NCBI RefSeq assembly: GCF_964355755.1
Contig: NC_092674.1
Location: 21,452,001-21,516,000 of the forward strand
Reading direction: 5' to 3'
Source: Antedon mediterranea
Taxonomy: Eukaryota > Animalia > Echinodermata
DNA: 64,000 nt
Position numbers and translations under genes: made by a program. Numbering within the stretch: position 1 is the first letter of the stretch; each line of letters begins with the position of its first letter. This document shows, one piece after another, positions 1-64,000 of the stretch. Below the pieces are notes generated by a model that was not told the DNA's origin, made no database searches, and saw only the letters and a program-made list of their open reading frames with translations.

Positions 1-351
1 AACATTTATACTGACATTTTACAAAATTGATAAAAAGCTGATGTAGTCGAATCTACAGTAGGACACAAAGTGTAAACATTTTCATATACCAATCACAAAC
101 GTCATGTCTTACGCATCTGGAATGAGGCACACACTTTTTGGCTAAAGCTCTCATACCACACACCTCAAGAAGCAAAGTATTTAGAGAGACAGCCCATAAA
201 CTTGAAAAGAAAAACAGGACAACAGGAGAACCGGAAACTGAACCAAAAACTGGAATGGAGACGTAGAATTTCAGAGTACCAAAAGAGTAAAATATAAAAT
301 ACAGTATATAAAATATAAATCCAATATAGGATATGATACCCTATATAATAC

Positions 352-3300
352 CTTGGCCTTTAGACGATTTCTTTTCAAGATTTTGCAGTCTGCTGTCTAA
401 TTCACTAACTTGACCTTCGACACCTTGCAGTCGATTCTCAAATATCTCAGTAAGATCATTGTTAAATATATGTTTCAAATCAGGGTTCTGATTGAAAAAC
501 TCATTAAGGCTTTCCTTCAGGTCTTCTTTATTCTGAATAAATTATAGAGTTTATTATAGCTCTATAAATGTCTTATAAATTATGATTTAATTATGTCATG
601 GTGACCGCAATTTGGATGTTTCAAAACAGTGAAGTCAGAAAATTAGAAGATGCATTTAATATACAAGATGGCCTGCTGTTTCTGTTTCTATATAGTTCAT
701 AAAGAACTACAGTTCAATTGGATGTATTTGAATCTGGATTATATTGCGGCAATCTCACCTGAGTGGATAATTGATCTTCTATACTATCAAATTTTTGTTC
801 CAATGCTTTGAAACGTTGAGAAATAAGATCTATCTCAAGTAGTTCAAATTCACTTGAGGTTGCACTATAAATAAAAAGTAATAGAGTTGACAAATCAACC
901 ATTATTTTTCGGTTCTTTTACTGGACTGAATGTATGTGTATCTGGTAGTACTGGAACCAGGGAAAGCAGTTTGACATACAGTGATACATGATGGGATGAT
1001 TAAATGCCTGTTTCACACTAGGTTATTATCAATGGTTATCCTATAGAATAAAATATTTACAAATTTCTTTTGGTTTATTAAAGAAAAATGTATGTTCATC
1101 TATTTATCTTAATCGTTAACCTCCTAGTGTGTCGCAGCCTTAAATTTTGGTTTTATATATTTACCCTTTACTGTCAGCTGAATCAACTGCTTCTGAGCAT
1201 ACTTTAAACTCAAACGTATCTAACTGAAAAGTAAATGAAACAATGTTACTTGTATTATTATTATTTATTATTTTACTGTTTTTATATTATGTATTATAGA
1301 TTTTAATATCTCTGAGTTTAGGTACCGTCATTTCCATAGTAGTGTATATAAAGGTGCCAGAAAATTAAAAACTAATATAAAATATTTCACAAATAAATTG
1401 AAGGCAATCTTCATTTGATCAATGATAATAGTTAGTATTTGATACAGTACCTCAGTAACATTCTGCATATTGAGCCGAACTTGTTCGCTGGCGGCATTTG
1501 GTAAATTTACTAATCTATCAAACATTTTCAGAATTGTGTCTAAATACTCCTTCAATTTGTCATGCGATACTTTCATGTCAGTTGAATGCATTATAGAGTT
1601 TCTTACAGAAATGACCTACAGTAATAAATGAAAAACATGAATTTTTTTTCAATATATATATATATATATATACATACACATGTTATACAGTACAGTATAA
1701 AAAAAAACACAGAACAGATGAGTACAATTTAACAAATGTCATAAAACAATAAAAGAAGATTTATAAAATATCCTCCTAAAAATGTCCTCTCTCTTTTCAA
1801 TTTCTTTAGGATATTATATTAAAGATGTATTGTCCCTTTGACTAATTCCAAAAAAATAAAATATAAAAGATTTCGAAAAAAGATGGGTCATTTTGAAGTA
1901 TCATAATAGTTATTAACTATCACCAAAAATTTTTCAAAAAAAAATAAAAATTTAACTGAAATACAGACGTTTTTTTGTTAAAAAAATAACTTTGACTTCC
2001 AGTCAAAGTTTTCAATCAAAACATATCCCATAATGAAACGCGCTTGTTTGGATACTCTGTATGCATAATCATAAAACTTCCTCATGATCTGTGTGAAAAT
2101 ACCTTCTTAACCGTGACGAGTTGTAAACAATCCTAATTTAGCATATGCATAATGCGTACTCATGGTTTGAAATCTTTGTTTACTTTCGCTCGTGACGATT
2201 TTCCAGATGAAATGTAATCAAACTAATTTACCTGTTAATTACGTAAATTTGTTGTTTTTGGCTCAAATTTTCGACTTAAAGTGAATAACTTTAATATTAC
2301 TTTGATATGGCCACTTTAAATTTAGAATATTTTGACCTTCATTTTTTTGTGTTTCAAGGGACAATACATCTTTAAATTATAATATTTTCAATCCCACACC
2401 TCACCGCCTCCAAAAAGGAAAGAAAATAGAACAGCAATTTGGTTAGGTGATGTTCCTGTAATGATTCAAAATAGTACTCTACAAACACAATTTCTTGTTA
2501 TCTTATGCTTGCCTTTTTTAGCACAGGTAGCCTCGACAAGAGGAATGAATTAATAAGATAAATATTAATTCTGTTTTATAAAAATGTTTGTTAGGTTAGT
2601 AAGTTACAACTCACTAGTATCTATATAACAGTAGTTCTGCAGACCTCCCAACTCGAAAAAATGAAATATTGGGAGTTTTTATGAGCATTTCCAAACTATA
2701 GAGGGTGTTTAAAAAAAATGACATCAAACCATGTGGTTGCTTTAAAAATGGAAAGATATTGGCATCTATAAAAGTAAACATGTTGGATGTCATAGAATAC
2801 TAAAAGCGAGAAAATGCAGAAACTCAATATTTTATTATTATTTTTTTTCTCTTTTGTGGCGCAAACACCACTTTTATTCACATTCATATTATTATCTCAT
2901 ATTACATAAAATCGTATTATTTAACTTGTAAATGTCGTTTGATCGGCCGCCGTAACTTAACATCGCGCGCATTGTGATAAATTTCTGTTTTTATTTTTGG
3001 GGTTAGTGTAACCTTCTCTGTGCATACTAATATACACACAAATATGCCACACAAATAAAATATTGAACCTCTAAAAAAAGGGCACCTTTAAAATTTAGGG
3101 GGGGTCCGGACCCCGTGGACCCCCCCCCCCTTGGATCCGCCCCAGTCATATGAAGCCTAGAGGTAGTAGAAATTTTATTTTTATCCCTAAAGAAATTGAG
3201 TGGAAGATATTTACAAAATATCGGGAGTCTTCACGATTATCGGGAGAGTTGAGAGGTCTACAGTAGTTCTAATACAAGTGGATTCTGTGCAATCTTAAAA

Positions 3301-6046
3301 GATTAAAACACTGAAGAATGTGTTTTTTTCATATGTTATATTGTGCTATATAATTTACAATAGACGAAGCCTTTAAAAAAGTTTGTTTGCTGTTAACGGG
3401 AGAAGTTCCCCTGAAATCAAAATTACTAACAATTTAATTTTTTTTATCTTTGTAAAATGTTTTTCTGGGCTGGAAGGGTGCTTGTAAAGAGGGAAAGGGG
3501 ATCCAGAAAACAAACAAGTTTTTTTGGCCTTGTTTATTATGGTACAGTTTAAATATTAACATCTCCAATATAAATTATAAAGTAAAGTAGGATAGAGTGC
3601 ATTTAGAGTGAATAGGGAACCAATCACAATTTATCTTATTATTTGAAGGGTTTAATGTTCCTCAACATTAGCAGGTGTGCACCATTTCTCACCTCTACTT
3701 CAACCATGGGATGGTTTCGGTTGAATATTCTGATCATATACTTTCTGGAAAGTTTTCTACATATTTGATCATTTAAAAATATTAACTAATTGAAATTGAT
3801 TGATTAAATAATGATACAAAGAAAAACACACACTTTTCTAAATGGTTAAAGTTTACAAAAATAGGAGGAAATGGGAATTAGAAAATTCAAAAGGAAGAAA
3901 ATATTATTATGGTATAGTTTAAATATTAACATCTCCAATATAAATTATAAAAGTAGAGTAGAATAGAGTGCATTTAGAGTGAATTGGGAACCAATCACAA
4001 TTTATCTCATTATTTGACTGGTTTAATGTTCCTCAACATTAGCAGGTGTGCACCATTTCTCACCTCTACTTCAACCATGGGATGGTTTCGGTTGAATATT
4101 CTGATCATCTACTTTCTGGAAAGTTTTCTACATATTTGATCATTTAAAAATATTAACTAATTGAAATGTATTGATTAAATAATGATACAAAGAAAAACAC
4201 ACACTTTTCTAAATGGTTAAAGTTTACAAAAATAGGAGGAAATGGGAATTAGAAAATTCAAAAGGAATAAAATATTATTATGGTATAGTTTAAATATTAA
4301 CATCTCCAATATAAATTATAAAAGTAGAGTAGAATAGAGTGCATTTAGAGTGAATTGGGAACCAATCACAATTTATCTCATTATTTGACTGGTTTAATGT
4401 TCCTCAACATTAAGAGGTGTGCACCATTTCTCACCTCTACTTCAACCATGGGATGGTTTCTGTTGAATATTCTGATCATCTACTTTCTGGAAAGTTTTCT
4501 ACATATTTGAACATTTAAAAATAGTAAAATGGGTTAAGTTTACTATACTTTATAATTATCTAAAACAACATTTGTAATAAGAAATAAGTAACACTATTCT
4601 AGTACGTGAAATAACTGTAGTAATAATTTAATTTCTTTACTATAAAACGTATGCTGGGTCAACAAAATTAAACCATTACTGAAGAACCAAATCAATTCAA
4701 CAACAGGAAGCTGAGCTCGCCTTGCCAAGATAGGAACTTATAACAGTTCTTTGATCTTATGTCTGGATGTGACAAATACTATTTGCGGTTACAGTACAGT
4801 ACATTATTCTCCAGTTTCTGTTTAGGGCGTGAAACTGATCGTGTCGCAACCAAACATAAAACATTTGATCTAATTGAGCTCAGCTTCCTGTTGTTAGATT
4901 GCCTACAGTTAGTGTCCACAACTCCTGGAAAATAAACAAAGTGCAGCAAAATATGCTAACTGAAAAATAATTAATCTTGGTGATAACGCAGTGTAACATG
5001 GTGGAACCAAACCCTATCAGTTATTTAACTTGGAACACTACATTCCTGAGGTGGGTCTTCCAAGGAAAGTCAATCAGGATGTGGTACCATTTAATTAGTC
5101 ATCCTTTCTGTCCCCTTAATATAAATATATGTTTTGTAGTTAAGTTAGTTAGTTCGGATATTGATTCTTGAGACTATAACATCAGTCAGAATCACTACAT
5201 TTTCACATCGTTTTATCCTCTAACTTTTGATTGAATAAATATTATATTTTGTACATTGAATAATTTTGTGCCATCGTTATTGTCTTGGCCCTCGACACGA
5301 CTACCGTTACATGGTGGCAGTGGTTTTTCAGAACTCACGAAGAAAAAGAAAATTTATACAGTATAACCAAGCTGTTAGAATTTAGAAGAAACAAAAGAAA
5401 AGTAACGCAAGTAAAGAGTGAGTAGTGACCACAACTCCTGGAAAATACAAAAAGTGCAGAAAAAATATGCTAATTGAAAAATAATTATTCTTGGTGAAAA
5501 CAACACATTTCCAATAGCAAAAATAGGAGGAAATGGAAATTAGAAAATTCAAAAGGGAGAAAATACATTCAATTAAATCATTAATCTACAGTAACTTACC
5601 TTTTCAATTCGAGTCTTTGCAACATCAGGTTGAAATATTTTACATGTATGCATGAGATTTAAGATAGCGCTTATATCTGGTTCGTAGGCTCCTCCTGGCT
5701 TTTGTCCACGTGGCATGTATGTCTTCGCAACTTCCCACTTGTTTATTGGCCAGTCCTTTGGGTCGACGTTCGACCAATATGTCATTTTTCTATTACTGTG
5801 TTTCTCAAATATATCAGTTTTCCATGCATTGCATATTTTACAATTATCAGGTGGTTCTTTTTTTGGTTTACACGATTTGCATTGTCCAAGATGCATCTTA
5901 TCTGCCTTTAACTGGTCATGAAATTGTGTTATCTTTTGTTCTGAGAATGGTTTTAAACTTTCATTTAATAGATTAAGTGCTTGACCAGATTTTATCCAAT
6001 TCTTGTACTCCGAATTGTTGAGACGTTGCTGTAAACTTGTTGGCAT
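352..6046 (-). CDS. CXorf38: CXorf38/DUF4559-like protein; exons 6046-5600, 1615-1451, 1223-1165, 864-759, 532-352 (then either a further exon outside the window or read-through to a stop at ~341)
   Basis: RLNNSEYKNWIKSG, CKICNAWK, WEVAKTYMPRG, DISAILNL, VRNSIMHSTDMKVS and EFFNQNPDL follow, in order, the motifs I recall from vertebrate CXorf38. All introns are GT-AG with compatible phases (0,0,2,0). Confidence 0.85.
1823..2371. mobile_element. Non-autonomous Kolobok-type MITE
   Basis: Terminal inverted repeat AGATGTATTGTCCCTT / AAGGGACAATACATCT flanked by TTAA on both sides (1819-1822, 2372-2375); no ORF. Confidence 0.7.
2639..3261. mobile_element. MITE (hAT- or Mutator-like), same terminus as the element starting at 63373
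   Basis: CAGACCTCCCAACTC ... GAGTTGAGAGGTCTA inverted ends; direct repeat AGTAGTTCT at 2630-2638 and 3262-3270. Confidence 0.55.
3535..4525. repeat. Intronic tandem repeat, ~370-bp unit, ~2.7 copies
   Basis: TATTATGGTA recurs at 3535, 3905 and 4276 with near-identical intervening sequence; a fragment recurs at ~5519-5565. Confidence 0.9.
4699..4895. mobile_element. Small MITE-like element
   Basis: Perfect 20-bp inverted repeat AACAACAGGAAGCTGAGCTC (4699-4718) / GAGCTCAGCTTCCTGTTGTT (4876-4895). Confidence 0.6.
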
Positions 6047-6228
6047 CGTGGTTTTTAAAGTCTAAATAAAAATAGCATTCAAATAAATTCTTCATTATTA
6101 TAGATAACAGTAATTAGTATCTCTTTTTTTTGGTACAACCCAATTCAGGATTAAAAAAATGAGGGTAAATAAAATATGTTTTACCACTACTACGGCAAAC
6201 CTCTATTCAAGAAACCTGCCTCAGCAGA

Positions 6229-7105
6229 TTTTCCACTAGGCGAATTTGTTGAAACCATTCAAACTATTTTCTTAGCGCTATATGCACATGTTCACTGGAC
6301 CCTGACTTCGCTCTCTTCCGTGCCAAACTTTCGAAAAGAATCCCCTCTTCAGTTTGGTTATGTTGAAAAGAAGCCCATCATGCAAAGAAGCCAATCTTGA
6401 AAAGAAGCCTTACACAAGAGTCTAAAAATCGAGGTTTATGGTAAATGCTATAAACAGCAATTAACAAATTGATATTTGGACAATGCAAGGCAATTATATC
6501 AGCACATCATGCCCACCAAATGTTATGCTCCTCCACAAAATAATCTTAAATCTTATATACAATAATCAATCTGTGGTAATATTACAAGATCAAAAGACGA
6601 TCCAAAATGTTTCACTAATGATCACTATTCTGTGTTACAGCTAAAACGTGTATGGATTGGTTATTTTTTGTTGAAACAAAGAATTATGTGTTTCAATTGA
6701 TTAATTGAAACCAATTATTCTTGGTGGACCTTGGCTTCAGAAACAGCTGGCACTTTAATGTTGACAATACTATTGCTACTGTAGGTTGTTTAGGGTATGT
6801 TCATTATTTTTGTGTCTGAACTAAGCTACAAGCGTTAAGCCTAAATTCCACTAGGTGAAATTGTTTGCACAAATCAAAAGCATCAACTTTTACACACATG
6901 CATATTCATGTTTTCGTCTTCCAAATCCCTCTCTGCAAAATTCTAGTTCCTTGAGTTCAAATCACAACCAATCAAAGCTCACTCATTTGAATCAAAAAGC
7001 TCAGCAGAAAGGCGATGAACATGAAAATAAAAATGTTGAAAGGGTAGTGCGATTTTTTTCTCTGCAAAAGTTGGATTGGAGCAAACAAATTCGCCTAGTG
7101 GAAAA
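6229..7105. mobile_element. MITE remnant(s), possibly PIF/Harbinger-like
   Basis: TTTTCCACTAGGCGAATTTGTT (6229-6250) is inverted at 7084-7105; a third related end lies at ~6846. Confidence 0.45.
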
Positions 7106-8127
7106 CAGTATTTAGACCTTGCATTGGCATTCATACAATGCTAGCAGACAAGGGCAGTTGATGGCTCATTGATTTCGGCCGCCAGTAATTTCGGCCACTG
7201 ATTATGGAACGGCAAAAGTCATGGCACGTCACCCAGCAGAACTTTAAACTATTGTATATTGATCATTTCGGCCGCAAGAATATGTGTGACAAGCCATTTG
7301 TGCCAAAATATTTATAATTTTACTTATATTCCCTGAAATATAAACTCATACAGTTTTGATATTTTAGTACACAAGGAAAAATCGTTATAGTCTATTTTAT
7401 TATCAATTACAAATTAGTATTAAAAAACGTCATCATTACCAAAAAAATAATGTTGTGTTAAAAAGGGGAACCCCAGACTCATAACGCATGATACTGTACA
7501 TGTGGCATTGCATGAATTTTGCTGTTCCATAACTGGTGGCCGAAAAGCAGTCTGGTGACCCCATGACTTTGCTGTCAAAGTTCACTGGTCTAGCTAGTAG
7601 GCCTAGCTTGAATGAAGTAGGCCTAGATAGGCCTATACACTCAATACTTTCGTAGAGGAAAATCAGGTAATGACCTAAATGCCCAGATATGTATGTTGTA
7701 GCCAACATTTTGACATTGTATCGCATGAAACGTTTTAGGAGGGTTGGAAATACTGAAAACATACAAAATAGTCTGAGCCAAAAAGTGAATTTTATGATTA
7801 ATTTTATATTTAAAAGACCTGTGTGTGACGTCACAACAAAGCATGTCATCTTCAGCATGTCTTCGGAAGCAACATCAATAAATGTACAGGTAGCCCCTTT
7901 CATCTGGCCAGACGCAACACATCTATGCCTATCGCTAGTTCCGAAAACTTAGTAGACCACCTCTAGGCTATCTAGGCCTAGCCCTTATCTTATACTTCAG
8001 GCCCTGGTTAGCAAGTTTTAGGCCTACCTGTCTGTAACCTCCTACTACTACACAGAGGGCCTAGCCTAGCTAGCTAGCATAGCCAGGCTTCTTTATCATT
8101 TATTTTATGATGATTATATTAAATCTT

Positions 8128-8320
8128 ACTTACCAACTCAATTGAAAAACTGATTATTTCTTAATTTATTTTTAGCTTATATACCTTGCTAGGCCTATAG
8201 TAGTCTATATAGTAGGCTAGTAATGTATAGCAATTACAATTTGGATTTTCTTTCCGGTTATTTTCATTTTATTATCAGAATAGGAAATTCCAAATAATGT
8301 TGGTGGCGCTGTTCTATAAA
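8128..8320 (-). promoter_or_regulatory. Candidate promoter / first non-coding exon of the CXorf38-like gene
   Basis: Minus-strand donor G|GTAAGT at 8133-8128, ETS-like CCGGAA at ~8252-8257; the ATG exon has an acceptor at 6063-6062, so an upstream UTR exon is expected. Confidence 0.3.
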
Positions 8321-8914
8321 GTTTAAAACGCCGTTTACGCCCGAGTAATTTGTGAGGATAAAAATTACATCGATTAAATTCCTGCCATTATTATATCAAG
8401 ATTTTTTTAATGAAAAATTACAATCATCTCCAATAAGACTTGTCTTGTGAACAAGATTGCCAGCTATAATGATAAATTTGCTTATGGTTATCTTTGGCAA
8501 TTTACCTACATAATAAACAAGAAATATTTCTAACAAAAAACGCCGCTCGACATTTTAAAATTAATCATTGTTCTTTTGATTAATTTATGATAAATTATTA
8601 AAAGGATGTCATACAATCTTCACATGAATACCGGCCATATAGTTCTTTAATTATGAATCACATGCCCATTTTTTCACTAGGTAATTGTATACATACACAG
8701 CATTTAAAAGAAGACATGTGTACCTTTCCAACAATGTTTTATTTGCCAACAAATATTAATCTACTAATTCAAAAATGGCATTTAAAAATGGTCAATTTTG
8801 AACTTTAATGTGCTGTAGGCCTAGCCTGTTTGTCTGTGACCTCAACCTGAACTGTAGGCATGCAACTGAATACCCTCTAGAGACAACGTGACTTCAAGTT
8901 GGTTGGTACTGTCA

Positions 8915-9085
8915 CACCCGAAATCAGTCCGGGCCAAAATTTGGCTGCCAAAATCAGTCCGGGGGACCATTTATGGCTGCCAAAACCTGTCCGGCCGGAC
9001 CAATTTTGGCCACCAAAACTGGTCCGGCCTAGATAAAATCGGTCCGGGCAGTAGGACTGTTTTTGGCCGCCAAATATGGTCCGGT
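8915..9085. repeat. Array of short direct/inverted subrepeats (GGACCAATTTTGGC / GCCAAAACTGGTCC), likely a transposon subterminal region
   Basis: Motif repeated several times in both orientations. Confidence 0.55.
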
Positions 9086-10170
9086 CTTACAAAAATATAT
9101 GGTGCGCAAAATGAGTCATAATGTATATATCATTAAAAAAAGGCCATGATTAGTTATATTATATTGAAAACTACGGGGTTTTATTTGTTATTTTAATATT
9201 ATAAATTAAGCCTGTTTTTTTTATAATCATTGTAGTAACTCATCAGTACTAATTGCTTTTTGTATACAATATGTATCTCTGCCTGTTTTCCAGTTTTTTT
9301 TTTAACATCTTCGTTTCCCCATGATGTTAACAACAATTAAATTTATTAATTATTTATGGTTAATCAATCAATATATAAATTCAATACAATTATTATAAAA
9401 CAACTATCCAATATAGGCTGAGGAAGAAAAAAGGCCCAATCATAAATAAAATCTAGCTGGCAATGCAGCGTCTCATACCAGTTTATGTGAGTGTGTGGCA
9501 GGCTGAAATATGAGTGAACACTTAAGTCATGTTTTTATATAAAATACATTTATTTATAGTATTTATCCGACAAGATAACTTACCTCGGACCATATTTATC
9601 GTGACAGTACAAGTGGAAATTCTTCCACAATCTGTTGATTCGCGTCAACCAATCAAAGAATCAAGAATCCGAAATCGTTCAAACGTGAGCCCTCATAGAC
9701 TCTTTTCCCAGACGTTTTTTTTTTTGGGTCCAGCAGCTGGGACCTACTGTATAAATATTATAGTCGAGTATGCATTTTAGCAAAAACGTCAGTCTCTTGT
9801 TGGCCTACTATAACTGCTGCTTGCTTTCAGCTTATAAATGATCAGTCATCTCTTGTGACGTAGCGGTAGCGGGCTAGCAGCAGCGTGAATAAAATGTACA
9901 TACTTTATTATATTATTATATATAAAGATGATTAGGTATTTATTTTTGTTCGAACAGCCTGTCGTGTTACTTTGTAGAAACAACCCGGTATCGACGAGCA
10001 AAATAATGACACTCCTGATGATCATATTACGTTTTACTTTGCGCCCTCAACCGTCGGATAGCACTCCGCCCTTCATTTGCATAAGAGGTGGTGCGGTATG
10101 CATAGCACGAAACGCACTCGCAGAAACCACATCATATCACGTCGCTACCTCTAAATATATTTTTACAAAA

Positions 10171-12562
10171 ATGGGAAAAATAAGCAATATTTTACGCAAT
10201 ATTCGACGAAAGAATGTATTCACCTTAATTGCTTGACATCTGAAATGAAGCGTTGTATAGGAACCTGGACTCAATTTTAGCAATTGCAAATATCCTTTGG
10301 CTGTAGTTTGTATATAGTAACGGCAGAAGTCACTCGTGCCACTGGGCCTTCAGCCGTCTTTTCATACATATTCGCTGGTATCTCAGTTTTCATTATATCG
10401 ATGTGTATATCTGAATTTGCTGTAAGATTTCCTAAGGCGGGATCTGTATATTACTACAATTACGTTGCTTTTGGAGAATTGTGTGTATTTTTTACTGGTT
10501 GGAATGCTTGTTTTGAGAAATTGATCACGTGTGCAGCTATAGCAAAAGCCCAGAGTAACTTCATTAACTACCTGTCCGATTCAGCAATACAGAATGTTAC
10601 CATCGAGTATATTTTAAACGGCAATGCTTGGGATCATCCGGTTTTGGTGAATTATCCGGATTTTTAGCCAGTTTTATTGTGATTGCAGTTTGCATAGTTT
10701 TAGCTCTTAGTACCGAACTGTCTTATCGTGTTAGTACTGCTTTTGTAGTTATAAACGTTTTTGTTATTTTGACTATATTAAGTGCAGGTGTTTATTATTC
10801 AAATTTTTCGGTATGGGCGGATAATGGAGGATGTTTCCCACGAGGAGCAGGAGGAGTTATATTTGGAATTACCAGCTGTTTCTGGGTATTTACAGGATTC
10901 GATGATATTACATCATACAGCGAAGAAATTATTAATCCAACAAATAGCATCCCTATGGCTATTAATGTGGAAATCGGTGACACAGGGGTAATAAATATAA
11001 TTGTTATTTTAGTGATATCGTTAGTGCAGCCGTTCCATGAATTAGACCAGAACAGTATACTAACATCTGTATTTACGTCACACAGCAATACATGGATGAG
11101 TATAGTGATTGTAGTAGGTGTTATGACGGCAGTTGCCGGAATCATTGTTACGCTATCCGCTGTTGCACGTAGCATTCAAAACATGGCGGCAGACGGATTG
11201 ATTTTCAAGTCACTTGCGCTAATTGATAAGCGCACGTTGGTCCCTGCACGATCCACCATTTCACTTGGTTTTATTTGCTCCATTATGGCCATGCTATTTG
11301 ACGTCTTAAAGCTGGTAGAATTTTCTGTTCTTAGCGCTCTGAGTGCTTATTTAATAACATCAATTGAAATTATAATTATAAGATACCGCGATCCAAATGT
11401 TAATAATTCCAAAAGCCCTACTCTTACTCAATACGGAAACAACAACGAATATGCGCTATTGTTTACTAGCAACAAAACCAAATTAAATGGTAAACAAACA
11501 TTTAAAATAAATGTAACCAAATATTACACAGACACATTGCTGGAAAGCTACTCCGTCGAATTGATCGCAACGTGGTGTGTTACGCTGATTGTTTTCTTTT
11601 TGATAGCAATTTTTGTTGTACTTGTACATTTTCATAATTTCCTGTGGATACAACCTAATTTATGTGTCATCATTTTGATGTGTTTCATGTGCTTCGCTAC
11701 TGCCATTCTGCTTTTTGTTTTGGTGCTGTGTAAAGAATTGAATATACCAACTGGATATAAGGTATTCTTTTCGCTCCTGCTTTGGCTTTTCCAAAGTACT
11801 AATGTATAACGAAAACAGTTTTTTTTCCTTTTTGTATTTGTTTCGCTCTTTCTTTTGTATATTTTTTTGCAATTGTTGTCATTTAGTTATTATTTTTTTA
11901 CGTGTGATCCAAATTATAGAAATTTCAATGATTACAATGAATTCTTTGTTTCTTTTATTCAGATTCCAGTGACTCCATATTGTCCTCTACTTGCCGTCAT
12001 CATCAACATAATCTTCATTCTTCTTATGAAGCCGATAACTTGGATTTGTTTTTTCTTCTGGAACGTTGTAGTTTAGTAATACCCTCTTTTCACTGTTATA
12101 ATATGTTCGAATAACTGACGGATAAACCGATTGATAATCGACCCCAATGTAAGAAAATGATGATACCAAGATCGTAAATTTCAGTAACACCGTCAAGATC
12201 ATATAAAAATGATCATACACCCGTTCATAAACGGATATAAATCAATTTCAGTTAGATTAAAGCTAATTTAAAATTCAGGTTCCATTTGTAGGTCCAAGAA
12301 GTATTGAAATGAAATACAAAATTATTTCCCAATATGTATTATATCTCATATTGTATACATATTTTAAATGGAAATTCATGCATGATCTTTTTTTTTTTTT
12401 TTTGCATAATTTAATAGTTTTTACTTCTTATCTCTAATATTTTACTTGTTCTTTTTTTCTGCAGGATTACTACTCTACATATTTTATGGATATCGGTATA
12501 GCATTGGGAAGACTAACAGAGACAAAATGATGAACAAACTCCACTTCTTACGCACAACATAG
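10171..12562 (+). pseudogene. Cationic amino-acid transporter (SLC7/CAT, APC superfamily), disrupted; exons 10171-11761, 11963-12071, 12465-12562
   Basis: MKRCIG, GPSAVFSYIFAG, EFAVRFPKAGSVY, YPDF, FTGFD, EEIINP, MAADGLIFK, IPVTPYCP and GLLLYIFYGYRYS are CAT-family motifs. Frameshifts near 10225 and 10660, stop at 10278, and the required phase-1 donor at 12072 reads TT rather than GT. Confidence 0.8.
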
Positions 12563-14306
12563 TAAACAATTTACGAAATAACTCCGATAATTTTAATACA
12601 TGTTATTCGTCATACGAAATATAGTGTGGTGTTTTATAGGCCTATGTATGTAGAACTGAACAATTATGACTAAACGGTATTCTGTGGTCTCTGTACTGAA
12701 AACACCGTCTTTAGAACCAACTATCGACTACAATAAAACTTACTTTAAACAAGTTTGTAAAAATTGAAAATTATTTTCCAGAAAAAAATTAATAAATAAT
12801 GAAAAATATAAACAAAATGATCGATCATATTACTTTATATTAAATGTATCAATTTTATTACAGTTTTCAAATATATTTAGATTTTCAGCAAGACGTTGTA
12901 TAACATATTTTCGATTTCAATTTGTTTAGAATTTAATTCGATTACTATTACTGTACATTATGTTTGATATAGTTTTCAGTTGTGTGTTTGTTGATAAACA
13001 AAAAATGTAAAGAATGTAAATTATATATTAACTTTCGAAAAAACAGCATTGTAAATTTGATAAGTTCTTGAAATAATAAGGCATAACCAGAAAAGAATAC
13101 ATCTGGTATGACAAATCTGATATGGGCTTGAGAATTGTTTTTTTTTGACGATTTAGATATTTTTTTCATGGTGAAAGACTCATCGCAAATACAGACACCA
13201 TAGTTTAGACTGAGGTGACTTTAAATTCCTGAACACACCCCGGAATTTGACGAGTACCGTACACAATAACATTCTTTTTATTATTAAATATTTATAAAGT
13301 TGCATAGACAAACGATCAGTATAGTTAGGAATTTAAGAGTGTTTGCTATAAACATGGAATACAAAATCTTAAAACACTGCTGCATGTTCCTATTTAATTT
13401 CCATACAGCTTTGTCATTTAAAGAACCCTTATTACAATGTTGGTGACATCAATTTAGCACATAGAAAATATCCCATTCCAATCCTTTATTTTCTTCATTT
13501 GGTCTGCTTAAAATTCAGGATATTAACAATCTTCAATACAGTGTTTTTCTTAGTTTAAATTAGGGTTAAAAACGTCATTTTTTTTACCAAACCTGGAAAC
13601 AATTTTTTACAAAGAATTTTTATCATCAAACTTAAAATATAAGTCAAGGGGTCACCAAAAAAAAAGTTCTAGTGATTTTCTCTATGGGGAAGGAGTTATG
13701 ACCTTTTATATAAAGGTCAATCTATTTGTAGTAACGAGTTAGTACTTCGTTAACCACACAGTGTAGATGCTTAATTTTAGCTCAAATTGTTCGCAATGTA
13801 CAATTTTCCTATTTGCAATAATGGAATATTTTTCTAAAAAATTACCAGAAACGCTATTTCTGACCTTTGACCTTTCTTTACCGGAAGTTTCATACCTACA
13901 TAACTATTTGACCTAGAGAGCTGGTTTTGGTACTAATTTGTTTATAATGTACAACTTTATATTTGCAGTAACGACACATTTGTCTATAAAGTAATTAGAA
14001 ATACCATTTATTGACCGTTGAACCTAATTAACCAATATTATTCAATTATTATTAGGCCTAATAATAAAAATCAAGTATTAACACTGCCACCCCATGGCTG
14101 TACAAAGCCTAAACTTTTTGACCAATCAGGAAGCGCCATCTAGCAGGTTACTTTTCAAAGGAGGTGGATTTTCCATGCTCAAAAGTTTTTTGGGGTGTAT
14201 GGGCAAAATAATAAAGGAATCTGGCCTCGAAGAAATAATTGGTATGCTTTATGGTACAAATACGTCGCAGCACATCATGTCTGGTGCAGCATATGCTAAA
14301 GCTGTA

Positions 14307-15593
14307 GGGGAAGGCGGGGCATGATGGGACAAGGGGCAGGATGGCTGTATTTTGAAGGCTAACAGAGTAGAGGGGGTTATTTCTACATGCTTTATTACAG
14401 TCTTCATAATATACGTGTTGAAAAAATTTCAGCGAGAAAAAACAAGTAATTCTTTAGTTTTTTAACAATAAAACTGATTTAGCGAACTACACAATTTTGG
14501 TCAGTAAGTTTTAACCACCAACTGAAAGTTTTTAACTGGTCATATTCATTCAAAATTAATGTTTTTTTAGAAAGGCGAGATACTACGTATTCATCCAAAT
14601 GGACATTGGTCACTCATGCATGGATAAACACATAGCATTCACTTTGGTAAACTATACTGTTGGTGGGGCAGCAAGGTGTCCCGTCAGCGATTTTTTTTTT
14701 CGTACATAAGTTGGGGACACCCTCATGAAACGTCACAAAATAAACATGAATAATTCATCAGTTAAATGTGTTGTTCCGTGTGCACCCAAGCGTATAGCAA
14801 CAAGAAGCGATTACACAACTGCGATACGATACTTTCTACAGTAGGCCTAGAAGTAAATTCACGCGATTGCCTTCGCGCACTCTTCTTCACACAAAATGTG
14901 TCGAGTCGAGGCTAATCGACAGCTAGGCAAGACATTAAACTAAGTAGTAATTCATTGGACATAGCCCAAAGAAAGCCTAGACCCACAAAAATAAAGAATG
15001 TGTATAATTTGTGTACTGTATTTTTTTTAATTCTGCTATTTTATTATCAAAAAATGCATGTACTCAAAGGAACTTTAAAACTGCGCGTATATGAACACAT
15101 GAGATGGGAAGATTAGACCCACGAGAATAAAAAATGTATTTTTGTGTAATATTTATTGTTTAATTTTGCTGACTTATTACTCGGATTGTGTCATACCTAT
15201 AACACACACACACACACAGCTCTACTAGAATAGACATATGTTTAGAGACTAATAATTAGGCCTAGGCCTAATAGTATTAATAGAAACTATAATTTTAACA
15301 CGTAATTCTTTAGTAATAAATTATATTAAAAACACTATCATAAACTAAAGGCTGATTATTTCGACAATCCACACAAAACACCGCTATTCTTCTATGAAAT
15401 CGCACGCCGCAACAACAGCGCAGAGATAGGCCTAGAATCGTACCGCACTTGTGTAATCACTTCTTGTTGCTATACGCTTGGGTGCACACGGAACAAGAAC
15501 ATTTAACTGATGAATTATTCATGTTTCTTTTGTGACGTTTCATGAGGGGTCCCCAACTTATGTACGAAAAAAAAATCGCGCCCCGCCTTCCCC
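14307..15593. mobile_element. Tc1/mariner-pogo-type MITE with TA target duplication
   Basis: TA|GGGGAAGGCGGGGC ... GCCCCGCCTTCCCC|TA; removing it restores GCTGTACGCACACAT (A-V-R-T-H). Confidence 0.7.
14687..15579. mobile_element. Foldback element with ~145-bp inverted arms, inserted in the right TIR of the TA-MITE
   Basis: 14687-~14830 is the reverse complement of ~15437-15579. Confidence 0.7.
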
Positions 15594-16289
15594 TACGCAC
15601 ACATTATGTTAATTGATGCTGCTCTTTGCCACTCGATTTTACAGACCATACTTGCTGAATTACCCCCGTTACGGTTTCAGAGATGTTGCAACATGCTGAA
15701 AACGTAAATTTGCAATTAAGCGAACAACTAGGCTCAATATCCAAGAAATCTAGGACTGCAAACCTGTGGACGGAGTTTCATTATATGGTAACAATAGTAC
15801 GAAACTTCATAAGAGCTGAACGAGAAAATAACTGGGAACTACACATTAAGGCAGTTGGACAAATGCTGCCTTATTTTGCAGCGTGTCGACATGCTCACTA
15901 TGCTAAAGGCAGCCGTATATACCTTCAGACTATTATACTTCTCATGAAAATGACAAACTTAAATATATTTTGGGATACTCAGATAATTTAATTGATGAAG
16001 AGTGTGAAAATATTTTGGATAGTTTTTGTAAAAGATACCTAAAACAAGCATGGAAATTTCGAAATGATTCACTGAATTCCATGACTCAATAACTATGTTA
16101 TCTACATTGCTACATTAAAATTGAAAAAAAAGTGGGGGGGGGGGGGGGGTGGGTTTCGTAATAAGCTGTGTTTATCAGTTGATTTTATTTTATTTCATAC
16201 ACTTTTACTAAATCTTGTTTTGTATTCATTGTGTAAAGTAATGATCTACTGTATGTATCGATGTAAGTTGGGGGGGGGGGGGGGTAGGA

Positions 16290-16430
16290 TAGGGGTTGAT
16301 AGTTAGTTGCTTTTGCCTTTTTTTTACTTTTCTGTTAATTGTTATATTTTATATTGTGAAGGATGCACCTTTGTGCTAAGTGTGCCACCGATCTAAAGGT
16401 GTAATTCCAAATAAATAAATAAATAAATAA
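16290..16430 (+). mobile_element. 3' tail of a LINE/SINE
   Basis: Stem-loop CACCTTT..AAAGGTG followed by a (TAAA)n tail. Confidence 0.4.
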
Positions 16431-16685
16431 ACTATGTTGCAGTTGGATAAAGATGATCCTGCCACATGGGCAACAGAAAGGGGGAACATCCGTTTGGACC
16501 TATTGGTGGCGCTATACCAACTCATCATCGTCATGGGATTAACAACGCTAGACGATGAAACGCCAGTTGAGAATGAAACCTGATAGGTTTCAAAACGTAT
16601 TGTAAGTTCGCTTATATTATTTTTTAATTGTTCTAAAAGAAATTTTATTTAATACCTATTCCACAACCAGATGAAATTCTTCCAA

Positions 16686-16925
16686 AATAGGATTTAGTTT
16701 AGCACTTTTCCCTACTATACTCATTTTGGTTGTACTTGCGCACAGTGATAATAAATAGGATTTAGTTTAGCACTGTGCTCTAGTATACCCTTTTTGGTTA
16801 TACTTAAGCATAGTGATATTAAATAGGATTTAGTTTAGCACTTTTCGCTACTTTACTCATTTTAGTTGTAATTGAGCACAGTGATAATAAATAGAATTTA
16901 GTTTAGCACTGTGCGCTAGTATACC
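16686..16925. repeat. 68-bp tandem array, left part (continues at 44787)
   Basis: AGGATTTAG-type motif at 16689, 16757, 16825, 16893. Confidence 0.9.
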
Positions 16926-17118
16926 TGTTCTGAAGAACAACAAAAGAATAATGAGGGCGCTATTGTATAGTGTGTAAAAGGACGTTTTGGCGTGCCATAA
17001 AAAGAAAAAGAAAAGAAAAACAAATACCGACAGCGTGGTTGGTAAGAAGTGTGCAAATAAATGATAATACAAATCAGAAAGTTCTTGCGTATATATTATT
17101 ATGGGCCTTTCTTCAACA
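16926..17118 (+). repeat. BEL 5' LTR (193 bp)
   Basis: TGTT...AACA termini; near-identical to 44601-44786. Confidence 0.85.
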
Positions 17119-17170
17119 CAAGAAAATTTGTAGCAGAGCTAGCGAGGTTAGATATACCAATTTAAACAAT

Positions 17171-20100
17171 GTTTGTTTGTTTTTATTTCTTGCTCATATA
17201 AAAATAAAAGTGGTACAGAAATATATATATATACATCAAAAGTCGAAGACTTAACAAACAACAAAATCAGAACAAAGACAACAACAAAAAACGAGTAGGA
17301 GCAAAGGAAAACCCTCTAAACCCGGAAGTTTGTATCCTGAGAGGTCCCAAAAGAAAAAACAAAGGAAAAATGAACAATTAATCAGACGGCAGGAAGTGAG
17401 AAAAGGCTAAATTAGTCAATTCGTTCTTTGAGGATTTTCTTTATATGAAGCTTGAAGGTGGACTTTAAATTAATTTCTTTGATATTCTGAGGTAAACTAT
17501 TCCAGAGAATTATGCTATTATAAAAAAATGTAGAAGCAATGCAACTGGATTTTGTATAAATGTTAACAAAATCGTGTATGCTGCCACTTGTATTATGGTG
17601 ATGTCTTTCTGAAACTTTCAAAAAGTTTTCACACATATACACAGGGGAGAAATTGTGCATTAAATTAAAAATATGATTGAGTTGCAGTTGATTCACTCTA
17701 TTTATAATATTTAGATAGCCAGCAAGTTTAAAGTCGGAGGCAGAAAGGTGATATCGTGGTCCCTTTCCTAGGACAAATCTAATGACCTTATTTTGGACAC
17801 GTTGGAGTTTGGAGACATACCATTTTGAAATACCACAGTACCAAGAGCAACAGCAATAGTCTATAAGGCATAGAGCCAAAGGAGATGCCAATAATCTCTT
17901 TGTTTTAAGATCAAGGCGGCTAGCAGATCTATACAGAAATTTGAGTCTCGAGTTGAGTTGAGTTTTTTTAGGATATGCGAACATATCACCTCCCCTGACA
18001 GATGTTGATCGAATTCAAGGCCCAAGTAGGCCTAAACTACAGATGGTTTGGCTTTGATAGTTGAATTACAAATTTTGATAGATGCATTCTTAGTATACTT
18101 CGTGTAGATTTGGAGCAAAAGATAATCAATTCCGTTTTGTTTATAAGCCATCTTTGGCAATTTTCAATGTTCATTTTTAATTCTGTCTTAACCACATCAA
18201 TGTCCCTATGTAGCAGAGCACTATCATCAGCATACTGCAACAACTTGCAGTCAACTGATGAAGGCATGTCGTTCATGTAACACAAGAAGAGCAAAGCCCC
18301 AACAGGCTGCCATGAGGGACACCACATTTCACCGTTCTAGCCTCCGACATAGCTTTATTTATAGGCTACAAACAATTTGTTTCCTATTTTCTAGGTACGA
18401 CTCAAACCATTTAACAGATTTAATACCTAATTCGGATAGTTTATGGCATAGCACACGATGATCAACGCAGTCCAACACTTTTTGAATATCAAGCAGGATC
18501 ATACCAACAAAATTACCTTTATCAAGGCATTTTCTGATGTGGTCCTGCAAATAAATATGACAAGTTTCAGTAGAATGAGCGCTGCGAAATCCTGACTGAA
18601 ATTTAAAAAGTAGATTTTTTTCCTCAAGATAATTATACAACTGTGCTTCACCAGATTAAGGAATAGAATATGTAAATAAGATACCATGAATGATGAATCT
18701 ATTATGTTTTTTTTTTTGTTTGTTTTTTTTCTTGCTACTATACTGTATGTTTTGTAAATATGTATACCTTGATGATTTGAAAACAAAAAGACAAAATGTG
18801 AAAAGCTTTTTATAGATTGATGATAAAAAAAAATGATGAAGGATAAGAAGGTTTAGGTTTAAGTGGGGAAGTGTTTTCATCAAAGCTTTCATATTATAGG
18901 TATATACCGTATATATGTAATTTGCACATTCTTACTGCATGTGGAATTTTGAAATGATAAAATGGTTAAAAAGAAAAAAAAAATGTCTAATTTTTTTAAT
19001 GGATCATTAAACACAAATGTTGTTAAATGATAATGTATGTATAAAAAAATAATAGAATAAATATTAAGTAAAAAAAAATAATTGAATGAACCCACATAGG
19101 AAAAAAAAAGTTAAATGAAACTTTGATGGGTTATACTGTAGATGCAAAAAAGGATAATCTGTTGGAAATAAATTTTGTAAACATTTAAAGATCAAAAAAA
19201 TCAATGTTAAAGGATGAGGAAAATATAATGTTAACAGTAAAAAGTTAGTAAGTAATTAGTATAACAGAGAATATGCATTGTTTAAATGAAAATATGTTTG
19301 CATAGATAAATCCAAAGAAAAATAAAATGGGACAAACCCATGGGATGGATTTATTAAACATAAACGTATTATAATAGTATGAAATAAATATGCATGTAGA
19401 TGAAAAAAAAACCAAAAACAACTATGTAAGAAAAAATAAGCTTTGTTAATGAAAATGTGTTATAGATAATATGTATAAAAAGAGGAAACTATGTAATCAA
19501 TGTGGTTAAATGATAATGTATGTATAAACAAAATAATATATGGAAATAGTTTTTTTTTTTTTTTTAAAGAAAATAAGTAAAAAAAAAAAAAGTGGAATGA
19601 ATCCACATAAGAGAAGAAAGTAAAAAAGTTAAATGAAAATTTAAGAAGTTATAGATGCAAAAAAGGATCTGCTGGTTTTGTAAACATTAAAGAACAAAAA
19701 TATTAATATTAATGTTAAAGGATGAGAACAATATTATGTTAACAGTAAACATTTAGTAAGTAATGAGTATAACAGAGAATATGCATTGTTAAATGAAAAT
19801 GTGGTAGATGAAAAAATCAAAAACAACTATGTAAGAAAAAAAATAAGCTTGTTAATGAAAATGTGTTACAGATAATATGTTTAAAAAGAGGAAGCTATGT
19901 AATCAATGTGATAATATGTAAACAAATGAATAAAACTCTTTAAATAAGTATATGTATACAGATGATTAAACAAACATTGTAAATATAATGATATGTATAG
20001 TGTATAGTGAAAAATATATGTAAAGAGAACAGTGGTATGGAAATAAAAGTGGGATGAACCCACATAAGATAAAAAAAAAAAATTATACAACTGTGAATAG

Positions 20101-20690
20101 ACTGCTTGCTCCAGAATTTTGGAAGCTATAGGGAAAATACTGATTGGTCTATAGTTTTCTACCTTTAGACGACTGTTCTTTTTAAAAATTGGCTTTATTT
20201 TTGCTATTTTCAGTCCGATTGGTACTGATTCCGTTTTAATTGACATGTTTATAATATGTTTTAGGTATTTACTAATAACAGAGCGTCCGTCCTTCAAAAA
20301 GCGAGCAGCTATCCCATCTAGGCCACAGCTCTTTTTAGCATTACATTTTGAGAGTTCACTTAGGACAAAGTCCTCACCAATTTCTTCCAGAATTAACACG
20401 TTTTTTTCTACTTGATAGTAGTATTGAGAAGACACTTCTTTACAGGCGTTATGGGAACGTACGGGTAGATTTTCAGCAAGTTTATCTGCAACAGTTGTTA
20501 AGAAATTATTCATGTGTGATTAGTCACATGTTTATGCTCGTAACATTTTTCATCATTGATTTCCAAGACTATGTTGGTGTTGGATTTGGCATTATTGTCG
20601 TATCCAAGTTATTTCAACCCTTCCCAAAGACGTTTGGGGTTATTTTTGTTTTCTTCAATACAGTTTATGTAGTAATTACTTTTGTGGTTT
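17171..20690 (-). mobile_element. 5'-truncated L2-group (Crack/Daphne-like) LINE, RT and 3' end, decayed
   Basis: GLDGIAARFLKD, NYRPISI, QSGFRSAHSTET, DCVDH, YADD; 3' stem-loop at ~17325-17350 and AATAAA-(AAAC)n tail at ~17171-17187 on the minus strand. Confidence 0.8.
18646..20080 (+). mobile_element. AT-rich non-coding insertion with internal ~500-bp duplication, splitting the LINE RT
   Basis: 15-bp direct repeat AATTATACAACTGTG at 18631-18645 and 20081-20095; A-run at 20071-20082; removing it restores VYSQLYNYLEEK. Confidence 0.7.
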
Positions 20691-20699
20691 TTATGTCCC

Positions 20700-23600
20700 T
20701 ATGGATGTTTGAAAGAAATATTAGCACTACAGCTAATGAAAATAAGAGTAGTAAATTTTGAGTAGTAAACACAGATTTTAGAGGTAAAAAGGCTTACAGT
20801 CATAGTTGTGCACCCACAAGGGAAAAGCCTAGTGAATCACCTTTGTTCACATGTGTATGTTGTAAGAAAAACCATAAGTTATGGGAATGTGTAAAATTCA
20901 GACAACTATCTATCAATGAAAGATGGAATATTGCTAGCCAAGAAAATTGTGCTTTAAGTGTCTATGTAAACATAGGGCAGTTGATTGTTAACGGGTTATG
21001 TCCTGTGGTATAAATGGGTATAAGAATGACCATAATAGATTGTTACATAGAGAAAAAGTTGAAAAGGAAAGTAATTTTGAAACTGTAGAGGTAGGAGTTG
21101 CCAGGGAAGGGGAGCATAAAGTAACTAAAACAGAAACAGGGACAAACACTACATTGTTAAGTAAAAACCAATCTATTGCTTTGCGAACCATACCAATCAT
21201 AGTTAGTAATGGAAAGAAAAGAATAGAGGTAAATGCATTATTAGATGATGGTAGTACTCAGACATATGTTAATGAAGAGTTATGTGGAGAGTTGGGTCTC
21301 AGTGAAGTAACAGAAGAGATGGTTGTGAGTTTGTTAAGTGGTAATGATGAAAGATTTGTGACTAAGCCAGTTGAGATATTTGTATTACCGTTGGATGGAT
21401 CTAAGAAATTTAAAGTGAATGCAGTGACTATAAGTGATGTTACTGGTAGACTAGAAGCGTCAGATTGGAGTAGTGTTAATAAGGATTGGGATCATTTGAG
21501 AGACATAGAATTTCTTGTGATAAGTAGTCAGAGAAAAGAGATAGATTTACTAATTGGAGTGGATTGTCCACAGTTGCATACAGCATTAGAAGAGAAATGT
21601 GGGGGTCCCGGAGAACCTGTTGCGAGAAGAACACCGTTAGGTTGGACGTGTGTTGGTCCTTTGAGTAGAAGTTTGCGAACAATATCACTACATGTGAATA
21701 CTTACAAAACCAGTAGGGAACGAAGTAATGATGTGGACGAGTTGATGAGGAAGTTTTGGGAAGTAGATAGTTATGGAGTAAGTGATTTGAAAATATATAA
21801 AGCTGAAGATGAAAGAGTGATTCAAAAAGTGTCAGAGTCATTGACAGCTGTTGATGAGCGATACAGTGTAAATATTCCGTGGCGGGAAGAAGGATTAAAT
21901 ATGGATAACAATTATGAGATGGCCTTTAAGAGATTAGAGTGTCTAGAAAGAAAATTAACTAGAGACAAGATGTTAGGCGATAATTATCAGAACGTTTTAG
22001 ATAATTACAGATCCAAAGGCTATGTCAGAAAAATAGACCAATCCCTAACAGAACTAAATCAATGGTTTCTACCACATTTCCCAGTAGTTAAACCCGAAAG
22101 AGAAACAACGAAAGTTAGGTTAGTGTTCGACGCCGCGGCGCGTTATGGGGGAAGATGTTTGAATGATATGATCTATCCCGGGCCTAAATTGCAGACCGAT
22201 TTATTCGATGTTTTATTAAGATTTAGAAAGGAAAAGGTAGCAATTATTTGCGATATTGCAGAAATATATCTCCAGATTGGAGTGCAACCAGAAGATAGGA
22301 AAATGCTTAGGTTTTTGTGGCAAGATTTAGACACAGAGCGGATGCCAGAAATTTATGAGTTTAATCGACTAGTGTTTGGTCTTAATGTTGCGCCATTCTT
22401 AGCTCAATTTGTAACTCAGGAACAGGCGCGAAAGAATTCTAAAGAGTATCTCCTAGGAGCACGAGCTGTTTTAGACTCTACCTACATGGATGACACCATG
22501 GCCTCGGTTAAAAATGAGCAAGAGGCAGTAGAGTTATATAGAGAGATTAAAGAATTATGGGGAAGCGCGGGTATGAGTGCTAGAAAATGGGTTTCAAATT
22601 CAAAAGCGGTACTGGAAAAAATACCAGAAGTAGATAGAGCTAAAGAAATCAAATTAAGTGGGAACGAGTTACCTTCTGCAAAAACCTTAGGATTTAATAT
22701 GGAAAGCCGTGGAAGATACATTTAAGTTTCAAGGAGGTTCTGGTCCTTCTAATGTCTGTAAGTTAACCAAGAGATTAGCTTTGAGTAGAATCGCTTTTAT
22801 ATTTTATCCACTAGGGGTTTTTCCTGTAGTAGTTGCAGGCAAGATAATTATGCAGGAGATTTGGGCAAATGGATTAGCCTGGGATGAAGAGTTGTCCCCT
22901 GATGTAGGTCAGAAATTAGAACGATGAATAGCAAATTTGGGCGAATTAAAAGATATAGAAATAGAAAGAAACCCAGGTGAGCGTGAGAATCAAGAGTTGC
23001 ATACATTTGTTGACGCGTCAAATGACGCTTATGCGGCGGTTGTGTATTCAGTGTCACAGAATTATAACGATGTTAAAAAAAGAAATGTAAGATTAGTCGC
23101 GTTCGAGACAAAAGTAGCTCCTCTTAAATCCATGAGTATCTCGAGACATGAGTTGATGGCAGCTATGTTAGGTTTAAAGCTTGCGAAATCTGTTGTAAAT
23201 CCGTTACAATGTCAACTAAAGGAAGTGAAATTTGGAGTGACAGTATGAATGTATTGTGGTGGACTCGAGGTCATAGTAGAGATTTTAAGCCGTTCGTTGC
23301 TAATCGAATTGGTGAAATACAAGGTCAAACAAACCCTAGTCAATGGAGATATATACCCACTAAATTAAACCCTGCGGATGTGGCTTCGCAAGGATGTACT
23401 GTTATAGAGTTGCAGCAGAATGAATTTTGGTGGCGAGGTCCTGAAATCTTAAGTGATTGTGAGATGCAATGGCCAGAAAATAAGATTGAGAATGTGATAG
23501 ATGAAATAGAGATTAAGAAAAGAACGAAAACGTTATTGAGTAAAGTGGTACCAAGAGTGAAAAGTGATAACTGGAGATTAAACCCAATAAGGTACTCTAG

Positions 23601-24942
23601 TTGGAATAAGTTAGTGTGTGTATTTGCGTATGTGATGCGTTTTATAAATAAATGTAGGTTAAAAGACAAAGTCAGAGGACCATTAAATGTAGATGAGGTT
23701 AAGGACTCGGAAATTGCCATAATTCAAAACGCACAGGGTGATGAGTTCTCAGACGAAATTAAGAGATTAAGTAAGGGTGAAATACTAAATACAAAGAGTA
23801 ATATAAGTGGATTGAATCCTCGAATGGATGCCGATTATTTGCTTAGAGCAAATGGACGTTTAAGTCTAAATGAGGCGATATCATATGATGTAAGATATCC
23901 CATTATATTACCGAGGAAACATCATGTCACTAAATTAATTGTAAAAATGTATCATGAGTTAGGAAATCATGTAATAGGTACAACTCATAAACTGTCATTA
24001 TTATCTGAGAAGTAGGCCTACTGGGTACAAGCGGCTAGAGAAGAAATAAGAGAATGCGAAAAAAAATTGTATGGGATGTAGGCGTAGATTAGCTAAACAA
24101 GGGGATCAAATAATGGCTCCATTACCTAAGGATAGAACTAAAACTGAGAGTTTAAAGGTGTTTACTAGAGTCGCAGTAGACTATGCAGATCCCTTCCTTA
24201 CTAAACAGGGTAGAGGAAAGGTACAAACAAAACGTTATTTGTGTTTGTTCACATGTTTATCCTCTAGAGCCGTGTACTAGGAAATGGCGTACGGTTTAGA
24301 CACAGATACGTTTCTAAATGCTTTTCATAGATTTGTCAGTAGAAGGGGTAAACCCGAGGAAATGATGTCTGATAACGGGACACATTTTGTAGGAGCTGAT
24401 AGAGAATTAAAGGGAGTGTTAAAATCGTTAGATAACGATAAAATTCAAAGTGTGACAGTGGTCACTGGTATAAAGTTGAGTTTTATTCCACATATGACCC
24501 CACATTTTGGTGGAGTACATGAAAGTCTTATAAAATCTGCTAAAAGGGCTAGGCCTATATAACGGAAAAATAGTTATATTCTGCATTTGTAGGAGCAGAG
24601 GGTATAATAAACTCACGTCCATTAACATATCAATCTGCCTCAGTAAAGGATGTAATTCCATTAACTCCAAACCATTGTTTACCGTGTCAAATGGGAGGTA
24701 ATCTAGCTCCAGAGAGCATATTTGACACAACAGTTTTTAATCCTAGGAAACAATGGAGACGTGTCCAAGAATTAATGCGACACTTTTGGAATAGGTGGTT
24801 AAGGGAGTGGTTACCAGCATTGAACAAACGAAAAAAGTGGAGGGAACCCAAGAGGGATCTTAGAGTTGATGAAGTGGTATTGGTAGTTCAGAAAGGTACG
24901 GTACGTGGTCAATGGCCATTGGGTAGAATAAAAGAAATATAT
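20700..24942 (+). pseudogene. BEL/Pao polyprotein (gag Zn knuckles, protease, RT, RNase H, integrase), multiple frameshifts and stops
   Basis: CVCCKKNHKLWEC, ALLDDGST, TTKVRLVFDAAA, YMDD, FVDASNDAY, FVANRIGEIQ, NPADVAS, SDNGTHFVGA, WPLGRI. Confidence 0.95.
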
Positions 24943-25479
24943 TAGTCTGGGAGCCCAGAAGGTTTTAATTAGCAATTTCAGTACAAAAGGTTTGAGGTGT
25001 GGAGTATGTAGATATGGTCTATGGGACCCAGAAATGGCAATTCTTAAGTGACGGGTCCTGTTCAATTTTAAGGGGGAAATGGCAATTCTTAAGTGACGGG
25101 TCCTGTTCAATTTTAAGAGGGAACCACCCAAATTACCCCTAAAATTGGATTTAATTAGAATTTCGAGTACATGGACCAAACCAATTCTAAAATGTTTTCT
25201 GACCTATCAGGAATCAATATCCATAATTCTTAAGTGAAAATTCCTGTGCTAAATTTACTTAAGAACGCCTTTAATTAGTGCTAATTAGACATTTAATTCG
25301 CATTTTGAGTACATCAACAAAATTCACACCACACATACTTATGAACATACTGATTAAGGATTCATCATTCTTAAATTTGAAATCTGGGGCCAAAGCCACT
25401 TAAGAATGGGTCAAAGCTGCTTATGAGTGGGTCAAAGGTCAAAAAAATTAAATTCAATTTTAATTAATATTTTAAGTAC

Positions 25480-28400
25480 TGTTACGGGCACGCTCGTTAG
25501 GCTGAAACCAACAATAAGAATATAACAAAACACGTTGTAGTTGTCGTCCATCTTTATTCATCTCCTCCTTTCTCTCTAGATGGCTCACTTCCGTGTGACA
25601 AACCCATCACACACCCCCACATAAAGAAAGTTTGATATGATTAAACTTATAACTGTTTACTATAACATCTTAAATCTTTTCTTATACAGTAGTTATTTTA
25701 ACAGGTCGTTGATATGAATTTACTTCAACTGCTTCTTTAAAATTTCACAAGTTCTAATTACTTTAAATCCGTGTATGCCATTAATGCATCACTCTATCAC
25801 AACTAACATATTATAATTAAATAAAAACTTTTAAAATCAACAAAACTTTTAAAATCATTTCATGCATGTTTTATCTAAACTCTTGACAAAGCGTCAGCTA
25901 CAACATTGTCTTTTCCTCTGATATGATGAATTTCCAGATTCATTTCTTGAACTGCTAAACTCCATATCAACAGGCGTTGATTCTTGTCTTTCATTCTTGC
26001 CAAGAACGTTAATGGGTTGTGGTCAGTAGTCCAAACTACAATGGGAAACGGAGTAGATCCAAGATACACTTCAAAGTGCTTTAACGCTGACATCAAAGCT
26101 AATGTCTCCTTCTCAACAGTAGAATAACGCTTCTCATGCTGGTTGAATTTTCTCGAGTAGAAACACACAGGCTTGTCAACACCATTCTCGTCTGTTTGCG
26201 CCAACACAGCACCAGAACCAACATCACTGGCATCGATCATTAACGAGAACTGTTTATCAAATTGTGGAGCCATCAACACCGGTTCGTTTGATAACATCGC
26301 TTTAACTTTAATGAACGCATTATTGCATTCCTCCAACCACACAAAGCTCGCATTCTTTTTCAGCAGATTCGTTAATGGAGCTACAAGCGTTGAGAAACTT
26401 CTGCAAAAACGTCGATAAAACCCAGCCATTCCTAGGAACCGCATTAACTCCTGCTTACCCTTTGGAACTGGGAAATCACAGACTGCCTTAATCTTAGCAT
26501 TTAATGGTTTCACTTTTCCGCAACCAACTTTATGACCTAAGAACACAATTTCTGCACAGGAAAACTCACTTTTCACCAAATTTACTGTCAACTTTGCAGC
26601 TGTCAACCTGTCAAACAATGCCTTAATTCTCTGCACATGCACATCCCATGTATCACTATAAACAACCAAATCGTCTATATAAGCTTCACAGCCTTCCAAC
26701 CCTGAAATTATACCATTAACCAATCTCTGGAACGTGGCTGGTGTATTCTTTAAACCGAAAGGCATGACTTTATACTGATAAAGACCCATGGGAGTTACAA
26801 AAGCTGACACTTCTTTTACTCGCTCGGTTAAAGGAATTTGCCAGTAACCCTTTAGAAAATCAAACTTAGCACTACCCACACGATCAATACAGTCATCTAT
26901 CCTCGGTATGGGATATGAATCTGTAGATTTGGCATTAACCTTCCGATAATCAGTACAAAAACGATACGATTTATCTGGATTCGGAACTAATATACATGGA
27001 GAACTCCAAGCAGTGCAACTAGGCTCGATTATATCATTCTTAATCATGTAATCAATCTCATTTTGTAATATCTTCATCTTGAACAGATTTGCTCTATATG
27101 GATTTTGTTTTATTGGTGAACAATCAGCTGTCTTAACATCATGCTCCACTAAGTTCGTTCGACCTGGAACATCCGAAAACAACTGTAGATTTCCAAATAT
27201 CAAACTAACAATTTCAACCTTACGATCACGAGATAAATGACCAACTTTCTCTTCAATGTTTGCAAGGACATCTGAATTACTGAACTTAACACATGTATCG
27301 GGATCCCCAAACTCTTCAGAATTCTCTTCAACAACACACGTAACTGGTGTTGGCGTACAGGTATCCCTATTATTTCTCACTGTGTATGGTTTCAACATGT
27401 TTATATGACACAGTCGCTTCTTCTTACGCCTATCTGGAGTATCTAACACATAGTCAACTTCTCCAACTCTTTCTAATACTTTGTAAGGACCAGCAAATCT
27501 TGCAGATAATGGTTGCCTGGAAAGAGGCAACATAACTAACACTTCATCACCTGAACTAAAGCTTCTCTTTTCTGATTTCCTATCAAACAATCTCTTCATT
27601 TTAACCTGAGCCTTCACAAGATTCTTTCTAGCCATCTCACGAGCACGATTTAATCGATCACAAAATTCAGACACATAATCTAGTATCGATACAGACTCTT
27701 CTGCATTCCTTAACAGCCTTTCTTTGACTATTTTAAGAGGGCCTCGGACCGAATGACCATACACCAACTCAAATGGGCTAAACCCTAAGGACTCTTGCAC
27801 TGTTTCACGAACAGCAAATAACAATAAGGGAACTCTCTTATCCCATTCCTTTTCACATTGAAAACAATAGGTTTTAAGCATATTCTTAAGTGTTTGATGA
27901 AATCTCCCAAGTGCCCTTGAGACTGTGGATGGTAAGCACTTGAACTTATATGGGCAACACCTAACTGCTCTAAGACTTGTTTAAATATCTTTGACATGAA
28001 GTTTGATCCTTGATCGGACTGAACAGCTTTAGGCAATCCTACCCATGTAAAGAATTTTACCAATGCTTTAACAACATTCTTAGCTGTAATACGCCTAAGA
28101 GGAATCGCTTCTGAAAACCTACTTGATACACACATTATTGTTAATAGATATTCATTTCCATTTTTAGTACGTGGTAATGGTCCCACACAATCAACAATAA
28201 CTCTTGAAAATGGTTCACCGAATGCAGGAATAGGCTTAAGTGGGCCTACTGGAACTTTTTGATTAGGCTTCCCCACTACCTGACACGCATGACAGGATTT
28301 ACAATAGTTAGACACATCTTTTCTAAGACCTGGCTAAAAGAAATGCCTGAGAATTTTGTCCACCGTTTTATTGACACCTAAATGCCCTGAAAGAGGATCA

Positions 28401-30850
28401 TCATGCGCAATACCAATAATATCCTGACGGTATCCACTAGGAATAACTATCTGGTGAATCTCATTCCAAACATCACTACTTGGAATATCTGGTGGCCTCC
28501 ACTTACGCATAAGTATGCCTTTCTTTATATAACAACAAACAGGAACAATAGACATTTCCTCTACAGAAAGAGCATGCTGACCAAATGACACCAAATCTGG
28601 ATCTTTACTCAGCTCTTCCACTAACCTGGACCGATTGAGAACTGTTGGACCGAAATCACACACTTTTGGGTGCTGTTGTTCAGCCTGGGCAGTGTGTGAC
28701 TCGGGACCTGAGCAGACAGCCTCTTGGGAAACGCGATCTGTAATTTCTCCGTAAAAACTATCACATAAGTCAATACTCTCATCTCATCCATCTCATTATT
28801 TGTCATAGATCGCGTCACCGCACATTATGGAAACACATGTGATAATTCTTTCTCTAAACACACCGTGCTTTCGTCTTCAACAGGACTTTTGCACACAACC
28901 GGTTCTACTGTCACTCTGTCTCCGGCCAAATCATTCCCCAAAAGGAGTGTGACACCCCATACTGGAAGACTCGGAACAACACCAACAACAAAATCTCCGC
29001 TAACAATATCTGTTTCAATCCGAATTACATGAAGTGGGACTTCCTTATAACCCCCTTCAACACCTTGGATGAGCACACTTGCTCCAGCAGAAGACTCGTC
29101 CGAAAATGACAATGCAGATTCTAATATCAGGGATTGTGACGCCTCTGTGTCTCTTAAGACACGAACTTTACTCAGATTCACATCGTTGATCAATGCTACA
29201 GAACCAGTAGAGAGGAAAGGCTTAAATAGCTTTCGCACTTTTTCCGGATCTGAAGATTGGGTCAACTTCTCACTTTCATCAACGTCGTCATGACTCGCTG
29301 TCACTTTCAACGGGACTGTATTAACCAACGTGTTTGGAAGTGATTGGGGTTTCTTATTATCCCGTTTAGCTTTGCTTTGAAACAGCCAGCATTCTGCTTT
29401 TATATGACCCTTTTTCTTGCAATAAAAACAAGTTCTTACAAATTTACTACTACTATTAACTGTGGTTTTCTGACTTTGGACCTTAGAATCATCAACAGAT
29501 TTGGAAACCGATTTGGTATCCACCACCCTGTGCGTGAGCACATAATTATCGGCAACAGAAGCCGCTTTCGTTAAATTATCGATTTTCTGCTCCTCTAGAT
29601 GTGTACGAACTTCAGTAGGAGAACAAGATTTAAACTCCTCAACTAACATAAGCTCTCGAAGCTTTCCAAATTCACCGTTTACTCCTTCCGAACTACACCA
29701 TCTATCAAAAAGAATCTGCTTCTTACGTGCAAATTCTGTAAACGTTTGATCATAAGGTTTACCTAAGTTCCTAAATTTCTGACGATACGCCTCTGGAACT
29801 AACTCATAAGCTAACTTATGACAAAACAGCAGTTTTAACTGCATCATAGCTTTCACATTGATCATCAGCCAATGCAGAAAATACCTCTTGGGCTTTACCC
29901 ATAAGAGCAGTTTGTAACAACACAGTCCAGTGTCTAGCAGGCCACTTTAATCTATTAGCAATTTTCTCAAAAGCTAAAAAATATGTCTCTACCTCGTCCT
30001 CATTAAACTTGGGAACCCATTTAATATTCTGAGTAATCTCTGAATCATTAGGTGTAGAAACCCGTGTGGTGTGACCCATTTGGTTAGCTAATTCTAATTT
30101 CCTTAACTCAAACTCATGTATTTCCTTTTGAGTTTGCATCTCTATTTTTCTTCTTTCAAAAATAAATTTTTCACGTTCCAACTTAATTCTAGCCAACTCG
30201 ACCTCATTCCCCGCAGTTTTTCGGATTCATGAGTAATTAAACCAACATGATTTCCAATCACATTTATTAAGTCATATTTATTCATGGAATCATTTATAGA
30301 AGCTCCAACCCTAGTACCTAGGAGTCGCAAACGCTCCTCTGATAGCTGAGCTACCACCTCAATGGACATGCTACCCAAAAATTCCTCGTCAAAATCACTT
30401 TCTGACATAGTTTCTATTCGAAACAAACAAACAAAAACATAGGTTAAATTAACCAATATGACGATAATTAAGGTACCAGTAATGAAATACCTGCCAAGCT
30501 CACACAGTATTAAACCTACCGTGCGCCGTGGTCTCAATAACTAGACCCCTACAATCAAAGCCAAACCGACTTCTAGTATCACAGGCAAGCCTACACAAGC
30601 CTAAAACAACAACACAGTGTACTGGCTCGACGACCGCCAAACCTCGTTCGTTATAAAACGCCTCGCTAAACCTAAAACCAGCTTAGAATAAGTAACTAAA
30701 ATTACCATCAGTTCGATCTACAACTACAATTCCGTACTTTGTTCCCGGATGACCCTTTAATTTGTTACGGGCTCGGTCGTTAGGCTGAAACCAACAATAA
30801 CAATATAACAAAACACGTTGTAGTTGTCGTCCATCTTTATTCATCTCCTC
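25480..30850 (-). mobile_element. Gmr1-type Gypsy LTR retrotransposon (gag-PR-IN-RT-RH order), decayed
   Basis: 3' LTR 25480-25611 (TGTGATGGG..CCCGTAACA on minus, PPT GTGGGGGTG), truncated 5' LTR 30763-30850. Confidence 0.9.
25875..30410 (-). pseudogene. Gmr1-type gag-pol polyprotein in several frameshifted pieces
   Basis: YELVPEAYRQKFR (SCAN-related capsid), CFYCKKKGHIKAEC, LRDTEASQS, GHLGVNKT, CKSCHACQ, DCVGPL, SDQGSNF, then FCTDYRKVN, YIDD, DASDVG, VADALSR. Confidence 0.9.
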
Positions 30851-31448
30851 TAAATACTGTTAGTACAGGCTATATGTGACATTTATCCTATGTAACCTTG
30901 AACAAATTCTAATAAAAGGTCTTTTGGTATTTTCTTGTAGCTTTAGGTGTGAATAAATACCAAAAAATTTTTGCAGCCTTCTAGTTGCTGCGTTAGTGAG
31001 ATATTGAGGGTCAAAGGTCAGTGACCTTTTTGTGGCATTTGATGGCTCATAACTCCTCAATTCCTGGGTTTAAAAAGACAACTGTGGTGTCTACATCTAT
31101 GTTTTAGTGGTCAAACAACAAAATAAAATTTTTGCAAATTTCGGGTTACTTGTGTCATTGGTCAGATAGTCGGGTCAAAGGTCATTGACCTTTATTCATT
31201 AGTAACTACTACTAGTTTAGGACCTGGGTAAGATTTTTATGCATTCAATTTAGGAGAGAATATCTCAACTGTTATAGGATAATTAGACCCCAAGGAACAA
31301 CATGGGATATGTGCCAAATTCGTTATCGGGGGCGAACATGCCCAAAATCGGGGTCAAAGGTTAGAAATGTGTGGTTCTTATATCTCGACAACCAAATCAT
31401 ACAGATTTGCTTTTGGTGTCAAATTGTTCAGAAAATACATATTTATAT

Positions 31449-31650
31449 TCAGTCTTCGACATCATGGTTAGTGGATGAACAGTAGCTTCCGAGGAACTTG
31501 AAATCCTCTACTTGTTCTATTGCTGATCCATCCAGTGCGAGAGTTATAGAAGGTGATGAGGGGTTTAAATGTATGAATTGGGTCTTCTTGATGTTTAAGT
31601 ATAAACCTATAGCTTGTGTGGCTTGTTGAATTCTGTGCAGTAGATTTTCG
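31449..31650 (-). mobile_element. Short RTE-type LINE RT fragment
   Basis: IGLYLNIKKTQ...IEQVEDFKFLGS is the post-YADD thumb region of non-LTR RTs. Confidence 0.65.
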
Positions 31651-31844
31651 GTTTGGTCCATGTACTCGAAATGCTAATTAAATCCAATTTTAGGGGTAAT
31701 TTGGATGGTTTCCCCTTAAAATTGAACAGGAGCCGTCACTTAAGAATTGCCATTTCTGGGTCCCATAGACCATATCTACATACTCCACACCTCAAACCTT
31801 TTGTACTAAAATTGCTAATTAAAACCTTCTGGGCTCCCAGACTA

Positions 31845-31934
31845 TATGGACCAGACGGTCATGTAAGGGTAGTTAACAATGGAGATATAATTCGAGGTAT
31901 TACAAAAATGTGTCCACTAGAGATACTTGATTAA
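31845..31934 (+). pseudogene. C-terminus of the BEL integrase
   Basis: YGPDGHVRVV...ITKMCPLE continues the frame interrupted at 24942. Confidence 0.8.
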
Positions 31935-33779
31935 AAGAATGTTAAATATCAAGATACAGAAAGGTGTTATTATTAAGAAGCACAACTGTTTAAGTTTTAG
32001 TGTTAATAAGTTTAGAGTTGAATTATGTTAAATTAAACAGTGTAGAAGTTGATCATATAATTGTTATACATTGTTGGATAATGTTCAAATAAGGACAGTG
32101 ATGTTAAATGAGTTATCAACACGTTCAATGTGAATAATGTCAGTAAAAATAGTTTTTAATTTAGAAATGATGTTAAATAATTACAGTGAATATAATAGTC
32201 CGGTGGCAGGAGGGGGGAATCACCACCCGAAAGGGGACAAATTGCCATCCAACTTTTCTAGACTAAAATTTTCCGTAGATTACGAATATGGAAGGTAATC
32301 GATCAGGATAGGAAGCGTTTTCGAGATATAAGGGGTCAAAGTTCAAAATTGACCAATTACAACAATGTATTATGTATATGTATTATAACAAATTTATTGA
32401 AGCACAATTTGGTCTTTTATTACATTTTTATGATTATAAGTGTCTATTCAATCACCTTATGAAAAAAAAATCCTTTGTGATTGAGGGTCAAATGTCAATA
32501 TTGACCAATCATAGAACGTACCTATAAAACCAAATAAAAATTAATATTTAATAAAAATTGGATGTTTTGTCATCCTGTTAATCAATCATACGCAATGTAA
32601 AAGAGCGAACACATCATTTCATCAGTTTACATAAGGTCAATTTTATCAGTTGACATAAGGTCAAAGGTCAACATTTTAATACGCGTATTAGTTAACAAAT
32701 AAATGCAAAATTGTCCAAACTATGATATTGATGGTTTTACAAGTAATAAAATTATTTGATTAGTAAAGTTATGTTATTTCATTATAATACTGTATTTAAT
32801 CAAATCAGACTTCGATCAGGATAGGAAGCGAATAGGAAGAAATAAGGGGTCAAAGTTCAAAATTGACCAATTATAACAATGTATTATACATATGTATTAT
32901 AACCAATTTATTCAAGTTCAATTTTGTTTTTTAATACATTTGTATGGTTATAGGTATTGTATGGTGTTATTCAGTCGCCTTATAAAACAAATACTTTGCA
33001 AAGGTCAAATGTCAATATTGACCAATCACACAATTTGCATTTAAAACCAAATAAAAACTAACATTGAAGACAAAATGTTATGCTTTATCATTCTGTTAAG
33101 ACATCTATCAATAATACACTATCAAAAGAGCACATTTATCATTACACAAGTTGACATGGGTCAAAGGTCAACATGTGCATAAATGATATACTAAATAATG
33201 CAAAGTTATTCAAACTATGAGATCGATATTCATAAATGTAATCACGTTATTTGATCAGTGAAGTTATGGTATTTTTATATTTTTTCTAGTGCGATTATTT
33301 TAAATGTATTAATATAATACTGTAAAATAAATAATAAAATTAATATTATGACGATTAAAATGTTATGATGTTAAAATGTTGCGCTGACCTTCAATGATTT
33401 GCCACTATACAGTTGCATTTATTAGGGCTACAATATTCGTTTTTGGAAAATAAACTACTATTCATCAGAACCAGAGAATACCAATTCGTACAGGATAGGG
33501 CAGGGGAAGATCCAGGTGGCCAAACTCAATCCACAACTCACTACACAGACAGACCACAATTTTTATATAGTTTGGCCCATACAGGAAAGAGTTTCCTGTA
33601 TACAAAGGATTCTAAAATAACCTATATGGATTTGCCCGAATGAACCCTCTAAGGACCCTTTTGGGATCTCTATGTGGTGTGCTACATAAGGCCCTGTATT
33701 AGAAATTAGTATGGGGTAAATAGTTCATAGATGAACTATGGAATAAAACTAAATGTGCACCCTCAATCTTTAAATAACA

Positions 33780-34232
33780 TTTATGGATTTGCCAAATTGA
33801 ACCCAAGGGCCGGTCGTTCTCCATTGATGGACATTAAGCCCCATAATGGAAATATAAGGGGTGACACTGTGAGTTCATATAGACAGGCGCGGCCCATGAA
33901 TTAAGCTGCCTGTGCACTCCCGATCCTTAAGAAAAATGTATGGATTTGCCCAAATTAACCCAAGAGCCGGTCCTCCATGGACATTAAGCCCCATAATGGA
34001 AATATAATGGGTGACACTGTGGGTTTATATAGACAGGCAGAACCATGGAATAAAGCTGCCTGTGCACTCTCGATCCTTAAGGAAAACTTATGGATTTGCC
34101 CAAATTAACCCAAGGGCCGGTCCTCCATGGATGGACATTAAGCCCCATAATGGAAATATAATGGGTGACACTGTGGGTTTATATAGACAGGCACATGGAA
34201 TAAATCTGCCTGTGCACTCTCGATCCTTAAGG
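33780..34232. repeat. ~150-bp tandem repeat, left part
   Basis: TGGATTTGCC at 33784, 33941, 34091; the array resumes after the Gypsy. Confidence 0.85.
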
Positions 34233-34509
34233 CTAGTGTAACCCAGTCTACAAAAGTAGGCCAGTCAAAGAAGATGAAGGGTAACCCAGGCCACAAAAGT
34301 GTGCCAGTCCAAGGAAATTGCAACATTTACACATTCCTACTTCCTTACAAACAAAGAAAGTACTGACCAACATACTTTAAGTATGAGCTAATTATTTTAA
34401 GGATAAACTATTAGCTGATCAAACTCCAAATAAGGAAATAGGGCCACCATCATCTACCATTAGATAATGGTCCAGGAATGTATTTCGGAACAACAGGGTG
34501 GGGCCAAGA

Positions 34510-34546
34510 TATATAAAAAAGACTGCAGAGTTGGGAAAAATCACAA
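34510..34546 (+). promoter_or_regulatory. LTR core promoter: TATA box and initiator, predicted TSS 34543
   Basis: TATATAAAA at 34510 and TCAC at 34541-34544, with the A 31 nt after the TATAAAA starting at 34512. Confidence 0.65.
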
Positions 34547-34648
34547 CTCAACTCTAAATCTATTGAGAGCAGTCAGGTCCTCCCTGATACTTTTTGTACG
34601 TTCTGAAAGAAGTTGTATTTACACTTATTCCTTGCTCAACAAATTCAG

Positions 34649-35112
34649 GTAAGATAACCAACATAAACTTATTATTTTGTAGCGTAAGTAACATAGCTAA
34701 ATCCTTTAGTTGTACTTGTTAACTACATATAGGATACTACTTTTATGTTTATCATTGCTTGTTGTCCAACAATGAATTTATTATCTTAGATACAACTTGA
34801 TATATTGTAAATATGTACTATATGTTTGACCACCTTATATCGTATTGATTGTATGTTTATATGTAAGTTAGAGTGTAGTAATAAGACCCTGTCATTATAC
34901 TCACTAGGCTATGATTTATTAGCTAATCCTAAATTATCCTTGAATGAAGCCTGTATAGAGAATTCTGTAGTTATAGGAATTAAATACAAAAAGGCTACCG
35001 TAGTAGACAACTCAACTCTAAATCTATTGAGAGCAGTCAGGTCCTCCCTGATACTTTTTGTACGTTCTGAAAGAAGTTGTATTTACACTTATTCCTTGCT
35101 CAACAAATTCAG
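34649..35112 (+). other. Predicted 464-nt intron within the LTR containing the poly(A) signal
   Basis: CAG|GTAAGA donor at 34649, ATTAAA at 34979-34984, pyrimidine-rich ...TTCAG|G acceptor at 35112. Confidence 0.55.
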
Positions 35113-35494
35113 GTTGAGGGAAGATTGCCCAAGTTGGATTCTGTGTGTAAAGTCCACAGCCAGACGAGGGAATCGGTGGAGTGTATAAGCATCAAACTTC
35201 GAACGGGTTTACCACACCAAAAAGGGGACAAGCTCGACCACTGCCAGTTGTCAACAAACTTAAGTTTGACTGGTTATCTAAATCTTTAAGCATACTTAAT
35301 TATAAGTCGCATATTGTATAATTTGTATTACGATTTAGAATAATAACACATCTACTATAAGCCAACTATTGTGTACTCTTTTATTTATTATCTATGTGTG
35401 TCTAGTGCCACCGCCCCAATCAACTCGAACCCCGCTCACCTCAACCCTAAGTCGATAATCTTTTGTGTTGTGTGTAGAGTGGTTACATAAAAAC

Positions 35495-35512
35495 TGGCGC
35501 CCAATGTGGGGC
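35495..35512 (+). other. Primer-binding site, tRNA-Lys(CUU)
   Basis: TGGCGCCCAATGTGGGGC, one mismatch from the canonical TGGCGCCCAACGTGGGGC; 7 nt after the LTR. Confidence 0.9.
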
Positions 35513-35717
35513 TTGAAAAGGCACTAGTTAGATAATAAATTTATAATTATATACTATATTGCATATTTTTATCATTGTATTATATTTCATGCTTTTCAAT
35601 TTTACTTTATAATATTTTTGTACCCTTATATATCTAATTATTGTTTTACAATTTGTAATATTTGATCGTAATTTCACTTATTTTAATTTACAATTGTAAC
35701 TTCTTATTTTGTATACC

Positions 35718-37037
35718 ATGGATATATATGACTGGTGTATTAAACACAAGGTCGATCCTAGTCATGCTATTGCATTAAGGGGTGTATTGAAGGCCAATTA
35801 TAGTAACGATAGAATACCTAATGCATTCAAAGAAATAGATCGATCCCAGGTTGTTGAAGTTATAGATGAAACAGATATCACTTTTCAATTACTACTTTCG
35901 TTTTCCAAACCTGTAGTAGATCTAAATATCCCCACAACCATTGACCACACAGATAACGAAACCTGGACTATTATAAAATGGGATGGGAAGACCCCAGAAA
36001 AAGACACCTATATCCTACCCACAGATTTCCAGGGACAACTACAAAAATTTCTCTTAGAACATGGGAAAACCCTGAACGATCTTAGGCTAGATTCCATCCC
36101 CTCCGACACCAAAGAAGTAGTAGTAAAACACCTAATAGGCAACAACGTGCCCCGTACGGCCGGTGTTCGTCGGTTACGACAGTTTTCGGGACGGGTGCCA
36201 ATCCCTTCAAATGAGGTAGACTTTGAGACTTGGTCTCAACTAGTCCAACAACTTTTAAGGGATGATAGCTTATCACAGGCTGAACAAAAGAGCATCTTAA
36301 GTCAAAGTCTCTTTCCTCCAGCACTTAATATCCTAAATAAAGTGACTGATAAATCAACTGCTAGGGAATGCCATGATGTACTTAATGAGGTCTATGGTTT
36401 GGCAGTGGATGCAGATGACCTCTATACTCTATTTAGGGAGACATATCAGTCGGAAGGGGAACTGCCCTCTAAATTTTTAATGCGCCTAGATGAAAATCTA
36501 ACTAGGGCAACAAAGGCAGGGGCAGTTGGGGTAGCAAAGGCTGACCATATGAGACTAGCTCAATTTGTCCGTGGGCTAGTATATGACGAGATGCTATCAT
36601 CTACATTAAACCTGAAACAACGCAAATCAAATCCCCCTACTTATTTAACACTGATTAAAGAAGTTAGAAGTGAGGAAATTAATAGTAGGGCTAGGGCAGA
36701 AAAGCGAACACCTAAGGCAGTTAGTGCCAAGGCTGCGTTATGTAGCTATGAAGCCCTTAGCCATGAGGTAGAAGTTCTTAGAACTGAGCTACATCACCTC
36801 AAATCAACACCAAGCCCACCAGAGTCCACCCCTAACCCAAAAACGCGTTCTTCACCTGCGCCAAACACTAGGCCTAAAATATGTTATAATTGTGGCGAGG
36901 ATGGGCACCACATGAGGGGTTGTCCCAACCCAACTAATGCCACATTAGTACAGCAGAAATTGGTCAAACGGTTTAATCAGGCGGGAAACGGCAGAGGGCA
37001 TCCGGGAAGAAGGGACAACGGTCTGCCCCATCAGTAA
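35718..37037 (+). CDS. Gag, PNMA/Ma-antigen-like, with CCHC knuckle
   Basis: DWC..ALRGV N-terminus, LRQFSGRVPIPSNEVDFETW, YQSEGELPSKFLMRL, CYNCGEDGHHMRGC; uninterrupted ORF. Confidence 0.92.
   Translation: MDIYDWCIKHKVDPSHAIALRGVLKANYSNDRIPNAFKEIDRSQVVEVIDETDITFQLLLSFSKPVVDLNIPTTIDHTDNETWTIIKWDGKTPEKDTYILPTDFQGQLQKFLLEHGKTLNDLRLDSIPSDTKEVVVKHLIGNNVPRTAGVRRLRQFSGRVPIPSNEVDFETWSQLVQQLLRDDSLSQAEQKSILSQSLFPPALNILNKVTDKSTARECHDVLNEVYGLAVDADDLYTLFRETYQSEGELPSKFLMRLDENLTRATKAGAVGVAKADHMRLAQFVRGLVYDEMLSSTLNLKQRKSNPPTYLTLIKEVRSEEINSRARAEKRTPKAVSAKAALCSYEALSHEVEVLRTELHHLKSTPSPPESTPNPKTRSSPAPNTRPKICYNCGEDGHHMRGCPNPTNATLVQQKLVKRFNQAGNGRGHPGRRDNGLPHQ
36983..37027 (+). other. Programmed -1 ribosomal frameshift signal (G GGA AAC plus downstream stem)
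   Basis: Heptamer is in gag phase; the -1 frame is open through to LDTGSQV; GGCAGA (36990) can pair with TCTGCC (37022). Confidence 0.8.
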
Positions 37038-40000
37038 AAAGGTCCCAACAAAAGAGAAAGGGAAACACTGGAACAAAAACCTCCAATAATTTACTCCATA
37101 GTGCAATATCACAAACTAATAATCTTATAGGCGACCCTAGTGTCGTAACAATAATTGTTGACGGTCATATATGTAATGCAATGTTAGATACAGGCTCGCA
37201 GGTTACATGTATCAGTGAAGACTTTTATAAAGATAAATTAAGGGATAAGCCTATATACCCATTAACCGATTTAATAGTAATTGGTGCTGGCGGTCAGAAC
37301 GTACCTTATCTAGGTTATATAGAGGTCAATTTAACGTTTCCTAAAGTCCAGACGGGCTATACAAAACAATTCCCAACATTAGCTTTAGTGTGCCCCAAAT
37401 TAGGGAAGGGACTGTCTATGTTAATGGGCACCAACACCAGTATAGTTCGGGATCTGGCCAATGGCTGGACAAATACTAAGAAAAAGGGAAGGAAAGTAGG
37501 CCCCATACACTCTGCTTGGGCTGAAGTGTATAAAGAGGATAAGGCTAAGAAAGATAAACTAGGCCCCGTTAAAATATGTTCTCCTATGACAATACCTAGA
37601 GGAAAAATAGTAGAGGTAGAATGTGTTATAAAGAACACAGTACACCCTAACTTAGATGTGTTAATTGAAGCATCCCCGGATATCCCACTTCCTGGAGGGC
37701 TTTTAATCACACCCTTAATAGTCAAGTTAGAACATATGGGCCCAGTTAAACTTAGAGTTCCTTTGTCAAATTCTAGTAAAGAAATTAGGCTAAATAGAAA
37801 CTTTAAGATTGCCACTGCTTTCATCCCCCAGTCTATAACGCATCACAGTCCGGAAGTTCACTGTAACTCAAGTACGGCCTCAAACAATTTTAATTTTGAT
37901 AGCTCGCCAATTTCACATATAGATAAGGCGAAATTTATTAATTTACTTAATAATCATCCGAATGTTTTTTCAAAGAATGATTTAGATATAGGGAGAACTT
38001 CGGCTGTAAAACATAAAATACACCTAACTAATGACACCCCATTCCGTCAACCTTGTAGGAGGATACCCCCATCTGATTTCAATGATGCTAGGGACCACAT
38101 TCAAGATTTATTAAGGAAGAATATCATTAGAGAGTCCGAAAGCCAGTATAGTTCTCCTATAGTATTAGTCAGGAAAAAGAAGACTAACGAAATTCGATTA
38201 TGTATAGATTACAGACTTCTAAATTCTAGGACGGTTAGGGACCAATACAACGTCCCCAACATTGAAGATGCCCTTACAACCTTACGTGGTGCCAAATGGT
38301 TCTCATGTCTTGACCTCAAATCAGGCTATTACCAAATTGAAATGGATGAGGAGGATAAAGCAAAAACTGCATTTTGGTGCCCATTGGGATTCTATGAATT
38401 TAACCGAATGCCCCAAGGGATCACTAATGCCCCCGCCACCTTCCAGCGACTAATGGAGAAGTGCATGGGGGAGTTAACATTCTCCGACGTTCTAGTTTAT
38501 TTAGATGACTTACTAGTTTTTTCAACCACACTAGACGAACACCTAGCTAAGTTAGACAAAGTATTATCTAGGCTTGAAGAGTATGGCTTGAAACTAAATC
38601 CAGACAAGTGCAATTTTGCCCAAACTTCCATTAAGTGCTTGGGCCATGTCATTTCAGAGGATGGGGTAAGCACTGACCCAGATAAGGTAGAGGCTGTCAA
38701 ATCTTGGCCCCGCCCCTCAAATGTAAAAGAATTGAAATCATTTCTAGGTTTTGCTGGTTATTATCGACGATTTATACAGCATTATAGCCATCTTGCCAAA
38801 CCATTAAACCAACTTATGACTAAGTATGACCCAATACGTAAACGAGGTAAAACGTTCAAAAAACCTAAATCCAATACTCCCTCAGAAAGGCGCCCTAGTC
38901 CTAATACCCCATTTGGTACTAACTGGTCCGAATCATGTCAGGTGGCATTTGATGTACTAATAGATAACTTGTCTTCAGCCCCTATATTAGGATTCGCAGA
39001 CTACAATTCACCATTTATTCTACATACCGACGCTAGCACAAGCGGGTTAGGTGCAGCCCTATATCAAGAGATAAATGGGATAAAGAGGGTAATTGCCTAT
39101 GCTAGTCGTGGGTTATCCAAAAGTGAAGCCAATTATCCTGCTCATAAATTAGAGTTTCTTGCCCTAAAATGGGCGGTGACTGAGAAATTTACTGACTATC
39201 TTTATGGTCAACGATTTGTAATTTACACCGATAATAACCCCTTAACGTACGTGTTGACGACAGCTAAGCTTGACGCTACAGGTCAAAGGTGGCTTGCCGC
39301 CCTGGTCAATTACAACTTTGATATTAAATACAAAGCAGGTAGAAACAATCAAGATGCAGACGGTCTTAGTCGTCGCCCACATGACCCCCTTCCAATGACT
39401 TTGAATACGAACAATATCAAGAGAAAGCTGACGAAGTGTTAGGTAGAGTAAAATTTTCATCCTGTTCGTTCACAGCAGTCTGTAATGCTAAAATAGTTAA
39501 TAAGTCTACTATACCTAATGATACAACACCCTTAGTTGAGTCAGTTAGTGATTCTCCTGATGCAATCCCCGCCATCTATGATAACCCTATTAGGCCTATA
39601 GATGGGCAGTCAACCTTGCCTAATGTTACTGCAGCGGAGTGGGTAGAGCATCAACAACAAGACCCTAATATAAAACCTATTTTATAATAGTATATAACAA
39701 ACGGAAACCTACACAAGATGAACTCACAAAATTACCCGAGGAAACTAGGCTACTCCTGAGACAGTTTGATAAATTATTGGTAAAAGATAATATTCTATAC
39801 CGCCAATTTGTAAATAACATCGGAGCTATGCAATTGCAATTACTACTTCCAACCGCTTATAGAGATAAAGCATTTACTGGCTTACATGATGACATTGGTC
39901 ACCCTGGGATGGAACGGACCTTGGATCTTGCCCGATCCAGATTTTATTGGCCTCGTATGTCCTCCCAAATTGAAGATAAATGTAGGTGTTGTGAACGATG

Positions 40001-41525
40001 TGTCCGAAGAAAGGCCCGTGCTACCAAAGCAGCCCCCCTAGTTAGTGTCAGAACCACCATGCCTATGGAATTAATGTGTATTGACTTTCTGTCTATAGAA
40101 CCTGATTCTAAGGATACTAGAAATGTATTAGTTGTGACTGACCATTTCACTAGATATGCTATTGCTATCCCAACTAAGGACCAAAAAGCCCCCACAGTAG
40201 CAAAAGCTCTGTGGAATAATGTCTTTCAACATTATGGCTTTCCAAAACAATTACATTCAGATCAAGGCAGAGATTTCGAATCAAAAGTTATCCAAGATTT
40301 ATGTAAATATTTAGGAGTAAGAAAATCTCGTACAACCCCATACCATCCCCAGGGTAATGGTCAGGTAGAACGGTTTAACCAAACCCTGCTTAAAATGCTA
40401 GGCACTCTAGAAAACCAAAAGAAAGAACATTGGCGAGACCATGTTGCACCCTTAGTGCATGCATACAATTGTACTAAGAATGATGCTACGGGAATGTCCC
40501 CATATTATTTAATGTTTGGTAGAGAAGCCCGCCTCCCAATTGACATCCAACTAGGTATTGACCCAAATCAAAATGGTTCACTTTCTCCAAGGGGATATGC
40601 CGACAAATTACGACATCGCCTAGAAACAGCACACAAATTAGCCCAGGAAATGGCAACCAAGAAAGCTAATGCCAATAAAGCCCGATATGATAGTAAAGTG
40701 CGTGAATGCACTATTTGCAAGGGTGATAGGGTACTAGTAAAAAATGTGCGCTTAAGGGGTAAACATAAACTTGCTGATAGGTAGGAAGAAACTATTTATG
40801 TGGTTTTGGAACAAATAGGGGACAACCCTGTGTACAAGATAGAACCTGAAGATAGTGATGGCCCTACTAGAACATTGCATAGAAATATGCTACTCCCATG
40901 TAGGTTTGCTACAGCAAAGGAAACTCCCCCTAAAAGTGGTACTAAAGAAAAACAAAGACAGAGAAAGCCTGTCACTCGACAAGGGCACAAAACGCCTAAG
41001 TCAACTGTCCCACAGCCAGAACTATCTGGACATGAAACAAGTGATAGTGATTTAGATTATTACATTCCAAATTCAGTTCGCACACTTCAACAACCAACAG
41101 ATCCATCTATACCTCCTAATCTGGGTAATGACCAAAACGTGGCTCAAACTATTATTGACACCCCAATTGTTAACGAAATAGAACCTCAGATCAATGAGGA
41201 AGATGTAATAGTTAACCATGATATTAATGATTTCGAAGATGCTGTTATTCATAATTTAGACAACAATGATAATGTTAATATTGATAATGCTAATAATGAG
41301 CCTGATATTCAACCTGATGTCCACGAACCACAGGCTAATACAGATGATACCTTACGTCCTAAACGGCTAAGAACACAGCCAGAAAGGTTAGGTTATTTTG
41401 CTCCCGGCCAACAAGTTACATCAACTTCTAATATGGTGGTCCAAGTCATTGGGATGCAAAACCAAATGTTTGCTGATATGATGCAATCTCAATTATCAAT
41501 TTTAAGAGGCTCTAAGCCGAATTAA
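36983..41525 (+). pseudogene. Pol (PR-RT-RH-IN plus long acidic tail); two frameshifts (~39388, ~39680) and a TAG at 40782
   Basis: LDTGSQV, LCIDYR, YLDD, TDASTSGLGA, HDDIGHPG..CERC, SDQGRDFES, GQVERFN, RLRTQPERLGY. Confidence 0.93.
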
Positions 41526-41750
41526 TTTTATAATGTTATTTTTACTATATGTTTATATATACACGCCAATTTTGATTCCTTTTCAATGTAATATTTTTTT
41601 TTCACTGTATATTTTATGTATTAAGACAGGTGAATTACAATCAAAAACTAAATGGTGACGTAGTTAAGCACTACTTTTAATGTAAATGTTGGTTACCATT
41701 GAGTTTGTTGAGCGTCGTCCGGGGACGGACGAATATTTTGGCAGGGTGAG

Positions 41751-43001
41751 TGTAACCCAGGCTACAAAAGTTGGCCAGTCAAAGAAGATGAAGGGTAACC
41801 CAGGCCACAAAAGTGTGCCAGTCCAAGGAAATTGCAACATTTACACATTCCTACTTCCTTACAAACAAAGAAAGTACTGACCAACATACTTTAAGTATGA
41901 GCTAATTATTTTAAGGATAAACTATTAGCTGATCAAACTCCAAATAAGGAAATAGGGCCACCATCATCTACCATTAGATAATGGTCCAGGAATGTATTTC
42001 GGAACAACAGGGTGGGGCCAAGATATATAAAAAAGACTGCAGAGTTGGGAAAAATCACAACTCAACTCTAAATCTATTGAGAGCAGTCAGGTCCTCCCTG
42101 ATACTTTTTGTACGTTCTGAAAGAAGTTGTATTTACACTTATTCCTTGCTCAACAAATTCAGGTAAGATAACCAACATAAACTTATTATTTTGTAGCGTA
42201 AGTAACATAGCTAAATCCTTTAGTTGTACTTGTTAACTACATATAGGATACTACTTTTATGTTTATCATTGCTTGTTGTCCAACAATGAATTTATTATCT
42301 TAGATACAACTTGATATATTGTAAATATGTACTATATGTTTGACCACCTTATATCGTATTGATTGTATGTTTATATGTAAGTTAGAGTGTAGTAATAAGA
42401 CCCTGTCATTATACTCACTAGGCTATGATTTATTAGCTAATCCTAAATTATCCTTGAATGAAGCCTGTATAGAGAATTCTGTAGTTATAGGAATTAAATA
42501 CAAAAAGGCTACCGTAGTAGACAACTCAACTCTAAATCTATTGAGAGCAGTCAGGTCCTCCCTGATACTTTTTGTACGTTCTGAAAGAAGTTGTATTTAC
42601 ACTTATTCCTTGCTCAACAAATTCAGGTTGAGGGAAGATTGCCCAAGTTGGATTCTGTGTGTAAAGTCCACAGCCAGATGAGGGAATCGGTGGAGTGTAT
42701 AAGCATCAAACTTCGAACGGGTTTACCACACCAAAAAGGGGACAAGCTCGACCACTGCCAGTTGTCAACAAACTTAAGTTTGACTGGTTATCTAAATCTT
42801 TAAGCATACTTAATTATAAGTCGCATATTGTATAATTTGTATTACGATTTAGAATAATAACACATCTACTATAAGCCAACTATTGTGTACTCTTTTATTT
42901 ATTATCTATGTGTGTCTAGTGCCACCGCCCCAATCAACTCGAACCCCGCTCACCTCAACCCTAAGTCGATAATCTTTTGTGTTGTGTGTAGAGTGGTTAC
43001 A
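41751..43001 (+). repeat. Gypsy 3' LTR
   Basis: Preceded by purine-rich GGCAGGGTGAG and the hairpin TCGTCCGGGGACGGACGA. Confidence 0.97.
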
Positions 43002-43005
43002 CTAG

Positions 43006-43320
43006 GAACACTTATGGATTTACCCAATTTAACCCCCAAAGGCCGGTCCTCCATGGATGGACATTAAGCCCCATAATGGACATATAAGGGGTGACACTGT
43101 GGGTTCATAATAGACAGGCGGGGCCCATGGAATAAAGCTGCCTTGCACTCTCGATCCTTAAGTAACACTTATGGATTTGCCCAAATTAACCCAAGGGCCG
43201 GTCATCCATGGACATTAAGCCTCATAATGGAAATATAAGGGGTGACAATGTGTGTTTATATAGACAGGCACATGGAATAAAGCTGCCTGTGCACTCTCGA
43301 TCCTTAGGGAACCGATTTGG
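43006..43320. repeat. ~150-bp tandem repeat, right part
   Basis: Same unit as 33780-34232. Confidence 0.85.
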
Positions 43321-44600
43321 ATTTTGCCTAAAATGAAACAACAGCAGGTCATCTATTTAGACCCTTCTGTGGTTCTCTACTGTATGTTCAGTTCTACATT
43401 TGGCTCCTGTATCGGATCAATGCATTTGGCTACATAAGTTACTGTGTTAGAAATATATCGGGTAACTAAAACTGTAGGTTCCAATATTAAGCCATGGGAA
43501 AAGCCTGTCTGTGCACCCTCAATCCTTTTAAAAGGAACCCATATGGATTTGCCAAAATGAACCAAGGGTAACTTCTGAATTCTCTATGAGCCGTACATTC
43601 CGTTTATTGGAGATACATGGATACCTGATTGAAATTGCTCAAAAGAAAGACATTGTACTGTATAGTAATAGTATTATTCCCCTTCCACGCCTCTTTGAAT
43701 TAAATCCGCCCTGTAGGCTCTTATGTACAGGATTTCAAGGCAATAATCACACTTGTATTTTTCAAACAGTATAATCTATTAGATTGAATAAAAATATCTA
43801 TTATAAACAATTTGCCGTTAGAAATCTCTATGCCATGTCGTTATTTAGATGAGAAAAACAGGTCAAATGTTAAAATTACAGAAAAGTAGGTGTTTCAGTC
43901 ACTTTTTGAAAAAAATGTTGCATTATGGCAATTATAAACATATATATTGTGAACAATTTGACACCAAAATTGGCTCCTTACGACAAATATTTATTAATTT
44001 ATGTTTTTATAACCTTATTCAATTATGTCAAAGGTTAATAACCACACTTCCGGTCATTTTTCAAGCAATATCATCTGTTATACTGAATATAAATGTATAT
44101 CTTGGGAAAAATTGCTCCTATTTTTAATTCTCTCCGACCTGCCGTTACTTAGATATAGCAAAAAGAGGTCAAAGGTCAAAATTGCTAACAATGAGGTTTC
44201 CGGTCAATTTTTCAAAGAAAGTTCTGTTAGAGCTAATATAAACATATACATTGTGAACAATTTGACACCAAAATTATCTTACTACGTCCAGAATTTCCAG
44301 AGATATAGCATGTTTTTGTATTGGTCAATTTTGAACTTTGACCCCTTATATCTCAAAAACGCTTCCTATCCTGATCGATTACCTTCCATATTCGTAATCT
44401 ACGGAAAATTCTGGTCTAGAAAAGTTGGATGGCAATTTGTCCCCTTTCGGGTGGTGTATATCCCCCCTCCTGCCACCGGACTATAAGTGATAGGGTTTTT
44501 GGTAATAATGATGTTTCATGATATTTATGTTAAAAAGAAAAAGTTATTTGAGATTGTATTATGGGATCGACAAACAACTGTGTGTCGAGGAAGGGGAGAA

Positions 44601-44786
44601 TGTTCTGAAGAACAACAAAAGTATAATGAGGGCGCTATTGTATAGTGTGTAAAAGGCCGTTTTGGCGTGCCATAAAAAGAAAAAGAAAAGAAAAACAAAT
44701 ACCGACAGCGTGGTTGGAAAGAAGTGTGCAAATAAATGATAATAAAAATCAGAAAGTTCTTTCGTATATATTATTATGGGCCTTTC
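44601..44786 (+). repeat. BEL 3' LTR, last ~7 bp missing
   Basis: Matches 16926-17111; follows a polypurine tract. Confidence 0.85.
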
Positions 44787-45650
44787 CTTTTTGGTTGTAC
44801 TTGCGCACAGTGATAATAAACAGGATTTAGTTACACTGTGCTCTAGTATACCCATGTTGGTTGTACTTGCGCACAGTGATAATAAACAGGATTTAGTTAC
44901 ACTGTGCTCTAGTATACCCATTTTGATTGTACTTGCGCACAGATAATAAATAGGATTTAGTTAAGCACTTTTCGCTACTATACCCATTTTGTTTGTACTT
45001 GAGCATAGTGATAATAAACAGGATTTAGTTAGCACTGTGCTCTAGTATACCCATGTTGGTTGTACTTGCTCACAGTGATAATAAACAGGATTTAGTTACA
45101 CTATGCTCTAGTATTACCATGTTGGTTTTACTTGCGCACAGTGATGATAAAGAGGATTTAGTTTAGCACTTTTCCCTACTAAACCCATCTTGGTTGTACT
45201 TGAGCACAGTGATAATACATAGTATTTAGTTTAGCACTGTGCTCTTGTATACCTATTTTGGTTGTACTTGAGCAAAGTTATAATAAACAGGTTTTAGTTT
45301 AGCACTGTGCTCTAGTATACCAATTGTGGGTTGTACTTGAGCACAGTGATAGTACATATGATTTAGTTAATGTGCTCTAGTATACCCATTGTGGTTGTAC
45401 TTGAGCACAGTGATAATAAAAAGGATTTAGTTTAGCACTGTGTGCTACTATACCCATTTTGGTTGTACTTGAGCACAGTGATAATAAATAGGATTTGGTT
45501 TACCACTGTGCACTACTATACCCATTTTGTTGTACAGTTATAATAAATAGGATTTAGTTTAGCACTGTGCTTAAGTACACCCATGTTGGTTGTACTTGCG
45601 CATAGTGATAATAATAGGATTAAACCAGGGAGTCTAATAACAACTCCCTG
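44787..45650. repeat. 66-68-bp tandem array, right part, ending in a hairpin (HINE/Helentron-like end)
   Basis: About 12 units; stem CAGGGAGT (45626-45633) / ACTCCCTG (45643-45650). Confidence 0.8.
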
Positions 45651-45669
45651 ATTAAACTAATCACTGTGC

Positions 45670-47560
45670 TAAAAAACAGCAGGGGTCCAAGGATTGACCC
45701 TTGTGGAACGCCCCTTTCCCCCACCGTTTTACTATTTTTATTATAGACTGACACTTTCCAATTTTACGAATTGTTTTCTTTCTCTAAGGTAGCTTCTGTA
45801 CCAATCAAGATCCACGCCTCTTATTCTATAATGGTACAATTTGCTAAGCCATAATTCATGATTTATCGAATCGCCTTGAATAAAACTAAAAATACGCCAA
45901 TCATAAAATACTTGTTGTCAACGGCCCGTTGATATTTTACCAAGAACATATAGGAGGGCGTGGTTATTTAAATGACCTGCCATGAATTCATATTGAGATT
46001 CATGTAACATATAATTACACAAAAAAGCAATTGTTTGGTCATATACGACCCTTTCAAATACCTTAGATATACATGGTAATATCGATATCGGTCTATAATT
46101 TTCTATATTCTCCTATTCTTGCTCTTTTTTTATACATGGGAATTGTTCTAGCAATTTTTAGTTGACAAGGAAATATACCTGATTGAAGGGATACATTTGA
46201 TTATAATATGAGATAACGGTTTAGCCAGTATATCTGAGTTATTTGTTATATAGATGGTACCAATGTCATCACAACCACTTGATTTATTTACATTTAAGTC
46301 ACTGTAATGTATTTAATGACATCGGATTCAGATACCTCTCTAAAAACATTGAATTCAAAATGTTATGTTGTATTGTGTATTCGGTGTTACTATTACATTT
46401 GGTCACTTATATTTATACAGTATGTGTTAAACGCATTGGCTATGGATGTTGGGTTATTAAGTTGTTAGGAGTCGATTTTCATTTTTTGAGGCATTTCTTG
46501 ATGTTTCTTCCTACCTAATAATGAGTTTATGACACCCACTGTTTTTTTATATTACTCTTGTGCTTTTCAAATTCATTTTTGTAATAATTAGTTTTTCTTT
46601 CCCTTATTATTGAGGTTATATTTGATGTATAATGTATTTGTTGTACAAAGAGATTTTTGTATCTACTTTCAACCTAACTCTTTTGAGTGGGAAATGCTTA
46701 TCTATCATTGTTTTTAAATTATCTGAACATTATTGATTAATTTGCATTTTCAGTGCTAGTTACATATTGCCAATCATAGCCCTGTAATTCAAGTCTAAAC
46801 TGCCGTTTTCGTTGATCAGTATAACTTATTTTTATTATAATTTTTTTTTATCGTGGTAATGAATAATTGTCTGAATCATCCATGCAGAAAACTGCAAAGT
46901 GGCCAGATATGTCATTAACTAATATCTCTGTGTTAATAATTTGGAATTATTAATAATTTGTATAAATAAATATTGTAAATTACTTTTGCGATATCTTTTG
47001 TGATTCGAGTGGGTTTCTTAACTAGTGGAATGAAAGATTCTGTTAGCATGTTGTCTACGTAAGTTTGAACATTATTGTCACATTTATATTTTTGTTGATC
47101 TAGGTTAACGTCACCCATAACTTATGCCTTTTTATATTCATTGTTTATCGTGTGAATTGATTCACAAAGTTGGTTATTAAATGTTGGAATATGGGCTTTA
47201 GGGGGCCTGTAGATTATTCCACATATAATTGATTTACCATTATTCTTTAATTCAATTATAATGCACTCTCCTTCGTTTATCCTAGTAGACAAGTAATTTC
47301 TTATTTGATACATTGTAGGCCTACATGTACAATGCTACACATTTCCCGGTCTGGATTTCTCTGATTTTAACAATATATAAACGAAGGGGATGTTTGCTTG
47401 AACTACGTTTCAGCAAGTCCTAATACATAAAATTCAAAATCGAGAGAAGGTACATAATTTTTAAATTCATCAAATTTGTTAACAATACTTCTGCAATTTA
47501 ATGCAAACATAGAAAAACTATTAGTTGACGTTTGACTGAACGTGGATTTAAATTTACCAA
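45670..47560 (-). mobile_element. CR1/L2-group LINE ORF2 remnant (APE endonuclease and partial RT)
   Basis: IIYRPP, MGDVNLD, KPTRIT, NYRPISILP, GVPQGSILGPLLF on the minus strand; heavily decayed. Confidence 0.8.
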
Positions 47561-48112
47561 TACTAAAGTAATAGGTTTCTTTATAGTTTTAATGCGGTTT
47601 TATTTTCATTTTACAGCAATGTAGGGTTGTGTACAATAACATGACATGGGTAGTATTTTATCCAAATTACATAAATACAATCTCATATTTAATAAATGTG
47701 TTTCTTACTAACAAAATTTGGTCTGGTCACTTTGTATGTTCACGGTATTGTCTCCCATAATACATTATACAGATATTGACTGCTTAGAGGTTAAATATAA
47801 GATTTGACATCCCCGAGGGAATGATATTAAAGTGCTAGTGCCACACTTTCGACAAATACGACATTTACTATTATCAGTATCAAGAATAATATATGTAGAT
47901 ACTGTGTTAAATTGAGTTTCAATAATAAATTGTTATATATATGAAAAAAAAAGCAATATGTGTGTCGTTATTTGGTCACGAAATGTTACCTTTCGACATT
48001 TGTATGTGACGTCACAGCCAGAACACCAACGATCGCGAGGAGGAACTAACCTGCATCTTGCGCCTTATAACACACCCCGCGGCGATCACAACAAGCTTAC
48101 TGAATATTTGTT

Positions 48113-49161
48113 ATGGATTCCGAAAGCGATTTAGAAAGTGTTTCATCAGATAGACCTAGTAGTAGTAGTTCATCATCAAGTGATGAGGAAAATGGTACTG
48201 GCCTTATAATACCATAAAATTTCGAACCACGTTTTGAGGAACATGAATTACAAGACATTGATGAAGAAGCCCATGGTGAAGATGTTGACATGATGGCTGC
48301 GCGCCTGGATAATTTAGAATGGTAGGTGTTCCCCTTGTGGTTGTTGTAGTGAAGCGTCTGCTTGATTGGGCTAGGCCTAATTAATCAATCGAAGCTAGAG
48401 CTACCTTAGTGTTTCTAAATTCTAAATATACAATCGGTTTGTTTTTTTTCAAATTTTGTGAGATGCCATACGTTAATATAAAGTCCCCATCGTAATTTGT
48501 TTGATGATTATTAGATGGGTCGGATTTGGGACGGTGGTTTAATAATAGGCTACTCCTTGGCTTGGGTTTGGTTATAATAATAGATGGACTAGGCCTAAAG
48601 TATTAATATTAATATTCTGGTCATAGTTCAAATGGGCATTTGAATTTCACTTGCTTGAGTGACTGCTGATATGATCAACTAATTACAATCATAATAATTA
48701 GTTTTATAATGACTAAATACATGTTTTCATCTTGTTCAGGTGTTCCTGTGAACATTGCCAAATCATGGGCTCAGGGGAAGAGTGCATCTGCTGCAAGGAG
48801 TGCGAAAACACAAGTGCTAAACTTGAAGACAATGTCAATCTGTTCAACAATGATGCTCCATTCTCCTGCATCACAAATCATCCAGGTTTCAAGTCTGTTG
48901 CTCTTGACCCTTGGGTGCTGGAAGTAGCATGGCTTTCGTATAAGCAACACTATGATAAGAAAGTTATCTATAACGGACCAAAAAAAAAAAGTACCGTCAC
49001 ATATCGTACAGACAGTATTCCCGATGGATACATGGATATGTCGGAAAAAATATCCGTATAGTGCTTCCGTCTTGTGTTGTCTCTATTGCATAAGAGCACA
49101 TTTCCCACCACCTGGAGATGACCCGGTGTTTACAGGATTTAAAGTACCCGACCTAAATTAA
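48113..49161 (+). pseudogene. Kolobok accessory gene (KolX-type), similar to the P2X7 cytoplasmic ballast/nanor Zn-binding domain; exons 48113-48321, 48740-49161
   Basis: W|CSCEHC..EECICC..CITNHPGF..YRHISYRQY..W..IRIVLPSCVV..IRAHFP..FTGFK; TAA at 48215 and frameshifts at ~48985 and ~49085. Confidence 0.8.
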
Positions 49162-49436
49162 AACAGCCATAGCAGCATTTTAATTTTCTTTTACTATTTA
49201 GTATTAGTTTAGTAATGTTTTGAAATTAAATAAAGTAATAATTTATACAATTTGTAACTCATTTTGATTTTATTGCTTCTCTCATCCATATACATCTCCA
49301 ATACATTGTTATTGGGGAAAAAATGAAATAGTCTGAAAATACAGTACATTGTGAATATTTCAACAATTTTATTATGTCTACAATAATATGCTGTGTTCAA
49401 TTCATTTATATGATTAATAAACATGGTGTCAAGTTA

Positions 49437-52213
49437 TTACTGGTTTTTAAACCGGCTTGTATGTTGGGCAACTGCAGCACTTTTTTCAGGTCTTTCAAAT
49501 GCTGCGCACAATGATGGTGGTATGGTCTCTGTAAATGCATCTAGATTTGGTTCCATAACAACCTCAAGAAGACTCTTGAATAACTCATCAACATAATTAT
49601 ATGTACATTCTGTTAAAAGTTTTTTAACAATGTAACCCCCTTTTTTGTACTTGGGAAATGATATTACGTATTGCTTTTCTCCAGCCTTATTTACCATTTG
49701 TTCTCTTTTACTGTTCTCATTATAGTGAAGAGCAGCTATGAAAAGTCGACTCTTCATTCCACTATATGAAAAGTGGAACATTTTAGGAGCGAAATGATTA
49801 ATAAGGCTATGGTACCCTTCCACTGATGACGTTTTCCCATGTGGTGAAGAATTGCGAATGTCCTTCACCAACATTTTGGTTTCAACAAATTTTTGTAAGG
49901 CATCACAAGCTTCAGTATCAGCAGTCAACCACTTTGTTAACCGTTGGTCTGAAGGAGACATTACCGGATGGGCACATTCCGTATATGGTTCAGGATGTCC
50001 AGTATGAAGATTTTGTACATGTCTTACCACAGACTTCCACTTTGCTTCAATGATATCTTTTTCATCAATGTTGGTGGACATTACACACCAGTAATAATGG
50101 TTAGAAATAGATTTTTGCCAATTACCTAAAAGGTTACACGATTTTGTTGTTGATATGGCCTGGATCTTTTTCTTAATACTTTTTGCAATGTGCCAGCAGT
50201 CAAAATAATGCTTAATGTCTGGAAAATTATCCCTTAAATATTTTTGTAGTTGTCTATGTCTATCGGAAACAATTGTACTTATATTTACTTTGAAATCTTT
50301 AAAGACATCCAATGTTTTTTGTAGACCCTTAAGTTCCATATGATAAGATGATTTAAAATCACTACTCTGAACTAATTCAACATTCAAAATCTTATTTTCG
50401 GTCAAGTCAACTGATGTGTATGAACCATATTTTGCACTGTGGCCCATACTGTCACAGCGTCCATCTACTCCAATAGAAATATCCTTGCCCTGTAATTCAG
50501 CAAAGTGCTTATCCCTTTTAGAAAACCAATTATTCCTTACAACTCTGTGTAAGAAATTTTGTTGGTGACGGAAAAAAGTACGTTTACTAATGGCGCTCAC
50601 ATTTATACTTTTTAGCGCTCTTAAAAATTGTGTGGGTGTTGAGCCAGAAAAAAGAATAGACCCACTTAGTAGAATGTTACCCATTGGGGTACCTCTAGCT
50701 TCTGGCTGACTTTTCCACTCGCGGTTAGTGTGGCAACATAAGCATCTTATGTTTGCAATAAGCATGCTTCCCTTGTTACGACAACATACTTGAACTTTAC
50801 TGGAAAAATAGGAAAGGCATATAGAAAGTAGCATCAGTAGGTGATTGTGAAAAACAATGTATTTTGGCTGTCTATGTGCATCCCCATTAAATCCTTTCAT
50901 CTCATCATCTTCCATCTCTGTATCCTCACCATCTGAAACCGATACATACTCTTCCGGTCGATAATCTGAATCGCTATCATCTTCTGTCGACTCATCAAAA
51001 TCTTCATCATCTTCATCAGACGATTGTTCTTTGTATGTTGGTTTGGCTTTTTTGGGTGCCACGACTTTAGCTTTGCTCATTTTTCTTCGCCGAACACGTT
51101 TTCTTTGCTTTCGTGTCTGTGTGCCTCTGGACACCATAAGAGGCTTATCGCATACACTTGCCAGCTCCTGTTCATCCTCTTCCTCATCCTCTGTTCCAGT
51201 AATAAGCTCCCTGATCACTCCCGCCTTTTCTCTTTTAACAAATGCTGACCTGTTGGAATGAATATTAATACTATTAATAAATAAATATCAGACAAACCTA
51301 AACATTTTTTCTTTTATTTATTGAATCTATTACACTAACCTCTGTGCTGTACACTCTTTGGCCACGTGACCACCATCGTCGGATGTCTCCCTCACAACAT
51401 GTATTGTTGGTACCGCTGTTTTGGCATTCAGTAAAAGCCTAAAAGTAGTGAGGAAACCGTTGTCTAGTTAATAATATTAAGGGCAAAATAACGTAAGCAA
51501 TATAATTATAATATAGTTGTTAGTTCCCACTTACACCGACAGGACATTCTCCTACTGAGCATAACAGTGTAGGCATTGACTAACCTCCATCATGTTTGTA
51601 CAGCATTCAGTAGTACTAATTAGGCCTGGCTAGGCTAGCCCTTATCCCATTATTATTAATGTAATAAGCCAAATACATAACAACTAGGTTAGGCCTAGTT
51701 GAGTTATCTGTGTGGTGTAGGCAAAACTGTTACTATTACTTATTAATTATGTTAAGTTTATTTAAAGATAAACCAACATAAAGTAAATACTATACATATA
51801 TATCAGGCGGAGCAACTGTACTGTATGTATGTACAGTAGTTTTAATGTTACTGCAAATTATGTGCCGGCGCGTCTAGAAGGTAGGCTTGGCCCAGCGGGC
51901 CCAGCAGGCCTAACAATAGCGACGGCGAACGTATTTTATGCAGTTTTTGTTGAAGGTAAAATATTAAAAGTAAATTCATCTAATTAACAAATACTTACTT
52001 TGTAGCTAGACCAGCTTTGAATTGACCCATGTTTGTAAATGAATCGTCTGAAAAATGCTTAAAACAGAGCACTGATCGAGCTGTGGGTTTCCATTTATCG
52101 CGTTTTGTACGTACAAATCTTGTCCATTGCCTGGCGATGAAACTGTCCTTTGGCCACCGAAACAATAAGTTATTTTCATGATCACAATTCGCAGCAACAC
52201 AGCGAGAAGGCAT
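49437..52213 (-). CDS. Kolobok THAP-DDE transposase, 708 aa; exons 52213-51999, 51438-51340, 51249-49437
   Basis: THAP: CVAANC..WP..W..LCFKHF..AVPTI; core DGRCDSMGHSAKYG, SDRH, DCWH, TSSVEGYHS; both GT-AG introns are phase 2 and give one open frame. Confidence 0.9.
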
Positions 52214-53127
52214 ATTGATTTATTATAATAGATAAATAAGAAAGTAGCTGACAATAATAATAGTTGAAAATAACAATTAGTACCAGTAGAAAGCAGTATA
52301 CAGTATATATTATTAGTAGTAAACCAGCGTCTCATGCATGTACGTGTGTTGTTTTAAAAGGCGGAAGTAGAAAGTCTTCTGCCTGTGACGTCGCGCTTAT
52401 AAAGTACGAGGGCATATTAACGTTCCTAATTAAGAGGCGATTACGGCCATACCGTTAAAAGTAGGTCAATGCAAATTTCGGTCAAGATTTATAGACATTA
52501 AGTCTACCCAAAAAATCATTAATATCTTAATTTAAAGTCTGTGGCACTAGCACTTTAAGTTCGAGGGAATATATATTTCCCGAAGCGCCAGCTGAGGGAA
52601 ATATATATTCCCCGAGAACTTAATATCATTCCCGAGGGGATGTCAAATCTTATATTTAACCGATATAAAAGGCAATATCTGTTATATTATATAGCCAAGA
52701 ACAAGTCTGCTGGGTTGGGTGAAGCTATAGGCTAGGCCTCCTATAGTATTGTATTTAAACAAGCCTGCCTAGACACCTTACCTTGCGAAGAATAATATAC
52801 AGATAATTACTAATTAATGATTCCTTGGCAATAAAATATTCAATTAGGCCTAGGTCGTTTAAATTAACAGAAGAATTTCCATCAATAAGCCTATTAAAAA
52901 TAATAATATTATAATCAGGTAGGCCAAATAAACAATTCGTCTTCTTCTCGATCTTCGAGGAGCCGAATCACCGGATGTTCAGCGCGTACTAGTTACTAGG
53001 TTACTACCGTGAGTATTGACCAATCACAAACGGTGTTTCATCACATTTAGGGTGGACTTATAACAAATGAGGGCGCTATGTATGCATAGTTTAAATAGTT
53101 TAGATGAATAATTTCTTCAAGCAACTT

Positions 53128-53205
53128 GCGTGGCGCAGCGGTTGAAGTGTTGTCTTGCGATTGAGTGACAATTCCACCCGAGTTCAAGATCGAGTAGATG
53201 ACTTT
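53128..53205 (+). other. Degenerate tRNA-derived (A-box/B-box) segment
   Basis: TGGCGCAGCGG ... GAGTTCAAGATC followed by TTTT; cloverleaf incomplete. Confidence 0.3.
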
Positions 53206-53431
53206 TCTTTATTTATCGGCAACGCGAGTGTTGGCACAAGAAAATTACACAGTCAATATCATCGTACTCGAGAATCTATATGTTTAATGACAGGGAACAC
53301 GATAATTACGCGAAAATTACACAGTCAATATCATCGTTCTCGAGGATATATACGATTTATGATCCTCACAGGGGTAGTCATGTGATGCAGTTTCAACCAA
53401 TCACGTTAGCGTATTTACATAGGCTATGTAA

Positions 53432-54128
53432 TATTTCTAAATACAGGATGCCTTCCTTCATTGCATGCTTTCAACTTTATGTATTGGTACTCACGTTTAT
53501 TCTTGGCTTTTGTTGCTGTACCTAAGAGCCTCTATTGCATACAGATCTTTATTTTTTAGGGTCTTCACCTCGTTTCTTTCTGGCCTATAGATACATTTGG
53601 CAATTATTTGCCTAGGTTTTTAGTCTCCTCTGGTCTGTTTACCGGTTCTATGGGCGTTTTCAATGTTAATATCCTTCACGTGTAGTTTATCGCCTATCCT
53701 ATTTAGTATTTAGTTTACCTAGTGTATTTTCGTTTTCTTCTTCATTTATTCCTCCAAATCGTAAATTAAATGCTCTTGAATATCTTTATATTCTATAAAT
53801 ATCCCTTCTAGGTTACTAATTTGCTTATTTTTCTCCTTCAGTTCTGTTTCAATGTTGTCAACACGTGTATCTACTTACACTCGCTTGAGTTTCCGTAGTG
53901 GATATTGTGTAATATTCCAATGACTGATCCATACGTTGTGTTTCCTATACTCTTGTTATTCTTTCTATTTAAAATACCCGTTGATTGGATTTGATCGACG
54001 ATTTTTTTTAAATTAATTTCATTACACATCTCTTTTAGATTTTTTCGCAGGGACATTATTTCAGAAGATGACGTGTCAGTCCTCAAGTCGGTAGTCGCGG
54101 GAACTTTAAGCTGACGTGGCATAGGCAT
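53432..54128 (-). pseudogene. LINE ORF1 remnant (coiled coil plus RRM), probably the 5' part of the LINE at 45670-47560
   Basis: Hand translation gives RYSRAFNLRFGGINEEENENT, INIENAHRTGK, PRQIIAK. Confidence 0.7.
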
Positions 54129-55298
54129 TCACTACACCATTTAACAATTAATAATAACAACATCTTAAGCACGAGTTTCACTTGTTATGTTGTCGTGAAC
54201 TCGAATTCGATATCAGAAGATGACCTAGGCCTGAGTACACGGCAGGTCACAGAACAAGCTACAACCCTCAATATGTTTCTAATATGAGAACTACTGACGT
54301 TAGCAAAATATAGGTTGTGCACTTTATTAATACTAGGCCTATGGTTTAATCTACACAATTCACATAGTCCATAGACGTCACTCAATATAGCCAAGTTGCA
54401 CTATTATAGGTTTATAATAGCCTTACTCTATCAAATAATATATATCTACATAAATCTATCGTATTCACTCAATTCAAGCGCTATATTTTGCAAATTCATA
54501 CCGAACATTAAGACATTGTAATGCAAAAAGGAATTTAATTTAAGCAATTTGCGTATTAAAGCATTTATATCAGCGGCAGACTGAAACACATATGCCTACC
54601 ATGATTTGTAAAAACAAATTGAACACCATTGTAATTGAAAATACTTTCGGAAAGCGCACTTCGCTATTATTGATCTTCTTGCACTTGACCCCTGACCAAA
54701 GGGGCCTACGCAATAACCGAACAATGGTGTTTGTAGGTAAAAGATACAGTCTGCTACATTTTTATATTACAGTACTAAGTTTGATACGCTCATTCCTATT
54801 GACTTCCCCTTAAAAAATCTACCTATACATATAAATATGCGTTGATATGAATCTTATTGTTATTTTTACATAGCGCCACCAGTGGGCATTTTGACTTTTC
54901 AAAACAGGATTTTATATGTATCAAAATGTCATACGTGCCAAAACATTTATTATTATTATTATTATCATGCCGGTAGGCTAAGACATACAAACTATTTAAA
55001 CATACAATAATTGTTTACTCACATGTAAAAAATAAATGAATTTTAACTGATTCCGTAACTGATTAGTAACTGATATTTTACAATTTCATTTACAATTAAT
55101 TTTCAGAATTTTGAATAATGATATTTAAATACGCAATGCAAATATCATGAATATTACAATCAAAACAATTAAATATGAATTAAAAATATTTTTGTGTAAA
55201 TTCCAAAAGATAATTTTTGAATAAATGTAAAAACCACAATAAGATGGATCTAGATGACAAATTTCGTTTTTGTAAAAGCACAAGTTAACGGAGTACTT

Positions 55299-55349
55299 AC
55301 TCGAACGTTTCGATCTCTATCAGAGATCTTTCTCAACTGACTGCGGAGT
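55299..55349 (-). ncRNA. Minimal hammerhead-ribozyme-like motif (U3-A8 core variant)
   Basis: TTGAGAA-[GATCTCT gat AGAGATC]-GAAACGTTC on the minus strand. Confidence 0.55.
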
Positions 55350-57812
55350 GTTAATGCAGCTTGGTCATTCTTGACGTCATCTGTTGATGACGTCGTACGC
55401 CTCCGGTTGTAGGTTGGAGGTTGTGCGGGGCTCGGCCAGGTGATGTGTCTATCAAATCATTGTACAAATGCGAGAGTTCGTGGGCTCCAGTGTCCCGGTT
55501 CATGGTCTTCTCCTTATTTCTCCTTATATGTAATGATTCTCTAATCTGTCTGTCTTTGCGTTTAGGCTCTTTGGTTAAGATGGTAGCCTCCCAGTTTGGT
55601 ACATGATTGTGTTTTATGACATGTTCTGTAATGGCAGATTTGTGTATGATCGAAGATGTGGATGTTCTTGAGGCCCTAGTCATTACTCCCCCCGTGTTTG
55701 TTGTAACATCTTTTTTGTGATCATTAATTCGTGTTTGTAATGCCCTCCCTGTTTCCCCAATGTAAACTTGTGGACAGTTGCGGCAGGTGACTTCGTAGAT
55801 TACTCCACATGTATCCATCTTCTCGATTTTATCTTTTGGGTGGACGAGGCTATTCTTGATTTTATTTTGGGGTAGGAAATAGGTTCCGACATTGTGATAG
55901 GAGAGAGTGCGTCGTATTCTTTCTGCCATTCCTTTTACGTAGGGGATTCCTATGCTACCTCGCATCTTGATCTTTTCCTTCTGTGGTTCGTGTCCTTTGT
56001 TCTTTTTTTCGTTTTCGGTTTTCCATAACTCTCTGGAAGGACCACTCTGGATACTGGCAGTTGTGTAACGCTTTCTTGATGTTATCCATCTCAACTTTCC
56101 TCAAATCCATATCTCCCACTACCTTCTCAGCTCTGTCCACAAGCGTGTTTATAAGCCCCAGTTTGTGTTCGAGTGGATGATGTGAGTTGAAATGTAAATA
56201 TTGGTCTGTGTGAGTGGGCTTCCGATAAACTGAGGTGGTAACTGTTCCATTGTCATTGAGTGTGATGAGCATGTCCAGGAAAGGTATTGTGTTGTTTGTC
56301 ATCGATTCTGTGGTGAACTTGTATTGATATTGTCAGTTATATCGATGTTATTAAGATGTGTGTTAAATGTATGTACTGTACCTATGGGGATGATAGCTAA
56401 TACATCATCAACGTATCGTTTTCAATACACAGGCTTGATGTTAGTGGGTGCCGTGTTTATGGCTTGATGTTCGAGCCACTCTAGATACAAGTTCGCCAAT
56501 ATAGGACTTATTGGGCTTCCCATAGCAATGCCTTGTATTTGCTTATAAATGTTACCATTGAACGAGAAATAGGTTTTGTTCACAATTAAACCGAGGAGCT
56601 CCATTATGTCTGTCACATGTAGTTTAGTTCTATCCAGAAGTGTCGGATCTGTTGTTAGGCGATTTTCGACAACTTTGAGGGCCTCTTCTACTGGTGTTTT
56701 TGTAAACAGAGATACTACGTCAAACGAGACAAATGTTTCACTTGGTTTGACTATTATTTCTTTTAGTTCACTCGCCAACTCTCCTGAGTAAGTTACATGA
56801 TGTTCTGTGTTTCCGACAAGTGGACCCAGGATTTTGGTGAGGAATTGTGCAACGGTGTAAAAAACGGTGTTGATGTTATCTACTATAGGTCTTAATGGCC
56901 AATTTGGTTTATGTATCTTCGGAAGACAATACAACCTAGGTACAATTTCAGCCGTGGGAAACAGCCATTCTTTCTCTCTGTAGTTGATTTTCTTTTCTTT
57001 GAACAACCTGCCTATGATGTTGACCACTTTTCGTTTATAGTTTTGTGTTGGATTACGTTTTAGCAGTTCGTAAACATTAGTGTCGCTCACCATGGTTCCC
57101 ACTTTATCTTTGTAATCATTAGTATTTAGGATGACAGTAGATCTACCTTTATCCGCTGGGAGAATAAGAATAGATTTATCTTTCTTCAAGTTGTTTATGG
57201 CCTTTCGTTCTTTGAGGGTTAAATTTGAAGGTGGTAGAGTGGTAGATTTTACAATAGCTACAATTTTACTGCGAACGGTGTCTTGTTCTTCCAGGGGGAC
57301 GAGATCAGCCGCTTTTTCACCCGCTACTATGAGATCGTCAATGGGCATGGATCGTGGGCTCGCCGCATAGTTCAATCCCCTTTGTAATGCTGATATTTCG
57401 TCCTCACTAACCAACTTACTAGACAGATTTACCACCCATTTTTCTCTTAAGATCTTACCGGATAAATCCTGTTCTTGATGTAAATCTCTAGCGGCGTTTT
57501 CTGCTTTGTTTTTCCACCACAACAGTTTGTTTTGTTGTCGTGATCGGCATTTTAAGAATTCCGCTTCACACACTTTGTTTACGTGATTAAATACATTGGT
57601 GATGTCCCCTCCGTTGGGAATTAGCGATACGATTTCCTCATTTAAATCTTTCTTTTTGCCTTCTAACTGTGTGATTTTGTTGGTGGTGATTCTTATTCTC
57701 TCGCGTAAAAGCTGTCTTTCTGCATGTTTTTTTTTTGTTCAACCTCCAACCTACAACCGGAGGCGTACGACGTCATCAACAGATGACGTCAAGAATGACC
57801 AAGCTGCATTAA

Positions 57813-57864
57813 CACTCCGCAGTCAGTTGAGAAGGATCTCTGATAGAGATCGAAACGTTCGAGT
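57813..57864 (+). ncRNA. Minimal hammerhead-ribozyme-like motif, inverted pLTR copy
   Basis: TTGAGAAG GATCTCTGATAGAGATC GAAACGTTC, followed by donor-like GAGTAAGT. Confidence 0.55.
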
Positions 57865-59011
57865 AAGTACTCCGTTAACTTGTGCTTTTACAAAAACGAA
57901 ATTTGTCATCTATACAAAATCGAAGCTAAATGAAATTCTTTCAAGATTTAAGACGGATCTAATTTGCATAATAATTGCGAAAGTTGAATAATTACTTCGA
58001 GTTCAAGCTAAAAATGTCATGATTTAGCAGCAGTCATTTTTCATTTTCAAAACTCCATTATACGTCAGGCCACTGTCATTATCTGTTGAAGAGATATAAA
58101 TCATGGTTATAATACACCTAATTACATCCTTCATTAGTTAGTTGATTATTTCGTTCCATTCAATGGTTTTGTTCAATGATCAGCCTATTGTTACAATTTA
58201 AGATTGTCGCACTTGAAACAATATACTGTAGTGTAATTATTTCCACAACGGTAGGAAGCAAATAGAGGTAACTCAAGTTAAGTGAGACCTACCTTTGTGT
58301 TACGCTAGCGATCGGACAGGACAACAAACAAACACAGATAAACCATCATTGGATGGAAATGTTATTTATCATAATGACGAATATTAAAACGTGTATATTG
58401 GTAAAACATAGATGACATTAACACAAATCACTTATAGTATAAAACTTAATTGTATTACATAATATAAACGTTATGTCATCTGAAACCATAAATCAAATAC
58501 TGCATACCAGATATCAGTAATCAGACTATTTTAAAACAAAGTATAAATCAAAGTATAAATTTGAGAGTACCCTTTCCCAGGTGCAAACATTATTGTAGCT
58601 GAAGATTTTACGCCAAAATTACAAGATGAAAGGAAAAAGTTATAGAAGAAGCAATGGAAATTAATGCAGGGAAATCCAAAAAGAAAGATATTTGTCAACT
58701 ATCCAGCCAACCTCCGTATAGTGGAGCCTGATGGATCTAGTACTGTGATAAAAGCGAATGAAATTAAATGAGGAATGATATTGTTACGCTCTTAACTGAC
58801 ACAATCCGGTCCGTTTCAAAGAAAGTGTTGGGATATGCGACTTTATTTTTTTTTTCTATATATATTTTTCAAGCAAAAAATATATATAGACCTACAGAAC
58901 CGTAAGTCATACCTCGTAAACTCTGCTTGTGTAGCCAAACGTGGTCATTCCTTCTAAGATACACCGTTGTATATGAAGAAGTTAATGTTTAACTATTTAA
59001 ATTAATCTATT

Positions 59012-59142
59012 GTCCACTATGTCGGTCGGTCGGTCTGTCTGTCTGTCTGTCGGTCTGTCGGTCTGTCTGTCGGTCTGTCGGTCTGTCTGTCCGGTATCAC
59101 TATGCATTGTAGCACGCGACTTAATGGCTGTTGGCCTTGTTA
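59012..59142 (-). mobile_element. Short HINE/DINE-1-like element, inverted partial copy
   Basis: Reverse complement of ~59852-59950; (GTCT/GTCG)n microsatellite. Confidence 0.65.
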
Positions 59143-59851
59143 TTATTCGTACATGTTTTATTTTCTGATGGAAGTGAATTGTTTTGTAATTATATTTTTT
59201 GAATTTTTTTTAATTTTTCTATTATTTTAGTGTTGTAATGATTATTACTTCCTCTCACCTAATATGTAATGATATTGTAGAATTGCACTTCTGGAAAAAG
59301 TGTAAGGTGAATTTTATTCTTTTATTAATGATCACAAGATCTTTGATTTCCATTTGTTCCTATGCTAAAGGTATGCCTCTAACAATTATTATCTACATAA
59401 ATGGCTAATATGAAAATATGTTCGTTAAAATGTGAAGGGATTAAGAGATAGGAGAAAAAGACGTGAATTATTTTTATGGTTAGAAGCAAAGAAATGTTAT
59501 ACAAGAGACCCATAGCTCCTGTATAGAGGCCGATTGCTGGGAAAAGGAATGGGGAGATAAAATTATATGGAGACATGGTACTTCGAATAGTAGAGGAACT
59601 ACAATTCTTTTTAACACCCGAAATAATTTCTCGTATACCATTGAAAAAAAGCTTTACAGATCAAAAAGGTAGATATGCAATTGTTGAAAACTTCCGATAA
59701 CATTTTTACATGCATTAATATATATGGCCCTAATGCAGATAGCTCTCAGTTTTTTTAGAGAAATAGATAAATTCATATAATATGGTTTCTGCTGCAATCA
59801 CATTATTTATGGAGGGGATTTTAATTGTGTGCTAGATTTAAATCTTGATAA

Positions 59852-60757
59852 AACAAGGCCAACAGCCATTAAGTCGCGTGCTACAATGCATAATGATACC
59901 GGACCGACAGACAGACCGACAGACAGACCGACACACAGACCGACCGACATAGTGAACTATAGTCGCGTCCACGCGACTAAAAAGGCATAATTTTGACGAA
60001 TTTTGTAACTTTTTCATCAAAAACGTGCGCAAATTATCCAATTCGTCGTGCTCGTATGACGTAATTTTAAGTCGAAATTGTTTAAAAGATGGTAACATTA
60101 TTAGAAAAGGCTGCAAAAACATAAATCACGCGAAAAAAGTATGTATTTAACGCTACGTGCGCACCACGCGCGTAAACATTTGCGCTCGTTTGGGAATTTT
60201 TGACATGCTCAAATTGACAAGAAACGCGTAGAAAGTTGATTAAAAATGAATTTTGCGCATTTTAAAATTGTAAATGCGCATGCGCGCGTAACTTTGTGGC
60301 TTTGTGACTAATGGCAATTTTGTAAACGCTTAAAATTGCCTGAAACGTACTCTTATTTCATCAAAAATAAATTTTGAAAATGTTAAGCGCGCGTACGCAT
60401 GCGTTACATGCGCTACGCACGTAATTGTATTGCCATATGATGATTTATGCCCTGAAATTTATGAGTACCAATTTTATTTAATTTTGATTCATGGTTGTGA
60501 AGATATGATTACAAACGTGATTTCGTTAAATCGTGCGTAGACCGCGTAATCTTTTATTGCGCACCGTGAAAACATAACCACATCGATTCCTGGCCATAAG
60601 GAATATACTGTGAAAAATTGACTTAGCTAGATTAAACTGATATCAAGATAAGGTCAGAAAGCTGTAAAACGCATAGTGATACCGGACCGACAGACCGACA
60701 GACCGACAGACCGATCGACCGACATAGTGAACTATAGAGTCGCTTCCACGCGACTAA
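59852..60757 (+). mobile_element. HINE/DINE-1-like non-autonomous Helentron-type element
   Basis: Inserted in an A-run of the L1 endonuclease (LDK|KGG); two modules of (GACA/GACC)n followed by the hairpin AGTCGCGTCCACGCGACT; no TSD. Confidence 0.65.
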
Positions 60758-62720
60758 AAAGGTGGTAGAATGCATACCAATTTTAAGGCCCGTGATGAGA
60801 TAAGAAAGTGTATGGAAAAAAAGATCTTTAATTGGCATATGGCGTAAAATTAATCCAAAGTCAAAGAGATTTACATGGCAATCGAAAAATGACCCGCCTA
60901 TATTATGTCGACTGGATTTCGATTTAATCACAAAATAGCTTAAAACATGTGTGAAAAATTATGTAATAACATCTGGTTATAGGACGGACCATTCAATGAT
61001 TATCTCGCTTTTAAAAATAATTATGAAAAACCGGGTAAAGGAATTTGGAAATTAAATGTTTCACTATAAACGGATATAAATTATGTCAATGATTATGATT
61101 AAACAAAGTATTACAAATATTAAAAATGAGAACTATTAACTACTGAGAAAATACATCACAATAAAAAATCTATACTAAGTTTAGAAAGTGATGAAGGAAA
61201 CATTGTCACTGGAAATAAGGAAGTATTAAAAGAGGAATACCATTTTTATTCTAAATTATATAGTAGTGATTGTTCTATTAATACTGTTAAAGTGCTAGAA
61301 AAATTATCCGAAAATGAAATGAAAAATTGCGAAGGTCAAGTTGAATTAGATGAATGTACAAGTGCCATGAAATCTATGGCGAATTCAAAAAGTCCGGGAT
61401 GTGACGGCTATCCAATTGAATTTTTTACATTTTTTAAAAATCAAATTGGTGACATTCTGGTTGAATCACTTAATTATTGCTTTAAAAATGGTAGATTATC
61501 AGATAGTCAACGAAGAGGGGTAATCTCACTAATTAATTCCGAAGGATGGCAAAGATGATTTATTATTAAAAAAATCGAGGCCAATATCGATTTTAAATGT
61601 TGATTATAAAATAATTACAAAAGCCATTTCAAACAGAATGAGGAATGTACTGGGAACAATTATCTCTAATGACCAGACCAGATTTTTGCCAAATAGATAT
61701 ATAGGAGAAAATGTAAGATTAATAATGGATCTGATTGAATATGCAGATAAAAACGATATTCCAAGAACCTTATTTTTTTATTGATTTTGAAAAGGCGTAA
61801 ATTGAATGGTCTTACATCAATAAGTCTTGATCTGTTTGGTTTTTGGAAATGACTTAAAGAATTGGGTAAATTTATTTTATACAGATATAAGTAGCTGTGA
61901 TGTCAATAATGGTGTCTATCCAACTATTTTAAATTAACGAGGGGCGTGCGTCAAGGGTGCACACTTAGTTGTTATACTTTTATTTTGTGTGCTGAATTAA
62001 TGGGCATTGCAGTACGACAATATTAAAACAACAATATTAAAGGAATTTTTGTTATTCCTGACAGTCAAATAAAAATCACCCAGTTTGCTGATGATACCAC
62101 TCTAATTTTTTATGGAACTGAAGCATCCATAACTTATGCAATTAAACTTATAGAATACTTTGGTGATATTTCCGGGTTGACATTAAATAAAGCAAAATCA
62201 AGCTTTTTAAATATTGGTAGGCTGAAAAATATAATTAAGAACTTCGCTCCTGATTATAAATTGACCAAAGGACCTGTTAAATTTCTGGGAAAAAACATCT
62301 CTTTGGATGAAAGCAATTTGAATTATGAGGCTCAATTTGAAAAACTAAAGACGATTCTGAATATTTGGTCGCGAAGAGATTTAACACAAATAGGAAATAT
62401 TGCAATTATTAAATCACTGGCACTTTCTCAATTAACATATTTATTCTCTGTCCTCCCTTCTCCTTCCAATAAATTTATGAAAAAATTGGAGCCAACTCTA
62501 TTTAAATTTATTTGGGACGGGAGGCCTGAAAAAGTATGTTGAGAGTCTATGTATAACGATAAGGATAATGGAGGTTTAAAAATGACAAATATTAAAAAAA
62601 TTTATGAAGCTTTAAAAATAACCTAGGTTAAAAGATTCCTTGACACAACATCTAATGGAAAATGGAATAAAGTAATTAGAAAACAAATTTTGAGCATATA
62701 TATATAACAATACCATGAAA

Positions 62721-62792
62721 GCCTCAGTGGTCTAATGGTTAGGGCAACTGCATATCAAGCAGACGGTCCGAGTTCGAGTCTCGGTTGGGGCG
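62721..62792 (+). tRNA. tRNA-like gene/pseudogene or SINE head, apparent anticodon ATC (Asp-like)
   Basis: Acceptor GCCTCAG/TTGGGGC, A box TGGTCTAATGG, T arm CCGAG-TTCGAGT-CTCGG, TTTTT at 62795; D and anticodon stems imperfect. Confidence 0.5.
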
Positions 62793-63185
62793 ACTTTTTC
62801 TCATTCTCCCAGATTTCCTCATCTTTATCGTTTCAAAAATTAATTAAATAATTTTCAGTGTATCACCGGGCGGTTTGGAATTTATTTCTATGCCTGTTGT
62901 GTTTATATATATATCGGTTGGGGGCGACTTTTTCTCATTCTCACAGATTTCCTCATCTTTATCGTTTCAAAAATTAATTAAATAATTTTCAGTGTATCAC
63001 CGGGCGGTTTGGAATTTATTTCTATGCCTGTTGTGTTTATATATATATCGGTTGGGGGCGACTTTTTCTCATTCTCACAGATTTCCTCATCTTTATCGTT
63101 TCAAATTAATTAATTAAATTTCAGTATATCACCGGGCGGTTTAGAATTAATGTTCTTTGCCTGATTTGTTTATATATATATATAT
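62781..63185 (+). repeat. Three tandem ~134-bp copies of the tRNA 3' end plus trailer, each ending in (TA)n
   Basis: TCGGTTGGGG at 62781, 62914, 63048. Confidence 0.9.
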
Positions 63186-63372
63186 AATATATAAATCCAA
63201 AGGCAAATTACTGAAAAAAATGACAATGCTGTGGGTATCAGTGGCTGGATCTCAATGGAGATACAAAAATAAAAAGCGAAAAGCTAAATCAAAACGATAA
63301 AGTAAACAGCCAGAAAAGTTAGCAGAGCTTTCGGGCAACACTAGCCCTTCATCAGTGCAAGTGAAGGAATTT

Positions 63373-64000
63373 CAGACCTCCCAACTCTCCCGAAAATCGC
63401 GGGAGTCTCCCGATTTTTTTGGTTCTCTCCCGCGAAACCCAAATTTCCCCCGATTTTTTCATTTTTGGATAAAAATTTCCCGATTTTAAATAAGGAACAT
63501 ATACAATATGGCCAAGCCAAGTAATCACATTTTTAACGTTGGATTTTGTTGAATTGACAGGGCGTTGTGAAGTTGGTTGTTTAGTTAAAAGCAAAACAAA
63601 AGCCACACGCAAATACCATTGTTCGTAAAAAGATAAATAAAACAAAGCATACTCGAATAAAACAAAGAGTACTACTTCCCTTCTTTGTTGACTAATTAAA
63701 TACGCCTAGGTGGGTCGCCTAAACAACATGGCATGGTAGGTGTGGGCTGGCAGATAGAATTGCATTCAGCAAGATTTTTGTGAATAAACGACCAATCAAA
63801 TCAATCCCTTGAAAAACCACTTATTGACCACGTATAATTAAAAAAAAAGATGCATTTTTTAATTACTTATCAACTGATCGCCATTCAACTAGTTAAAATA
63901 ATATTACAATTTCAAATAAATAATTTACGATGTCAGCTCGGCCGCCGAAGAAAAAAATTAAGTATGCAGCAAAGTTCAAACCAGAGTTCACAGAAGATCG
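63373..64000 (+). mobile_element. Left end of a probable hAT-type DNA transposon; ORF starts at 63930 and runs off the window
   Basis: CAGACCTCCCAACTC terminus with repeated TCCCG subterminal motifs; MSARPPKKKIKYAAKFKPEF resembles the start of Zn-finger hAT transposases. Confidence 0.45.

Follow-up and report, generated by a model that had tools for sequence, protein, structure and literature searches.

We propose, with a probability of about one half, that the LTRs of a Gypsy retrotransposon of the crinoid Antedon mediterranea carry an intron that would be spliced at the 5' end of the RNA and rebuilt in each copying cycle, with the duplicated predicted exon 1 of the LTR serving as the landing site of the first strand transfer. 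What is observed directly is the repeat with its borders and motifs, and the recurrence of this unit in the distant element L026. The layout as a whole is real and recurrent, and with the predicted splicing it may represent a plausible new twist on reverse transcription.

The element and its surroundings

The window, i. e. the whole 64,000-nt stretch of A. mediterranea DNA that was analysed (NC_092674.1), contains a young, full-length Ty3/Gypsy LTR retrotransposon of the PNMA-gag clade at 34237-43001. All coordinates are positions in this window on the forward strand. The marks of the class are all present: two TG...CA LTRs, a target-site duplication, a primer-binding site, a polypurine tract and a PNMA-type Gag.

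34233-34236, + strand: left target-site duplication, CTAG (sequence comparison)
34237-35487, + strand: 5' LTR, 1251 bp, TGTAACC...GGTTACA (LTR comparison)
35495-35512, + strand: primer-binding site, TGGCGCCC..., 7 nt past the 5' LTR (sequence)
35718-37037, + strand: gag, 439 aa, PNMA domain (domain search, protein match)
36977-41525, + strand: pol (RT, RNase H, integrase), broken (domain search)
41740-41750, + strand: polypurine tract (sequence)
41751-43001, + strand: 3' LTR, 1251 bp (LTR comparison)
43002-43005, + strand: right target-site duplication, CTAG (sequence comparison)

The two LTRs differ by three mismatches (99.8% identity), and we take the primer-binding site to be of the tRNA-Lys type. 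The Gag protein matches an NCBI protein of the crinoid A. mediterranea without any difference, and the domains follow in the order PNMA Gag, RT, RNase H and integrase (PF14893, PF00078, PF17917, PF17921, PF00665). Among the best 120 of 4254 RT relatives, the names are mostly those of fish and amphibians, with one sea cucumber. In this copy, the reading frame of pol shifts near 39.4 kb and again near 39.7 kb and is interrupted by an in-frame stop near 40.8 kb; such damage (39390-40790) despite the 99.8% LTR identity may reflect mobilisation in trans, recent damage or assembly errors.

The insertion site is an array of tandem repeats of about 150 bp that continues on both sides (33600-34232, 43002-43570), and an inverted repeat pair (146 nt, 95%, 12 kb apart; 32212-32357 and 44320-44465) flanks the region. 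Elsewhere in the window, a 66-68-bp minisatellite occurs at two places (16685-16930 and 44740-45610), and ARAGORN reports a tRNA-Asp with the unusual anticodon ATC at 62721-62792, which is probably a pseudogene or part of a SINE.

An inner repeat bordered by predicted transcription and splice signals

Each LTR of the element contains two exact copies of a 108-bp unit, 464 bp apart and separated by 356 bp of unique sequence, so that there are four copies in total. The original prediction had correctly recognised two identical copies per LTR, but its length of 106 bp has to be extended by the GT that follows CAG, and the 358 bp that it gave for the unique sequence were two too many. Its description of the borders proved accurate: copy 1 begins 31 nt after a TATA box and ends at CAG/GTAAGA, copy 2 begins 22 nt after ATTAAA, and TTTTTGT is found within copy 2 at 35055-35061.

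34512-34518, + strand: TATA box TATAAAA, starting 31 nt before copy 1 (sequence)
34543-34650, + strand: repeat copy 1 of the 5' LTR (exact repeat); predicted exon 1 is 34543-34648
34646-34654, + strand: predicted donor CAG/GTAAGA, U1 match 8/9, the best in the LTR
34649-35112, + strand: predicted GT-AG intron, 464 nt, comprising spacer and copy 2
34979-34984, + strand: ATTAAA, the sole AATAAA or ATTAAA of the LTR, ending 22 nt before copy 2
35006, + strand: G before copy 2, in both LTRs (35006, 42520), probably a change from the family majority (contig ends)
35007-35114, + strand: repeat copy 2 of the 5' LTR, predicted landing site of strong-stop DNA
35110-35112, + strand: predicted acceptor CAG at the end of copy 2 (sequence)
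35113-35487, + strand: predicted exon 2, the U5 part of the LTR (sequence)
35339-35400, + strand: possible second poly(A) region, weak, with AATAAT/AATAAC/TATAAG and then a U/GU-rich run (sequence, L018 alignment)
42057-42164, + strand: repeat copy 1 of the 3' LTR (exact repeat)
42521-42628, + strand: repeat copy 2 of the 3' LTR (exact repeat)

The elements that a GT-AG intron requires are thus all present in the LTR. Only two sites in the window LTR match U1 at 7/9 or better, and less than 1% of the LTR positions fall within 2 nt of a donor as good as the one that ends copy 1. The CAG acceptor, which had been called usable, is indeed present at 35112 but only moderate: its tract contains 62% pyrimidines, and two other AGs of the LTR reach 69%. 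The predicted intron contains eight ATGs in addition to ATTAAA, and there is no ATG in predicted exon 1, the start of which is the presumed transcription start site. RNA folding at both junctions revealed no significant structure (z -0.34 and -0.75; the donor region folded alone gave z -0.75). We also considered the AG before copy 2 as a former acceptor and rejected this idea: the preceding tract is poor (38% in the window, 31% in L016), and the majority of the family also seems to have C at this position.

According to the original prediction, the purpose of the intron is the excision of the poly(A) signal. ATTAAA does lie within the predicted intron, but the A+T-rich spacer is expected to contain 1.2 poly(A) hexamers by composition, and the chance of finding one 10-30 nt before copy 2 is P ~0.07; by itself, ATTAAA is not beyond chance. 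Moreover, L016 has neither AATAAA nor ATTAAA in the part of the LTR that is covered, spacer included. Since AATAAA follows copy 2 in L026, removal of the signal is at most the use that one family makes of the intron. As for the weak alternative region downstream, the LTR end gives a weak local alignment with the AATAAA-bearing LTR end of its close relative L018 (1 of 500 shuffles was equally good), and a global alignment of the two did not show homology.

The position of ATTAAA also bears on a different reading, i. e. an LTR with a short R as in MMTV or RSV. In this case, copy 2 would mark the start of the genomic RNA, and ATTAAA, about 20 nt further upstream, would act as a poly(A) signal in U3; copy 1 and its TATA box would form a second promoter upstream, the transcript of which would have an identical 5' end after splicing. 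The 22-nt spacing matches that of the MMTV AGUAAA, which lies about 20 nt upstream of the start according to the relevant section of PMC12789967, and ATTAAA overlaps TTAAATA, a weakly TATA-like sequence that precedes copy 2 by 27 nt. However, a U3 signal at this distance fits only if transcription starts at copy 2, and the consensus TATA box stands before copy 1. Moreover, nothing would then hold copy 1 identical to copy 2 or make it end at the donor, and in L026 AATAAA comes after copy 2. Hence, we regard a short R as improbable.

The repeat in public runs and in a second organism

Parts of the window LTR are present in eleven public runs, six of which were compared in detail; none of the runs is on record as RNA, which says nothing about expression. 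The run contigs were built with 31-letter words that are too short to span the 108-bp repeat, and none of those compared joins across the spacer. U3, repeat, spacer and downstream part were all found in contigs of independent runs. In a second organism (organism B, runs X6 and X7), one contig bridges U3 and copy 1 (X7, 34504-34609) and another one bridges spacer and copy 2 (X6, 34976-35086). Because of these bridging contigs, we conclude that the layout is neither an assembly artefact nor private to the window locus. Organism B also holds variants that are private to one copy: 34554T and 34569A in copy 1, joined to U3 (X7), and 35025A, 35027A and 35043G in copy 2, joined to the spacer (X6 and X7). 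Hence the two copies of an LTR, although free of mismatches in the window and in L026, are not always identical, which weakens the original interpretation.

Two further patterns are leads that we do not count as evidence. Run X10, the kind of which is not on record, provides four pieces, i. e. 34444-34590, two 67-nt alternatives for 35025-35091, and 35062-35488, the latter with 72 nt of another flank; there is no piece in the spacer or the leader. In X5, which is RNA only by guess, the depth of the repeat and of 35085-35487 is relatively higher as compared to X1: the ratios are 4.7 and 3.4 for these parts and 7.4-8.8 for U3, spacer, leader and flank, and contig depth cannot rank parts. Finally, in runs X1 and X7 a diverged copy of the repeat continues into unrelated sequence exactly at the donor position 34648.

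The base in front of copy 2

In the window element, C precedes copy 1 and G precedes copy 2 in both LTRs. Both in X1 and in X5, the two copies share one 109-nt contig (34542-34650); the contigs of the spacer extend to 35035, and that of U3 in X5 to 34571. Given a word length of 31 letters, these limits suggest that the majority of the family has C at 35006, as in front of copy 1. The trunk contig of the spacer stops at 35005 in organism B (X6, X7), from which we infer that base 35006 varies there, too. The window LTR differs from the X1 and X5 contigs at about 8 of 1251 positions, and the chance of a given base at a given site is therefore a few per thousand; this number has to be read for a single base that was noticed after the fact. 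In L026, the base in front of copy 2 is likewise G, and that in front of copy 1 is T.

The G at 35006 fits cap copying during a first strand transfer onto copy 2 and is thus a candidate footprint of this event. A '+1G' change in MLV was reportedly described by Kulpa et al. in 1997. In HIV-1, about 5% of the cycles involve cap copying, by which a G is added at the transfer junction immediately in front of the start site, as stated in the part of PMC12172438 that deals with it. A transfer at copy 2 would need an RNA 5' end that consists of the copy and exon 2, and such an end fits both splicing from copy 1 and a start at copy 2. The G is therefore explained equally well by a short R with a start site at copy 2, and this counts against the proposed rebuilding of an intron.

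Relatives and controls

For the comparison with relatives, 80 of 107 confirmed loci were taken from a metagenome scan; 83 loci were self-compared for inner repeats, and 32 of these were re-examined. Scans of viral contigs gave no usable relative, and the search of genome contigs gave two short loci without LTRs. Among about 12 relatives with a readable LTR, the repeat is clear in two (L026 and L016) and doubtful in one (L030).

L026 is a distant Gypsy element (43% RT identity) with a different primer site and no PNMA hit. Its LTR, collapsed to 537 bp, contains an 81-nt unit in two exact copies (0 mismatches). The unit starts at TCAGT, presumably an initiator-like motif, copy 1 ends at CAG/GTATGT, the sole donor of at least 7/9 in that LTR, and copy 2 runs directly into GAATAAA and then a GU-rich run. 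In L016 (57% RT identity), the repeat begins 85 nt before CCAG/GTAAGC, the exon end CCAG has a good pyrimidine tract, and copy 2 is visible over 55 identical nt up to the contig end. L030 has a decayed 68-nt repeat (94%) that stops 9 nt short of a donor and was left uncounted. The expectation that the repeat of related families extends from the start site to the donor is borne out fully in L026 and partly in L016, the start sites being presumed. Nine other relatives with a readable LTR have no repeat (L002, L003, L007, L009, L010, L011, L012, L021 and L024). With the start-to-donor unit of L026 and L016 at hand, the originally proposed intron at 34649-35112 is still a good reading, although its splicing is predicted.

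L002, the closest locus with LTR sequence, has a donor and no second copy within 1.4 kb. Five LTRs of the sister clade (L003, L007, L009, L010 and L011) have donor- and acceptor-like sites without the repeat, and an LTR intron can therefore apparently be kept without it. In these five LTRs, the motif behind the acceptor shows 60% as compared to 26% identity, a value that is partly circular as the sites were picked by their AG and motif pattern; only the pyrimidine in front and the tract (56-81%) are free of this bias. The elements with the repeat did not group in a single clade of a 32-row RT tree, in which L026 sits on a long branch. At least two changes are needed to explain their distribution, so that the trait either has an early origin and was lost many times, or arose repeatedly.

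Some further observations concern these LTRs. A G[CT]C[GA]GGTTTTT-like motif is shared by the sister-clade PNMA-Gypsy LTRs L003:1186, L007:5407, L009:1031, L010:5681, L011:6503 and L024:5623; in five of them it is preceded by YAG and a pyrimidine tract, with donor-like sites upstream. Between 35 and 130 nt past the motif, these LTRs contain TGGCGAGC, which duplicates the beginning of their own primer-binding site within the LTR. The idea that L024 is a precisely intron-less L010 was not supported: the alignments are no better than those of shuffles, except for one match to L007, and only the motif of L024 and L010 resembles. In L012 (5395-5425), polypurine tract and primer-binding site are only about 25 nt apart in a collapsed contig, which points to an extremely short LTR or an assembly collapse.

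None of 13 LTR pairs of distant Gypsy control loci contains an inner repeat of at least 40 nt. These data bear on the possibility of a recent functionless duplication in one family, the borders of which would match the motifs by chance. The LTRs are A+T-rich, composition alone would predict a poly(A) hexamer in the spacer, and most relatives lack the repeat. However, the chance that the end of a repeat meets such a donor is about 1% per element, the start-to-donor unit recurs in L026 and partly in L016, and the repeat is present in two organisms and in none of the controls. A chance duplication is thus improbable.

A model for a predicted intron that would be rebuilt in each cycle

The original prediction missed a problem of reverse transcription: splicing of the genomic RNA would deprive the offspring of the intron unless strong-stop DNA is transferred to copy 2. 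This transfer is the likely answer, and the repeat is therefore best read as an anchor for strand transfer. In the model, transcription would start at 34543, and the cap-proximal donor at 34649 would be joined to the CAG that closes copy 2. The spliced 5' end would then read copy plus exon 2 and be rid of the eight upstream ATGs and of ATTAAA. In the 3' LTR, cleavage of the RNA would precede splicing of the intron and would occur either just inside copy 2 after ATTAAA, as in the first version of this idea, to which we assign about half of the proposed reading, or further downstream as in L026. Strong-stop DNA made from the spliced 5' end would pair with copy 2 at the unspliced 3' end, and the transfer would restore the order U3-copy 1-spacer-copy 2-U5, with copy 2 being rewritten from the 5' copy 1 of the parent. 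The CAG that usually ends exons would double as the acceptor. With AATAAA directly adjoining the acceptor in L026, poly(A) factors would have to compete with splicing factors there, and a long R would result.

Transfer onto copy 2 would account for both borders of the repeat, the identity of the copies and the G before copy 2. In support of this reading, the repeat extends from 31 nt past TATAAAA to the best donor of the LTR, the unit appears to recur from start to donor in L026 and partly in L016 but in 0 of 13 controls, and the G before copy 2 but not before copy 1, probably a change from the family majority, fits. Several observations argue against it. The private variants of organism B are difficult to reconcile with strict rewriting, which allows only later mutations or the offspring of a parent with diverged LTRs. 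Five repeat-less sister-clade LTRs have intron-like sites, and the repeat is found in only two clear cases and one doubtful case among about 12 relatives, with at least two changes on the tree. Cleavage after ATTAAA would leave an R of at most about 13 nt as compared to 106 nt of homology in copy 1. Finally, the acceptor is moderate, and neither junction has a significant fold.

In an alternative reading, the repeat goes back to a single event in which DNA copied from a spliced transcript became attached to an unspliced 3' end, and it has been inherited in the ordinary way ever since. The unspliced genomic RNA would then carry both copies in a long R, and only the mRNA would be spliced, thereby losing the eight upstream ATGs and ATTAAA; the donor may suppress 5' polyadenylation via U1 as in foamy viruses. 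A single origin accounts for the repeat borders, for the copy-private haplotypes of organism B and for the intron-like segments that sister-clade LTRs keep without the repeat. On the other hand, it predicts a cap-derived G before copy 1, whereas the presumed change is before copy 2. In addition, the copies show no mismatch in the window, in L026 (0/81) or over the 55 nt seen in L016, and direct repeats in templates of reverse transcriptase tend to be deleted. Also in favour of a single origin, the suppression in foamy viruses needs U1 binding rather than splicing, as described in PMC3694450. All in all, we consider a single origin less likely than the rebuilding of the intron.

If an intron is indeed rebuilt in each cycle, the element could look like a spliced host mRNA and still pass its intron on, R would not need to be contiguous in the DNA, and there would be a new answer to the question how identical LTRs act differently at the two ends. 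The reading predicts junction reads, a flow of alleles from copy 1 to copy 2, and G before copy 2. In more general terms, and with a confidence slightly short of even odds, some animal Gypsy elements may replicate via a spliced genomic RNA and yet keep an intron in the LTR: a pre-spliced duplicate of exon 1 would be both R, rewritten in each cycle, and the acceptor. In the element studied here, the intron would also remove the sole canonical poly(A) signal, and the layout would span elements with as little as 43% RT identity.

Comparison with known systems

In freely accessible full texts, we found no description of an LTR intron that is rebuilt via a duplicated exon; a printed mention may exist elsewhere. 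A survey of LTR structures (PMC3601003) does not mention such a unit or use the word 'splice' in the sections concerned, and the relevant parts of PMC12786077 and PMC4558846 describe introns or LTR-driven splicing and no such repeat. Introns that are spliced from the genomic RNA of retroelements are normally lost for good, according to the part of PMC12786077 that addresses them; therefore, retroviruses package unspliced RNA and need special export routes.

With PNMA-gag Ty3/Gypsy elements of echinoderms, fish and amphibians, the window element shares the PNMA Gag, the order RT-RNase H-integrase, TG...CA LTRs and the 4-bp duplication. Unlike the window element, most of these relatives have no inner repeat, including the five with intron-like LTR segments.

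The closest parallel in poly(A) control is provided by foamy viruses: as in the window element, where the donor (34649) is upstream of ATTAAA (34979) in both LTRs, their donor lies upstream of the poly(A) signal in R in both LTRs, and the two LTRs must behave differently. In foamy viruses, suppression is independent of splicing and relies on U1 binding, with RNA structure masking the donor in the 3' LTR, and the relevant part of the report describes neither a duplicated exon nor an LTR acceptor (Schrom et al. 2013, PMC3694450). In contrast, the window LTR holds a complete GT-AG unit with a duplicated exon. The means by which retroviruses in general suppress 5' polyadenylation, as listed in the corresponding section of PMC12789967, are a signal in U3, cap proximity, structure, U1 binding and weak signals; the same source places the poly(A) signal of HTLV-1 in U3. 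A segment of the HTLV-1 LTR also undergoes donor-acceptor splicing in hybrid vector promoters and has been termed an 'LTR intron' (bioRxiv 10.1101/2023.01.28.526022). This is similar to the predicted donor and acceptor of the window element, both of which are inside the LTR segment, but the HTLV-1 intron was shown in gene vectors, and the passages on it describe no repeat that would rebuild the intron.

In HIV-1 cap copying, as stated in the part of PMC12172438 concerned, G replaces the base directly upstream of a start at a transfer junction, and the G at 35006 may be a similar replacement. Unlike in HIV-1, this G stands before copy 2, i. e. 464 nt past the start that is linked to the TATA box, and the comparison serves for the footprint only. 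With canonical U3-R-U5 LTRs, including those of MMTV and RSV, the element shares the class and, in the model, the transfer step. In a canonical LTR, however, R is contiguous at both RNA ends, whereas here the R at the 5' end would be made by splicing and the R at the 3' end would be its pre-spliced duplicate in the DNA. The present case contributes an animal lineage and a candidate footprint of the transfer.
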